A stretch of 64,000 nucleotides of DNA from Lepidodermella squamata. Taxonomy: Eukaryota; Animalia; Gastrotricha. The notes under the pieces are model-generated. The model searched no databases. It saw only the letters and a list, made by a program, of their open reading frames with translations, and was not told the origin of the DNA. How positions within the stretch are numbered: position 1 is the first letter of the stretch; every line of letters starts with the position of its first letter. The stretch lies in assembly GCA_047495785.1 (NCBI GenBank), contig JBLDXI010000013.1, positions 3,038,001 through 3,102,000 of the forward strand. Reading direction: 5' to 3'. The translations under genes and the position numbers were made by a program. Positions 1-64,000 of the stretch are shown here, one piece after another.

Positions 1-1817
1 TCTGCTACGTCGTGCGATTCAACGTCGCCGATTTCTACCTCTTCCACGACACTGAATACGTCATCGAAGAGGTGAGAGCCGATTTGCAGTTTCTCTCAAC
101 TTGTTGGCGAATGGCTGGTCGTCCGACGTACTGCCTACTACTCCGAGAAGACAACTTCAAATCCGGCTCAGCCCCGCTAATTTTCAACTTATTAGCCGAA
201 ATGAGGCAAGGCCAGTGCAGCGGGGTGCATGTTCAATTAGCTCGACTTCAGGTCGCGATGTCTCAGGCCTGTGTTGAACATCTCGACTTCATCGACGAGC
301 AATCGATGGCGACTTTCCGCTCGCTTCAAGACCGCGAAATCACGCTGGAAGAGGGCGGCCGTAGCAGCTCACTATTCGCGGATCTGAGCGGCGTCCTTCA
401 CTACACCCCCAGCCCATCCACGCGGTTGGATTTGATTGCTGGGGACGTTTTAGAGGGCGCGCCAACCGCTGGTAACTCGAAACGACCCTACGCCATGTTC
501 GGCGAGGGCGAATTGATTCGTCTATACTCTTTCACTGAAAGCTTAACAACAAAAGCCCATATTTTGTACGAAGTTGTAAAACGATATGGTATGAACACCG
601 AATTTCTGGTTCAGGGAACCAGCGCTCAAACACTGCTAGAGCAACTCTACGAAGAATCGGGCACAAAACGGCACTGGTTGGTCGTTCGATTGTGCGCGGC
701 GATGTTGCATAAAGCCGTTGACAGTGTCGCGCCTGAAATTACGATGGCCCTAGTACGCGGGAAACGAGTCAGTCTCGGCGTTTTCGGTAAAGAGGAACAC
801 GTTATCGAGCAGCCGTTGACACCCGCCGTGCTTCATCGCATCATCTACGACCTGATTTCACCGTACAACATCGCTGAAGCTGTACTTCAGCAGGAACTGA
901 TCATTTTAACCGGTCGATTTATTACGTTGAACCCGAAATTATTCGAAGGAATTTTGACAATTCGAATCGGTTGGATCGTTCAAGCGATGGAGTTGCAATT
1001 AGCCCGTGACCAGCCTAACATTTCGTTATGGTCACTATCACCGGCGCAGATAAAGGAGCTTTTCGCGAAGGTTCTTTCAGTTCGACATGTAATAAACCCG
1101 CACAAATCTGCTCATTCGTTGAGTGGCACGAATAGCCAGAAAGGTTCTGCGACAAATTTGGCCGTGAAACCGTCAGAGTCGCGAATTAAATTTCAAGTCG
1201 ACCCGTTTGAGACATCTGGTCAAATCGGCGCATCTGGCCAGGATACGAATAAAACCGGGCTGGACGGCGAGTTGGTTGGTCATTTGAGAATGATCACCGG
1301 GGCGGTGAATCGCGTTCCGCCCTACTTTTACCGCCGGGTTTGGGACGTGTTGGAACGAGCGCCTCATGGCATTAAAATCGGCGGCTCGTTGCTGCCGCAA
1401 CAACCGACGTTGAGCGACATGACCCAGGGTGATGCGAATTTCGCCTTCAGTATTGAGCATTTATTAGGCCGCGTGCCTAACCCGGCCAGGCGGCAGTTGA
1501 TCGTTGAAACTCTGATGGTAATCTGGACGGTTTTGCATAGAAATCCCGAGTTGAAACCGAGTGGAACCGAGCCGATTGATGTTGACGCGATTTTGTACCA
1601 GGCCGTTGAAGACTTCGCCACGTCGAACAACCTTCAAATGCACCCGAGCGGTAATCCGAACAATAAGGAGGAGAGCGACGCCGTGTGGCAGCGGTTCTAC
1701 CGCCTAGACCCGGGCGGTGCGAGGGGTACCTGCAGTCTGTTGGCTCGAGCGCTTGTCGCCAAGTTGTTTTCAGCCGGTTTCGCGCTTCCGCCTGCCGATT
1801 TATGTGCGGTGTCTTGA
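1..1817 (+). CDS. PHKB: Phosphorylase b kinase regulatory subunit beta, 3' part (5' end outside window)
   Basis: Motifs DFY..LQF..W+M.GRP..LLREDN, LGVFGKEEHVIEQPLTP and LPQQPTLSDMT match PHKB rather than PHKA; C-terminal CAAX box CAVS; stop at 1815-1817. Confidence 0.9.
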   Translation, partial: CYVVRFNVADFYLFHDTEYVIEEVRADLQFLSTCWRMAGRPTYCLLLREDNFKSGSAPLIFNLLAEMRQGQCSGVHVQLARLQVAMSQACVEHLDFIDEQSMATFRSLQDREITLEEGGRSSSLFADLSGVLHYTPSPSTRLDLIAGDVLEGAPTAGNSKRPYAMFGEGELIRLYSFTESLTTKAHILYEVVKRYGMNTEFLVQGTSAQTLLEQLYEESGTKRHWLVVRLCAAMLHKAVDSVAPEITMALVRGKRVSLGVFGKEEHVIEQPLTPAVLHRIIYDLISPYNIAEAVLQQELIILTGRFITLNPKLFEGILTIRIGWIVQAMELQLARDQPNISLWSLSPAQIKELFAKVLSVRHVINPHKSAHSLSGTNSQKGSATNLAVKPSESRIKFQVDPFETSGQIGASGQDTNKTGLDGELVGHLRMITGAVNRVPPYFYRRVWDVLERAPHGIKIGGSLLPQQPTLSDMTQGDANFAFSIEHLLGRVPNPARRQLIVETLMVIWTVLHRNPELKPSGTEPIDVDAILYQAVEDFATSNNLQMHPSGNPNNKEESDAVWQRFYRLDPGGARGTCSLLARALVAKLFSAGFALPPADLCAVS

Positions 1818-2277
1818 ATGCACCGAAATTCTACTGACAAAATCGGCATATCCTATATTTTTATCCACTGTAATATATTTGGGCTGTGGAGCATGAATTT
1901 CGGATACATTGATCAAATCCGCCTTAAAAAATGTATCCGAAATTCACAGTTCCAATTAGATTTTGGTGTTTCATTAACAAAAAATAAAGCTACATAATTT
2001 TGGACTGCCTCTAATGTTTGTTAATTTTCATCCACCTTATTAGATATTAGTGGAGATTAAAAAAAGAATTGCATCCTCATTCCCGTGTGCCGTGCTAGTC
2101 ACGTCTGATGAAGAATAACGAAGCTAAATTGTTACCAGCACGCTTTTTCTGTAACTTATTTCTAATATTTTTTGCCCTTCTTTATCCGTCACACATACAA
2201 AAAAATGAAAGAGATTGTTTCTAAATGTTAATGTCATTCAATTTTAGGGCCTTTTTCTATTAATTGTTGTCCTGTAT

Positions 2278-5200
2278 ATGGAGAGCGTCTTGAACACGTC
2301 TGGCCAGTCGAACTACCACTCGTGTCGTCAAAGTCTGGAGACTATGAACGCGCAAAATGGCGGAGATGATGGGTCTACTTCCTTATTAGCCGATCAATCC
2401 GCCATCCAGCAGCACATTGGCGATGGCGATTCTACGTTTGTCTGCTCGAATAAGGATGGCGGACCTATGTCTCCGAACTGTTCAGAACTCGGCGCGTCAA
2501 ATGTTGTCGCCGAATCGACCCGAACTTCGCTTCAGATGAACGGTTCCGGGTTCGGAAATGGGTCGGGTGACGATTCTTATGACGCGTCTCAACCGGCGGT
2601 TTTGCTGGGCCAAAAATTGACGGGTGGAGTTAGCCACCTTAAACAAAGCACGCCTTGTGATTCAATCGACGCCAGTAGTAATGGCGGGGGTAATTCTGGT
2701 CTTAATGAGTGTCTGATCAACTCAGCCCTCGGCTGCTCGGCCTCTATGGAGGTTGACGGAGCCGTCTTATCAACCACGCCCTTACGGTCAAAACAGGTCG
2801 ATGAGGATGTTGTTATGGGTGAAATTCAGCCGGATGAGGCGGCGGCTGCTGCTGATGCTGAGGAGGAGGATGACATTTTAACGGACGAAAACGGCGGGGC
2901 GATGCGGCAAAATCGGTCAGGGTCTTTCACAGTGGTCCGCGAGAAAGCGATTCCGGGCACCCCGATCATTGAGGACGAACCTATCGGGATTATTTGTGAA
3001 GATATGGCCGGTGAGCAGCGAAACGGCAGTACGACGCCGCCGTTATCACGCAGCCCCGGGCTGATGCAGGACTCTGCATCTCGGCCGTTGATTCCGAAGG
3101 CGAAGAATCGCAAATCAGTTTGGACTGCTGATGTTTTCTCGCCAGCTGCTTTGTCTAATATGAACGGTGCTTCTTCCAATGGTTTGTTATTTTCATGTTT
3201 TCTTAACAACAATAAGGTGGCAATTACCTGCAGAGGTTGGGCATTTGTTTTCCTACTTTTTATCGACAAGTCTCGAATTAGCATTAATCCAGCCTAATCG
3301 ATACACGCACTATCAGCGTTTAAATCTTAGATTTTTCGTTTAGAATTTGTACAGGGTGTGCCAAGTGTACACCCTAAATTTAGCACTAAGTTTGAGACTC
3401 CAGTAATAGATTTCCCTAAATAGTGTTTTTCGCGTTTCCAGTCTTCGCTAGAATCTCAACTTTTTCGTTATCATGCCTAACCGATAGACCTTGATATTAA
3501 GCGTATTTCGCGCTATGAGCGGTCAGTTTACGAATTATACTTCATCTTGTAGAGCCGATATCGATTCCAAGTATCGATTTTACAAATCAGTGATTTTCTC
3601 GATATCAGCCGTCTTGGAACCCAACAACGATGATTTTTCTCCCTAGCTTTAATAAAAATTCCCAGGTTCAAGGAGGGCATCAGTATCGATCAATAAAGGA
3701 AACGCCGAAATCGCGAAGATCTGAACAACTTAGTGCCAGGACGCTTCAATTTAGTGCTGGAACCTCATTTTTAGTGGTGCAAATGTTTGGACCCGTTAGT
3801 ATATCAGAGATTTTCCGATTTTTCGAAACTATTTTTCAAATGGTTTCGAATTGTATTAGGAAGAGACAGAACCTATTTTCGAATATTGATATCGAATATG
3901 ATTTATTATCAAATACAGCATCAGAATTCAGAATTTCAAGTAAATCAAAAGTTTTTGCATGAAGCCTCATAATCACTTTGAGACCAAAATTTCCCCAATC
4001 AAAATATATTTTGTGCTTATATTTTTTGTTGCATTTTAACTTAAACTTTTGCTTCCATTCTAGGCAAATATATTTAAATTCTTTTCTTAATGGAATTCTT
4101 CATCTTTTTACGGAAATATGTGCAAATTTATGCGAATGGGCATTGGTTAATTTTTGCGATGCATATTTTTATTCAAGAAAATTGTCAGTGGCTATTTCTG
4201 CGAAATATATTCGAAAAATGAAGAGATATTAGTAATATAATCATCAAATAATTAAAATTTACGATGCTGCATTATTTACGATGCTGTTGAGATTTTTAAT
4301 CAAGCCTAAAATAGCGAGTGGCGTTGTTAGCTGATCGTTTACGGTGATCAAATAAACATTTTGTTGATGTGCCGTTGAAATTCTCCTCCCCGCCACGAAG
4401 TCGTTCGCGTTTCATCCTGAATTTCAAGATTAGCCATTTTATACCTGCATATATCGGTGGCGTGCGTCAATAAAATTTCGCGTTTCGTCGACAATAAGCA
4501 GCTACAACAACCTGTCATTTGCAATTCTATCGCACAGCTGGTGATGAATGTGCCCGGCTTGAGTTTTGCTATTTGTCATCAATGCCGGCTGATGATTCAG
4601 CCGGCTGTTTTAATAGTAATAAGCTCGGCTTTTCTACTACTACTATTTTCAATAATATTATAGCCGTGTTTATACGCGGGCCATATAAAGCGTGCTGCGT
4701 GTCGTTTCGCTGGGTTGTAAAAGCAGCGCTAGTTCGTTCAAACATGCCGTTTATCATCACCGTATACGCTACTACTGTTTATTCTAGGTGCCTTTCGCCG
4801 CACGAGACTAGATAACAGTTGTAGAAGTAGCTTTGTGCTGCGTCGATACCTCGGGCACATCGAACTACTCCGTGCCCCCTTCACATCACACCTGTACTCA
4901 TTGTTCGTTCTTGCTTTCTTTCTTTCATCTAGTCTTCGCGGCTGGCTATTATCGTTTTTAATCAACCAGCCGCAATCAAATAAAATCTTATTATAATATA
5001 GCTCAGGCCTCGTGCTGGCCACCTTAAAACACTTCCAGACGCAAAACAGCCTCATTTACGTCTTCCTTAATTATTTATTTGGCTTCCGGGCGGCAGAGAA
5101 TGGCCTCTATTCATTACGGCTTTATCACTTTATAATTTCATCAAACCTGCATCTTAACTAGTATGGCTAGTCTATGCAAAGATTTTGACTAGTTCGCACA

Positions 5201-8200
5201 TCTCGCACTTTCGAGTTTTGAATATTTCGTTTTAGATCGCATGAATTTTGCGCAAATCGTTGTGTTTTTTATAGGTTCAATGGGAATTTAAGGCCTGTTA
5301 ACGTTTTTATTTTATTCAACATTCACAGTTTATTCTCCGACTATTTGAGATAACTGAATATCTTTTAGCGGAGCCAAATTTGCTTTTTGCGGAACCAAAG
5401 TCTAAATATGCCAAGAGTCATTTTTTGAATATTTATACGAATTTTGGGCTAAGCATGCATTTTGTATTAAACACTCCGACTGATAGGTAGAGATTGTTGC
5501 GCTGAATTCACTGGTGAATTTTCTAGAATTATTGTGGCCAATCTTGACCTGCAATAAATATCCGAAAAGCGATTTCAGGCCACATAAAAAGTCTAAAATT
5601 TGGTTCCGATTCAGCAAATTTGGTTCCGCTATCAGACCCTTTGAGATAATTCTTGACATTTTTTAAGAAGGTTGAATGAGACGAAAGCAGGTATTGCGGA
5701 AAATTAGATTTTAGGGTCTTTGTTTTCATTTTCCTGAATTTTTGAAAAATTGAGATAATTTAAGCCTATGCGGCTAAATTTTTCATTCGTTTTTCTTTCC
5801 TTGCCCTACATCCTATTATTTTTTGTGTATGATTCATCTCTGAATCTCGAAGAGACATTTTTCCCTTATTCAGGTTTATTTCGCTAAATCATAATGAGGC
5901 CATCTAGTCGATCTGATTTTATTTAATATTTTGATATCAGTCAGTTGATAGTCTAATGGTACCTATAAGCTTCTAGATATAGGTAATTTGTGTCATTTGT
6001 GACTTTTCCATTCATCATTTCTGATCACTTGGATTTCATAAAATTTAAAAAACACTTGACAATTGGGATTTTACGCTATTTATTTCTAATTAGCTAATTT
6101 AGCTCCTCCCTTGACATTTAGCTCCGACCTTGATCTCATTAGATGTGTTATTATACCCATGTCAGATTGAGGAAAGGTAAACCTGACGATAATAGGCCTC
6201 ATTTCGTCGGCCCGAGTCTCCCAAGTGGTGTACGCGTTTAAATAATGAGGGCATAGCCTTGTCACAGCCTGAAAGACCCAGTCCTCTCGCTCTCTAGAAT
6301 ACTTTCTAGAGCCGGCCGGCCGGCGTCGTGTGACGGCAAACATCGTTTTCGTTGAATAATTGCTGCTGTTTACCCCGGCGCGCGCGCTCTCGGCTTTTAT
6401 GCTCGTGCGCTGTCATGTATCCGCTCAAATCTGGCCACATCTTCAACAATAGAGCGAGAGAGAGCGAGCGAGGCTAGAAAATCTATTTCCGGCATAATTT
6501 TCATATCGCTGCCACCTTATTGTTGTTTATTTCTCTCACCAACGCATTTATTTATGATTAATTTCTATCTGATTTATAGAGCCAATTTTGTTGCCAACTT
6601 CCGAGAATACTGCCAACAACTTTTTGCAAACCAACAACAATTTGAACCCGTTGGACCCTTTCGCATCGCCTGTCGCCCAGCCGCTCGTTAGTACAGCGAC
6701 CCCGACGACCAGCGTTGTGTCTTCATCGGCGACTTACTCGAGAGCCACCGCCTCGAAAATGCTGCTCGACATTCAAGCGGCGGCTTCTTCGTCGGTTTCG
6801 TCGTCGTGCGACGCCGCCAGCGTGCCGCTCGCCGACAACAACACCGACATGTCGTTTCACAGCGGCAGTGACGGCCGCGGCAGCAGCAACGGCAACCACA
6901 GCTACGTTATTCACGGTGCCGAACAGGAAAATAACAACGTGAGTTTTTGCAGACGAGGCTCAGCCTTTTAATTAACCTTAATGCGCAGTCGACACGCAAA
7001 AATTTGCGAGTAGCAGTATTAGTATTAAGTAACCGGTCGGAGTGTGTCAATAAACTTCATGGGCTCTGCAAATTGCCCCGGTTTGTGGAACCGCTCATTT
7101 CTTACTCTTCGCTATAATTTTGCAAAACTGGCTTTCGTTTCGTTCTTTCAAATGCGATTCGGGACTAAAAAGGTGAGCTCTTAGAAACTTATGTGCAGCA
7201 TTTGGGTTTTGGTAAAATATTCAAATTCCCGTAATAAAATGGGCTCATCATGATAGCCTCGAAGTTCTACGGAAATTCCAGAATAGAGTTGGTCTTCCTA
7301 TTTTTAAATTTTTTATTTTTTATTTTTGAATGCATCGGAATTTTTCCTTGAGCTCGGATATTTCAAACATTGCGGTTAAAATCAGTTATTTTTGCAATTT
7401 CGTGAAAAATCCTCAAAATGAGGCGATTTAGTACATGGTACAAAAACAATATTTCACAATGGAAGCAAATTCGCCTATAGCGGAACCAAATGTCAAAACT
7501 TGGCACCAAACGCAAAGTCTATAAGTGCTATTTTCGAATATTTTTGATGGATCTCTGTTGTGTCGCTTTCCGAACACGAGGATCTGGCCTTATATTGAAA
7601 ATCAGGGTGAAAGCCAACTTAATTTATTTAATTTTAGTTGAATTTATCGATAGATTCCAGAAAATTCAGAAAATACTGTTTCGCGCGAATTAATTGTTAA
7701 AAATTTGGTTCCGCAACGGGCAATTTTGGTTCCGCAAAAGCAAGACATGTACATATATTTGCGATAATGGCTATTAGAATGTTAAAAAATAGAGCTTTCC
7801 ACGATTTTAGCCCTTTATTTTTCTGGCGCAGTGGATACCAAGTAGAGAACCATTGGACCGTTTTTGTGGGTTGGTAATAATTGAATGCAAACACTCCGCA
7901 GTGGTGTTTAAGTTATTGACCGTGACTTATTGACCATGAATATAAGTGGGAACGCGCCGTGGTGTTGTTTTTATTATGGCGATAAATTATGCCATTTAGG
8001 AGGCAGTCTGCTACTGGTATAATTGAAATACATTCAAAACGCAGCTGTTTTACCTTTGAAAATCTACCGCTGAATTTTTCTAGAAACCGAGATTTTTTAG
8101 ATTTTTTCGCTATTTTTCGCTTATCAATTTTAGATAGCGCGTTTTATCGATGTTCAATTTTAATTAAGAGTTTTCTCCAAAAAATACAATGTTTATCGAG

Positions 8201-10348
8201 TAAATATTGCTTTATTATTGAGTACCATGAAACAAATTTCTCCACAATTTCGCTGTAGGATTGCTTGAAACTCTGATTTTGAGCCATAACGTGGTGATTA
8301 TTTTAGTAACTTTCATGTCGATTTTTAAGGTGGTTGATGTTGGCAATGTGTCGACTGCCCTCAGTAGCCGCTCTTCCGCAACCTCATCGTTGAACACTTC
8401 GACCAACAACAATAACATCAACGTCACCCGGGGCATTTCGCCGCCCGTTGACGATAACGGTCTAATCGGCCCGAATGGGACCAATCTCGCGTTTATGCAA
8501 GTCGGCTCCTCGGCAACTATTACAAAAGCGAAGGCAACTCCCGTTCGCCATCAATCGCCAGCAGTCTCAGCCCTGCCGCCTCATATGATGTCGCCGGCTG
8601 TTAGCAACCCACCGATGCCCCCTGCCTCATCGTCGCCCAAGCACGGCCACGCCCTGGGCAATGGAACCAACGGCGCGCCGGCGCTCAACATGTCGCCCCT
8701 GGAATCGAACGGCAAGTCAGGCGGCGACGCACACGCGCTGTGTACGACGCCGATTTTGCCGGTTGTCGACGGTTTGCCAGCCGCTGCGACTAACGGCAAC
8801 GGCTGTTTGATTGCCGACGACGCTGATCGCAGTGAATTACTCGCCAGAATATCTCAGCTGGAGCTGGAAAATTCGATGCTGAAGTCCAAATTTAACAAAT
8901 TCGAAGATATTAACAATCAATTGTAAGTTATTGAATTTCTATTGAATTTCAGGATTTCGGCTTCTTTCAATGGCTCCTTAAGAATTTGATCAGATTAAGC
9001 GCAAGAAGCTTTCTTCCAACGTTTCGTTTACTAACCGTAAACATCCTCAGGGAATTTACAAAGGATTAATTTTTTCGCATAATGTTAAGGCGGATAATTT
9101 AAATTAATGATAGCGAGGATTATAATTCAAATTATATTTATATTTTAACTGAATGCGAAAAATTAATCCTCTGTTAATTCCCTGAAGATGTTTACGGTTA
9201 GTAAACGAAACGTTGGAAGAAAGCCACTTGCGCTAAATCTAATCAAGCGTCAATATACAAAAAAACTGGCTATCAAGGAATAAACTAAGAATACGTTCAA
9301 TTCTTAATTTTGTTGGCTAGAATGGAAAAAATCAATTTATGTGGATTTCTCGATCTAAAATTCTGCGGTCCTAAAAATCTTGAAAAATATGCTAGGGAGT
9401 TGTATTTTGTACGATCCTTGTCGAATGAAACGGCGGGCTATCAAAGTATAAAAAATTAATTTTTCAAAAAATGCCGCTAAATAACCTTCCAATTTCGAAT
9501 ATTTCTGCAGCGCATATTCAGCATGCACTTTGAATATTTTGAGGAATCTCGCTAAATTTTCAAATTTTTTTATTAAACATAATACGTAGATTTTCTGGTT
9601 TTTAAGGTGGATGATAGGATTAAATAGGTCTGGAAATATGAAATTTGACGCATAGTGAACAATCTTATTTCGAGCATCGTGAAAGCTAAGAATCGTTCTT
9701 GAGTCAAATTTATCAGAAACTGAAATTTGCCCACTTTTTCGCATTTTAATGGCCAACCGTTGAATTTTAAGGGATTTCAACCTTCGGAAGAAAAATTCAG
9801 AACTTGAGAACTTATACTTGAATGAAAGTCTTGTCTTATTGTGTTTTTCTTAATTTTTCAGAGTCGTCAGTTGTGCGCATTTCAGCTCTGGACCATCGCC
9901 ATCCGACCTCGAAGAATTTCACAAATTCGTACAAGCGCGTCTGCAAGCCGCCGAGGAGGTGTCGGACGACTACCGCTCGCTCGAAGCGTCGTTCAACGAA
10001 CTGCACCGGCGGTACGAACGCGCCCGGGCTGTTCTCGCCGAGTCGCAGGCCCGCGACCGCCAACTACAGGCCGATCTAGCCTCGCTGAAGCAAGCGGCCA
10101 ACATCGCCGACCAGCGCGTCAACTCGCTGATGCGCGATTTCGACTCGAAATTGTCGGAACTCGAGTCGAAAAACAGCCTGCTGCACGACTCGCTGCAGAC
10201 GGAACAGCTCAAAAGCGACCTGCGAATCGGCCAAATGGAGATTGAAATGCGCAACCTCCAGCAGCAGCTGCAACAAAAAGACTCTCAAATAGCCGATCTG
10301 AATCGACTTCTCGCTAATGCGATGACCGGCGCGGCAAGGCGGGGTTGA
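2278..10348 (+). CDS. TACC-family (transforming acidic coiled-coil) protein, ~780 aa, 4 exons (2278-3181, 6580-6938, 8330-8922, 9862-10348)
   Basis: GT-AG junctions join in frame. Long Ser/Pro/Asn-rich disordered N-terminus; C-terminal coiled coil DYRSLEASFNELHRRYERAR...LQQKDSQIADL resembles the TACC domain (DLNSVEKSLADLFRRYEK...LEQKNKEIEEL). Extra exons in the 3.4-kb first intron cannot be excluded. Confidence 0.7.
3540..3780. repeat. Dispersed repeat, related sequence at ~11910-12330
   Basis: gtatcgattttacaaatcagtgattttctcgatatc (~3572) matches the reverse complement of gatatcggaaaaatcactgatttgcgaaatcaatac (~11932); tagtgctggaacctc and tagtgctggagcctc are shared. Confidence 0.55.
5367..5631. 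repeat. MITE-like intronic element with GCGGAACCAAA terminal motifs; related copy at ~7478-7735
   Basis: gcggarccaaa twice at the left end and tttggttccg twice at the right end; a similar arrangement recurs at 7478-7735. Confidence 0.5.
8986..9246. repeat. Intronic inverted repeat (~95-bp arms 8986-9080 and 9152-9246), Penelope-like element relic
   Basis: The arms are reverse complements with a few mismatches; each carries a hammerhead core. Confidence 0.85.
9178..9218 (+). ncRNA. Minimal type I hammerhead ribozyme motif (second copy on - strand at 9014-9054)
   Basis: uucc-CUGAAGA-u-GUUUAC-gguua-GUAAAC-GAAACGUU-ggaa: core CUGANGA/GAAA, 6-bp stem II, palindromic stem III (ACGU), stem I uucc/ggaa. 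The minus-strand copy has CUGAGGA. Confidence 0.7.
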
Positions 10349-12901
10349 AAAAATGATAGATCAGGGGAAAATAATAAGTAGGTGCTGTCTCGATATAGGT
10401 GATCAATCCCTTACTATATTGCGCATCGCTCTGATATTACAAAGTATTATTGTAAAACTGCTCGTTTTTTGATCACGCACACGAGAGACACTTTTTTGTA
10501 GAAAAATGAACACATTTTGATTTTAATTTTCGGAAACTCGCTTCCTTTTCAACGTGTTTTGTTGACACCCGCCGGCCAATCTGTGAGATTTTGCCTCTCT
10601 TTTTTTCTGAGCGAGCCACTGTATAACACACTCTGATTGGGCAATAATGAAAGCTTCGAGCAATGTGTGCTGCTTGACCAAAACGTTAAATCTGAGCATT
10701 TTGTGCTGCCTTTTATTCATAGTAATACAAAGTTGTAATGTCGCCCTTAACACATCTCTGCGATATCACGAGAAATAATATTCTATCTAAAATTAATATT
10801 TCTTTATTTGAAAAGTTCTACCTTTAACATACACCCGCGTGCTGGTTTCCAACCTGCTTGAACTAAATTTTAGACATTATTTCCGTGTCTTATTATTTAG
10901 CTGTTGTACATTCGTTCTCTTGTGTCTTTTTCGACAATTCAGAAGTCAGGTTGTAAAAAGTTATATAATATTCATATTATTTTAGGAGCAATTATTCGTG
11001 TTTTCTTTGCAAGAAAAAAGTGCCCTTCAGATGCGTTAGTGAACGCTTTTACCTTTTACCTACCTTAATTGCTCTATTATTATGCAAGAAACGCCGTTTT
11101 CTTCTCGGAACATAACTTGTGTCATTATTCGAGCATGTGTGAGTTTGATGTTTTGGTTTGGCTTGGAAATTTACTTCTTTTGACTTCGCTCTTTCTCGCG
11201 CGCTTTATGCGCGGGACTTCTGTCATTCGTTGGATGAAAAAACGTACGTATAATTATTCACACAATTAGTCAATTGGTTGAGTAATAATTAAAAATAATG
11301 ATTAATTGACAGCTTTTTGTATTAAAACAAGTTTGCATGCGTCCATTTGTTACAATTCGGAAGATGAAGTTCAGTAAAACAAAACAAGGCTTGAAAATAA
11401 AACGGCTGTGTTGTTTTCATGCTAAATCTCGGCACTATATTTCAAGGTTGGCAAGGTTCTACTCAAATCCGAAGCGGAATAATTTGAATTTGCAGCGAAA
11501 AAACATCTGAAAAATGGGTCTTAAGCCTTTCATGGCCTTGAGGACGATTTCGGAATTCTGACTTTGCATGTTCACAGCTCGGTTAATTCGTCGAATTTTT
11601 GTGTTTCCTTATGAGAAGTACTACTTTTGGATGTTGCCTACAAGAATCCGAAACCCAAATTTCATTATTTCGTTGCTTCTCGGAAAGCGATCAATTTCAA
11701 AATTTCAAACCGAGGGGTGTTTTTTTTAATATATTTTTCAATCGAAGAAATGGACATCCAGACATTTTTTCCGCTAGATCTGACTTGACAGCCGTGTCCG
11801 GCAGGGTCCCATTGGCTACCTATTTCGTTTTATGACTTTTTATGTAAACTGGCAAAACATTAACCTGGCTGATGAATCCTATAAATTCATCCGGATGAAT
11901 CTACCGTTCGACACTGGTTTCCAACACTACCGATATCGGAAAAATCACTGATTTGCGAAATCAATACTTGGGATCGATAACGGCCCTCTAGATAACTCCT
12001 AATCATGTAGATCTTTCGGTATATGACGTGGAGGTACAAAAATGTAAATTCTAGGGGTGACGCCAAACCGGCAAACCAAATTTTGGTATAATCTAGTGCT
12101 GGAGCCTCAAATTTAGGGTGACCTCTCGGCAAACCCGAAAAAAATCCTGGGAAAATGGCGGAAACGGGGCTTTAACGGCCAAGTTACCCCACGTCACGGT
12201 AGTATTGAAATAGTTTTTTCGGATGCCATGATAATAAAAAATGTAGCCTCTAGTACCGTGGCGTGGGGTACACCCTAGAGGTACAATCTAGTGGTCGAGC
12301 CTCAAATTTGGAGTTGGAACCCTATACTGGAATCATAGGGTGTCCACGTGACATACTCGACAAAATCCTGGGAAAATACCGGAGCCGGATGTCACATGGA
12401 AAAACCAGATTCCAGGTAGAACTCGATCACAACCGGTAATACCAGAATATTGTGACTCATCCAGGCATTGTCAATTCCTTAATCATTAAACTCGTTTTGA
12501 AACCAGTTATCAACATGTTGGTACCTATACGTGAACAATCACGCGGAGGCAATCCCAACTTTATCTTCAATTTTCCAATTTTTGTTTTTCAACTTGAATA
12601 AAATTCACCGACTGTTTGGTCGAATTGACCTAGTTCACAGGTCACCTGACCTCAACGATGTCAAACAAGCTGCACCAAGGCTGTTTCCTTGAAAGTGTTG
12701 CGCAACGGCAGAATGGCGCGAGTTGCGGCGGCACGCGTTCGATCACGCGATGTTTTCGTCGTGAGCCCACAAGAATAATCTAGCTGGTATTCGAAATTCA
12801 TTCATCACAAACATTACACACAACAACAAATCATTTTTAAACACTCTCCTTGTTGAGCTATTTCGTACCGCACGATTTTACCTTATTTTACAACATCAAC
12901 A

Positions 12902-13581
12902 ATGAACAACGTCTGCTTCCAGCTTTTCGCCTTCTCCATGCTTTGTTGTTTGGTTGTTCAAGCCTGCTTTCCGCCATTCGTCCCGGAGAAAAAGAAGTTC
13001 GAACGTAAGCAAGAAAATTTTTATTTTTTTTCCCCAATTTTTGAAAATTCAGAATTTAAATCAGGAAAATCTATAAATTCCTGAAAATAAATAAAAATAA
13101 AAATTAATGTTCCAACACTCCGAGAAAAAATTATCTTTTATTTAAAATTGTTCGCAATTTATCATTGATTTTTTTCTATTTTTATTTCTTTTTAGCTCGC
13201 TACATTCGTTGCTATCATTGCACCGGTAATTACACGTACTGCGCGTTGAAGAACACGATCAACACGTGCCCGCTGTTGACGACGGCCGACCACGACGCCC
13301 GCGCCGACTCCAACCTGGTAACGACGTCGGACGACCAGTTCCAGTGCGTGCTCGCCATCAACTTCCTCGACCAGTCCGTGTACCAGGGCTGCGCGAGCCA
13401 GTGCGAGTCCGACCAGTCCAAGTTCTACAAGCGCTCGTGCTCGACGCGCAACCTCGGCAACTGCTTCGACATCCAGTGCAAGCACGCCATCCAGGACGGC
13501 AACGTGTTCGACGCCGCGAGCCACGTGACAACTGCCAGTGGGCTGCTGTTTGCCGGCGTCATTGTAGCGCGTGCTCTTTAG
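12902..13581 (+). CDS. Secreted/GPI-anchored Ly6/uPAR (three-finger)-like protein 1, exons 12902-13004 and 13196-13581
   Basis: Signal peptide, CYHC...C...C...C...QGC...C...RSC...NC....C cysteine frame, hydrophobic C-terminal tail; phase-1 intron joins in frame. Confidence 0.7.
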
Positions 13582-14819
13582 AACGCTGAATCAGACGTTT
13601 TAATTTAAAGAAAATTACGATGCTGGTTTTTATTGTAAAAAAGGGCGTGCGATCGTTTGCTCGTTTTTATATTCTAGTTGTTTGCAAATAATTTTAAATG
13701 ACTTCGGGTGATCAAAGTGATACTGAAAACATGAATAAAACCCGGTAAATAATAACGTTCGAAAACTTGTTTTTCAATTGAAATCGTTGCTCAATTCACA
13801 ATATTTCACAAGCTTAAATTCCGATTTTCTATCACTCGAATTTTTCTGGTGAATCTTTAAAACAAATTTCGAATTAAATGTTTGATTTGATTCAGACTGA
13901 ATTTGTAGATATCTTCGACACTTCGTCCGATGAACAGCAAGATTCTGGAACTTATGAACAACTAACGGTGTTTTTTCAGGAAAATTCCTCCGCGTGGTTA
14001 ACCGAGGAAACTGAGCTTGCCCGATTCCCAGCCTTGTGGCGTGAATTTTCTCATAAAATAAATTTTACGGCCCAAAGCCTTGGTTCACGTTGACAGCATG
14101 CAGATCATCACGCCCTAATAAAACGTATGGTTGGTAAAATTTGAAGTTCGAATATTATTGGCTTTTTTTCCTAGCTGAACTCTAATTTGTTATCGATTTT
14201 TCTCGCTGGGATTGGCCATATGATGTCGCGAAATCAAGGTATAAAATCAGTAAAATCGAATGTTCAGATTTAGCTCATTGAGAGATGGGTCTCAATATAT
14301 AGCTCAAATCCCAAATCTGAAATAACTTATGAATTCACAGAATTTCGCTATAAAATTAATGAATATTTTAAGGTGGATTCACCAATTTTATGGTAATAAT
14401 TTGATGGATATTTGGGTGTCGATGCCCTTCGAACCTTGTTGCAACATCAAAGGAATTAAACATTGAGAAATAAAACCAAGATGCAAATGGCGGGATGTCG
14501 AGTGAAAACGTCGAATGGCGGTGAAAAGATGAATCATCTTTTCGAAATGTTGGACGGAACGTACGCCGCCACTTGTGTGAGATCAAGTTATAGGATTGCG
14601 CCCGTGTATAGATGCTGACGGCCGATCTCTAAAGATGAATCAGCACGCTACTATTAATATAACAGGCACGCCTTTACAGCCGCAGCCGAATCTGTAGTCA
14701 AATTTAACTCTGATTTAAGGCGCGCCGCGTTTTAACACGTCTTCTTCATATTTGAACAATAGACAGATCATACCTACTCGTTGCCTAGTTAATTTCTCAG
14801 TTTCAATCAGCCATCTGAA

Positions 14820-15339
14820 ATGGAGTATTCGGTTCCAGCAGAATTCACTGAGGCAACGGCACGCTTCAAATCCATTCAGGTGCCGTCTTCGATCCAACCG
14901 ACTGTCGAAACGTTCAACAACGAGATGAAGGAATGCCGACAAGAGCACGAAAAGTTGGCGAACGAAACCGCAGATAACCCGGAGGATCGAGCCAAAAACA
15001 TGGATCGCCTGAGAGCGCTGAATGGGCGAATGAAGAAAGCCCAAGAAAACTTTGCGGTTCGTTTCATTTTTGTCGCCGTTTCAATAATTTCTTGAAACGA
15101 ATACTGTTTTCTAGGAAAATGTGGAACGCGAATTCGGCGCTTTGACCAACGCGGAACAAGAACGAGCCCTCGTGTACGTGGAGGCTCAGACCGAATTCGT
15201 CGAGGGTTGGTTCAGTTGGTTCGGCAAATGCTTGTCTCGTGTCATTGAGGCAATCAAGAATTCCATCATGAATTTCGCAACTGCCGTAGCCGGTTTGTTC
15301 CGTTCATGCTGGGGCGCCGTTCAGGGCATTATCTGGTAA
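14820..15339 (+). CDS. Novel helical family, subtype A copy 1 (153 aa; exons 14820-15056, 15115-15339)
   Basis: In-frame GT-AG intron; paralogues at 18809 and 20740 share the intron position; amphipathic Trp/Phe-rich C-terminus. Confidence 0.8.
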
Positions 15340-15454
15340 TATCTGTAAATAATCTCTCCGGGTCATAATAAAGCTTCTCTTAAATATTTATAATAATGTC
15401 AAATTGTTGTGATTTTTTTATAAATTTTAGGATTCGATTTTAAGACAACAGAAG

Positions 15455-16244
15455 ATGAGATTATTTGGCCTCCCATCTTTGCTAACTTTTTCTTGGCGTT
15501 CACAAGCAGCAACAACAGCAACAACAACAGCCACACCGCAAATACCCCCGAATCTTGCCGAAGCTTTGAACGTGACGCGCCTGCATCACGGCCATCTGAT
15601 TCTCACCGAGTCGGATGGTTTTCAGACGGTTTTCCGCGGGCTTGGCGAGCGAATGCGGCAAAACTTGAATGTTGCTGTCAATGACATTATTGGAGCCGGC
15701 CAGCGAGAAAGAAATCACCAGGATTTCCAAGGACTGATGAATCGCCAGCAACAGGCGTTACAGCGATTTCAGGTATCTAAATACGTTTTGCATTATGTAG
15801 AAAGAATATTGTACGTTTTATTTCTTCTAGGCTGGATTTGAAGATATTTTTGTTAATCTGAGCGTCGAACAGCAGGAAGCTGCACTTCAAGTCTACGAAC
15901 AACTGGCTGATTACCTGGAGAACAGCTTCTACCCATGGCTAGCCGGAGAAACTGCGAGCGTTTTCGAGCTGGTTCGAGCTGGTGGCACTCCTAACGTTGA
16001 TCAGGCTCTTCAGCGATTTCAAAGCATTCTGGTTACCATGAGAACGAATTTTGAGGTGGCCTTTTCCGCGGCGACTCTTCGAAATGATGCTGCCAGGTCG
16101 AGCAACGGCAATCAGCGTCAGCCTGAGGGCGAGGAAGATGGGAGCGAAATACAGTCTGCGGATCTTGCAATTTCACTCAATGGCAAAGAGAACAGACGCC
16201 AGCTTTCTAAATCGGAAAATCAGAATGTCCACCCTCTAGATTGA
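15455..16244 (+). CDS. Novel helical family, subtype B copy 1 (243 aa; exons 15455-15772, 15831-16244)
   Basis: In-frame intron; near-identical paralogue at 19919 and divergent paralogues at 29779 and 31248. Confidence 0.8.
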
Positions 16245-16899
16245 GTTAGAAGCTGACTACTGGCAGCATGAAGTCATAACTAAAATCTTTCACATGAGTG
16301 ATCTTTTATTCGGTATATATATTCAAGCTAAAATACCTAGAGGTGAATAAAAGTCAATGGACTGAACATTTTATTTGTTAATTATTTCTTCGTCTTTATG
16401 GTTATAGTTTAAATAATTATTAAGCGAAGCTGGGCCAGACAGAAATCTGTAAGAAGGTTTTATACCCACAGTTTTACTTATATTCAGATCTAATTCAGAT
16501 TCTAATTATATTCAGATATAACAGGTTGTTCCGTCCAACAAGACGGACATATTTAAACTTCATTATAAAATTGATTAGAAATTTCAATTCTTTGTTGTAA
16601 AAGAAATTTTTTCTTAGCGTTCAAAGCCTTCAAAGCAAAAGCATCTCTGCGACCCTGTATCTGACCCTGCCTTTTGCCTATTCATTGATCTGATTACCAA
16701 AAACATACCATTCTTGGAGTATTTACAAGACGCGCAGATAAGCCTAGCGCATGGATCCGCGCCGGGCAAGGAGGAGCTCTTTTGTGCCATTCTATTCCAG
16801 CAATAAGGTAGTTGCGGTGTTCATAAATGCGAAAACTCGATCATGCGTATCTAATACGAGACCTATAGCCATTTATATCGTATGCGGGACTCCCAACAT

Positions 16900-17473
16900 G
16901 ATCGGTCTGTTCAAAAACGGGTTAAAACTGGTAGCACCAGGTTTTAACCAGCTAATTTTAACAAAGGATGTTCAAAATAGTAGGTGTCCACTTAATGGAC
17001 TACTTAATGGACTACATAACGTAGACATAAGGCTGGCTCTATGCGGAGGTCTCATGGAAGTGAGCCGCATAGTTGAAAAACAACGGTTAAGCATCTTAGG
17101 CCAGATTTTGCGGAGTCAAAGTCCAACTACGTGTTGCTCTGATGGTCGATATGATAGCATCAATGGGATCAATGGGGCTTGGCAGCACGCGATTCTATCA
17201 ATTGATTAATATAGTGTGAAAAAAACCACACCCACCAACCCGACCAGCTCCACTATCGCGACCGACCCAGCAACAAGTAGTTGGACTTTGACACTGCATA
17301 TCGAGACTAAGATGATGTACTTCGGACACGTTGTTAGATCAAGCAACTATGACGCAGAAGGACTAATTAAAAAAATTTATATTTGGACGCCTCCATTGGA
17401 ATGGTTTGCACCTAGAGGACGACCCCGAACTAGATGGATCCACGGAGTGCATAGAAGTTTGATTAAAGATTAA
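16900..17473 (+). mobile_element. Degenerate 3' end of an RTE-like non-LTR retrotransposon
   Basis: Broken ORF fragments IVEKQRLSILGQILR and MYFGHVVR...WTPP...PRGRPRTRW match the typical C-terminal signature of LINE ORF2 (RLRWFGHVxR...RGRPRxRW). Confidence 0.65.
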
Positions 17474-18054
17474 AGCAGGACTGACTAAGGAATTGCGCCG
17501 GAAAAAGAAAACTAGCACAAAAGAATAAGGCCAAGGATAAGAAGGGCAAAACGCCAAAGAAAAAGGGAAGGAAAAATCCGGCGAAAAGGAGTTTGAAATT
17601 AAAATTATGCCCGGTTTTCAACTAGCTATTTGAAATAGATGAATGGCGCATGATTGTTAACTCGATTGAAAACTATGAATTTTTCGGAAAAAGCAAGATC
17701 TTCAACTGTGGGGGTGGGTAAGAATTTCTCTTTGCCTGCCTTCGCCCTCTTCAAAACCGGAAACGGTATATGACGCCCAGTCTAGGAGAGGCTTAAATAA
17801 AACTATTATCATTATTATGTTCAAAATAAAAAAAACATCATGTTTACATCATTTTTGGCTTCACAAGATTCGTTTTTATTATTCATTATGCCTATTCTAT
17901 TCCAAATTTGATTTGAATTTCCAAGGAATTCGTAAGTCGAGAAAAAATTAGTAAAATAAGGAACTAAAATCGGGCAAATCTGTTGGAATCTGTTGGAAGT
18001 CGATGATACATGTCTCGATATATGAATCACATCTAAATTCTAGAAAATTGCGAA

Positions 18055-18255
18055 AGATTTCCGTAGCGCCGGAGAAATTTGGACAGTGTATAATTTTGGC
18101 CTATTCGGCTTTGCAAGTGAATAGCTTTTCGACGCCGTCCGATAAAAATACATTGTTTGTTGCATAAAATTCCCCGTCTCTTGAGCTTTCGAATGGCGAA
18201 AGTTCCAAGGTGATTGGAGCAATATTTTATTTTTAAGAAATATTATAAGAAACGC
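18055..18255 (-). repeat. ~200-bp dispersed repeat; copies on + at ~22230-22420, ~28340-28520 and ~40360-40525
   Basis: Shared core ttcttaaaaat..ccaatcacc..gaaagctc.a.a.acgg..attttatgcaacaa..aagctattcac.tg.a.agccg. Confidence 0.75.
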
Positions 18256-18808
18256 CATTTTGCGAGCAGTGATTGAAATGCACATTCCGAATTCACCAGA
18301 GCGTGTTGCATTCAATTCAGGCCCCTTTCAAACGGATAGCGACGAAATTATTGAATTATCGAAGCGGTTTTTTTTATTAAACTGATGATTATGCTGATGA
18401 TCTCCGTTTTCTTGTCAAATCTTGATAACAATTTCATTTTTCATGTTTCGTGTTGAATTGCAACTGTAAGTAAAAAATGATGTCACTGAAACCGCAAATC
18501 AAGCTGGCCTGGCAGTAAAAGGATTAAAAATTGAGCGCCAAAAGAACAAATCGCTTTCGAAACCTTCGAATTAAGATGAATCATCTGTGGGAGCAGCGGA
18601 CGCAGCCCTTTTGTCAGAGATCGAGTTAAATGATCGCATGCCTGATGCAGGTGCGGATAGCCGATCCTAAGATGAATCAGCAAACCACTAAATAAATTAA
18701 ACAGGCATCCTATATTAACCTTAGCCGAATCAAAAGTCAAATTTAACTACTTGGAAGCAGCTCGTTGGCTTTTCAATATCGACATCGGCTTTCCATTAGC
18801 GATCTGAA

Positions 18809-19319
18809 ATGATGAATTTTGTGGTTCCAGCATGCGTCTCACTGGCATCTGCTCGCCTCCAGTCAATGCAGGCGCCTCCTCCGATCCAGCGATGTGTCGA
18901 AACGTACAACAATGAGATGACCGCATGCCGCCGTGAGCATGAACGATTGACAAACGATACGGCAGCTAATGATCCGGAGCAACGTGCCAGAATCAGCGAA
19001 CGCCTGAAAACGCTCAACGAACGAATGAAAACGGTGCAAGACAATTTCATGGTTCGTTTTAGCACTGTTGAATATGTCTAAAAACCGATATTTTGCTTCT
19101 ATAATATAGGGCAATGTTGAACACGAGTTCGGCAGGTTGGCTAATTCCGAACAAGAGCGAGTCCTCCCGTACCTGGAAGCTCAGACTGATTTCGTCGAGA
19201 AATGGCTCAGTTGGTTCGGCGACTGCTTGGTCCGTGTCCTTGACGCCATTAAGAATTATATCATGAATTTAGCCAAGACCTTGGCCGCCTTCTTTCGCTC
19301 GTGCTGGGGTGCCGCTTAG
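18809..19319 (+). CDS. Novel helical family, subtype A copy 2 (exons 18809-19051, 19110-19319)
   Basis: Clear paralogue of 14820 with the same intron; ends a few codons early through a CAG>TAG change. Confidence 0.75.
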
Positions 19320-19610
19320 GCCATGTTCTGACAGAACTGCGCCGAATAGTTTGCAATCAATCACGCTGGGTCAGAATTAAGCTTAATTGATTTATAGAAG
19401 CTTTGAATAGCTTGGCTAACATTATGGTAGTCAGATTCTCTCTGAGTTAGTTTTCTGTTGTTCTTGAACTTTGAAAATAAATCTTTTCGCGTGATTGGTA
19501 TATATCGTTTGTTTTATAGGAGGTCAATTTAAACAAAAAATAATGAACTCAATAAAGTCAAAATTGTGATTTTTTGTTTTTTTATAGGGCCCGATTTTAA
19601 GACAAAAGAA

Positions 19611-19788
19611 GATGAGATCTTGGCTCAACCGCTTAGGTTGGCCGCCGAATTGGCCTCGACATGTCACAACAACAACAGCTACTCCGCTACATCATTGAGG
19701 CAATCAGGAATTCCATCATGAATTTCGCAACTGCCGTAGCCGGCATGTTCCGCTCATGCTGGGACGTCGTTCAGGGCATTATCTGGTA
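19611..19788 (+). pseudogene. Chimeric junction: truncated subtype-B 5' end joined to the 3' end of a subtype-A copy
   Basis: B-type leader (gattttaagacaaaagaagATG, MRSWLNRLG...TTTTATP) breaks at ~19691 into tcattgaggcaatc..., which is near-identical to the 3' end of A copy 3 (from ~21159). Confidence 0.7.
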
Positions 19789-19918
19789 GAACTGCGCCGA
19801 ATACTCTGTAAATAGTCTTGCTGGGTCATAATAAAGCTTCTCTTAAATATTTATAATAATGTCAAATTGTTGTGATTTTTTTTATAAATTTTAGGATTTG
19901 ATTTTAAGACAACAGAAG

Positions 19919-21256
19919 ATGAGATTTGGCCTCCTATCTTTGCCAACTTTTTCTTGGCGTTCACAAGCAAAAACAACAGCAACAACAACTGATACACCGC
20001 AAATACCCCCGAATCTGGCCGAAGCTTTGAACGTGACGCGCCTGCATCACGGCCATCTGATTCTCACCGAGTCGGATGGTTTTCAGACGGTTTTCCGCGG
20101 GCTTGGCGAGCGAATGCGGCAAAACTTGAATGTTGCTGTCAGTGACATTATTGGAGCCGGCCAGCGAGAAAGAAATCACCAGGATTTCCAAGGGCTGATG
20201 AACCGCCAGCAACAGGCGTTACTGCAATTTAAGGTGGGTAAAAATGATGAGCATTCAGATTAATTCGGATTTTTAATTGCTTCTAGGCTGGGTTTGAAGA
20301 GATTTTGGTTAATCTAAACGTCGAACAGCTGGAAGCTGCACTTCAAGTCTACGAAGAATTAACCGATTATCTAGAAGGAAAGTTCTACCCATGGCTAGCC
20401 AGAGAAACTGCGAGCGTTTTCGAGCTGCTTCGAGCCGGTAGCACTCCTAACGTTGATCAGGCTGTTCGACGATTTCGAGGCATTCTGGACTGCATGAAAA
20501 CGAATTTCGACCTGGCATTTGCTGCGGCGAATCTTCAGCACGATGCTGCCAGGTCAAGCAACGGTAATCAGCGTCAGCCTGAAGGCGAGGAAGATGTCGA
20601 GGCGACGAATTTTGAAGAGGCCCTTTCTGCGGCGACTCTTCAAAATGATGCTGACAGGTCGATCAACGGCAGCAAGACTCAGCCCGCACCCAAAGAAAAG
20701 ATTCTTACAATCTCAGCTTTCAATTCAAAGCCATCTGAAATGGATTATTCGGTTCCAGCAGAAGTCACTCAGTCATCGGCACTCCTCAAATCGATTGACG
20801 TGCCGTCTTCGATCAAACCGACTGTCGATACGTTCAACAACGAGATGAAAGAATGCCGACAAGAGCACCAAAAGTTGGCGAGCGAAACCGCAGATAAACC
20901 GGAGGATCGAGCCAAAAACATGGATCGCCTGAGAGCGCTGAATGGGCGAATGAAGAAAGCCCAAGAAAACTTTGCGGTTTGTTTCATCTTTGTCGCCGTT
21001 AGATATTTTTCTAAAAGAAAATTCTTTCCAGGAAAATGTGGAACGCGAATTCGGCACTTTGACTAACGCCGAACAAGAGCGAGCTCTCGTGTACGTGAAG
21101 GCTCAGACCGAATTCGTCGAGGGTTGGTTCAGTTGGTTCGGCAAATGCTTGTCTCGTGTCATTGAGGCAATCAAGAATTCCATCATGAATTTCGCAACTG
21201 CCGTAGCCGGCATGTTCCGCTCATGCTGGGACGTCGTTCAGGGCATTATCTGGTAG
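19919..21256 (+). CDS. In-frame B-A fusion gene (~409 aa; exons 19919-20233, 20287-20976, 21032-21256); the embedded A copy keeps its own ATG at 20740
   Basis: The B exon 2 ORF runs without a stop into MDYSVPAE (A N-terminus); both introns are conserved and in frame. Confidence 0.75.
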
Positions 21257-21750
21257 AACTGCGCCGAATACTCTGTAAATAATCTCTCTGGGTCAAAATA
21301 AGCTTCTCTCAACCGATTAACATGAGTTCAAAATTGCGATTTTCGGTCCCGCAAGTGGAGGACCTTAGCCAAAATCAGCTTATGTTGTTACCATACTGGT
21401 TACTTAATACTTAAAGTCGCAAATTGGCCGTGTTTGCGACATGAATTCATTGCTATAATGTTGCTCATCGTCAGTTACTCACCGCTAATTATGTTAACTA
21501 CAATATCTGAATAAAAGTCAATGATATTTGATTTCTTAGCTTTTACGGTTATATTTCTACATTTTTAATTATGGGTCGCTATATTCGTACTTGAACAAGT
21601 TTTTCACTATTTGTACTCAGAAGGTGTTTCAGTAGCGGATAATTAAAAAAGTTTTGATCACATTAATCTTCGTTTGAAACTGATTAGGGCTCATATTCAC
21701 CTCGTTGGGATAAACCGATTGATGAATTCTTAGGTGGTTAATTAACCTCA

Positions 21751-23201
21751 AAAGACCCCACGAAAAAAGATTTTCTCGAAAAAATTAGAGAATATAGATC
21801 TCACCTCTCACTGAACGCTTACAGAATTTCCGGCCGGTGAACGTCTTTTGGCAGAAAATATCGAGAAGAGACGCGTTTTCGCACACTGATTATTATTGCT
21901 TTTCGAGAATTTTGAAAAAATCGTCCCTGATGAATCACAACGTCATGATAGAGACTAAAAAATAACAATCAGGCCCGCGCCATTAAATCTTTGCTGGTAT
22001 TTGGAAGATTTGAGAATTCCAGAAAAGCAGCGGGCAGCGGCCAAGAAAGAAAAAACTCATGATGAATCATTTCGTCAAATGTAAATGTACTAGCGTCAGG
22101 TCTCTCTTTTTTGTTTACCTAGGCAAACATCTCACTATTAAAATGCTTCTGAACGGAAAAAAACCGCCTGAAAAAATAATAATCGCAAAGTCGTTCAAAA
22201 ATCCAAAATCAACTTTTGATTTGCCTCGCTTATTAATATTTCTTAAAAATCAAGTATTGCTCCAATCACCTTGTAAAACTTGCATCATTCGAAAGCTCGA
22301 GAGACGAGGAATTTTATGCAACAAACTCTGCTATTTTATTGTACGGTGTTACAAAGCTATTCACCTGCATAGCCGGAGTGTCCAAAATGACCCTGTTCAA
22401 ATGTTTCCGGCGCCAGGGTGCTCGAAAAGCGTGTTTTAATGCTCAGAGTGGTTTCTTTCGTTGCTTTAGTTACAGAGAGAATAATCCTTGGTCTAAGTTT
22501 TAGGCTGCTCGAACTCTCTGAAACTGTTCATTGATTGCCCAAGTGAATTGGGTCATTTAACAATAAAATTGACCTAATAAGGCCAGCATTGCAGTAATAT
22601 TTTTGTCCAGAAAAAAGAGAAGGGAACGAATAAATTCATTACTTTCAGTTAAAAATATTACGTATGCATTACAAAATCAGAGAGCAATCCTGACGATCTG
22701 GTAATAAAGAAAAAGCAATCTGAAGCTCTTCTGACACTTTTTGATTCCATGCAGTATCAGTCCTAGGCTTTATCATAATGTTAATTGCTAACTAAAAAGC
22801 ATCATTGTTTATAGGAGAATGCGAAATAAATTTTAAATTTATTCCATGAATTGTTAATGGATCAATTTTAGCAATATGACTAATTGCGATCATCAAGAGC
22901 TAGCCACGCTTCCGTACCTGGAAGCTGCGCCATATTTCAGCGCGGAATGGTTTCACTGGTTTGGCGATTTCATAGATCGAGTCGTTCAAGCTCTCAGGAA
23001 ATAATGACGACATGTGACAGCTTTTATTGTAAGCTGACACTATCAAATCAAGGGCAGACCAAATTTATCTTGCAAATTCAACATAGAAGATGTTGAGCTT
23101 GATGGCGGCGACACGGTGAATGACCGCGGAATCATTATTTACAGAAATCATACCTACTCCGATCTCTGATAAAAGTCCTCTCTCATAAGAGTATTGTAAC
23201 G
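21751..23201 (+). repeat. ~1.4-kb diverged direct repeat, second copy 27886-29244
   Basis: Colinear similarity throughout (e.g. gcggccaagaaag..aaaactc.tgatgaatcatttcg; cttccgtacctggaagctgcgccatatttcagcgcggaatgg). Each copy holds the dispersed repeat, a degenerate subtype-A gene and a LINE RT fragment. Confidence 0.85.
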
Positions 23202-23308
23202 TCATGCTTCCCTTTTACACTTTATCACGCCTCATTTTTCATCCCTGTGTCTACTCACCCTACCTTCTCACTGACATTGAAAAAATGGGGCTCGTTTCAC
23301 AAAACGCT

Positions 23309-24190
23309 TACCGTCATTTGGGGCAAAATGAACCTTTGGGGCTAATTGGCCAAAAATTGAGGTTTCCACATTTTTATCGATAGCTCAAAAACTACAAGGT
23401 AAAACTTCATAAAAATTTACGGGGACGATTATCAACAAGCCTCCTACAAGCCTGCAAATTTCCAGCCACGTATGTCCCGAAATGAGGTCACGGCATGTTG
23501 TTGCACAGAGGTGAGTTTAGGGAGGTAAAAATGACCCCTCTAAATTGAATTACCTGGAGCCAATCACGAGGTTTGATGATCAGATGAAATTTTTTCCTTT
23601 GACCATTTTCGTCGTAGATGACAGCAAAAAAAACCGCGACCCCAGGCGATGCACAGGTATGGCTAGGTGATTGTGGCCAAATTACCCCATGGAAAACTCA
23701 ATGATGGGGGCTAATTGGCCACCCTTATCCTTATAATGGGTTTTTAATATTTGATGATTGTGAGGGTTGAATGGTCGAGTGGTTGTGATGCGTCATCAGA
23801 ACTTGAGTGATCTGATGAGCGACGGTTCGAATCCTCATAAAGTAGCATTTTTTGCGCCGCATTTAATTTTTTTAATTTTTTGTTTTACTTTTCGCGGAGC
23901 AAAAAATGCTACTTTATGAGGATTCGAACCGTCGCTCATCAGATCACTCAAGTTCTGATGACGCATCACAACCACTCGACCATTCAACCCTCACAATCAT
24001 CAAATATTAAAAACCCATTATAAGGATAAGGGTGGCCAATTAGCCCCAAAACACCTGTCCAATTTGCCCCAAACCTGGGGCAAAATGAGCTTCCTATAAA
24101 ATCGGAATCAGGACCCTCTGAAACGTGTAAAAATGCGAAAAAAACAGGGGTTCATTTATTTCCGCGCCCATTTTGCCCCAATTTACGGTA
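23309..24190. mobile_element. pogo/Tc1-mariner-type MITE (TA target duplication, ~20-bp TIRs) with internal 154-bp hairpin
   Basis: TA-ccgtcatttggggcaaaatg ... cattttgccccaatttacgg-TA (18/20 match); repeated tggggc(a/t)aa subterminal motifs; internal arms 23707-23860 and 23894-24047. Confidence 0.75.
23762..23853 (+). ncRNA. tRNA-derived Pol III unit (A box, B box, T-run); mirror copy on - strand at ~23901-23992
   Basis: A box tggtcgagtgg 23772-23782, B box ggttcgaatcc 23824-23834, internal stem tcatcaga/tctgatga, then a T6 run. No acceptor stem, so not a true tRNA. Confidence 0.55.
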
Positions 24191-24267
24191 CTATTGTATC
24201 AACTTCTATTTTTGTACCACCGGACGATAACAAATTCTGAACAATGGCACGTTTCACGAGCTATACA

Positions 24268-27203
24268 TCATCTAGTTAAAGTTTTGCCCCTGGCTATTTT
24301 CTCTGGGCAACAGTAAATGCATAGAGAAATCGATTTGTTCAACAGGCGAATTATTACATCCGCGTTGATGATATTGAGAAACGGCACGAGACCTGACGGT
24401 TCGCTGCTGTGCAGATCGTCAAATAAGTACTGGTTGCCGTCGATTGAAATCAACGCCACATAATGCCCTGACCCATACAAAATCGCCGAATGTCTGTGAT
24501 ATCTATAGCCGAGGAAAACGCAACTGCGCGGTAAGGAATCGAACGAGCGAGCATTGACTTGGCCGCTCGAATCATCAGAAGAGCAGTCAACGGCTAAAAC
24601 AGGAGGTACTGTTAAATTCGATTTATGCTGCGCTCGATGGTATGGGCGGCCACTGTAACGTTGTCCGTTACAGAACTTGGCTCTGTCGGGAGATGACTTT
24701 TTTTGGCGAAATAACGAAGTTAAGTTATTACCTTCGCCCGTCACGAGCGAGGCCGTCACGGTACGTTCCATCTGGAGGATTGCTTTCCTTGAAGATTCGG
24801 TCGCAAATAAAGGATTTAAAGGCATCGCAAGGAAATTCGAAGTCATCTTTGAGGGTCAAGAACCTGACAAACAAAACATTGGAGTTAGAGCACGATTCGC
24901 AAGTTTTATGCTTACTTGGACGGCTGGATTCTGGTCATGCAGCTGAAAGTTTCTGTCCTCATTCGTTGAGGACAATAATTTGAACTGCATGTTTGATTGA
25001 TAGCAAATTCGCAACTGTCAAAAATCCTGGAGAATGATGTTTACATTCGGTGGCTTATTGCAATATACGGTTTTATATATTCTTTACTTTGTGTACAAAC
25101 CATGAATTGATATCGACATATCACCATCAATCTTAGATGCTTTGAAAAAAGATGGAAGATAAGCCATGAGAATTTGTAGCCGCGCCTCGTTACTGCTCGA
25201 CTGGCTTCGAGATTGCCTAATTGTCTTGGCTGAAATTTTAAAAACATCGTCACACAGCTGTTCGAGGTTGTGTATTGCAGCGATGATGCAATCAATGGCA
25301 CATGTATTCCTAATGGAAATTCCTTTCACCGTTCCCCCTCCATTGCGCAGGAACATTCCATTTAACGGGGTGGCAGCAGGGGAATTCTGGCCAAAACCAT
25401 ACGCACGGTCCGGTTCCTGTGGAAGATCATCGTTCGATGTTAAGGCCGTGACCCGGAGATTTCTGATTTGTCATTTTATAACCATGGGATTCCCTCGCCT
25501 CATATTTTGACCTTAAATAATCATTTCAGTAAGCTAACAAAATCTCATCAGCCAATTCCTCACCGCTAGCGGAAGTTAAAAAAGGGAGAAATGTAAAACT
25601 CTCGAGAGTTTAATAGGGAATAATAGTGTGAATGTTCGCTATCATATTGTCAACTTTACCGAGAATTCCCACACTTCACTATTGTCCACAAGTGAATAAG
25701 GTGGAGGGTCCATCGGAAGAGATGTGGCTGTTGGGGAATGGTTTCTCGAATCTGCTCTTCTCACAGAAACGTTGGCACACACTGGACGGCTGGTTGACGG
25801 CAATTTTGGAGTGGGATCTTCAACAGGAGGCAAAGTTTTCTTGTTCGCCGCATTGATGCCGTTTTGGGATGAAGCTGATATCTCGTCCTGTGCATAAAAT
25901 TGGAATACACAAATCTTTTCCAGCTATTATGAAAGGAAAAGAATATATTTGGGCGAGAAAAGTGCATTCCCTTATAATATCAAATCATAAGGCTTCAGGT
26001 TATAATTATAAGAGTATAGTGTGAATGTTCGCTATTATTGTCAACTTTACCGAGAATTCCCACACTTCACTATTGTCCACAAGTGAATAAGGTGGAGGGT
26101 CCATCGGAAGAGTTGTGACTGTTTGAGAATGACTTCTCGAGTCTGCGAAAACGGGATGTCCAGAAGCGGACGCATCGAGTTTGCGTGGACCGCAGTCGGC
26201 TTGCTCTTCGATCTGATGGATAGCGACAGGCTCGACATTGGCAGCTGGGGTCTGGATTGCTTCAGCCATAGGCCGAGATCGTATACGCGTTGGATCGACG
26301 GGTGCCAACTGGGGTTTTGTGGCAGTCGCCGATATCAATTGCTGGTAAGCTTTGGCAAGGCGTTGGGCGGTCGAGTTCGTTGCGACAGGCGCAGACAGCA
26401 AGCGGGCGCGAACCCGGAATTGAAGTGAGGAGTCAGAAGTAGTTTCTACCAAAGGAGCTGCTCGCAGAGATGATGCCAAAGGCGGTGAATAAGCTGGAGG
26501 GTCTACTGGACGAGATGGGACTTTAGAAAATGTTTCCGTCAATGAAATTATTAAATATATCGCAACTCACTTCCATCAAGCCTTCTTTGCTTTAGAGCGC
26601 CCCATGGTGCTGGCGATGACCGACTTGCTCCGTCTGTTTCATACGGGGCATCAGATGGCAAGGAACACTGAGCTTCTCCTAGACGTCTTTTCAATGATGT
26701 TGCCAAGCGGCTTCCGATTTCAGCCGTATTGGCGGAAGAGGTTAGATTATTATTGACGTTATTAGCGCTGCTCAACTCGGCCGACGAAGTAGCAGATGTG
26801 GCCAATAACGGCATGTTGCCAGCATTCACGTGGTTCATTAGAGACAGTTCTGAAAAAAGAACCCATGATCGCAAATGCGCTTTGCTGTTTCATACGAACC
26901 TGAGGCTTTCCGCTGCGTATCTGCTCTGACGAAATTCTGGCGAATTCTACTCCCTATGACCCTCGTAGACTTTTCCGGCTTCTCGCGCGCTTTCTGAGAC
27001 TTTCCACCAGTAAGAGACTGAAAGACGCTTTGGAAAACACTGTGAAATTTGGAGAAGATCCCAGCTTTATTCTGAGACTGCTCCACTTCCTCTTCTTCCA
27101 TTGCAACATCCTCATCATCGGTAATAACATCATCATCTACACTTATCGGTCCATTAACACCCCCATTGCTAGCAGAATGCGACCCGAGGCTGTGAGTAGA
27201 CAT
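24268..27203 (-). CDS. Multi-exon protein with disordered PPxY-repeat N-half and C-terminal USP/C19-like cysteine peptidase domain (possibly decaying)
   Basis: Cys box GISIRNTCAIDCIIAAI (ORF 25084-25356), CxxxxCP linker, His/Asp box GSGHYVALISIDGNQYLFDDL (ORF 24268-24846); duplicated exon PMDPPPYSLVDNSEVWEFS. Exact exon chain unresolved; one candidate exon contains a TGA. Confidence 0.6.
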
Positions 27204-27623
27204 GAGAAAGTCTAAATCAAAATATAGAATATGTCATAATAATAAACGATGTGATTAGCAAAGAAAACAAGCTAAAGGAAAAATTCATATATGCGGATGA
27301 AAAATTAAAAATAATGCATTCCTTTACGTCAAATTAAAGCTTCAGTTTAACACCAAGAGTACAGTCTGATAAGTCGCTTCCATCAGCATAAATACATCCT
27401 TTCCTTGTTTTGTCTGATTCGTTTTGTCGATAAGAGTATGTTATCATGCAAGCTCTGGGCGATAGTCGCTCGTGCTGAATTTTATCTGACGAGGCGCGAG
27501 CCGAGTCCTTAGAAGACAAGAGACGTAGCCGGTCATGGGACGAATGGCTATTACAATTCGTCTACCAAACCAGATTTTGATCCCTTGAAGATTTTAAAAT
27601 ATTTAATGGAAGTGGCTATTTAC

Positions 27624-27766
27624 ACCCACTAAAGGGTGTCACAAGTTGACTATTTACACCCAGTGGGTGTTCTTAAGCTGCTAAATACACCCTTTTCGGG
27701 TGTAAATAGCAAGATTAGAGCACCCACTGGGTGTAAATAGTCAACTTGTGACACCCATTAGTGGGT
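27624..27766. repeat. Foldback palindrome built from TATTTACACCC-like units
   Basis: acccactaaagggtgtcacaagttgactatttacacccagtgggtg ... cacccactgggtgtaaatagtcaacttgtgacacccattagtgggt. Confidence 0.85.
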
Positions 27767-28926
27767 TTCTTGGAGGTTGATAACGCGTTTCCACTATTGT
27801 TTTTCGTTTGCATTCTTCATATTTTTGAAATTTTGTGTGTAATTAATGCGCGAATGTCGGCCAAATTAACGCTATCAATCTCTCGAAAGACCCCACCTTT
27901 GATATTCTCGAAAAATTAGGGAATTTACATCTCCCCTCCCACTCAACGCTTATCAAAGCCGAATTTCTGGCTTTTGGCTTTTGGCAGAAAATAATATATC
28001 AAGAGACACGTTGATTGTTGAGAATTGTCCTCAAAATCGATAGATTAATCACGACGTCATGGGGAAGTTTTGATAGTGACATAAAATCGCAATCAGGCCC
28101 GAGCCATTAATTCAGTTTGCTGAAATTTGGAAAATCTCAGAAAAGCAGCGGCCAAGAAAGCAAAAACTCTTGATGAATCATTTCGGCACAGATAAATGTA
28201 CTAGCGTCAGATCTCTTTTTTATTTACCTATGCAAGCATCTATCCATTATAATGCTTCTGGGCGCAAAAAAATGTCTGAGCAAATAACAATCGTCAAGTC
28301 GTTCAAAAATCCAAAAAATCGACATTTGATGATTTGCCTCGCTTGTAATATTTCTTAAAAATCAATTATTTTTCCAATCACCTTGCATCATTTGAAAGCT
28401 CGAAAGACGGGAAACATTATGGAACAAACTCTGTGATTTTATTGTAAATCGTTACGAAGCTAGTCACCTGTAAAGCCGGAGGGTCCAATAGTACCCTGTC
28501 CGAATTTATCCGGCGCCATGGTACTCAAAAACGGCAAAACGGCGTTTTTAAGGTTCGGATTGGTTTTTAGCATTGTTTTGGTTTCAGACGGAATAATTAT
28601 TGGTCAAAGTATCAGGCTACTCGAACTCTCTGAAACTGTTCCGTGATTGCGCACGTGAATTGGGTCATATAACAATAAAAATGACCTAGTAAGGTCAGAA
28701 TCGCAGTAATTCTGTTGTCCTGAAAAAAGAGAAGAGAACGAGCCGCAAGAACGAAAAAAATTCATTATTTTCAGTTGAAAATATTATTACACAATCAGAT
28801 AACAATCCAAAGGCGAAAAGCATTCTGAAGCTCTTGTGAAACTTTTTGATTCCATGCAATATTGGCCCCAAGGCTTTGATATGTTAATTGTTAACTATTT
28901 CTAAAAACAAACATCATTGTTTCTAG

Positions 28927-29083
28927 GTATAAATGCGGAACACGAGCTGAGCAATATGACTAATTACGATCATCAAGAGCTTGCCATGCTTCCGTACCTG
29001 GAAGCTGCGCCATATTTCAGCGCGGAATGGTTTCACTGGTTTGGCGATTTCATAGATCGAGTCGTTCAAGCAATCAGGAAATA
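28927..29083 (+). pseudogene. Degenerate subtype-A exon 2 (also at ~22815-23005)
   Basis: After a ttctag acceptor: INAEHELSNMTNYDHQELAMLPYLEAAPYFSAEWFHWFGDFIDRVVQAIRK*, homologous to A exon 2; no intact exon 1 found. Confidence 0.6.
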
Positions 29084-29164
29084 ACAATCATGTGACAGCT
29101 TTTATTGTAAGCTGACAGCAAGAAGGACAGAACACATTTTCTTGCAAATTCAAGATGAATAATG

Positions 29165-29260
29165 CTGAGCTTGATGGCGGCGACTCGGTAAAAGACCTCG
29201 GAATCACTATTGACAAAATTTTAACTTCTCCGATCATTGTAACGCATTAGCAGCGGAATC
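29165..29260 (+). mobile_element. LINE (CR1/L2-like) reverse-transcriptase thumb remnant (copy at ~23095-23200)
   Basis: Translates to ELDGGDSVKDLGITIDKILT/SDHCNALAA, matching VKDLGVxIDxxLxFxxHC with a frameshift. Confidence 0.55.
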
Positions 29261-29778
29261 CTTCGGATTGTGCACACTTTAAATGAATAAACGCTATCAG
29301 CATGATTTCTGTGTTTGTGTCCCACTTGGCGGATGGCGAAAAGTCCATTAAAGCCATCCTTTCTATCAATCTAGAAATTGCGCCTTTATCAGCAGGGGCG
29401 CAACTGACGTTATATTCGACTTCGTATTCGTATTTAGAATTTCAAGATGAATCAATAGTTAGTTGTTGTTTCCTCAACTTCAACGCAGCTTTTGACTGCT
29501 TATTCTTCACAGCGCGTTACCTTTGCTAAATGATTTGTCTTTAACTGTTTTGATATTCAAACCACATACCTGCAGGCTTACAGCTAACAGCTATCCAAGT
29601 CAATTTTTCGCTTCTCGCAAGTACCGGACAGGCAGCAGCATTGCTCCGCCAGAATTGATCTACGGTCTATGGCGTGTGCCCAAACGCAAGTATTGATCGA
29701 AATCGTCCCCAGCACCACAACGACGACAGCGACCATCACCTAGTTAATTCCACGAAATCTGATCGGACTTATACGGAC

Positions 29779-30596
29779 ATGTCGAAGCATAGTTGCAGTC
29801 TTAATCTCGCCGAAGCAAATGATTTCCAGGCGGTTATCCACGGCCTTGCCGAGAGCATACAGCATAAATTGGATGCTGCTGTCTATGAATTTCTTAGAAC
29901 TGACCGGCAAGTAGCAAACAGCCAAGCTTTCCAAGCATTGGTAAACCTGCAGCGACAGGAATTACTGCGATTTCATGTAAAATATTTGAAAAAGTTGACA
30001 GATTCATGAAATATTTCAGATTTCAGGAAGAGTTTGAAAATGAATTTACCGGCCTGAGTGTCGAACAGCTGGAAGATGCTATTGAAGCCTACGATCAGCT
30101 GTCCGATTTCCTCGAGAACAACTTCTTCCATTTGCTATATGAAGAAACTCTGCGTGTTTTGAAGGTGGTTCGAGCTGGTGGCCACGTTGAAGTTGAGCAG
30201 TCCCGTCAGCGATTTCGAGAGATCTTGGATAGCATGAAAAATAATTTCAAGGAAGCTAATGAAGCCGTGACGCGTCAAAAGGAAGCTGAGAGGTCGATCA
30301 ACGACAATGAACAGCCTGAAGAAGATGACAGCCAACCACAGCCTTACACGTATTTTGCAGTCGATAACAATGACAACCAATCACAACCTGATCCCGATAA
30401 CGTAGTCGATGATGATAACAACCAATCACAGCCCGAACCCGATAACGCTGCTTATGAAGCTAGCAGCCGATCTCAGCCTGAACCCGATAACGCAGTCTAT
30501 GAAGCTAGCAGCCAATCTCAACCTGAACCCGATAATTCAGCCTCTGAATCTAACAACCAATCACAGCCTGAGCCCGATAGTGCCGCCAGCGATTAA
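29779..30596 (+). CDS. Novel helical family, subtype B copy 3 with acidic SQPEPDN repeat tail (exons 29779-29976, 30027-30596; start uncertain)
   Basis: Homologous to B (FQAVIHGLAE..., EEFENEFTGLSVEQLEDA...), same intron; ~5 repeats of 13-14 aa, e.g. SQPEPDNAAYEASS. Confidence 0.7.
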
Positions 30597-31247
30597 TTTG
30601 ATTAAAGCTAACAACTGCTAAGAAAATCAGCATACCTGCTTACAATTTCGGAACAATTAACATTAACATTAATTGGTTGATAATAATTTCTTGTCTCATT
30701 AATGATTTTTCGCTAAACCGTGTACGCGTAAATCGTATATAATGTTAAGACGGCCATTCCTTTGAAGTTCATTACTAAGCTTGAGAAGAGAGAGAAACCG
30801 ATTTATGGGTAGTCTGTGTTACGGACATTTACAGTAATAAATACAGTAATTGGCTTTGACACTGTTGATGCCAAAGTTCTGCAGAAGTTTCATGTCTCAG
30901 GTGGGACTTTTAGCCGAACCAAAGACGATTCGATCCCAACTTCAGCGCAGCACAAAACGCTTTTCATTGCTTATTCTTCATCGCATTACCTAAGCTGAGT
31001 AATAGACCCGCCATCTTTGCCTTTGATGTATTGATATCCCACTACATATAGGCTAACCGCGATCGAAGTAGATTTATTATTTCTCGCAAGTGTCGGACAG
31101 GCAGCTGCACTGCAGCGCAAAAGTATTGATCTATGGCGTGTGCCCCCAACGTAAGTATTGATCGAATTGCGCGTCATCCACTACCACAACAAATACCACG
31201 AATAGCGACCATCACATAGTTAATTCCACAAAATCTGACCAGACAGG

Positions 31248-31765
31248 ATGTCGCAGCATAGCCTCACCGAAGCGAATGATTTCCAGGCGGTTATCCACGG
31301 GCTTGCCGAGAGCATGCAGTATAACTTGGATGCTGCTGTCTATGAACTTCTTGGAACCGACATGCAATTAGCAAACAGCCAGGATTTCCAAGAACTGAGA
31401 AACCTCCAGCGACAGGAATTACTGCGATTTCATGTAATGTTGAAACAGTTAACAGATACATGAAATATTTCAGATTCATGTAGGAAGAGTTTGAAGATAA
31501 ATTCGCTGCCCTGAGTGTCGAACAGCACGAAGATGCACTTGAAGCCTACTATCGGCTGGGCAACTTTCTCGGCAACAGTTTCTTCCAATCGTTAGCCGAA
31601 GAAACCCTGCGTGTTTTCAAGGTGATTCAAGCTGGTGACCATGATGAGGTTGAACAGGCCCGTCAGCAATTTCGGGACATCTTAGATAGCATGAGAAATG
31701 AATTGAAGGAGACCTATGAAGCGGTGATACGTCAAAAGGCAGCTGACAAGTCGATCAAAGACTAG
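31248..31765 (+). CDS. Novel helical family, subtype B copy 4 (~155 aa; exons 31248-31433, 31484-31765), tail truncated by TAG
   Basis: Tandem duplicate of the 29600-30350 region; in-frame intron; stop before the repeat tail. Confidence 0.6.
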
Positions 31766-32773
31766 GAGCAGCCTCAAGAAGATGAGATCCAACCACAGCA
31801 GTCCTATCAATTTGAAATTTAATTTAACATTTTGAATTTGAAAGACGCATTTTCCTCTGAAGTTCATTACTAAGCTTGAGAAAACTCGTAGTACTTTATA
31901 TAATTCAGCTAATAAATCTTGCTGCAGTACAAAAAAGTTTTTGAGATTATCGCGGCACTACCTGGCAGAGGTGGAAACGCAGGTTGTGAAACCGGCCGGT
32001 CGAAAAACAGGTTACCGGTAACCGGTAATGTTCATAGTTTTAGGTCAAGGCCGGTTAGAGTAAAAGATGACCGGTTTACCGGGAAATCATACCACAGGAG
32101 AGCGAAAGAGTTTCGGGTAATAAAAAATGCGGTTTTTCGTATTGAAAACGGCTCTGGGAGGTTCACCAAATGTAAGAAGTGTAGCTTTGTAGAACAATTA
32201 ATTATTGCTTTGATATTTTTTATTGCGCATCTACACTTAAGAGCAGGTATTACCAATCCGTCTGGGTTGGGATTTGCGAGAAAATCCCGGTCAAAAGAGC
32301 TACCTTTATTCAACCTGGGACGAATTCTGTGCGATTTTCATGTTTTCTAGGATCTAGGACGAAAGCTGGTAGATATTTGAGGCGTGTTAGCGTTTCCATG
32401 AGCTCATTTTATTTTGAATAAAATCGCCGTTTTGTGGATTTTTTCTTTGATTTAATGAGCCAGGACTTCAACGTGGATGAAAATTCAGGTACAAACTTTT
32501 ATAAATTTGGAAATTATTTATTTTAAGGGTATTGTTTTTATTGAGCTGCTCCAGATTGGGCCTGAAATCGCGTGCCAGTAAGAGCAACCTGGTGCCATTC
32601 TTATAAATGAGAGCCGCCCGCCTTCATCTCGTCATTTTCGCTACTACAACACTTTGCGAGTTACTAAACACTCGAAAACACAAACACACACGTAGCATTT
32701 TCTATACAATTTTTATTAACTAAATTTTCAAATTCAATTCTTATTCACAATTTTTCTCTACGCCGATCCGAAA

Positions 32774-33323
32774 ATGTTCGAAAAAGTGGCCTACTCATTG
32801 TTGATGCTGTTCATTGCATTCGTTGTAACTCGTGGCCAAGATCCGGTCGCGAAAAGTGGAGAACCGACCCCTGCAAGTGAGTTTTCTGATTTTTAGAAAA
32901 ATTCATATAATTCATAGAATAATTCTAATGTGATTTTTTTTATTTTCAAAAATAGCACCTAGTCAGTTGACCTGTTTCGCGTGCCGAGGAACTGCCAGCG
33001 CTTGCGCGAATCAAATAAATCCGAAATACGTCAAATGTCCCGCAACGGCCGCCGGCTACTCCCCGGAACAGCTCGCTAATTTCAAGTGCATGCTGACCTA
33101 CAACAGCCTAGACAATACCGTTTACCAGGGCTGTGCCGCGAAATGCGACCCGGACAACACGGCGACTTACCAAAGGTCCTGCTTCTCGAAATCCTACGCC
33201 AACTGTCTCGAAGGCCAGTGCAACTTGATCAGCGGCGGCGGTGGTTCTGAATCCAACTTTGTCCGCACCGCGGCCCTTGTTCTATGCACAGCAATTGTAG
33301 CCTTTTTTCACCCTAATCATTAA
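32774..33323 (+). CDS. Ly6/uPAR (three-finger)-like GPI protein 2, exons 32774-32876 and 32956-33323
   Basis: Same cysteine frame, VYQGCA..C motif, 103-nt first coding exon and phase-1 intron as the 12902 gene; signal peptide and hydrophobic tail. Confidence 0.7.
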
Positions 33324-33442
33324 AAAAAATAACTCGTCATTGTTATAAAAAATGTTGAAATTTCTTGATAAAATAATTTGATTTTTGTAACGCCAAACTT
33401 GAAAACATCATTTGATCGTAATAAATTTTATTAAAAATGCCT

Positions 33443-34030
33443 TCAATTTTCCGTTATTTCCGGCGAGTTCAAATTAGCCCGTAGCGTATAGGCCATAATC
33501 GAGCCTAAAAATTCGTTGTACGTCGGCGGAGGCGGTAGATTTGCATCTGGCTCTTCAGTAACTGTTGGTTGAACGTTCGAAGTTGACAGCGTTACGGTTG
33601 TAATCGCAACAGTGTTGATTTCAGGGCCGATTTCCCACGAAAAATTCTGAGGTAAAAAACCTTGGAAAAACGCAGGTGGTGTGTGAACTCTTGATGCAGA
33701 TCCGTCACGGCGATAATTCTCGAACGAGGCGCTGAAATTTTGAAAATCAGATGTCAGCTTTTTGCGCCGATAGACAAGAACAGCGAATGGTAGAATTGCG
33801 GCTAATAAGACGGCTATTCCTATTGCCAAAAATGCGATATTAGCCGCCAGCCGAAATGAAGCGTTGTTGTAGTTGGAAAATATTCCGATTGGGTCAATTC
33901 TCGTCGTATTGTCATCGACCAGCAAAAAATTGGTTAGATTATTAGACGTTTCCGGGTTCAGCTCATCAATGACTTTGGCATGGGTAAAATTTGAGGTCTC
34001 CAAAGTTGTATTGACAGCGATACCTGGAAC
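33443..34030 (-). CDS. Single-pass membrane protein, main exon (N-glycosylation-rich ectodomain, TM, cytoplasmic PPTY motif); 5' exon(s) unresolved
   Basis: Several NxS/T sites; TM IAFLAIGIAVLLAAILPFAVLVY followed by RRKK; PPPPTYNEF. Confidence 0.6.
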   Translation of the reverse strand, partial: VPGIAVNTTLETSNFTHAKVIDELNPETSNNLTNFLLVDDNTTRIDPIGIFSNYNNASFRLAANIAFLAIGIAVLLAAILPFAVLVYRRKKLTSDFQNFSASFENYRRDGSASRVHTPPAFFQGFLPQNFSWEIGPEINTVAITTVTLSTSNVQPTVTEEPDANLPPPPTYNEFLGSIMAYTLRANLNSPEITEN

Positions 34031-36782
34031 CTGAAATAATAATTTGTAAAAATGCGAATGAATTCGCGAATAATTCAAACATTTCTATGCAAATTCCAAT
34101 GGATGCGGCGCTGAGTTCGCTTTAAAATTGACTCCACGATATCGTTCATTAAAAGATTAAAAAAATTCTAAATTTAAATTGTTAAATTTTTCAGAAAATT
34201 TTATTAACAAAAAATGTCTCTAGTCATTTGCGATTACCTGAGTTTTATATAAATAGCGTTTCATGTTATGATGGAAAAGCATAGCAATATAAAGATGGGA
34301 AAGGTTGACGGCAATAAACTACTGGTATATTTTTCGTGTTATTATGACTTGTCGCATGTCCTTTTGATGATGATGACACACCATTTAAGCCTTTTCGGTA
34401 ACATTATTTTACTGCGTTGTTTTCTTGCGAAATATATGCGAGGAAAACATCCACCCGCGTTGACCTACTTCTACGCCGAAATTTCCGTTCAAACAGTATA
34501 GGTAGATGTATTTTCCAGCTACAACCAGATAAACAAATGCGTAAAAACTGACGCCTGTTGTTTTTTCGCAAAATTTCTCAATATTTTCGCTTTTTTGTGA
34601 AATAGCAAAAGGCTGTGACATGCATCCTGTTTACCTTGCACCCTGCCAGTCTTAAAATACATATCGACGATAACTTTTATTTTCGCTCAAAATTCACATG
34701 TGTCAACAATCGCTAAAGCGAAAATGATTTTCCTGATTTTAATACTGCTATTCTTGTGTAATTTTTCAATTTAAAATTGCGGTCTTAAATGGGTTGATAA
34801 GGTAAAAGAATGACCTAAATAAATATACTTTATATGAATGTGTGCCGCGTCATCATTGGTCAAAAAAGGGCGTCAATAATTTATTTTTCAGGTTAAACAG
34901 CAGACGAAATGTCCCGGCTACTATAGGATGTTAATTTAAATCTAACATTGCAACCGACATCATTCCTCTATCATTCACAGCCTCTAGAATCAGGCCAAGT
35001 AATGTCCGATGAAGTATAAGAATTTACTGGGTAAATTTTTGAAGCTCTACTCATTATCCCATTCATACTCGAGGGTTATCTTATCAAGTCAAAAATTCCG
35101 CTTTGCATTTGTTTACCAACACAAGTTATTATACCGCGCATTTATTTCTAATTAAGTACATATAGCCCGAGTTATTTAGGGCACCCTGTGGGTGGAAGAC
35201 TATAATACCCAAGTCACGCGCATCTGGTCTCATTTATCGCGGGTGAAGTCTCACGCGTAATATATATTTTCGAATCATTTTGCTTATTATTTATTTCGGT
35301 ATATACTGTTTACCACGGTATTTTTTATTCCCATTATCAGTATTCAGTGATGTGTAATATCATCCGGTTGGCGTAGGTTACGTGTCTTAGATTAAGTGAT
35401 TGACTACCATAACGGAATGTAATAGGTAACATTAGCTTCCAATCCATCATATATTTGGCTGCTTAAATAGCGGAAAAATATAATACCTAAATATCACATT
35501 TTTTGGGTTTGTAAAAATTAACTTTTCGTTTTATATCCTCTGCAGAAATGCTACAGGTATATGTTTTCTTGACCAGCAAGGTGTTTCATGGCTATTATTA
35601 TAGTTGCATTACTGCTTTATGAACGTCCTCATTTTCGCATCGAGGCGCTATTGTCAACCGCGCGGCGTGCTTCTCGACCTGAGCACACATACGCGATGAC
35701 GAGGCCACTCTATTATTGTTAGCTTTCGAAACGATACGCCATGGAAAGCCACAGCTGACAATGCATCTTGTAAATACATATACAGATAGCGCATGCAGTG
35801 TTTCAGTAGTAGGGCAATTCATTTTGCTATTAGGGTCTATTAAACCCCTATAAAAATTAAGTTTTTTTCAGGCTAAAAAATTTAATGGCCCACTTAAACA
35901 GCTTTGAAACGTTGAGCGGTCATTAAAACCGATTAATTGATGCTAAGCTTGTTTAATTTTCGGATTTAACATAAGATTATAGGTTTTTTCTCATCTTTAA
36001 TATAGCTTGTTATATAAAAATTTGAAATAATTATTTTGATTTTTTGGAAAATATTTTCTATCTGAAAATTCATAGATTTCGCGGTTTCCTTGAATCTCAC
36101 GAAACGGGGTTGCCCAAAAAAAAACTTTCACGGCGCTAATAATTACCTGCATACGTATTAAACGCTACTGCCAACAAGCATTATACAGCTAGAAAATATT
36201 CACGCCTCGGTTGTAGAATATATTTTGTCAGGGAGCAAGGATAGCACTTGTAATGTTTGTATATTGCGCATGTATATACCACTCTTTGAAAAAGCAGCTT
36301 TACCACAAGCGTGTTATAATAATGTAAGCCAGTGTGCTGAAAGTCTCGCGTTTCGTTTCTACCTCCCGTCATCATAATCACCTACCTGGCCGAGCCGTGA
36401 AAATTCAACGGTATTCCTAATCTCTATATGTTTCAACGAAACATCCCAGACCTTGTATTTTGGTTTTCTCTATTGTTTTCTAGTGTTTTAATAATTCATG
36501 TCGTAGTTATAGTTTAAAAGGTTCGAGGCAATCGGAAAACATGAGTGTCCCCGGTCAAGGGACAGTGACTCGTGGCACTTACGAGCGGTTGTTTCCTGAT
36601 GTAAGCAACTCGAGTCAATACTTTGCCAGCTCAACTTTAGACCCATCGGTGACAACCGATCACCCGATGTCAACAACCAAGTCAATGAGGCTTCTAGTCG
36701 ATGAGATTGTTGGTTAGTACCTATTTTTATCATAAATCATTGTCCTCGAAAAATTATATGACCTCTAAATAAAAAATACAAT

Positions 36783-36941
36783 TGGAATCCTCTCCATAAA
36801 AAACATTTGAAATAAAAAAATTCCGATTTTTCAATTTTTCAAAAATGGAATTTTTTAATTTCAAATGTTTTTTATGGAGAGGATTCCATTGAAAAATTGA
36901 AAAATCGGAATTTTTTAATTTCAAATGTTTTTTATGGCGAG
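36783..36941. repeat. Template-switch type nested inverted duplication
   Basis: tggaatcctctccataaaaaacatttgaaat recurs as its reverse complement at ~36860-36888, and the reverse complement is largely repeated again at ~36890-36941. Confidence 0.8.
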
Positions 36942-37017
36942 TGAAAATTTTAATTTTAATTAAGGAGGATTTTTTAAATATTTTGAATAATTATTTTCAC
37001 TTTCTTGTGTTTACAGG

Positions 37018-38053
37018 GTTCAGTGTGTTAGCCGTTTTCACATTTTTTATCGTTGCCGTATTAGTCCTGTGCCTATGGGCGAACGGGAAATGCTACAAAA
37101 GGTTCGATTGTTTTTCAGTCTATCAATAAATTCAAATATTTGTTGATTTTAGAAACAAAAAAGCTAGCAGGTGTTGTCCTCACATCGACAGCCCAGCTTC
37201 GTCCGTTGTGTTTAACTTCAATCAGCAGGAGGAGCAAAATCTCGAAGATTACGACGACCTGTTAGAAGCTGGAAACGGCCATGTTGAACCTTCGATAGAG
37301 GTCGTAGCCGTTTCGCAGGCTCCTGGGCGGAGGGATAGGCGAGAATCTCTGGTCGATACAGCGTTAAAATTGGTGTCACGCCGGCATACAGAATCTAGCA
37401 TGCAAAAAGGCCCGAATCACCACCACCACCACCATCACCATCACCCTCGTCAAAATAGCGCGAGAAAAGCTAGCCTATCAATAGCTGAAGCTGTGCAGGA
37501 GGGTTCGAGTGAGACTGAAGGTTCGACAGATTCCGATCTGGCCCAGGCAACTTTCGGAATAGATTCCCTCAAGGGTAAGAAGGAGTATGCGAAATTTGTC
37601 AAGGAGAGAATGGCGCGACTTCAGAGTCAACAGCCGGCTGTTGACAAAGAAAGCCCGGCGGGCAGCGCGTCACGCATGAATGCGGACGCCCTTGCTCATC
37701 TTCAACAGCAACAACGGAGTAAGGACGAACCCAGCTCATCTTCGCTGACCTATCAAAGTCCTAGGACGTCGAGATCGGGAGGAGATTCTAGGCCTAGGTC
37801 ACGTGTTTCAACACTGGAACGGGCAAGTAGTGAGCATCCATCCGTTAATTCGACGAAAATCGGCCGTTTCACTATTAAGCCGTCATCGTCTAGCTTGAGT
37901 CCGTCGCCTAATATCGGTGGCGAGAAAAGCGAGCCAATTCTACGCCCGGCCAGTTCCAGTACGCTGCAAATAAATTTCGAGCGGCGAACCCATTCGAATT
38001 CAAGCAGCGTGAAAGATGCGGATGAGAAAATACCTCTCTATAAAGCGTTATAA
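37018..38053 (+). CDS. Single-pass membrane protein with His-tract, Ser/Arg-rich cytoplasmic tail (last two exons ~37018-37101, 37153-38053)
   Basis: TM FSVLAVFTFFIVAVLVLCLW splices in frame to the 281-aa ORF with a His9 run; upstream exons not resolved. Confidence 0.6.
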
Positions 38054-39196
38054 AATTCCGATTTTATTTGTTCAAAATTTCAATTAAGCTCCGGTTTTAC
38101 TGTTCAAATTGTTGTATTCTATATTTTTGTATCACCTAATACACACCGTCAATGCTCCGCGGAAAAATTGTATCGCCTAGTTTTGTCAACCCTGACCTGA
38201 TGCTGTAATCTTAAAATCTGACAAATTTTACGGAACCTGGGCGCCTTTGTATAATACCTCTTAGAAATTATTTGTGAACCGAGATTTTTTGTATACATTT
38301 TATCAAAATAATAAAGAGCTGAGAGAGCAAAAACGAGGTGATAATTACATGACAGCCGTGCGAAAATCCTCTTGTTCTGATGAAAAAAGTTGTACACTAT
38401 TTGAGCAAAAACGAAAATTGCGCAAGGGCAGCTGCGAGAAAACGACGAAAGAGCAGATAAAGGATAATTTATAACCACCTTGGCTCTAACATACCTTATT
38501 ACCTAGTTTTTTTAGGTTCATAAATGTGATGCAAAATAGTTTAAAAAGTGGGTTAGAAATCATGTTCCGCCTTATTGAAAATAAAAAAAATAGAAACCGA
38601 CGATAATCGGCCGAATCTATGCACGCTTACTAGGACCATCGATGCGTAACTTCGATGAAAAATACAAATAATGAAACCTCAACAACGGCGAGAACGAGCC
38701 CCTTGGCAACCGTTGCTATGTTTTAGCGTGCAGTTTAGTTTTTTCAATTCAGCTGCGATTCAGTTTAACTCATCACAACTGCGTCCACTTTTTCGCTCTA
38801 ATTTCGTTGCTCTAGTGTGATAATCATAATGATTAATGATAATCTCTAGTGTAATTTCTAGTGTACAACGAAACAACTTACATGGTCAGAATCTTCAGTT
38901 TTTGCTGTCCGATCCAAGTTATTTTCTTGGAATAGGACGTAGCCAAAATGGGCCAGCCACCTCATTTTAACACAGATATTATTTTTAGGCTAAATTTCAA
39001 TTACCTAGATAACATTGTCAAATGTCATTTAAACTATAGCTATAGGGCAGCCAAGCTTCCAGGCGAGGTTTGCGCACGCCATCGGTAACCTGCCTTACAG
39101 ACACTTGCTTTTGTTAAATAAAAGCCTATTGTGAAGGTTGGCGAGAAATTTCGCATGCCATGTGGCGTATTTGAAATATTTGCAGCCGCTTAAACA

Positions 39197-42100
39197 ATGG
39201 AACTTGGCTTGATTGGAGCTTTTACTGTGTTAATTTGGCTTTGTCCATATACTCATTCCAGAAAAGCCAATGTGATCAATTATTCGGATCGACTGAACAT
39301 AACGCTTGTACAGAAGGATGATACCACTGAAAAGCCCACGATCGAGGAATTGATGCGCTCGTCACCGAATAACAACCTCACCCTAATCGGAAGCGAACAA
39401 CAGCCGGATGGCGAGCGATTACTCAGGTTCAGTCTCGTCATTAGCGGCTATGAATTGTCTGGTTACGATCTCGTGTTCGCGGAAGACCAAACAGAAGCGA
39501 TAAAATACGCATTGAGTGGTAAAATACTGGACGACATTCCTCGGTTTGACGAATTAGCCAATCGAACAATCGAATTATCGCAGAAAATCAGCAGCCATGC
39601 AGGCAACAGCGCTTGTTCGGCGGGACTTGCCGAACAATACAACTACACGCAGGTATTAACTTCCGTGATATTGGATTCTAACAGAATTGAACTGATAAAT
39701 CGTGAATTTAACAGGGAATAGCGGATGAATTTTTATGGAATTTTTCAAGGCGAAATTTGCATCTTCAAAAGGACAATACGATGACAATGTACGAAAATTT
39801 CTACATCATCAACGAGCTCGACGAAGCACAAAGATACCGTATGATTTTTGCAGCGTTGTTAACGGAATGAATTATTACCGTAGGGACGGGCAATTTTGGA
39901 CAAAACCATATTTTTCAAGGATTAAACATCAGTCCTAGTTCAGAAACTAATGATTTTTTTGGTAAAAAGATGTGTAATTTGAGCCCTGATTTATCGATAT
40001 AATTCGGTGATTTTAAGATTTTTACCTGATTTTTGATTTTCGGCCATCAAAAACATTAATGGCTGGAGTTGGAGAATTAGCGGGCAATTCTGCACCAGAA
40101 AAAAATATCACCCTAATTTATCTACCGAAAGCATGAATTTAGTTTCTGAATTCTGGATTTGTTCTGGTGTGGACATCACATTTGCACACCGAATGACTTT
40201 GTGAATTTTCTGTCTAAAATTACCCGAAATTTCCCGATTTTCACCTGAACTTCAGGTGAATGCCTGCAACAACCAAGAGTATAACCATGCCAATTTTCAA
40301 CCCGGAATGATTATTATTTGAAGATATTAGGGGGTCTCAAATCTGCACTTGAGTTGCCTTGCGTATTACATTTCTTAAAATCAAGTATTGTTCCAATCCC
40401 ACCGAGACTTTTGCCATCCGAAAGCTCAAGACACGGGGGATTTTATGCAACAATCACTTATCGTACGGCGTTACAAAGCTATTCACCTACAAAGCCGAAA
40501 TGTCCAGAATTACCCCGTCCAAATGTATCCTGAACTCTACAATACTCTCCATCCTTATTCTTTATAAATAGTCTGCGTGTACGACGTATTTAACAACACC
40601 GTGTTACTAATAACATCAACTTCGACTTACGCTGTCAACGCTACAGGTGGCAATAGAAGAATCGGCAAGAGGAAAGTGAAACTGGATCTTACCGATAGGC
40701 TTACTGAACTTGATGAATGCATAGTTGAACACGCCAAGGGATATTTCAACATCTACGATATGCAGGGCAGTACTTCAAGTATCAACAGTAAGCAATTGAC
40801 CTATCCATGTGGTGCTCTTGTGGAGGATGAGGTAACTTCGTCATGATCCTATTAATGGCTCTTAATTCTAGTTATTTATGAAATAGGTGAATGGCGGTTA
40901 CGGCATTGCAGCAGATTGCATCGACTACGCTATTCAAACACAAAAATGTCTGGCAAAGCATGGTAAGAACGAATAACCAAACTCATCAGAACTGTTTTAT
41001 TAACAAAAGCTTCTCAGCGGATTTAAATGATTTCGGTTACATCACGAATGGTAAACCGTTGCGAATTCATATCAATTACGGTAGCATGCGAGCAATGGCT
41101 TTCTGGAACGAGAACGGGGTTTTCTTTGGTAATATTATATTCCTAATAACTAATGACTAATGTGCTAAAATTTTCGAAATAAGGCAACGGAGACGTATCA
41201 AACGAATATCCATCTTGCTCAAGCATCGACTCTGTTTCCCACGAAATCGGTCACGCCTTGACTAATCGCTTCTCCGGGCTATACTACTCCGGCGAAATGG
41301 GATGCATTAATGAAGGTACAAGTTAGATGGCAATGTGAAGTAAATCGTTACTTACTGTACTTTCAATCAGCCTTTAGCGACATCACTGCCATGATGGTTC
41401 GCGCTTGCGTCCGAGGTTCAACTGATTGGCTGTTCGACATCGATGCGCAGAAGGTTCGGGATGCTGCGAGCCGCAATCTTATTCGGAATATGAAAAAGCC
41501 GACGTCAGATGCGCAGCAAATAAAGAAGTACAGCGAGTACAGGCCGAAGATGGACGTGCACATCTGCAGCGGGATCTTCAATCACGCTTTCTACTTGTTG
41601 TCTCAAAAACGAGGCTGGAATATTTACGAGGCTTACAAAGTTTTCTACGGCGGAAACAGATTTTACTGGGAACCAAGTTTCTCTATGACGATGGCAGAAG
41701 GTTTATGCGGAATCCTAAACTATGCTATCAGCCAAGGGATGGAATCTAAAAAAGTCGAAGACATTGAAGACGCATTCCGCAGAGTCGGAGTAGTTATCAA
41801 CGGAACCAAATGCGATATTTCGGACGATTCGGAGAGCAATCCTGGAGCTGTATTCCAGCTTAACAACTGCGTTACTCAAGAAAATATCGAGGGAGATAGC
41901 GATGAAATGTATCAATTTCTTTTCGAAGTGAAGCGAAAGCCTGGTAAACCGGCTCCGTCGAAGCTTATCATTTCATTACGAGTACCTGTTAGTAGAATAG
42001 ATGACGGATCATTGTCGTTGGATGGCGGTGGTTCCGATTGTAATGACGAGAATGGTGATGATGAATATGACGGGAATGACGAAGACGATATGGAAGAAGA

Positions 42101-42368
42101 TGATGATTGTATCGACAAAGACCTAATGACGGTTGATCTACTCATATATTATGGCTTCAAGAACATTACTCAAGGCAATGTCACCATCGACTACGGCGAA
42201 TTCGACGCAGTTCTAGAGCATCAGTCAGAATCTGTACAACTCGTCATTGAATGCCCACCCGTTGGCACATACACTATTAATGTTGCGTCTTCGACCTCTT
42301 ACAACGAAGTGTCATTGAATGCCTGTTATTTGACCTCAGAGACAGATGTTTGCGGGGCGAAGGCTTGA
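39197..42368 (+). CDS. Secreted M4-family (thermolysin-type, LasB/vibriolysin-like) zinc metalloprotease with C-terminal PPC-like domain, at least 7 exons
   Basis: Signal peptide; ATGGNRRIGK, VNGGY, HINYG...AFWN, HEIGH (41240-41254), GCINE|AFSD split by an intron, DVHICSGIFNHAFYLL, GWNIYEAYKVFYGGNRFYW, AFRRVGV - colinear with Pseudomonas LasB. Confidence 0.9.
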
Positions 42369-42403
42369 TGTTGTGCTAATAAGTTTAAGCGTCTGCTCCC
42401 CGA

Positions 42404-42603
42404 ATCCACTATCTTGAAATAAATAAACTTTTTTCCTTCCATTGTCGTGATTCGTTATATAAAGAATATAGAAAGGAATTTTTCAAATATTCGACAATTT
42501 ATTTCAAGATAGTGGATATCTTGAAATAAATTGTCGAATATTTGAAAAATTCCTTTCTATATTCTTTATATAACGAATCACGACAATGGAAGGAAAAAAG
42601 TTT
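42404..42603. repeat. Perfect 87-bp-arm palindrome (42425-42511 / 42517-42603, 5-nt loop) just 3' of the M4 gene
   Basis: Arms are exact reverse complements; 42404-42424 is also the reverse complement of 42497-42517. Confidence 0.9.
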
Positions 42604-43306
42604 GTTAGTAATATAAGTGGTTCGCTATTAGCCGAGTTCAACTATTTTTATTGATCAACTTCGAAACAATCGAGTGCAGCATACTTTCGTGACCAGTGGA
42701 TTAGGAAAGTTAGGAAAGTGTATTTTAGGATCCTCGAGGTGGGTGTAAGCTGGGTATTTTCAGCTCCGAATTTATCTAACCAAAGGTTTTCATGCCGGGA
42801 CCTCTCGAGGTGGGGGGTACGCTACCCCCAGTAATTCGCACACTGCTATTGCTGGTATGTGAAAGACTTGAGTTTGGGAACATCGAAGTTATCAATGGTG
42901 TGTAAGTTCTAGAATCAGACGCGATAAATATTTATGACGCGTATTGCTGTTCTGAGCGTTACAGCACGTGCTTTGATTTTTTCATTCACTGCCGGGAAAA
43001 CCCTTATTAAGACGTCTTCACGAATATTTGAACTGAAGCTTGAGACTCAGCTGTATTTTTTACCTCTCCAACTGTTTAGCTTGTCTTCAGTTCTCCTGGT
43101 ATCACATGTTGACGAATTTCCAAGTCATAGCTCAATAAAAATTGAGATGAATCTGATAAATCAAAAGCTATGATGTGTAGTACACATTTATTCCGTGAAT
43201 GAAAATTACAACCAGAAAAAAATATTATTATCAATTTTAACACCTCTGCAGGGCGTCAAAAAGCCGCGCAATTGAGACGGTGACGCACGAGTTGTTTATT
43301 ATTATT

Positions 43307-43639
43307 TCAAGCTAGTCTCGATAAATTACTAGCCTCATGAATGGCATAGGCGGCGCCTAAGAAAAGTACCATCAGGGCGAGGAGAGGCCAAGTGGTGGCG
43401 CATAGAATAATGAACACGTTGAGACAGCACGAGTGGTTGCCGGTGTTATCAGCCGGCGCGTGCATGCCATTCGCCGAAATTTGCACCAACGACGCGCCGC
43501 TTGGAGGGGGCACCATCCACGGCGGATCGATGACAGTCGTCCTAGAGAGAGCGGCGTCTACCAGCCTTGCGTAGCTGGGGGGTTTGCCTGTCACGGCGAT
43601 TACAACGGTATAGGATGGTGGCGGCTCGGAACGTTCCAT
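43307..43639 (-). CDS. Small membrane protein (110 aa) with two PPSY motifs and Cys-preceded TM segment(s)
   Basis: PPPSY and KPPSY at the N-terminus; hydrophobic CCLNVFIILCATTWPLLALMVLFLGAAYAI. Confidence 0.6.
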   Translation of the reverse strand: MERSEPPPSYTVVIAVTGKPPSYARLVDAALSRTTVIDPPWMVPPPSGASLVQISANGMHAPADNTGNHSCCLNVFIILCATTWPLLALMVLFLGAAYAIHEASNLSRLA

Positions 43640-44963
43640 AACAGTGGCTCATCTGAAAGTGATATTCCAAGCTATCAAAATAATAATCAGAAAATTGTAT
43701 TAACCAACCAGAATTATATCAACAATTCCTTTAGACTTATTAATATTTTGGCTTGTTTATCTCGAATTCTTGGCCAGACGCTATGCATTTTTTTTAATGA
43801 TCGCGCGCTTTGTTAACGATTTTTTGCGCCACAAAAAAATTAAGGCGGCTTTTTTACTTTATTGATGGTGCCTAATTTTGGTGTGATTCACAGCTTGAGT
43901 ATACTAATAAAATACTTGACTAAAATGCATTTATTTCTCATTTTAAATACAATTTAAAATTCAGGCATTTACTGAATCGAAATCGAGGCAGATTTTAAAA
44001 GATCACCAGTTTGATACACTCGAAATCTTCGATCTTCGACCTTCTCCCGTGAGTAGTAAATTATGCCTGTGAACTTTACAATCAGCTGAGCGTAATTTAA
44101 AAGAACCTTTGAAGAAAATATTTGGATCTCACACTGCGCTTCATCGGTCATGATATTCAAGTTCACCGTATAATTTCGCACCTGCTTTAATTTTTAACTC
44201 GTAACCAAGAATTCTCAAATTTAAATTTTCTCCCAATTATTTTTATTTTAATCCATAATTATTTCATTAAAACCCTCATAACAGCAAATATTTCAAAACA
44301 GCGAACGCGACCAAACAGCGAAATATTACTATATGCAAAAGATGCATTTGTGTTTTTCCTTTTGTCGCAAATAAAGATCGCAAATCGCAAATTTTGTCGC
44401 TTTCGCTGTTCGGCGTTTTTGCTGTTTTATCGCCGTGTCTAATTAATTAGCGCATTAACCGTAAAAATTAAGTTTATAGGATATGGATCATGAATGCTAA
44501 TAGACAATTCGCTGTACTCAATCAACCGAAACCTGTCCCAACCATGGTCCCAACTGGATAAGTCGACTGAAGCTTTTCAGACCAGCCTCTTGCCTAGAAT
44601 ATTTGATCCTCGAATCTGTCGCGAATCCTTTTGGCCTGCCCTTATTATTTGATTCAATCTGCTTGTGTGTTTTTGCAGCCTCTCTATGTCCCATTCACCC
44701 GTCTAGGCCTTTCATAGTATGGCCTTTCTGCCTTGACGACGCTTCGTGAGCGTTTTATTTTACCTAGATAAAAAAACGAATGCATTGCGCCGTAGTAAAC
44801 AAGCGCTATTCTAAGAAAATGACAGACTTTTCGCCCCTTAAATATATATATAAGGAGATCCTTAATTTTTGGCGAAACCCATCCCAAGTTTTAACCTAAT
44901 AGCAATCAAACTTAACTCGATTGTGCTATAGATGACTTTTCAAGTTTTTATAAGTATTTAAAT

Positions 44964-46667
44964 ATGGCAAGCGTAAGTAGCAGTACCAAACACAAGATCA
45001 CAATTAACGATGTCAAAAAACCGATTTTCGCGAGACCTCCACCTAAGCTCCGCCCACCGCCTAAGCCAAGTCGTGTTTTTTTCACGCCACCCACTGACAT
45101 GCGAATCGAACCCGCCACAGCCTACGTGACCTATTCGCAGCCACAAACGCCCAATAACTACCAAATCAGGGTTGATCAAAAGCAATCGAAATCTCGAAAG
45201 ACCAGCCTGCAGATAAATAGTCAAAACAAAAGCTTCGTACCGATTGTCAACCAGTTTCGAAGCTTGTCCTTGACTAATGCTGGGGAGGAGGGCGCGGTGA
45301 ATCAAGCTGCTATTGATTCTTTGATCAGGAAAAGATTAGCCCTACAAACATCGACTAATCCAACTCTGACGACGAACAATCTAGGAATTGCTAGGCCGGG
45401 TAAATTACTCGATCTTCTGATTTCCACTGCACCCCGGAAGGATAAACATAGTTATATCCTAACTGTGGAAGGGTTGAGGAAGACGCAACCTGAGACAACC
45501 CCAGCCCCGGCCGAGGATCAAGAGGTGTTGGTTGAAGAGAGTCAAAGGCCAGAACCGCCAGTTGAAAATCGAGGGCGTCGAAGGTGGAGTGTAAGCGCGG
45601 CTTTGCAAGAAACGGCAATACCCGAGGAGAATGAAGAATTTGCGCCGAGTTCTGAAGCTCCAAATCGGAACAACGACTCGCAACCGGCTAGAATTCGCAA
45701 TCAAGAAGCGACCCTTGAACAGGAAATCGACATGCGGCCGCTTATCAAGGCCTATTCGTTTCCTAACCTTGAGTTTAACTTTGATTCAAAACCCGTTAAA
45801 GAAACTCGACCTAAATCAGCTTCGATTGGGGATTCGGAGAAATTGTTTCCTTTGAATGAGGTTAGGAAACATGCGCCGTTACCTCGAATTTTACGAGACT
45901 GGTTACTTGAGCGCGATTTGCCATTGCTGAGCGCGATGACTGGCGGCGATTCCGGTTGGGCGACCCTTGCGACTGGTGAGAATTTCTTGAATGGAACTTC
46001 GCACACTTTGGTCGAAGATCGGCAAGACCAGCCCGAAAAAGAAGCCGTGGAAGGAGAACAAACCGAAGTTCCGGAAACAGCCAAAAGTGACTACACGATT
46101 TTCCTGAGCTATTTCAAGGGCTCGGAAGATAATTTGGGTGAAAAGCTAGCGGCGACCCTTCAAAATTACTACAACGTGGAAACAAGCAATGTGGAAGGTG
46201 AAAATTCGGTAAATCTTGGAATTTTTAAATCTTAGCGGAGGTTCCCATAAACCTTATCGGGACCTTTTCATTCATTCATTCAAACTTTTTCATTTTCTTA
46301 TTATGAAATTTTGAGATTCTTCAAATGCTTTCAGATTTATTTGGGTGTGATTTGCTACAACAAGGCCTATCAAGAATCTGAACAAGGTGAACGTGAAGCT
46401 ATGAAGTTGGCCGAACTCGGTGTTCCTATCCTCTTCGTCAACCTCGACCTCTACTTCGAACCAAGCGACTGTTGGCTGATGGACTTCATTCAGAGCCAAT
46501 CTGCTATAGACGAAAACATGTTCACAATGATATTAACCGATGAATCTTTCGACATCGATTTTGACGTGCTACTACAGGAAATTCGATCGCGGTTGGCTAC
46601 GTTGGAGCAGCAGGCTGCTTTAAACGATTCAGCTAGCGAGACGAATTCAGCCCAGCATGATGACTAA
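44964..46667 (+). CDS. Protein with disordered N-half and C-terminal TIR-like domain (exons 44964-46208, 46335-46667)
   Basis: DYTIFLSY...LAATL, VICYNKAYQESEQGEREA...GVPILFVNLD..FEP...WL resembles TIR_2 boxes; phase-0 intron in frame. Confidence 0.55.
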
Positions 46668-47293
46668 TTTTAAACGATTAACCTAATTTTATTGAATTTG
46701 CGTTGAAATATCACACTTTCTGTGCTGTTTGGAAATACAACTGGTTGATAAGGTGCTTGCCGCTTTTCGAGCGTAAATAGCACAATTTAATCTTTGCTAC
46801 ATTTGCAGCAGGAAGCGCTAACAGAGGGTAATGTTAATGGCGTGCAACATCAACCTGTTACCACCCAGCCTCAGCAGGTGTTAGCGGGTGGATAGGGTGA
46901 TATTCCCTATCCATAAATTATGTTGTCAAGCTTTCCTATTAAGGTTCAAAAGGATTTTCCTTATGTGGCCGTGTGACCTATTTATTCTAACCATTGGGTG
47001 CGCAGTAAAAGGCGCCGTAAGGGCTGGAAAAATGTGAAAACTTTGGTATGAAAGCACTGGCACCTCTGCTAATCAATTATTCCCGTCAAAAAAATGGAAA
47101 GACCTGCGTCGAAAACACCAGCCATCGGTTCCCGTGATAGGCAAAATCTTACGTTTGGCTGCAATATCTGCTGACATCAATCAGCGAATTGCGCACCAGT
47201 GTCTAGCCGCTAGACGTTATCGATTTTCCAACAAAAATGCAACATCGAAGATCTCAGATTCAGTTAACCGAAATCTTACACGTAAAAGACAAC

Positions 47294-49310
47294 ATGAAGT
47301 CAGCATTAGCTTTACTGGCGTTGTTTCCGTTGATCAAGGTTTTGCATGCAACGGGCGATTATTTTATGCCAGCGAATTGCGGTCGGAATTACCGACTGGC
47401 GGCCGCCGATTCGTTCCAACAAATTGCGAACATTGACGTCCAACGATGCGCTGACCTGTGTGACAGAACTGCCAATAATATGTGTCGATCATTCGCGTTT
47501 TACCCAGCTAATGCAACCCAGGCATCTCTTTGCTGGCTGTACTATGGGCATGCTAACGAGCTGTGGGACGGCATGGAATATCAGCCAGGGTGGTACTACT
47601 ACCATTTGGTAATCTAAAAGAAGAATTATAACCTTTTTGTCAAATCTGTAAATCTGTTTTAGCCTCGACTCGGTGAACCTTCACCCTGCAAAGCCAATAC
47701 ATTCCATGGTTCATTTCCATGTCATTAAGTTTCTTTATCCCTTTATTTCTTCGATTGTCTGTAGATTGCACAACGGTGGCCAAGTTAGGGCGCGGTCCTG
47801 GAACCTACAATTTTCAAGTCGACGTTGGAGGGAAGCCCTTCAGAACTGAATGCGTCTACAGGAAACCCGACAGCGCGGTTACAGTTCGGCTCGGGTATTT
47901 TAACGAAAGAACAAATTGATGCCTTGATTTATTTAACTTTTTCTCAAGGACAAACATCGGTACTTCTGACTGTGAGCAAAAATCATCAAGTCAATAAGAA
48001 ACTAATTTCTTTTGCGTTAAACAGTGTCGATGGTTTTCTTCAACAGAATGGGTTAGTTTGAATGCCAGAGTTCCCCAATTTATCAATAATGCTACTCCAT
48101 TCTACTCCATTATAGCAATTCAAGACCTAGATTTCTCTGGAATGAAATGGCAGGACTATAAATGGGGTACGAAAGCAGATTTAATGAAACTGAAATTGAT
48201 AATTTACCTGCTCTGCAAGGATTTGCCTCGAATACTAATGCGACCAAGTGGATTGGCCTAGAATTCGCTAGCGGTTTAACATCAGGAGGTTTGACAAATT
48301 CTTTTGGGTTCAAGTCTGTATGCCAATGTAAAATTGCCCAGATTTCGCGCTGTCAGTAGCTGCTACGCAAACCTGGTGCATCCAATTGCAGCGAATCGGA
48401 TCAATAGCCCAACTCGTTCTGAAGAATGAGTCAAGTGTGGCGAACTGTGCCGTCTTTACGCATCGGCAGGGCCGGTTGATGGTTGTAGGAAGGTCGACTT
48501 GTGTCTGCAAGGATCCGACCAGTGACCGTCTCATTCTCTGCGGCTGCAACACACCTGGAATCAAAAAGGTATCACAAATGCTTCAAATCCAGCTTGAATG
48601 AAATGTTGAATGTGATTGATGTTTCACAGTTCCAATTTGACAGTGGGAGCTCAGCTGTTATCGAAACATCAGAGCCGCCGATGAGCAAAGAGACTTTGTA
48701 TTGGACTTATACTGGATCATTGGCGACAAACTTGGCACTTCAAGCTCAGCCTCCAGCTACATCTTCATTCAAAACTTGGGCCAAAAACACAAGTGGGACT
48801 ATTTATTTAAAATAGCTCTTTTCACTTTTCACCTTTCTTAGATCGCTGGTCGATAGTGTTTTTCGTGAAAACAACTACCATGTACCAAACCATATCATAT
48901 CGGGGAGCCGCCATCGGCAACGAAGCAAATGGATACAAAATCTGCATTACGACATATGGCTCGGTGCGTTTTTATTCGGGTGTTTTGACTGTGATTAGCC
49001 TAATCTTCTTTAGGTTTCATCTTGCGGAGGGGGTTTTATTACTGGCGATTTTCATTACAATGTCAACTTTATCACGTCAGACAATCCTAATGGTTCGATA
49101 TTATACGGAGGGGCTGGCTGGATTCAAAGCTCATTCCTCAGTACTGGCCCTCAAAGCACCGGCAGCCTAACGGCGACAAAGTATAAACCGATTTCCATGT
49201 CTAGTAGAGTCGCTAAAGTTTTAATATTTTTTTGCAGTGCCACTGCTTTTCGATACCGGACGGGCGAGACAGCGACAGAAGCCATAGTTTTGCTCTACGC
49301 TATGCCGTGA
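47294..49310 (+). CDS. Secreted PAN/apple + fibrinogen-related-domain-like protein, copy 1 (many short exons)
   Basis: Signal peptide; PAN motif CADLCDRTANNMCRSFAFY...CWLY; FReD-like C...G.GPGTY...PF.TEC, DFSGMKWQDYKWGF, KWIGLEFASGLT; ends LLYAMP* at 49310. Confidence 0.7.
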
Positions 49311-49348
49311 TCGATCTTGCTCACTTGTTACGCTGCGCGAATTCGACC

Positions 49349-49593
49349 CATGCTGTCGGCAGCGTCATCGGTGCCCATATTGCAAGCCGAAAATCCGCAA
49401 CGACTGTCACGTTTATTTTTAATTGTTTATTAAATATATTATATTAAATAATAATATTGTTAATCGGAATACAATGAAAATATTAAATAGCAACCCCTTC
49501 AACGTTCAACGTTGCTAGGGGGCTCGGATGTGGTTTTCCCTAAAGCGGCAGCTGCTTCTAACCACTTGACGTCGTTATTCGCGCGCCAATCTG
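49349..49593 (+). repeat. Left terminal inverted repeat (245 bp)
   Basis: catgctgtcggcagcgtcatcggtgccc...cgtcgttattcgcgcgccaatctg is the reverse complement of 58539-58781. Confidence 0.95.
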
Positions 49594-49905
49594 CCCGTGT
49601 TGGATTTGAGACTGCCCTAATATGTTGTTGATAGCAAACACTTAGAAACTTTGTCCCTTATGGTGCTTCTTGGTGCTTGCTTGCGATGTCTCATATAATT
49701 GTCGGAGATATAGGTTAGCTCGAGGGTAGAACGCAAACCGCATTTTAAGTAACTGATGTTTGATTACATGCCAGCTATTTACGACTTCCTTGGTGCTGTT
49801 AGATTTTATTGCGTCTATCACTTTAAGGCAACGCTTGGTTTTTTAGTTTATACTCACCGGCTTGCAATTTTAATCTCACCTGAAAGTCCGCTTTGTCATT
49901 ATTAG

Positions 49906-51580
49906 ATGGAGAGTTTGACGACTTTTATCCGTAGCAATGTTTATCGCCGTGTTATCGCGAATCAGCCGCTGCTGTCGTCGATCGTTGCCACCGTTGACGT
50001 TAAGCAGTTTTGTGATCTTGCTCGTTCCGCAGTTACGCTCGAGCTTCGAACTTACGGCCAGCTAATTTATGTTCTTAGTACTATTTACAGCCTGAAAGTC
50101 AGCAGGCTGTTTCATGATGCTAATGACTCCCTTTGCATTTTGCAGGTTGATATTGTTAAGCGCGTCGAGACTATCGATACCAACACCTACGTGTCGAAAG
50201 CTCTCGAGCAGCTGGGGTGCCGCTTGCCATCCTGTGATGTGCCCATTATTCGTTCGGTAATTATATACCCAAGATTGTTATTTTTGTTTTTTTCAACTAT
50301 GATGTTGCTTTCAGCTATGCGATGTGGTCTACTTGGAGTCAGCTTCGCACCAGCTTGAGCTGCCTTGTGCCCCGTTGATCGGTACTAATTGCAACTTTGA
50401 TGTGGATTCTGAACCCATCGTTGACGATGGCTTTGGACTCTTGGTTAACGGAGACATCGATTCAACCATCCCGATCTTTGATCTGTTAACTCAGGAGATG
50501 AAAGAAGAGCATGCGTCGTACTTGACTTTGAAAGACGTGCCTGAATGGGATGATCGTGCTGCTATTTTCGATACCGCAAAGCACCTCAACTCCGCCACGA
50601 CGCTGGAGTATGAAGAGAAGGAATTCGACTTCTGGTTTGCCCCACTCTTCAGTCGCTCAATAGCTTTGGATCGCATTGGTGGCCTAAGAAGTGATCACAT
50701 TATCCCAGCTGACGTTCTCATCAGAAGGCCTGCTATCGAAGTTTCTTCTCGTTTAAGGACTAACATTTTCAGCATTCTAGGTTGGGATTTTCATTAATTC
50801 GTTAGCGTTATCTACTATATTTGTTTAGATACTTTACCATTCACGAATATCTTGGATGATTCGTCTGCCTACCCTGACTGCGAAGGTTGGTTTTATAATT
50901 ATTTGGTCTCACTTCTTATCGATATTTATTTTTATATACAGCGATTCATGGTCTTGCATATTCCAAGGAAGTTCGGCTGATAAATTACCCCCGTAAGTAT
51001 TTACAACGACTAATTTTTGAATTGAAAATATCGGTATTCATTTATAGATCGAGACGGATGCGATATCATTCCGACAACTCAGTTTTCGATAAGCCGCCTT
51101 CAGCAGCCTGCTTTGCAGCCGGAACAGATTGACGAAGAAATACCGATATCGCGAGTTCCTCTTGACCGTCTGTCAGCACCAAAGCGAAAAGCAACCTCGA
51201 TTTTGGACAAATACACCCCGATCGCCAAGAAGAGTCTCATGTGTTGTGTTGAATCATCATCAGCCGATGCCCAATCTGAAGAAATTAGTGTAGGTGCGGT
51301 AGATGTTGTATTAGATAGCTCATCTCAGCCTATTCATTTAATTAGCTCTTCAATTTTAAGTTTTGTCGATGACAACGATCGCTTTTGTCAAAATCAGCTC
51401 AGCGTTTTGTGTAGAAATCAGGATGTTTGCTTCAGTCACGTTGTAGAAAATTTAGACCGTAAGGACGTTTCTAAAGCTTTTTTTGGCCTGTTGTTGGCTG
51501 TAAAAAATGATAAAATTAATATAACCACTGTTGCTAATGGTGATCTCATGTTGACTGGTCGTGGCAATATTCAGCAGTAG
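49906..51580 (+). CDS. Rad21/Rec8-family alpha-kleisin (cohesin subunit), 485 aa, exons 49906-50256, 50315-50780, 50829-50885, 50942-50992, 51048-51580
   Basis: N-terminal LELRTYGQLIYVLSTIYSLKVSRLFHDAND ~ RAD21 [30 protein letters not shown]; C-terminal winged helix LDRKDVSKAFFGLLLAVKNDKINI ~ [24 protein letters not shown]; all four GT-AG introns keep frame. Confidence 0.85.
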
Positions 51581-51831
51581 TGATTATACTGCATTTCTTT
51601 TTCTAATTATTCTCTATGTTCGAAACAGCCGAAAAAGTCTGAACTGATTTTTGTAATAATTATGTATAATAATGAATGATCTTATTCGCAAAGTAGAATT
51701 GAATTGATCCCCAAATGGCTTGCTGCAATTTCGATATCTTTAATTTTTCTCAAACTTTGGTATATTTTCATGATCGATTGAAAAAGCGCGGTTGAAATAA
51801 AAGAAGGCGTTATTATATCTCTGTTTTATTG

Positions 51832-52443
51832 CTATGGAAATTCAATGGCCGGAATTTTGCTTTGAGTACAGTTAGGTAGAATCGCTATGCGAAAACGTGC
51901 CAGTGGCGGCGAAAGGTAGCTGCTTCTCATATCGTCTTTAATTTCTTGCCACCACGTTTGCGCGGCATCGTCCGGTGCCAGCAGTGGCGTGATTTCGCCA
52001 GGTGAGAGTGGAGGCAGTGTGTTGGCGATGAGCGGCGATAAATCGCACAGCCCTGAAAATTAATGCGATGAATATGGCTGAAAATATAATAAACTTGAAT
52101 TTACCAATAATTTTATCCGCCTCGAACGTTTCTGCCATCAATGCTTGTTTTCGCAAGAAGTCGCGTTCGCTTATTGTCCGCGCTGAGTAGTTGCATCCCG
52201 TTGGCAAGTATGCTACCGCGCCACACTGATCTGCATTTTTATTCATATATTTATAACAGCCTTAAAAATTCACCAAAAATTACCTTGCGATTTGACGGAC
52301 TGAATTAGCGCAGTTTTGGCTTGTTTGCGGCGCCGATCGCGCTCACGAACTTTCTCTATTTCGTCAGGAGTCCTATTTGCGCGTATCAACCGCATTTGTT
52401 CGCGATGTTGAGCCAGTTGCTCTGCATTTCTGCGCCTGCCCAT
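51832..52443 (-). CDS. Cargo gene 2: 168-aa protein with basic helical (STPR-like) N-terminus, exons 52443-52284, 52230-52105, 52052-51832
   Basis: MGRRRNAEQLAQHREQMRLIRANRTPDEIEKVRERDRRRKQAK...; two ~53-nt GT-AG introns keep frame. Confidence 0.6.
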
Positions 52444-53264
52444 TTTTTGCTACTTTTCAGTTATGCGGTTTAGGCGTATTTAATTTTTTTCATCCTCTTC
52501 CCACTTGCTTCAATTCGTAATAATATTAGCGCCTATCCACTCGAATGCGCGCGCGCAGCGCATTGAAAGGTGTGCGATTGTTCGATCGTATGCCATTCTT
52601 CTGCGCGCGTATTGAATTCTTTTATTCTCAAATATTGACACCTTTCCGTGGTCATTCCGTGGTCATTCCGTGGTCGGAAGGGTCGAAATTCAGGTTGTAT
52701 AGCGCACCTGTTGGTGCCTAGAAGGTGCCTGGTAAAGCTATATATGCGTGCGCGCGCTCCAAGCAGTAACGCGCCCGCCGCCCGGCGTTTATTAAGGCGG
52801 CGTGAATTCACGGTGTGTCTCTCTGATGTACGATCGGTCGAAATAGCGATCTCAATCTTCCATGTGTTCGCGGCATCGGTCGGTTTGAGTGACATATATC
52901 AAAAATTCGCGAAATATTTTACTTTGGCCCAGTTACAACTCTACACAACAGTTACACTTATTATAAGACTTATCATATATTGCGCTCTCCACCTTAAAAA
53001 TCTTTTTACTTAAGGCGGAAAGTGCGCCTATTCCGCGGCTTGGTGCTATTATTATAATAATTATTGCGGCATTAGTTTTTTCTCATCCAAGCGTTTCTAT
53101 ATTCTACGCATTGATCCAGCTGCGCGCTCATTAATTGCTCATTTTGTTTGGGCATCAGTTAGCCACCTTAATTTGTTCGATATTTCTGTATATATCTACC
53201 TATTTAATACTATTGAATATTTTTGATCCTTAGTTTTGTCATTAACTAATTATACACCTTAATT

Positions 53265-53855
53265 ATGGCCTATTGTTTGCGAGAGCGCGCAACTTTGAAG
53301 AAGCCTGTGATTTATGGCTCTGCCGTGACTGAATTTCGGCGCGTCGACGATTACTTAAAGAAACAGCAACAAGTGCGGCTAGTACGCGTCCTTGAACTCA
53401 AGCTGTTCGATCCTTTAGCTGTTTTTGATCGCCGAAAAGAAATGCTATTTCTGGCTAACCAAGTGGCTCTAGCACTCGAAACCCAGCTTAATCGCGATGC
53501 AGCTAAGCCAATGCTGAATCAGCTCAAGGTCGTAGCCCGTCATTGCGTTTTTCCCGTAGGTAAGTTGGCTCAGCTGGAAATTTTTAAAAGGTGGGTAAAC
53601 AGTGACTAATATGTGATATCGAGTAAAATGTTTGAATTTTGTAGCGAGAAAAAGCGCTACATTCAACTATCGGCCGAACATCTCTCCGAAATTTTCAGCC
53701 GTTTCGACTTTGCCGTTTCGCTGTTTGCCGTGAAAAGAAACACTAGAACTAGCCTTGTAAATAACGTCTCGTTTTCTATGAAAAAACCTATTATTGAAAA
53801 CTCGCCGCAAGCCATTTGCAAGGCTATAATTCGTATAAATTCAGTTCGATTCTAA
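53265..53855 (+). CDS. Cargo gene 3: ~178-aa basic protein of unknown function, exons 53265-53590, 53645-53855
   Basis: In-frame 54-nt intron; N-terminus MAYCLRERATLKKPVIY. The 3' end could splice differently. Confidence 0.55.
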
Positions 53856-53896
53856 AATCTGTTTTTTATTTATTTTAGAACCTCATTTTATTTAAC

Positions 53897-54334
53897 ATGT
53901 CATCAACAAGTCATAAGCGCCCCTGTCGTAAGGTAGATATCATGGAGCGAAAAGTTAAGGCTACTCCCAGTACCCCGAAACAACGGCGACAACCCCGAAT
54001 CGTGGCTGATCGTCAGAAGACGACGCCAAGCAAAACCGCTGAAGAGGTAATTTTAGTCTAATTTCATTTTTGTTATTTGGCTCTATGTTATATTATATTT
54101 TAGCATCCTGATAATCGTATCCACCCTACAACACCTACAACCGACGAGGAGGTGGCGGCCTATTTCGATCTCGAGCCTCGCGTGCTTATGAGCAATCGAT
54201 ACCGACTTTACCCCGATCACGATCGCAACAGCAGTGCTGCCAAGCAGGAACGCCGGATCTTATTTCGGCTCTTTTGTTCGAGGCTGGGCAAAATACAACC
54301 AGCGCCGAAACCTAAGCGCTTGTTCAAGAAGTGA
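53897..54334 (+). CDS. Cargo gene 4: 126-aa Lys/Arg-rich protein, exons 53897-54046, 54104-54334
   Basis: In-frame 57-nt intron; several S/T-P sites and NLS-like PKPKRLFKK. Confidence 0.55.
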
Positions 54335-55552
54335 TACATTTAATTGTCCGATTTTCTCGTTGCTTTTTGTCTAATGAATGATGGCTGCTTCAACGCAATA
54401 TTGTACAATCGCAATTTTTAACACGTAATAAAACACACGCATGGCATGCTTTTTATTTGTTTCCTGTTTATTTATTACCGAATGGCAAATTAGTGAAGAT
54501 TTTTAGCTCGGAAGATCGAACAATACCATTAATAGGTCGGTGCAGAGATAACAGAACGGCTTAGAAAGAGCTGAGTTTCAATGAGAGGATGCTATTTTAT
54601 AGCAAATCAGGAGATAATTCCAATTAGGAGCTCATAAATATTATTAAGGTGGCTTTGTATACATTATCGGCGTAAAACTTTGAAATTATCGAATAATATC
54701 ACAAAAAATATTGAGATAGCTGAAAACGAAAGTCGAGCTAAATTAATACGAATTCATCGAAAATCGGAAAGCGTATATCAATGAAACCAGCCGATGATAA
54801 TAAAATAATGAATTCGCCATATTAATCAAGCACGAGATTTCGTTATAAAAAACGAACTCAGAGAAGAAAATATACATTATTAAACAATATCAAGGCGGTT
54901 TTATATGGCCATAAAACCGACATTCCACCGGATAGATTTTTCCAATAATATAATTATAATTTTTGAAATTATTTAAGGTGGAGAATTATCGAAATACCGG
55001 TAGGACTGGGTAAGACCCCAAATCATTAAGGCGGTTGACGTCTCAGAACGTGATAATTAAAATAGAATAAAACACACGCTTTTCAAACAGCTATTCGATG
55101 ATGATGAACTGATCACCGATGTCGGTTTGCACGGGTTAACAACATATGGAACGATCAATAGTCACGAAGAAAAGAGGAATTAATACATAGTGTTGATTGA
55201 AAAGCGGCGTAGTCAATTTTATACAAAATGAATATATGAAACCACAATTATTCCTATTTGAAAAACGTATTCTCAGAGACGTATCCTCTAATCAGTAATA
55301 CAAGCAATTATTAAGGCGGCGTTAAACAAATATATTGCCCATCGATTAGTGGGACTAGCTAAGACCACAAATAATTATCATTCAGTCAAGATTGAAAACA
55401 AGATTTTTTGCGAATTATAACTACAACGAGATCGCCATCGAAAAATGAAAGTAATGAACGAATACTCATTTTAGTCAACAAAACCATGCAAAACATCCAT
55501 TGAAAGACTCAGATTAATACTCAGAATATTAGTCGTATTGAAATAAGAAAAA

Positions 55553-58074
55553 TCAACAATCGCACGTGAAATCGAATGGCTCGAAGTCATTAGAATCGCT
55601 GAAGTTGACAGCTGATGTAACTACAGTTGGCTGAGATTCGATGTAAGCATTATTCGCACCAATATCCGAGGCCAAACGGACATTGCACAATTCCATAATC
55701 TGCTGACTCTCATGACCGCCTATAAGACAGACTTGATGCGCAAGCTGTTCTTTCCCGATCTTGTGCAGGATTTCGACATTTTCACCCGAAATGGCGGCAA
55801 GATAGGTTCCAGCGAGGCGAAGACGTTCAAGTCTATCCCAAGTGTGGAATTGAAAGATATGAAGGTAGGGGGTATAGCATCCCGAAAGCCGACGGACGAG
55901 GTTCGCGAAAGCGTGAAAATCTGCGTCGGAATCGGGAATCGGAATAGACTGATCTTTACAGCGAATTAGAGCGAATAGCTTTTTGTAGAGCTTCTTGGCT
56001 TCAGCGAACTGGACCAACTTGGCCTGAATCGGGGACCCTTCGACCAAAAAGCCGTGGTCAACGGCTGCGCTAGCAAGCTCCTTGCGAGTGAGAGACTTGG
56101 CGGAAATCTGCTTTTGCGCGAGGAAGTCGCTAAATGGTTTCGAGCCGCGATGCTGCTTCAGGACGTAATCGACTTCCCAACCACCCCTGCAGACCGACAT
56201 CGGCGACCACAGTTCGTCAGCATCGAATAGCAGCTTGAAAAGCGTGTGGTGATTCATGTTGCTGATTTTCACCTCGCTCTTTTCAAAGCTGACAACTGCC
56301 TTTCGGTCGTAACTTTGGACGAGTTGGGAGATGCGTAGCTCATAATCCACCACGGACTCCTTCATAAACAGAAAAAACTATAAAAAAAAAATAAAATATA
56401 TTAAGAGCAATGAGAATAGATATGACGATCTTACCGCTCGAAGAACAAGGAACGCGATACGCAAGGCACAGTGAAGAGAGCACCAGTAAATGTCGTCAGC
56501 GTCGATTTTAACGAGGCTGGAAGGCAGATCGCGCTTCGGCTTGCGATCGTTTTCGTCGATGAGAACATTCAAAGGCTTTGCGTCGTCAACAAAATTGAAG
56601 ACGCAACATGGGCAGCCAAGCGCGTCGGTGTGGCTAGTTCCAACCAGCTTGCCAATAGCCGGTAGATCAGCGCAAATGGAACTATATTTAAAGAATATTG
56701 AAATAAATGACTTCTGGAAAAAGCCTGAGGCAACTTACAGTGTAACATCTAATTTGACACCATCATCAAGTGTGAGGCCTGTAACTTTCAGCTCGTTAAA
56801 ATCATCGAATACTGGCAATAAATATTCCAGGTTTTCTCGCGATTCCTTGCCGAAAAACACGCCCGCAGTGTATTCGGTTACAGTTGAGACGGCGACTTTC
56901 TGATGAAAAAAGCCGTAATTGAGTCGGTAATGAGGAAATTTGCCCGTCCGGAAAATCGTACCATCGCCTAGAAAAGAAATAAAAATTAAATATTGGAAAT
57001 TTCAGTTTAAAATGTATTTGCCTTGAATACGGATGTTGACAGTTGGAGCCATGGGCTTCGGAACGATTCCATTGCGAAAAAGGTAAGGTATCTGACGACT
57101 AGGAAGCACGAAAGCAGCACTGGTCACGTCTTTACCCTCTGGAACGACAACAACCTGGATGGGCAGGATGTTTGCTAGGATTTTCTTTTCTTGTTCGAAT
57201 TCGCGCTGAGTTATTTGATATGTTGAGGTTTTTAGTATTTTAAACACCGTCCTCATGGACCAATACTTCGTGGAGTAATCTCGCACGAGACTAGATTAAA
57301 ACAAGTCATCAGTTGCTACTAATTGCTAGCAATAGTTTAAACCTTACCTTCTAAGGGCTGTTTTCCTAGCCTCATCGTCACCAACCCAAATTTTCTTTGC
57401 AGCAACACCATGGCTAAAGTTCACCTAGACAACGAGTGAGGTGTAGATGAATTCTGAGCGATAATTAAAAAAAACTAACTTGTACAGACAGGGAGGTGAC
57501 AGGATAGAAACTACCGAAGCTCGATAGTCTCCCGAACAGCGCATTCAAGGGCTTGATTAGCTGCCCTTTGTGCCGATCGCATCGTTTTTGGCGACTCAAT
57601 AAAGCTAATGGATTTTGTTCCTTGACGTTGAGGGCCAATCCTTGAGGTACAAAAGTCTTAAAAATGTCCCTCTCACGGCGACATTCGTCAAGATTGCTCT
57701 TGGTAGCAGCAAGTTGAGCTTCTGAGAATCAATTATTAGGGAAATTCTGGCATAATAGATAAAATGCTCACCTAATGAACGGATTGTTTTGTAGTCTTCC
57801 AAAGCTTTCCCTTCTAGCAATCGCTTGGGGACGGTTTTAGCCGGTGTTAGCCCAATAGGAGGAGCAGCTTCTGCGCCTAACGACCGCTTGGGGGCGATTC
57901 TAGACGGTGTGACTGCAGTCAAAACTGAACTAGCAGAGTTTGCTAATACCAGTAAGAAATAAAATTGTAAATTGCAACTATTTTTTTATCGATGGCAAGA
58001 ATACCGATATACGGCGACAATACAGCTTTCGGAGTAGAGACAATAGACAAAACCAAAGGCGAAAGAGGCAACAT
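55553..58074 (-). CDS. RAG1/Transib/Chapaev-like DDE transposase, ~702 aa, 8 exons (58074-58013, 57929-57772, 57721-57480, 57424-57348, 57290-57022, 56967-56739, 56681-56435, 56377-55553)
   Basis: IRIQGDGT (Asp codon 56963-56965; RAG1 SCDGM), FGKESRENL (RAG1 LADESDHETL), ICADLPAIGKLVG..CPCC (Asp codon 56666-56668 plus Zn CxxC), CSLHCALRI, TPYLHIFQFH and SGENVEILHK (Glu codon 55772-55774; RAG1 ASEGNESGNK). Frame intact assuming one GC-AG intron; N-terminus uncertain. Confidence 0.85.
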
Positions 58075-58538
58075 AGGAGATCTCCGAATCGCAGAGGCAC
58101 CATTGAGGACTGAAAAATAATATAGGAAGGAGACTCACAGTTTTTTTTCAAAGAAATCGAAGGAAACCTCCAAGAACACGAGGGGTACTTGCATCGTCAG
58201 TAGTTGCAGTTGGAAGCATTAACTTCTTCAACAAACCTGCTGACCCAAGACTGTGATTTGACATCAAGTAAAAATCTAGAGATACATTTAAAAAGTTGAA
58301 ACAAAGAGGTAAATACATCATGCCCGCTTGAAATGCATCATGTATGGTTCTGTGATTAACTTTGATCTGTGATTAATTTGTAACACCTATAAGCAACCAT
58401 CCGATAAGAAAATGCTTCATGGCAGAACTAACTCTGAACTGGCGAAACTAGCGTAACAGCAGGGCGAGGTATATCAACATAATTTACCCTTAAGCAAAGC
58501 GAAAGCAATGCTATCAGCAGTCACAATACAGGGATATT

Positions 58539-58781
58539 CAGATTGGCGCGAATAACGACGTCAAGTGGTTAGAAGCAGCTGCCGCTTTAGGGAAAACCGC
58601 ATCCGAGCCCCCTAGCAACGTTGAACGTTGAAGGGGTTGCTATTTAATATTTTCATTGTATTCCGATTAACAATATTATTATTTAATATAATATATTTAA
58701 TAAACAATTAAAAATAAACGTGACAGTCGTTGCGGATTTTCGGCTTGCAATATGGGCACCGATGACGCTGCCGACAGCATG
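58539..58781 (-). repeat. Right terminal inverted repeat (243 bp)
   Basis: Reverse complement of 49349-49593, ending gccgacagcatg. Confidence 0.95.
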
Positions 58782-59706
58782 ATTATCACCTTGCAAAGGA
58801 AACTTACCGAAATCATTCCGGAACTTCAATCCTACTATATTTTCAAATAAAATGAAGTGGCTTCACTAAGTAGCTATGTGCTGCTATAATTTGAGTAACG
58901 GCGCCACATTCATATAGATGATATGCTTTGAAATGTCACCTGAGCTTTGCCTGAGCCCTGAGCTTTTGAGTGCTGTCCATTCTAGGCTCAATTTGCAGTG
59001 TTCCAAGTGTTCAAAAATGGGGCTTGTTCGGTTTTCCCATCAAACCGAACTACTTGTCTACCAAATTCGCTATCATTTATGGGTTTATCTGTACATTTTT
59101 AACAGTAAAATGCGTGATCAGAAGAACGAACATCTTGAGCAGGCCTTGCCAACCTAGTCAGCTAAACGTTCTTAGTGGAATTTACTGGAACGAAAATATG
59201 TTGGGAAGAAAAATTCATTGCCGATACGTTGATGATGATGACAGAAGTAATAAAATATTCAGATATCGAAATAACTTGCTGGAAAAACATCAACGATTAT
59301 TCAACTGATGTGTGGACGGCGAAATCTATCGGGTAGCGGCTGAAATCGATCACTTCGTCTGGAAGAACTTCGTTTGCGAGTCAGACAGCAGAAATTCTGA
59401 TATTCATGAAAAAATACACGAAAATCGGATGCCAGGAGTCATAATTTCGCTGCTTCCTTAGCTCCGTCTATGCACATGGCTGGCTAATAAATTATTAAGG
59501 CTATAGATACAGGATAACTTGTGTTGGCAACACCAACGAATATTCAGTTCGGGCGAGCGGCACGGTTGCGTTTATAGCTGTTTAAATCCGTCATAACAGA
59601 TCTAGGCATCCGCGAAATGCATTCAATGTCTACAGTCAATGTCACGATTTACACTATCCATAGCTCATAACCAAGAATCTCAGATTTGAACAAATAAAAC
59701 GCAAAA

Positions 59707-61743
59707 ATGAGATCAGCATTTCGCTTACTGCTGGCGCTGTTTCCGTTGATAAACGCTGTGCATGCGTCTAGCGAGTATTTTATGCCAGCAAATTGCGGTC
59801 AGGATTACCGATTGGCAGCCTCCGATTCGTTCCAACAAATTGCGAACATTGACGTCCCAAGATGCGCTGACCTGTGTGACAGAACTGCTAATAATATGTG
59901 TCGATCATTCGCGTTTTACCCAGCTAATGCAACCCAGACATCTCTTTGCTGGCTGTACTATGGTCATGCTAACGAGCTGTGGGACGGCATGGAATATCAA
60001 CCAGGGTGGAACTACTACCATTTGGTGATCTGAAAAAGTTTACGCCCGCCTATTGTTAATTCAGTGTTTTTCTTATCAGCGGCGAAACGGCGACCCTCTA
60101 CCCTGCAAAGCCAACACGTATCATGGTTGATTTCGGATTCTCAATGACAATTTTTCTTCAATCCAAGCATTGAATGTCCATAGATTGCACAACGGTAGTC
60201 AAGTTAGGTCGCGGACCTGGAACCTACACTTTCCAAGTCGACGTTGGAGGAAAGCCATTCACAACTGAATGCACTTACAGAAAACCAGACAACCTGGTTA
60301 ATTTACGTTCCGGGTAAATAACCTAAAGTGCAGATTGACGTTTTGTCAATTCATTCTATTTTAAAGCACACTCATGGGTACTTCAGATTGTGAGTATAAA
60401 CGGATGGTCTTTGATAATGATATGAGATAAATTAATTTGCCTGATTTAGTGTCCATGGTTTTCTTCAACCGCATGGGTGAGTTTGAACAACCAACTTTAA
60501 TAATAAATAGCCTACCTTCCGTTTTTATAGCAATCCAAGACATGGATTTCTCGAAAATGCAATGGCAGGACTACAAATGGGGTAAGCGATGAGTTTTCGC
60601 TGCTACATATTGATAATTTGTCCATCTCCGAGGATTTGCGTCGAAAATCAATTCGACCAAGTGGATTGGTCTTGAATTCGCAAGCGGTTTGACGTCAGGA
60701 GGTACAGCTAATTATTTTCTTCTCACCACCAAGCCAAATACCTTGAAAATTACCCAGATTTCGCCCTGTCGGTAGCTACCTCACAAACCTGGTGCATTCA
60801 ATTGCAGCGAATCGGATCGATAACCCAACTCGTTTTGAAGAATGAGGCAAGTGTGGCGAACTGTACCGTGTTTACGCATCGGCAGGGCCGGTTGATGGTT
60901 GTAGGAAGGTCGACTTGCGTCTGCAAGGATCCGACAAGTGACCGTCTCATTCTCTGCGGCTGCAATACTCCTGATATCAAAAAAGTATTCATAATGCCTG
61001 GAATCCAGCTTCAATAAAATGTTTAACATGGTTCGCAATCCGTGTATTACAGTTCCGATTCGACAGTGGAAGCTCAGCTATTATCGAAACATCCGAGCCG
61101 CCAATGAGCAAAGAGACTTTGTATTGGACTTATACCGGATCATTGGCCACAAACTTGGCGCTTCAAGCTCAGCCTCCAGCTACATCTTCCTTCACAACCT
61201 GGGCCAAAAACACAAGTGATGGAATTTTTGCTTAAAATAGCTGTTTTTACTTTATACCTTTCTTAGATCGATGGTCGTTAGCGTTTTTCGTGAAAACAAC
61301 CTCCATATACCAAACCATATCATATCGGGGAGCCGCCATCGGCAACGAAGCAAATGGATACAAAATCTGCATTACGACATATGGCTCGGTGCATTTTTAT
61401 TTTTGTGTTTTGACTGTGATTAGTCTAATTGTCTTTATAGGTTTCAACTTGCGGAGGGAGTATTAATAGTGGCGATTTTAATTACAATATCAACTTCATC
61501 ACGTCAGACAATCCCAATGGTTCCATCTTATACGGAGGGGCAGGTTGGGTTGTAAGTGCGTTTATCATTGCTGGCAGTGCAAGCTCACACAGCCTAACAG
61601 CAACAAAGTATTATTATGCGATTATTATGCCCTTGAAGCCGCTGTATAAGCTTGACATATTTTACCGCAGTGCTACTGCTTTTCGATACAGGGTGGGCGA
61701 GCCAGCGACAGAAGCCATAGTTTTGCTCTACGCTATGCCCTGA
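59707..61743 (+). CDS. Secreted PAN/apple + fibrinogen-related-domain-like protein, copy 2
   Basis: Colinear paralogue of 47294-49310 with highly similar exons and more diverged introns; ends LLYAMP*. Confidence 0.7.
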
Positions 61744-62046
61744 TTGATCTGGCTGTTGAGAACAACTGTGACACAACATCGAATACCGCCCGTTTCCCTT
61801 CAAAAGCACACATGCCAAAATCTTGACCTAACTGTAATCTTACTGTTTGAAAAATTGAGCCTGATTTCTGTGGAATTGTTGATTGGATGGACAGCATTTA
61901 TTGCTGTAGTCCGACTTATCTTGATTAACACTGAAACAGACATCATATTCGAGTTTTATTGTTTCATGAAGCATCAGAGAGATCATCTTGAAGACGGGTC
62001 GTTGATTCGATGTACTCGGCGCACCGGCGGCATACCGGTTGACTCA

Positions 62047-63423
62047 TTAGTCTCTTGTTGCGACGCGACCTGTTCTGGAGCTGGATTGGCCATCCTGGTT
62101 TTCGTCACTTTTTCTGTCAACATCGTCTTGCGACACCTCGCCGTCTCCTACTTCGCCTGCACTATAAGATTTCTCATTCATAAGTAAAATGCATGAATTG
62201 AATTACAGTCTTGTTACTTACCTGGTTTGAGGCTCTTCGTTGGTGTCGTCATCTTGTTGGCTAACAGTTTCTCTCACGTCAGCATTCGACCTCGATAATG
62301 ATCTCACCTTCCTACTGGATGTGTCTGAGGTGCTCTTGGCCCTTGTCCTCGCATGATGTGATTTTACTAGGTCAATGGCTTGGTTAATATTTCGTTTCAC
62401 CTCAGCGTACTTTTTGATCAGTGCCGTTTTCGAAGGCCTAGTTTCGGGTGCAGCTTTCTCCTCTCCTGGCTCGTCCCCTTCATGAAGATGCAGTTTACGC
62501 CGCATTAAATTGTCCAAGTAGCTTTCCTCATCATCATAGTCTTCCTCGTCTGACCCCCCAACTGCAAATTTCGGCTTTGCTGGGCTCTTCTGCACATATC
62601 TAAGGCCATATGCGCCTCTAGGCTCGTTGTCTGCAGATAGCATCGATGACGAATTAGCCCTGCTCGGAGGTCTTGAAGCTATGTTTCTCCGCGACGACTG
62701 TCTAGAGAGTCTCCCTGGAGGATGTTCGATCTCCTCATCACGGGAGGACCTCATTCGGCCATTTTCAGGGTAGTAGCTTGCAGGATCTCCATAAGTCCCG
62801 TTTCTATCGTAATGCTGTTGATGCCTTCGTTGAATTAATTCTTCATCATCGACTTCAACCTCGCCCTGCCTTTGAGATACTTGCTGGGGGGTAAATCCTT
62901 TTCTCGCTTTATCTTTCCGCGTATCACGAAATTCGATCAAGTTCACTAATGCTTCGTCCCGTTCTGGCGTAGTTGGGTTGTAGTTGAAAGGAGACCGAAT
63001 AGGGCTTCTGTAATCGCCCTCACTCAACTCTGGATACTGCTCGGCATTGTGCTGTCCCCTTTCAGGCGTACGTGTTTGTCGCTGATATTCGAAATGATTA
63101 TATCTATCCGTGTAGAACGGCCTCCTGTCAACAAATCTGCTCCGAGGGCGCCTTGTTCGTGGCCTGTTGGGACGTGGCATTTGACTTCCTAAGACGAATA
63201 TAGGCCTATTCGCATAAGGATCCATCACTTGGCTTGCTGGGGCTGAAGCAAACATTGGCACGGTGGGGGCGATGATCGGCATAGCTGGCATTGCGTGCGT
63301 CGATGGCACGCCAAACATATTACCAGCGTGGAAATGATTATCATACCCATAAGGCGCTCCGTTATGGTGGCATCTTACGCAGTTTGTAAGGTGATGAGCG
63401 TCACAGCATGGATAGTGCGCCAT
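62047..63423 (-). CDS. Low-complexity Arg/Pro/Glu-rich protein of unknown function (exons 63423-62222 and probably 62161-62047)
   Basis: 401-aa ORF whose end coincides with a CAG|GTAAGT donor; the next exon adds 38 aa in frame. Confidence 0.6.
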
Positions 63424-63510
63424 TTTTACTTTAGTTTGTTCATTAGGAACGATCGAATTGGTTTAGTGAACTAGGTATTTAAGGCGCATTTTTTATTATT
63501 GGATTATTGT

Positions 63511-64000
63511 TCAGTTAAATTCAAATGTGCTCATAGACAAATTGGGAGAAATGTGGTCGTATTTGTCGAATAGTTTTTTCCCCTTGCCCTCTTCTGCAGC
63601 AGCCGCAGCCACATAAGCAGGTAGCAGGTGCTCAGTTCGAGGGTGAGCGATGTCTATAACGCTCAACTTCGTTAATTCCAGCAACCGCTTTTCCCTTTCT
63701 TCGCCAGTAAGGGTCGTCAAAGCTTCAGTGAGAAGCTGCTCGAATTCCAAGGCCCACCATTCGGTTTCGGTTGGTCGAACCGGAGGGGTCTCGCCGTGCA
63801 CTGAGCTGCCACTTCCAATGATCAGCACGCCTTCGTCTCTCAAAGGAGCTAGAGCCTTGCCAAGCTTCAGATGGAACTCAGGATCCAGTGAATCATTCAG
63901 TGATAGCTGAATTACCGGAACAGGCATTTCGGGAACCCTAAAAATTTAGATGTTAAAAGGCTCAAGAACATCGACAAATTCTTACATGATCTTCAGAGGT
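63511..64000 (-). CDS. DODA-type (LigB family) extradiol aromatic ring-opening dioxygenase, 3' part
   Basis: PVIQLSL..LDPEFHLKLGKALAPLRDEGVLIIGSGSSVH and AHPRTEHLLP motifs; intron begins above ~63938. Confidence 0.88.

Follow-up and report, generated by a model that had tools for sequence, protein, structure and literature searches.

A young, TIR-bounded, cut-and-paste DNA transposon in the genome of Lepidodermella squamata carries a kleisin-like gene alongside its transposase gene. The element occupies positions 49349-58781 (9,433 bp) of the window, i.e. the whole 64-kb stretch of contig JBLDXI010000013.1 (assembly GCA_047495785.1) that was analysed. Kleisins are the subunits that close the cohesin and condensin rings, and full-text literature searches returned no report of a transposon with a kleisin as cargo, in agreement with the sequence-only reading, which knew of no such transposon. 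The best overall explanation, to which a probability of about 0.7 is given, is a transposon of the CACTA-Mirage-Chapaev-Transib (CMCT) clade with two working genes arranged tail-to-tail, the kleisin being a maintained accessory that engages host SMC1/SMC3. The features below draw on a DNA run (X1) and a public cDNA run (X2), both read as contigs.

47207..49310, plus strand: host gene for a secreted PAN-domain protein, from ORF pieces (PAN_1 23 bits against a cut-off of 21.4)
49348/49349, no strand: insertion point (left flank 49339..49348, right flank from 58782), from X1 and X2 junction contigs
49349..49593, plus strand: left TIR, terminus 5'-CATGCTGTCGG, from arm-to-arm alignment
49756..49797, plus strand: candidate upstream coding exon, hypothetical, 14 codons starting MF.Y, in frame
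49906-50256, 50315-50780, 50829-50885, 50942-50992, 51048-51580, plus strand: kleisin-like cargo gene, 485 aa, pI 4.8, from a 5-exon splice model and cDNA
51581..51805, plus strand: kleisin 3' UTR, from an X2 contig covering 51231-51805, with AATAAA about 10 nt before the contig end
51806..54489, no strand: internal spacer with ORFs from splice models only, e.g. 53265-54334 (plus) and 51832-52443 (minus)
54490..55552, minus strand: presumed transposase 3' UTR, with low X2 cover from 54492 onward (depth 8-25)
58074-58005, 57942-57772, 57721-57480, 57424-57348, 57290-57031, 56967-56739, 56681-56435, 56377-55553, minus strand: DDE transposase gene, 706 aa, from an 8-exon splice model
58539..58781, minus strand: right TIR, reverse complement of the left arm
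59698-61743: tandem paralogue of the host PAN-domain gene, by homology

The core arms of the TIRs (49349-49584 and 58546-58781) extend over 236 nt with a single mismatch, at 49531, and are followed by a 2-nt indel and a further 9 nt, giving full repeats of 245 bp with 98.8% identity (49349-49593 against 58539-58781), which bears out the figure of about 99% first proposed. The 23-nt terminus is found at two places in the window, both of them element ends, with 0 expected by chance; the termini are CATG...CATG, i.e. 5'-CA..TG-3', and the end reads CATGCTG. Other contigs of X1 have in common with the TIR its outermost 90-120 nt and no more, with loose ends at 49438 and 49471. An X1 contig joins 49348 straight to 58782, the 30 letters after 49348 matching 58782 onward without exception (30/30), and an X2 contig carries the same empty junction with 19 letters matched. 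There is thus a form of the sequence from which precisely these 9,433 bp are missing, although a paralogous site instead of an allele could be its source. Because the contig is without exactly 49349-58781, the 9.4 kb behave as a single insertion unit that includes the kleisin gene, as had been claimed. According to a more conservative account, nothing here is mobile and two solo inverted repeats chance to flank ordinary host genes, including a host REC8/RAD21-type gene. The presence of the outer TIR in other X1 sequences, which means that this repeat exists independently of the element, is in favour of such an account, but the junction is flush with both TIR tips, the transposase gene lies within the repeats and the arms are near-identical over 245 bp, making it disfavoured and highly improbable. 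Comparison of the window copy with X1 majority contigs showed 6 differing positions over 49563-52052 (about 0.24% divergence); the element has probably been mobile recently and is probably autonomous.

The stop codon of the host PAN-domain gene (49308-49310) is found 38 nt before the insertion, placing the element in the 3' UTR or flank of this gene, in line with the earlier assignment to the 3' flank of a duplicated host gene. The absence of the element from the tandem paralogue had also been taken to show that it moved as one unit. However, homology between the two copies (47291-49321 and 59704-61754, 81% identity) ends 27 nt before the insertion point, so that the paralogue is uninformative on this matter. 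No target-site duplication (TSD) was found at the window copy, the flanks (...GACC and ATTATC...) showing no direct repeat and the empty junction reading GACC/ATTATC. Integration in this lineage may proceed with a 0-bp, blunt stagger, a mode that has not been described for the CMCT clade.

The kleisin gene is intact, transcribed, and correctly spliced. All four predicted introns (GT-AG, 48-58 nt) are removed exactly in an X2 cDNA contig of 1035 nt with 0-1 mismatch, the splice joints have no counterpart in X1 DNA contigs, and the SMART cDNA oligo is present at one kleisin cDNA contig end. The convergent, intact gene of 485 aa described by the sequence-only reading was thus recovered at its exact length. 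A candidate upstream exon (49756-49797), followed by a 108-nt GT..AG intron, would make the protein 499 aa; since X2 cover of the gene begins at 50009, this exon is neither backed nor refuted by RNA. The three small spliced genes that had been proposed in addition found no support, as the ORFs of the spacer (51800-54400) gave no Pfam match and no spliced X2 contig, with an X2 depth of 3 or less across 51900-54499. For 53250-53630 and 54221-54284, X1 variant contigs occur at similar depth and, over the part that was compared, are about 93% alike (12 of 172 letters differ over 53351-53522), showing that a diverged second copy of those segments exists elsewhere.

Judged from its predicted protein, the cargo gene is truly kleisin-like, of a very divergent alpha-kleisin (Rad21/Rec8) type. 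Residues 27-92 align to positions 32-99 of Pfam Rad21_Rec8_N (PF04825) with 27.2 bits (E 4.4e-6), above the cut-off of 23.1. Independently of Pfam, exon 1 has Rad21_Rec8_N clusters as its language-model neighbours (score 0.94), 22 neighbours carrying PF04825. Of the two terminal domains originally announced, the N-terminal one is thus supported by Pfam, whereas for the kleisin C-terminal family Rad21_Rec8 (PF04824) the score of 13 bits falls short of the 22.7 required. The language-model neighbours of the last 100 aa are kleisin winged-helix clusters of both cohesin and condensin types (Cnd2, CNDH2_C, Rad21_Rec8; 0.93-0.95), and the C-terminus resembles the winged helix of kleisins; its AF2 model (pLDDT 48) is unusable. 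Both SMC-contacting end domains appear to be kept within a single polypeptide, one at either end, with the C-terminal Pfam score below cut-off. The protein shares with RAD21/SCC1 and REC8/RAD21L the Rad21_Rec8_N N-terminus, a long acidic linker and, apparently, a winged-helix-like C-terminus, but it is short (485 aa), is encoded in a transposon, lacks ExxR in the linker, has a C-terminal Pfam score under the cut-off, and shows no pairwise match to solved kleisins, the 485-aa protein having matched none in a PDB sequence search. ExxR separase sites are typical of mitotic and meiotic alpha-kleisins, although not of every kleisin; the only [DE]xxR matches here are at residues 37 and 417, both within the end domains.

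Whether such a gene serves the transposon is the point on which the remaining explanations differ. A fast-evolving host kleisin paralogue may have been captured at the DNA level, introns included (Pack-type/transduplication), and be transcribed from its own or the element's promoter with no service to the transposon, remaining intact only since the copies are young; this we consider unlikely. Captured host-type genes are known in DNA transposons, e.g. TET/JBP dioxygenases in several fungal lineages (PMC12730594), and searches turned up no relatives of the transposon kleisin outside the L. squamata genome. Moreover, at about 0.24% divergence the copies are very young, so that an intact frame in the window copy alone proves little. 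However, the protein is detectable only by profile, and yet both of its end domains, the five-exon structure and the correct splicing have been kept; this combination of strong divergence and retention suggests that selection has acted for a long time. The observed differences also avoid nonsynonymous sites: between the window copy and X1 there is one coding difference in the kleisin, which is synonymous (Ile246), no nonsynonymous difference and five non-coding ones. The binomial probability of such a lack of nonsynonymous changes is about 0.03-0.05, for six differences only and a copy chosen as intact, and hints at constraint on the predicted protein. From this it is inferred that the element maintains the kleisin as an accessory gene and does not carry it as a dead passenger.

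A maintained gene might still act by interference. In such a scenario, which is quite unlikely, the product would form no working ring and would act as a dominant-negative kleisin titrating host SMC heads/neck or a HEAT subunit, thereby weakening an SMC-based restraint that acts on the element or on the choice of repair. The lack of ExxR in the linker and the poor fit of the extreme N-terminus (residue 27 and profile position 32 are where the Pfam alignment begins) would be compatible with a decoy, as would the higher X2 contig depth of the kleisin (74-99) than of the presumed transposase 3' UTR (6-27), contig depths being a poor measure of expression. Yet one SMC-contact domain would be enough for a pure decoy and both are kept; the scenario is also wholly inferential, host SMC-based restriction in L. 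squamata being without evidence.

The minus-strand gene agrees with the intact spliced transposase described at the outset, being accommodated by the 8-exon, 706-aa model with predicted GT-AG introns of 50-63 nt. Inspection of the predicted protein identified the motifs D275, D355, C373xxC376, H605x4H610, and E631. Pfam searches with exons 3 and 5-8 (E limit 10) and with an ORF over exon 2 (E limit 1) gave no match, a PDB sequence search with exons 7 and 8 gave none, and the AF2 model of exon 8 (pLDDT 42) was too low for structure comparison; the class assignment therefore rests on motifs read by eye. Only two relatives were detectable among 1.84 billion representative proteins, both from other samples, matching the last exon with 42-46% identity and keeping the Hx4H..E block (P0002 included). 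Based on word share, X2 cDNA probably contains hardly any of the transposase coding sequence. A 64-nt segment at 55073-55136 is an inverted copy of transposase coding sequence at 56183-56248, with 85% identity over 66 alignment columns.

In RAG1 the key residues are D600, D708, C727/C730, H937/H942, and E962, and the D..D..CxxC..Hx4H..E spacing of the transposase is close to that of RAG1; exon-wise Pfam and PDB searches gave no sequence-level match to RAG1. Transib elements are characterised by a 5-bp TSD and heptamer-like 5'-CAC..TG ends. The element lacks both of these hallmarks of Transib in the strict sense, having no 5-bp TSD and no CAC heptamer, as CATGCTG agrees with the heptamer only in CA and TG; what stands of the initial label 'RAG1/Transib-type' is the RAG1-like motifs and spacing, which are CMCT-wide, and the CA..TG ends. 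The CMCT clade comprises EnSpm/CACTA, Mirage, Chapaev, Transib, Plavaka, ESTA, as well as Lanisha, and catalytic and zinc motifs resembling RAG1 are common to the whole clade, as are 2-5 bp TSDs and 5'-CA..TG-3' termini, with accessory or cargo genes being common (PMC12730594). The D, D, CxxC, Hx4H, and E motifs and the 5'-CA..TG-3' termini suggest that the transposase and the element belong to this RAG1-related clade, and placement within it is left at that level. The element differs from described members in its very long TIRs, in a transposase with only two detectable relatives and in the missing TSD of the window copy, which misfits the described 2-5 bp and counts against the class assignment.

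Several known systems offer partial parallels. Like amphioxus ProtoRAG (RAG1L-RAG2L) and vertebrate RAG1-RAG2, the element combines a RAG1-related DDE enzyme with a convergent second gene and, like ProtoRAG, is bounded by TIRs; however, the partner is a kleisin and not a kelch-repeat RAG2-like protein, the genes are 4 kb apart, and the ends read CATGCTG in 245-bp TIRs without heptamer/nonamer-like sequences or a 5-bp TSD. DNA transposons of several fungal lineages carry TET/JBP dioxygenase genes (PMC12730594) and similarly are cut-and-paste elements in which the transposase is accompanied by a host-type gene acting on chromatin or DNA, whereas here an animal is the host and the cargo, instead of being an enzyme, is a structural SMC-ring subunit. 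RAG scanning is driven by the loop extrusion of cohesin (10.1101/2020.01.01.891473; 10.1101/2020.06.30.181222), and in Paramecium a development-specific condensin I assists the domesticated transposase PiggyMac (10.1101/2025.10.03.680307). By analogy, an SMC-kleisin complex serving transposase-type DNA cleavage is proposed for the element; in those systems the SMC complex is supplied by the host, whereas here the kleisin is encoded by the element.

The sequence-only reading had offered sister-templated repair, synapsis of the ends and distorted meiotic segregation as possible roles of the kleisin. In the preferred explanation, the transposon kleisin would dock on the neck of host SMC3 and the head of host SMC1, forming a cohesin-like ring that serves the element. 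Engagement of host SMC1/SMC3 by the kleisin is a guess. Around excision, the ring would hold the donor site to the sister chromatid or, alternatively, draw together the element ends 9 kb apart; repair of the excision break from the sister would then raise copy number. With a linker devoid of separase-type ExxR, such a ring would stay closed to separase. A more specific proposal, offered tentatively and on balance doubtful, is that a selfish element encodes its own SMC-ring subunit to build with host SMC1/SMC3 a transposon-specific, separase-resistant cohesin that pairs the ends by loop extrusion or tethers the donor to the sister so that the gap is copied back. A non-cleavable kleisin entering cohesin broadly should be toxic, which counts against the preferred explanation.

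Transposons with helper genes or occasional captured host genes are already known, and should the kleisin be a neutral passenger, what remains would be a gene capture of an unusual sort, within a transposon lineage that is itself rare. Both sister-chromatid repair and loop extrusion are under the control of cohesin; these processes decide copy gain of cut-and-paste elements and how distant ends meet, and an element with its own kleisin would make links between cohesin and transposition directly testable. Chromosome biology could, in addition, gain from the element a compact kleisin that is insensitive to separase. If the proposal of a transposon-specific cohesin is true, a RAG1-related transposase would already have partnered cohesin in a setting other than V(D)J recombination and earlier than it.

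The 9,433-bp transposon bounded by terminal inverted repeats (TIRs) in the Lepidodermella squamata window is real and young, and the kleisin-like gene that it carries is likewise real and is expressed. The element and its immediate surroundings comprise the following features.

Features of the element and the flanking host genes (window positions)
47207-49310 and 59698-61743: gene spans of the tandem PAN-domain paralogues, encoding a secreted PAN-domain protein
47291-49321 and 59704-61754: tandem host-gene copies, 81% identical, with the element between them
49349-58781: the element
49349-49584 and 58546-58781: long inverted pair at the element's ends
49906-51580, + strand: kleisin gene
55553-58074, - strand: transposase gene

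The inverted pair was the only long one found for the element in a repeat search of the window. Alignment of its arms showed a sole mismatch, at 49531, and then a 2-nt indel with nine more matching bases, giving TIRs of 245 bp in total at 98.8% identity, in line with the ~99%-identical 245-bp TIRs of the sequence-only reading. The 23-nt tip, CATGCTGTCGGCAGCGTCATCGG, occurs twice in the 64-kb window, at the element's two ends, against 0 occurrences expected by chance. Three public runs shared words with the element, and their contigs were compared with window positions 49300-55299. One is a DNA-type run (X1, holding 89% of the element's words), and another is identified as cDNA by a contig that has a SMART cDNA oligo at its end (X2). 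One X1 contig reaches 49348 and continues with 30/30 letters of the window sequence after 58781, and an X2 contig has the same 49348/58782 junction, its match around the junction being only 59 nt. There is therefore a form from which precisely the 9,433 bp are missing, and it represents the alternative allele or else a paralogous target copy. This empty junction speaks against a chance pair of repeats flanking host genes, an explanation that can be almost wholly discounted, and bears out the earlier claim that the element moved as one unit. The argument first offered for that claim, absence of the element from the paralogue, fails because the two tandem copies cease to be homologous 27 nt short of the insertion point, which lies 38 nt downstream of the stop codon of host gene copy 1 (49308-49310).

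With the element in place the site has the sequence ...GACC[CATG...CATG]ATTATC..., and without it the junction is GACC/ATTATC, flush with both TIR tips. No target-site duplication fitting the empty form was found at 49348/49349 and 58781/58782 with all end registers tried for 2-5 bp; the only candidate, AT/AT, was rejected, since the empty site that it predicts differs from the one observed. The insertion thus differs from those of the CACTA-Mirage-Chapaev-Transib (CMCT) clade of RAG1-related transposons, for which duplications of 2-5 bp have been described (PMC12730594), and is in this respect atypical of the clade's DDE transposons. It is possible that the element's lineage integrates blunt, or that end joining captured the window copy at a break after excision. 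Other X1 contigs follow the TIR for 90-120 nt and then diverge (at 49438 and 49471), so that the outer part of the TIR is apparently common to related or non-autonomous elements. Within the element, 53250-53630 and 54221-54284 have second, diverged versions in X1 at similar depth, one of which differs at 12/172 letters over 53351-53522 (~93% identity) and has different upstream sequence at 53249; these segments are common to another locus or another element family.

The kleisin and transposase genes are convergent, with 4 kb between their stop codons. The + strand gene has five exons separated by GT-AG introns of 48-58 nt and encodes an acidic product of exactly 485 aa, and the - strand gene has eight exons, GT-AG introns of 50-63 nt and a basic 706-aa product; both genes are intact, as the sequence-only reading had them. 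The three small spliced genes that it also proposed gained no support: X2 cover is almost nil over 51900-54400, and the ORF models between the two genes are weak and matched no Pfam family. The element gave nothing of note in scans for Rfam families and tandem repeats.

Expression of the kleisin gene is documented by a 1035-nt X2 contig that skips 50256-50314, 50781-50828, 50886-50941 and 50993-51047, i.e. 4/4 of the predicted introns, with 0-1 mismatch, and by a 575-nt X2 contig that extends to 51805, slightly beyond an AATAAA. Intron-skipping joints of this gene are present in X2 and there are none in X1, so the intron-less form is RNA; a retrocopy as its source was rejected on the same X1 evidence. 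X2 cover of the gene starts only at 50009, inside the accepted first exon. Upstream of the kleisin ATG, 49756-49797 holds a short in-frame ORF beginning MF.Y, which a 108-nt GT..AG intron could link to the gene, restoring a canonical kleisin start; X2 cover stops short of this candidate exon, and the 5' end of accepted exon 1 is equally uncovered. Between the window copy and the X1 majority contigs, 49563-52052 shows six differences, five non-coding and one synonymous (Ile246). Under neutral evolution, so small a number of coding or of nonsynonymous changes among these six would have a probability of ~0.05 and ~0.03, respectively, which is at most a hint of constraint. A rival explanation is that the kleisin is a neutral captured passenger.

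Family tests on both proteins were done exon by exon. Kleisin exon 1 scored 27.2 bits against Pfam Rad21_Rec8_N (cut-off 23.1) and, independently of that score, had Rad21_Rec8_N clusters as its protein-language-model neighbours (0.94). Of the two terminal domains claimed initially, the N-terminal one is thereby recovered, whereas the last exon reached 13 bits against Pfam Rad21_Rec8, under the cut-off of 22.7, the neighbours of the last 100 residues being kleisin C-terminal winged-helix clusters of both cohesin and condensin type (0.93-0.95). From the Pfam N-domain score and the language-model neighbours, the cargo protein can be called a kleisin with confidence and, by its N-domain, is assigned to the alpha-kleisins (cohesin type) with moderate confidence. 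A PDB sequence search with both ends matched no solved kleisin even at E 10, a word-indexed search of a large protein collection with the N and C exons gave no relatives of similar length, and the AlphaFold2 model of the C-terminal 100 aa (pLDDT 48) was too poor for a fold search. No ExxR is present in the linker; [DE]xxR matches number only two, both within the end domains. No publication on a kleisin carried by a transposon turned up in full-text literature searches.

The transposase model has D275 in RDGT, D355 in CADL, C373xxC376 beginning 17 residues past D355, H605x4H610, and E631 20 residues past H610. The RAG1 counterparts are D600, D708, C727/C730, H937/H942 and E962, and the spacing in the two proteins is almost identical. 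With the published description of the clade (PMC12730594), this motif pattern fits the CMCT clade, a broader class than the Transib type. Of the 'RAG1/Transib-type' label given previously, membership of a RAG1-related clade is thus retained by motif pattern, whereas Transib's own hallmarks are absent from the element and family matches are wanting: Pfam gave none at E up to 10 (exons 3 and 5-8) or E up to 1 (ORF over exon 2), and PDB chains none for exons 7 and 8, even at E 10. Exhaustive HMMER comparison of the 274-aa last exon with 1.84 billion representatives recovered only two fragments of 42-46% identity, from other samples, on 1.5-kb and 0.6-kb contigs without context. The nearest relative (L001:50-1087; 40% identity) has introns within a region that is a single exon in the element's gene and reads on beyond the C-terminus of the element's transposase, so the family occurs in at least one other eukaryote, in a differently structured gene. 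Metagenome, viral and prokaryote-genome collections scanned with the transposase alignment, and the metagenome collection scanned with the TIR tip, yielded nothing, an Atlas search with a transposase exon gave no usable match, and the AlphaFold2 model of exon 8, built on an alignment of three sequences (pLDDT 42), was too poor for a fold search.

X2 cover is low over 54492-55299, which we interpret as the transposase mRNA's 3' UTR. The X2 word share of the element, 0.24 of 9,433, is fully explained by the kleisin and presumed UTR parts, so that this library probably contains hardly any of the transposase coding region, a conclusion drawn from word share, the contigs having been compared to 55299 only. 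A stretch of exon 8 (56183-56248) is repeated inverted in the presumed 3' UTR (55073-55136), at 85% over 66 alignment columns. The transposase mRNA could fold back onto its own coding region, which may serve self-regulation or as a small-RNA trigger.

Elsewhere in the window, 12-1817 is an intronless 601-aa ORF for a phosphorylase b kinase regulatory subunit (beta), whose best named relatives (mollusc, annelid and fish proteins) are only 35-37% identical, indicating that the protein collection contains no sequenced close relative of the host. An ORF at 41310-42368 whose Peptidase_M4_C domain is of thermolysin type (79.7 bits), in an otherwise animal genome, is possibly of bacterial origin. Two window ORFs looked up in a gene-position index had no exact record.

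The data show the transposase gene and the ends to be intact, the kleisin gene to be both intact and expressed, and a form without the element to exist. In the mechanism proposed, the transposase would cut at the CATG tips, moving the whole 9.4 kb, and the kleisin would dock on the neck of host SMC3 and the head of host SMC1; a rival explanation is that the kleisin is a dominant-negative decoy. The docked kleisin would tether the donor to its sister, so that the sister copy serves as template for repair of the gap, or alternatively would help to unite the element ends via loop extrusion. Precedents for an SMC complex serving such a reaction are cohesin-driven RAG scanning (10.1101/2020.01.01.891473; 10.1101/2020.06.30.181222) and the developmental condensin I needed by PiggyMac (10.1101/2025.10.03.680307). 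In both, the SMC complex is provided by the host, whereas here the element would bring a kleisin of its own.
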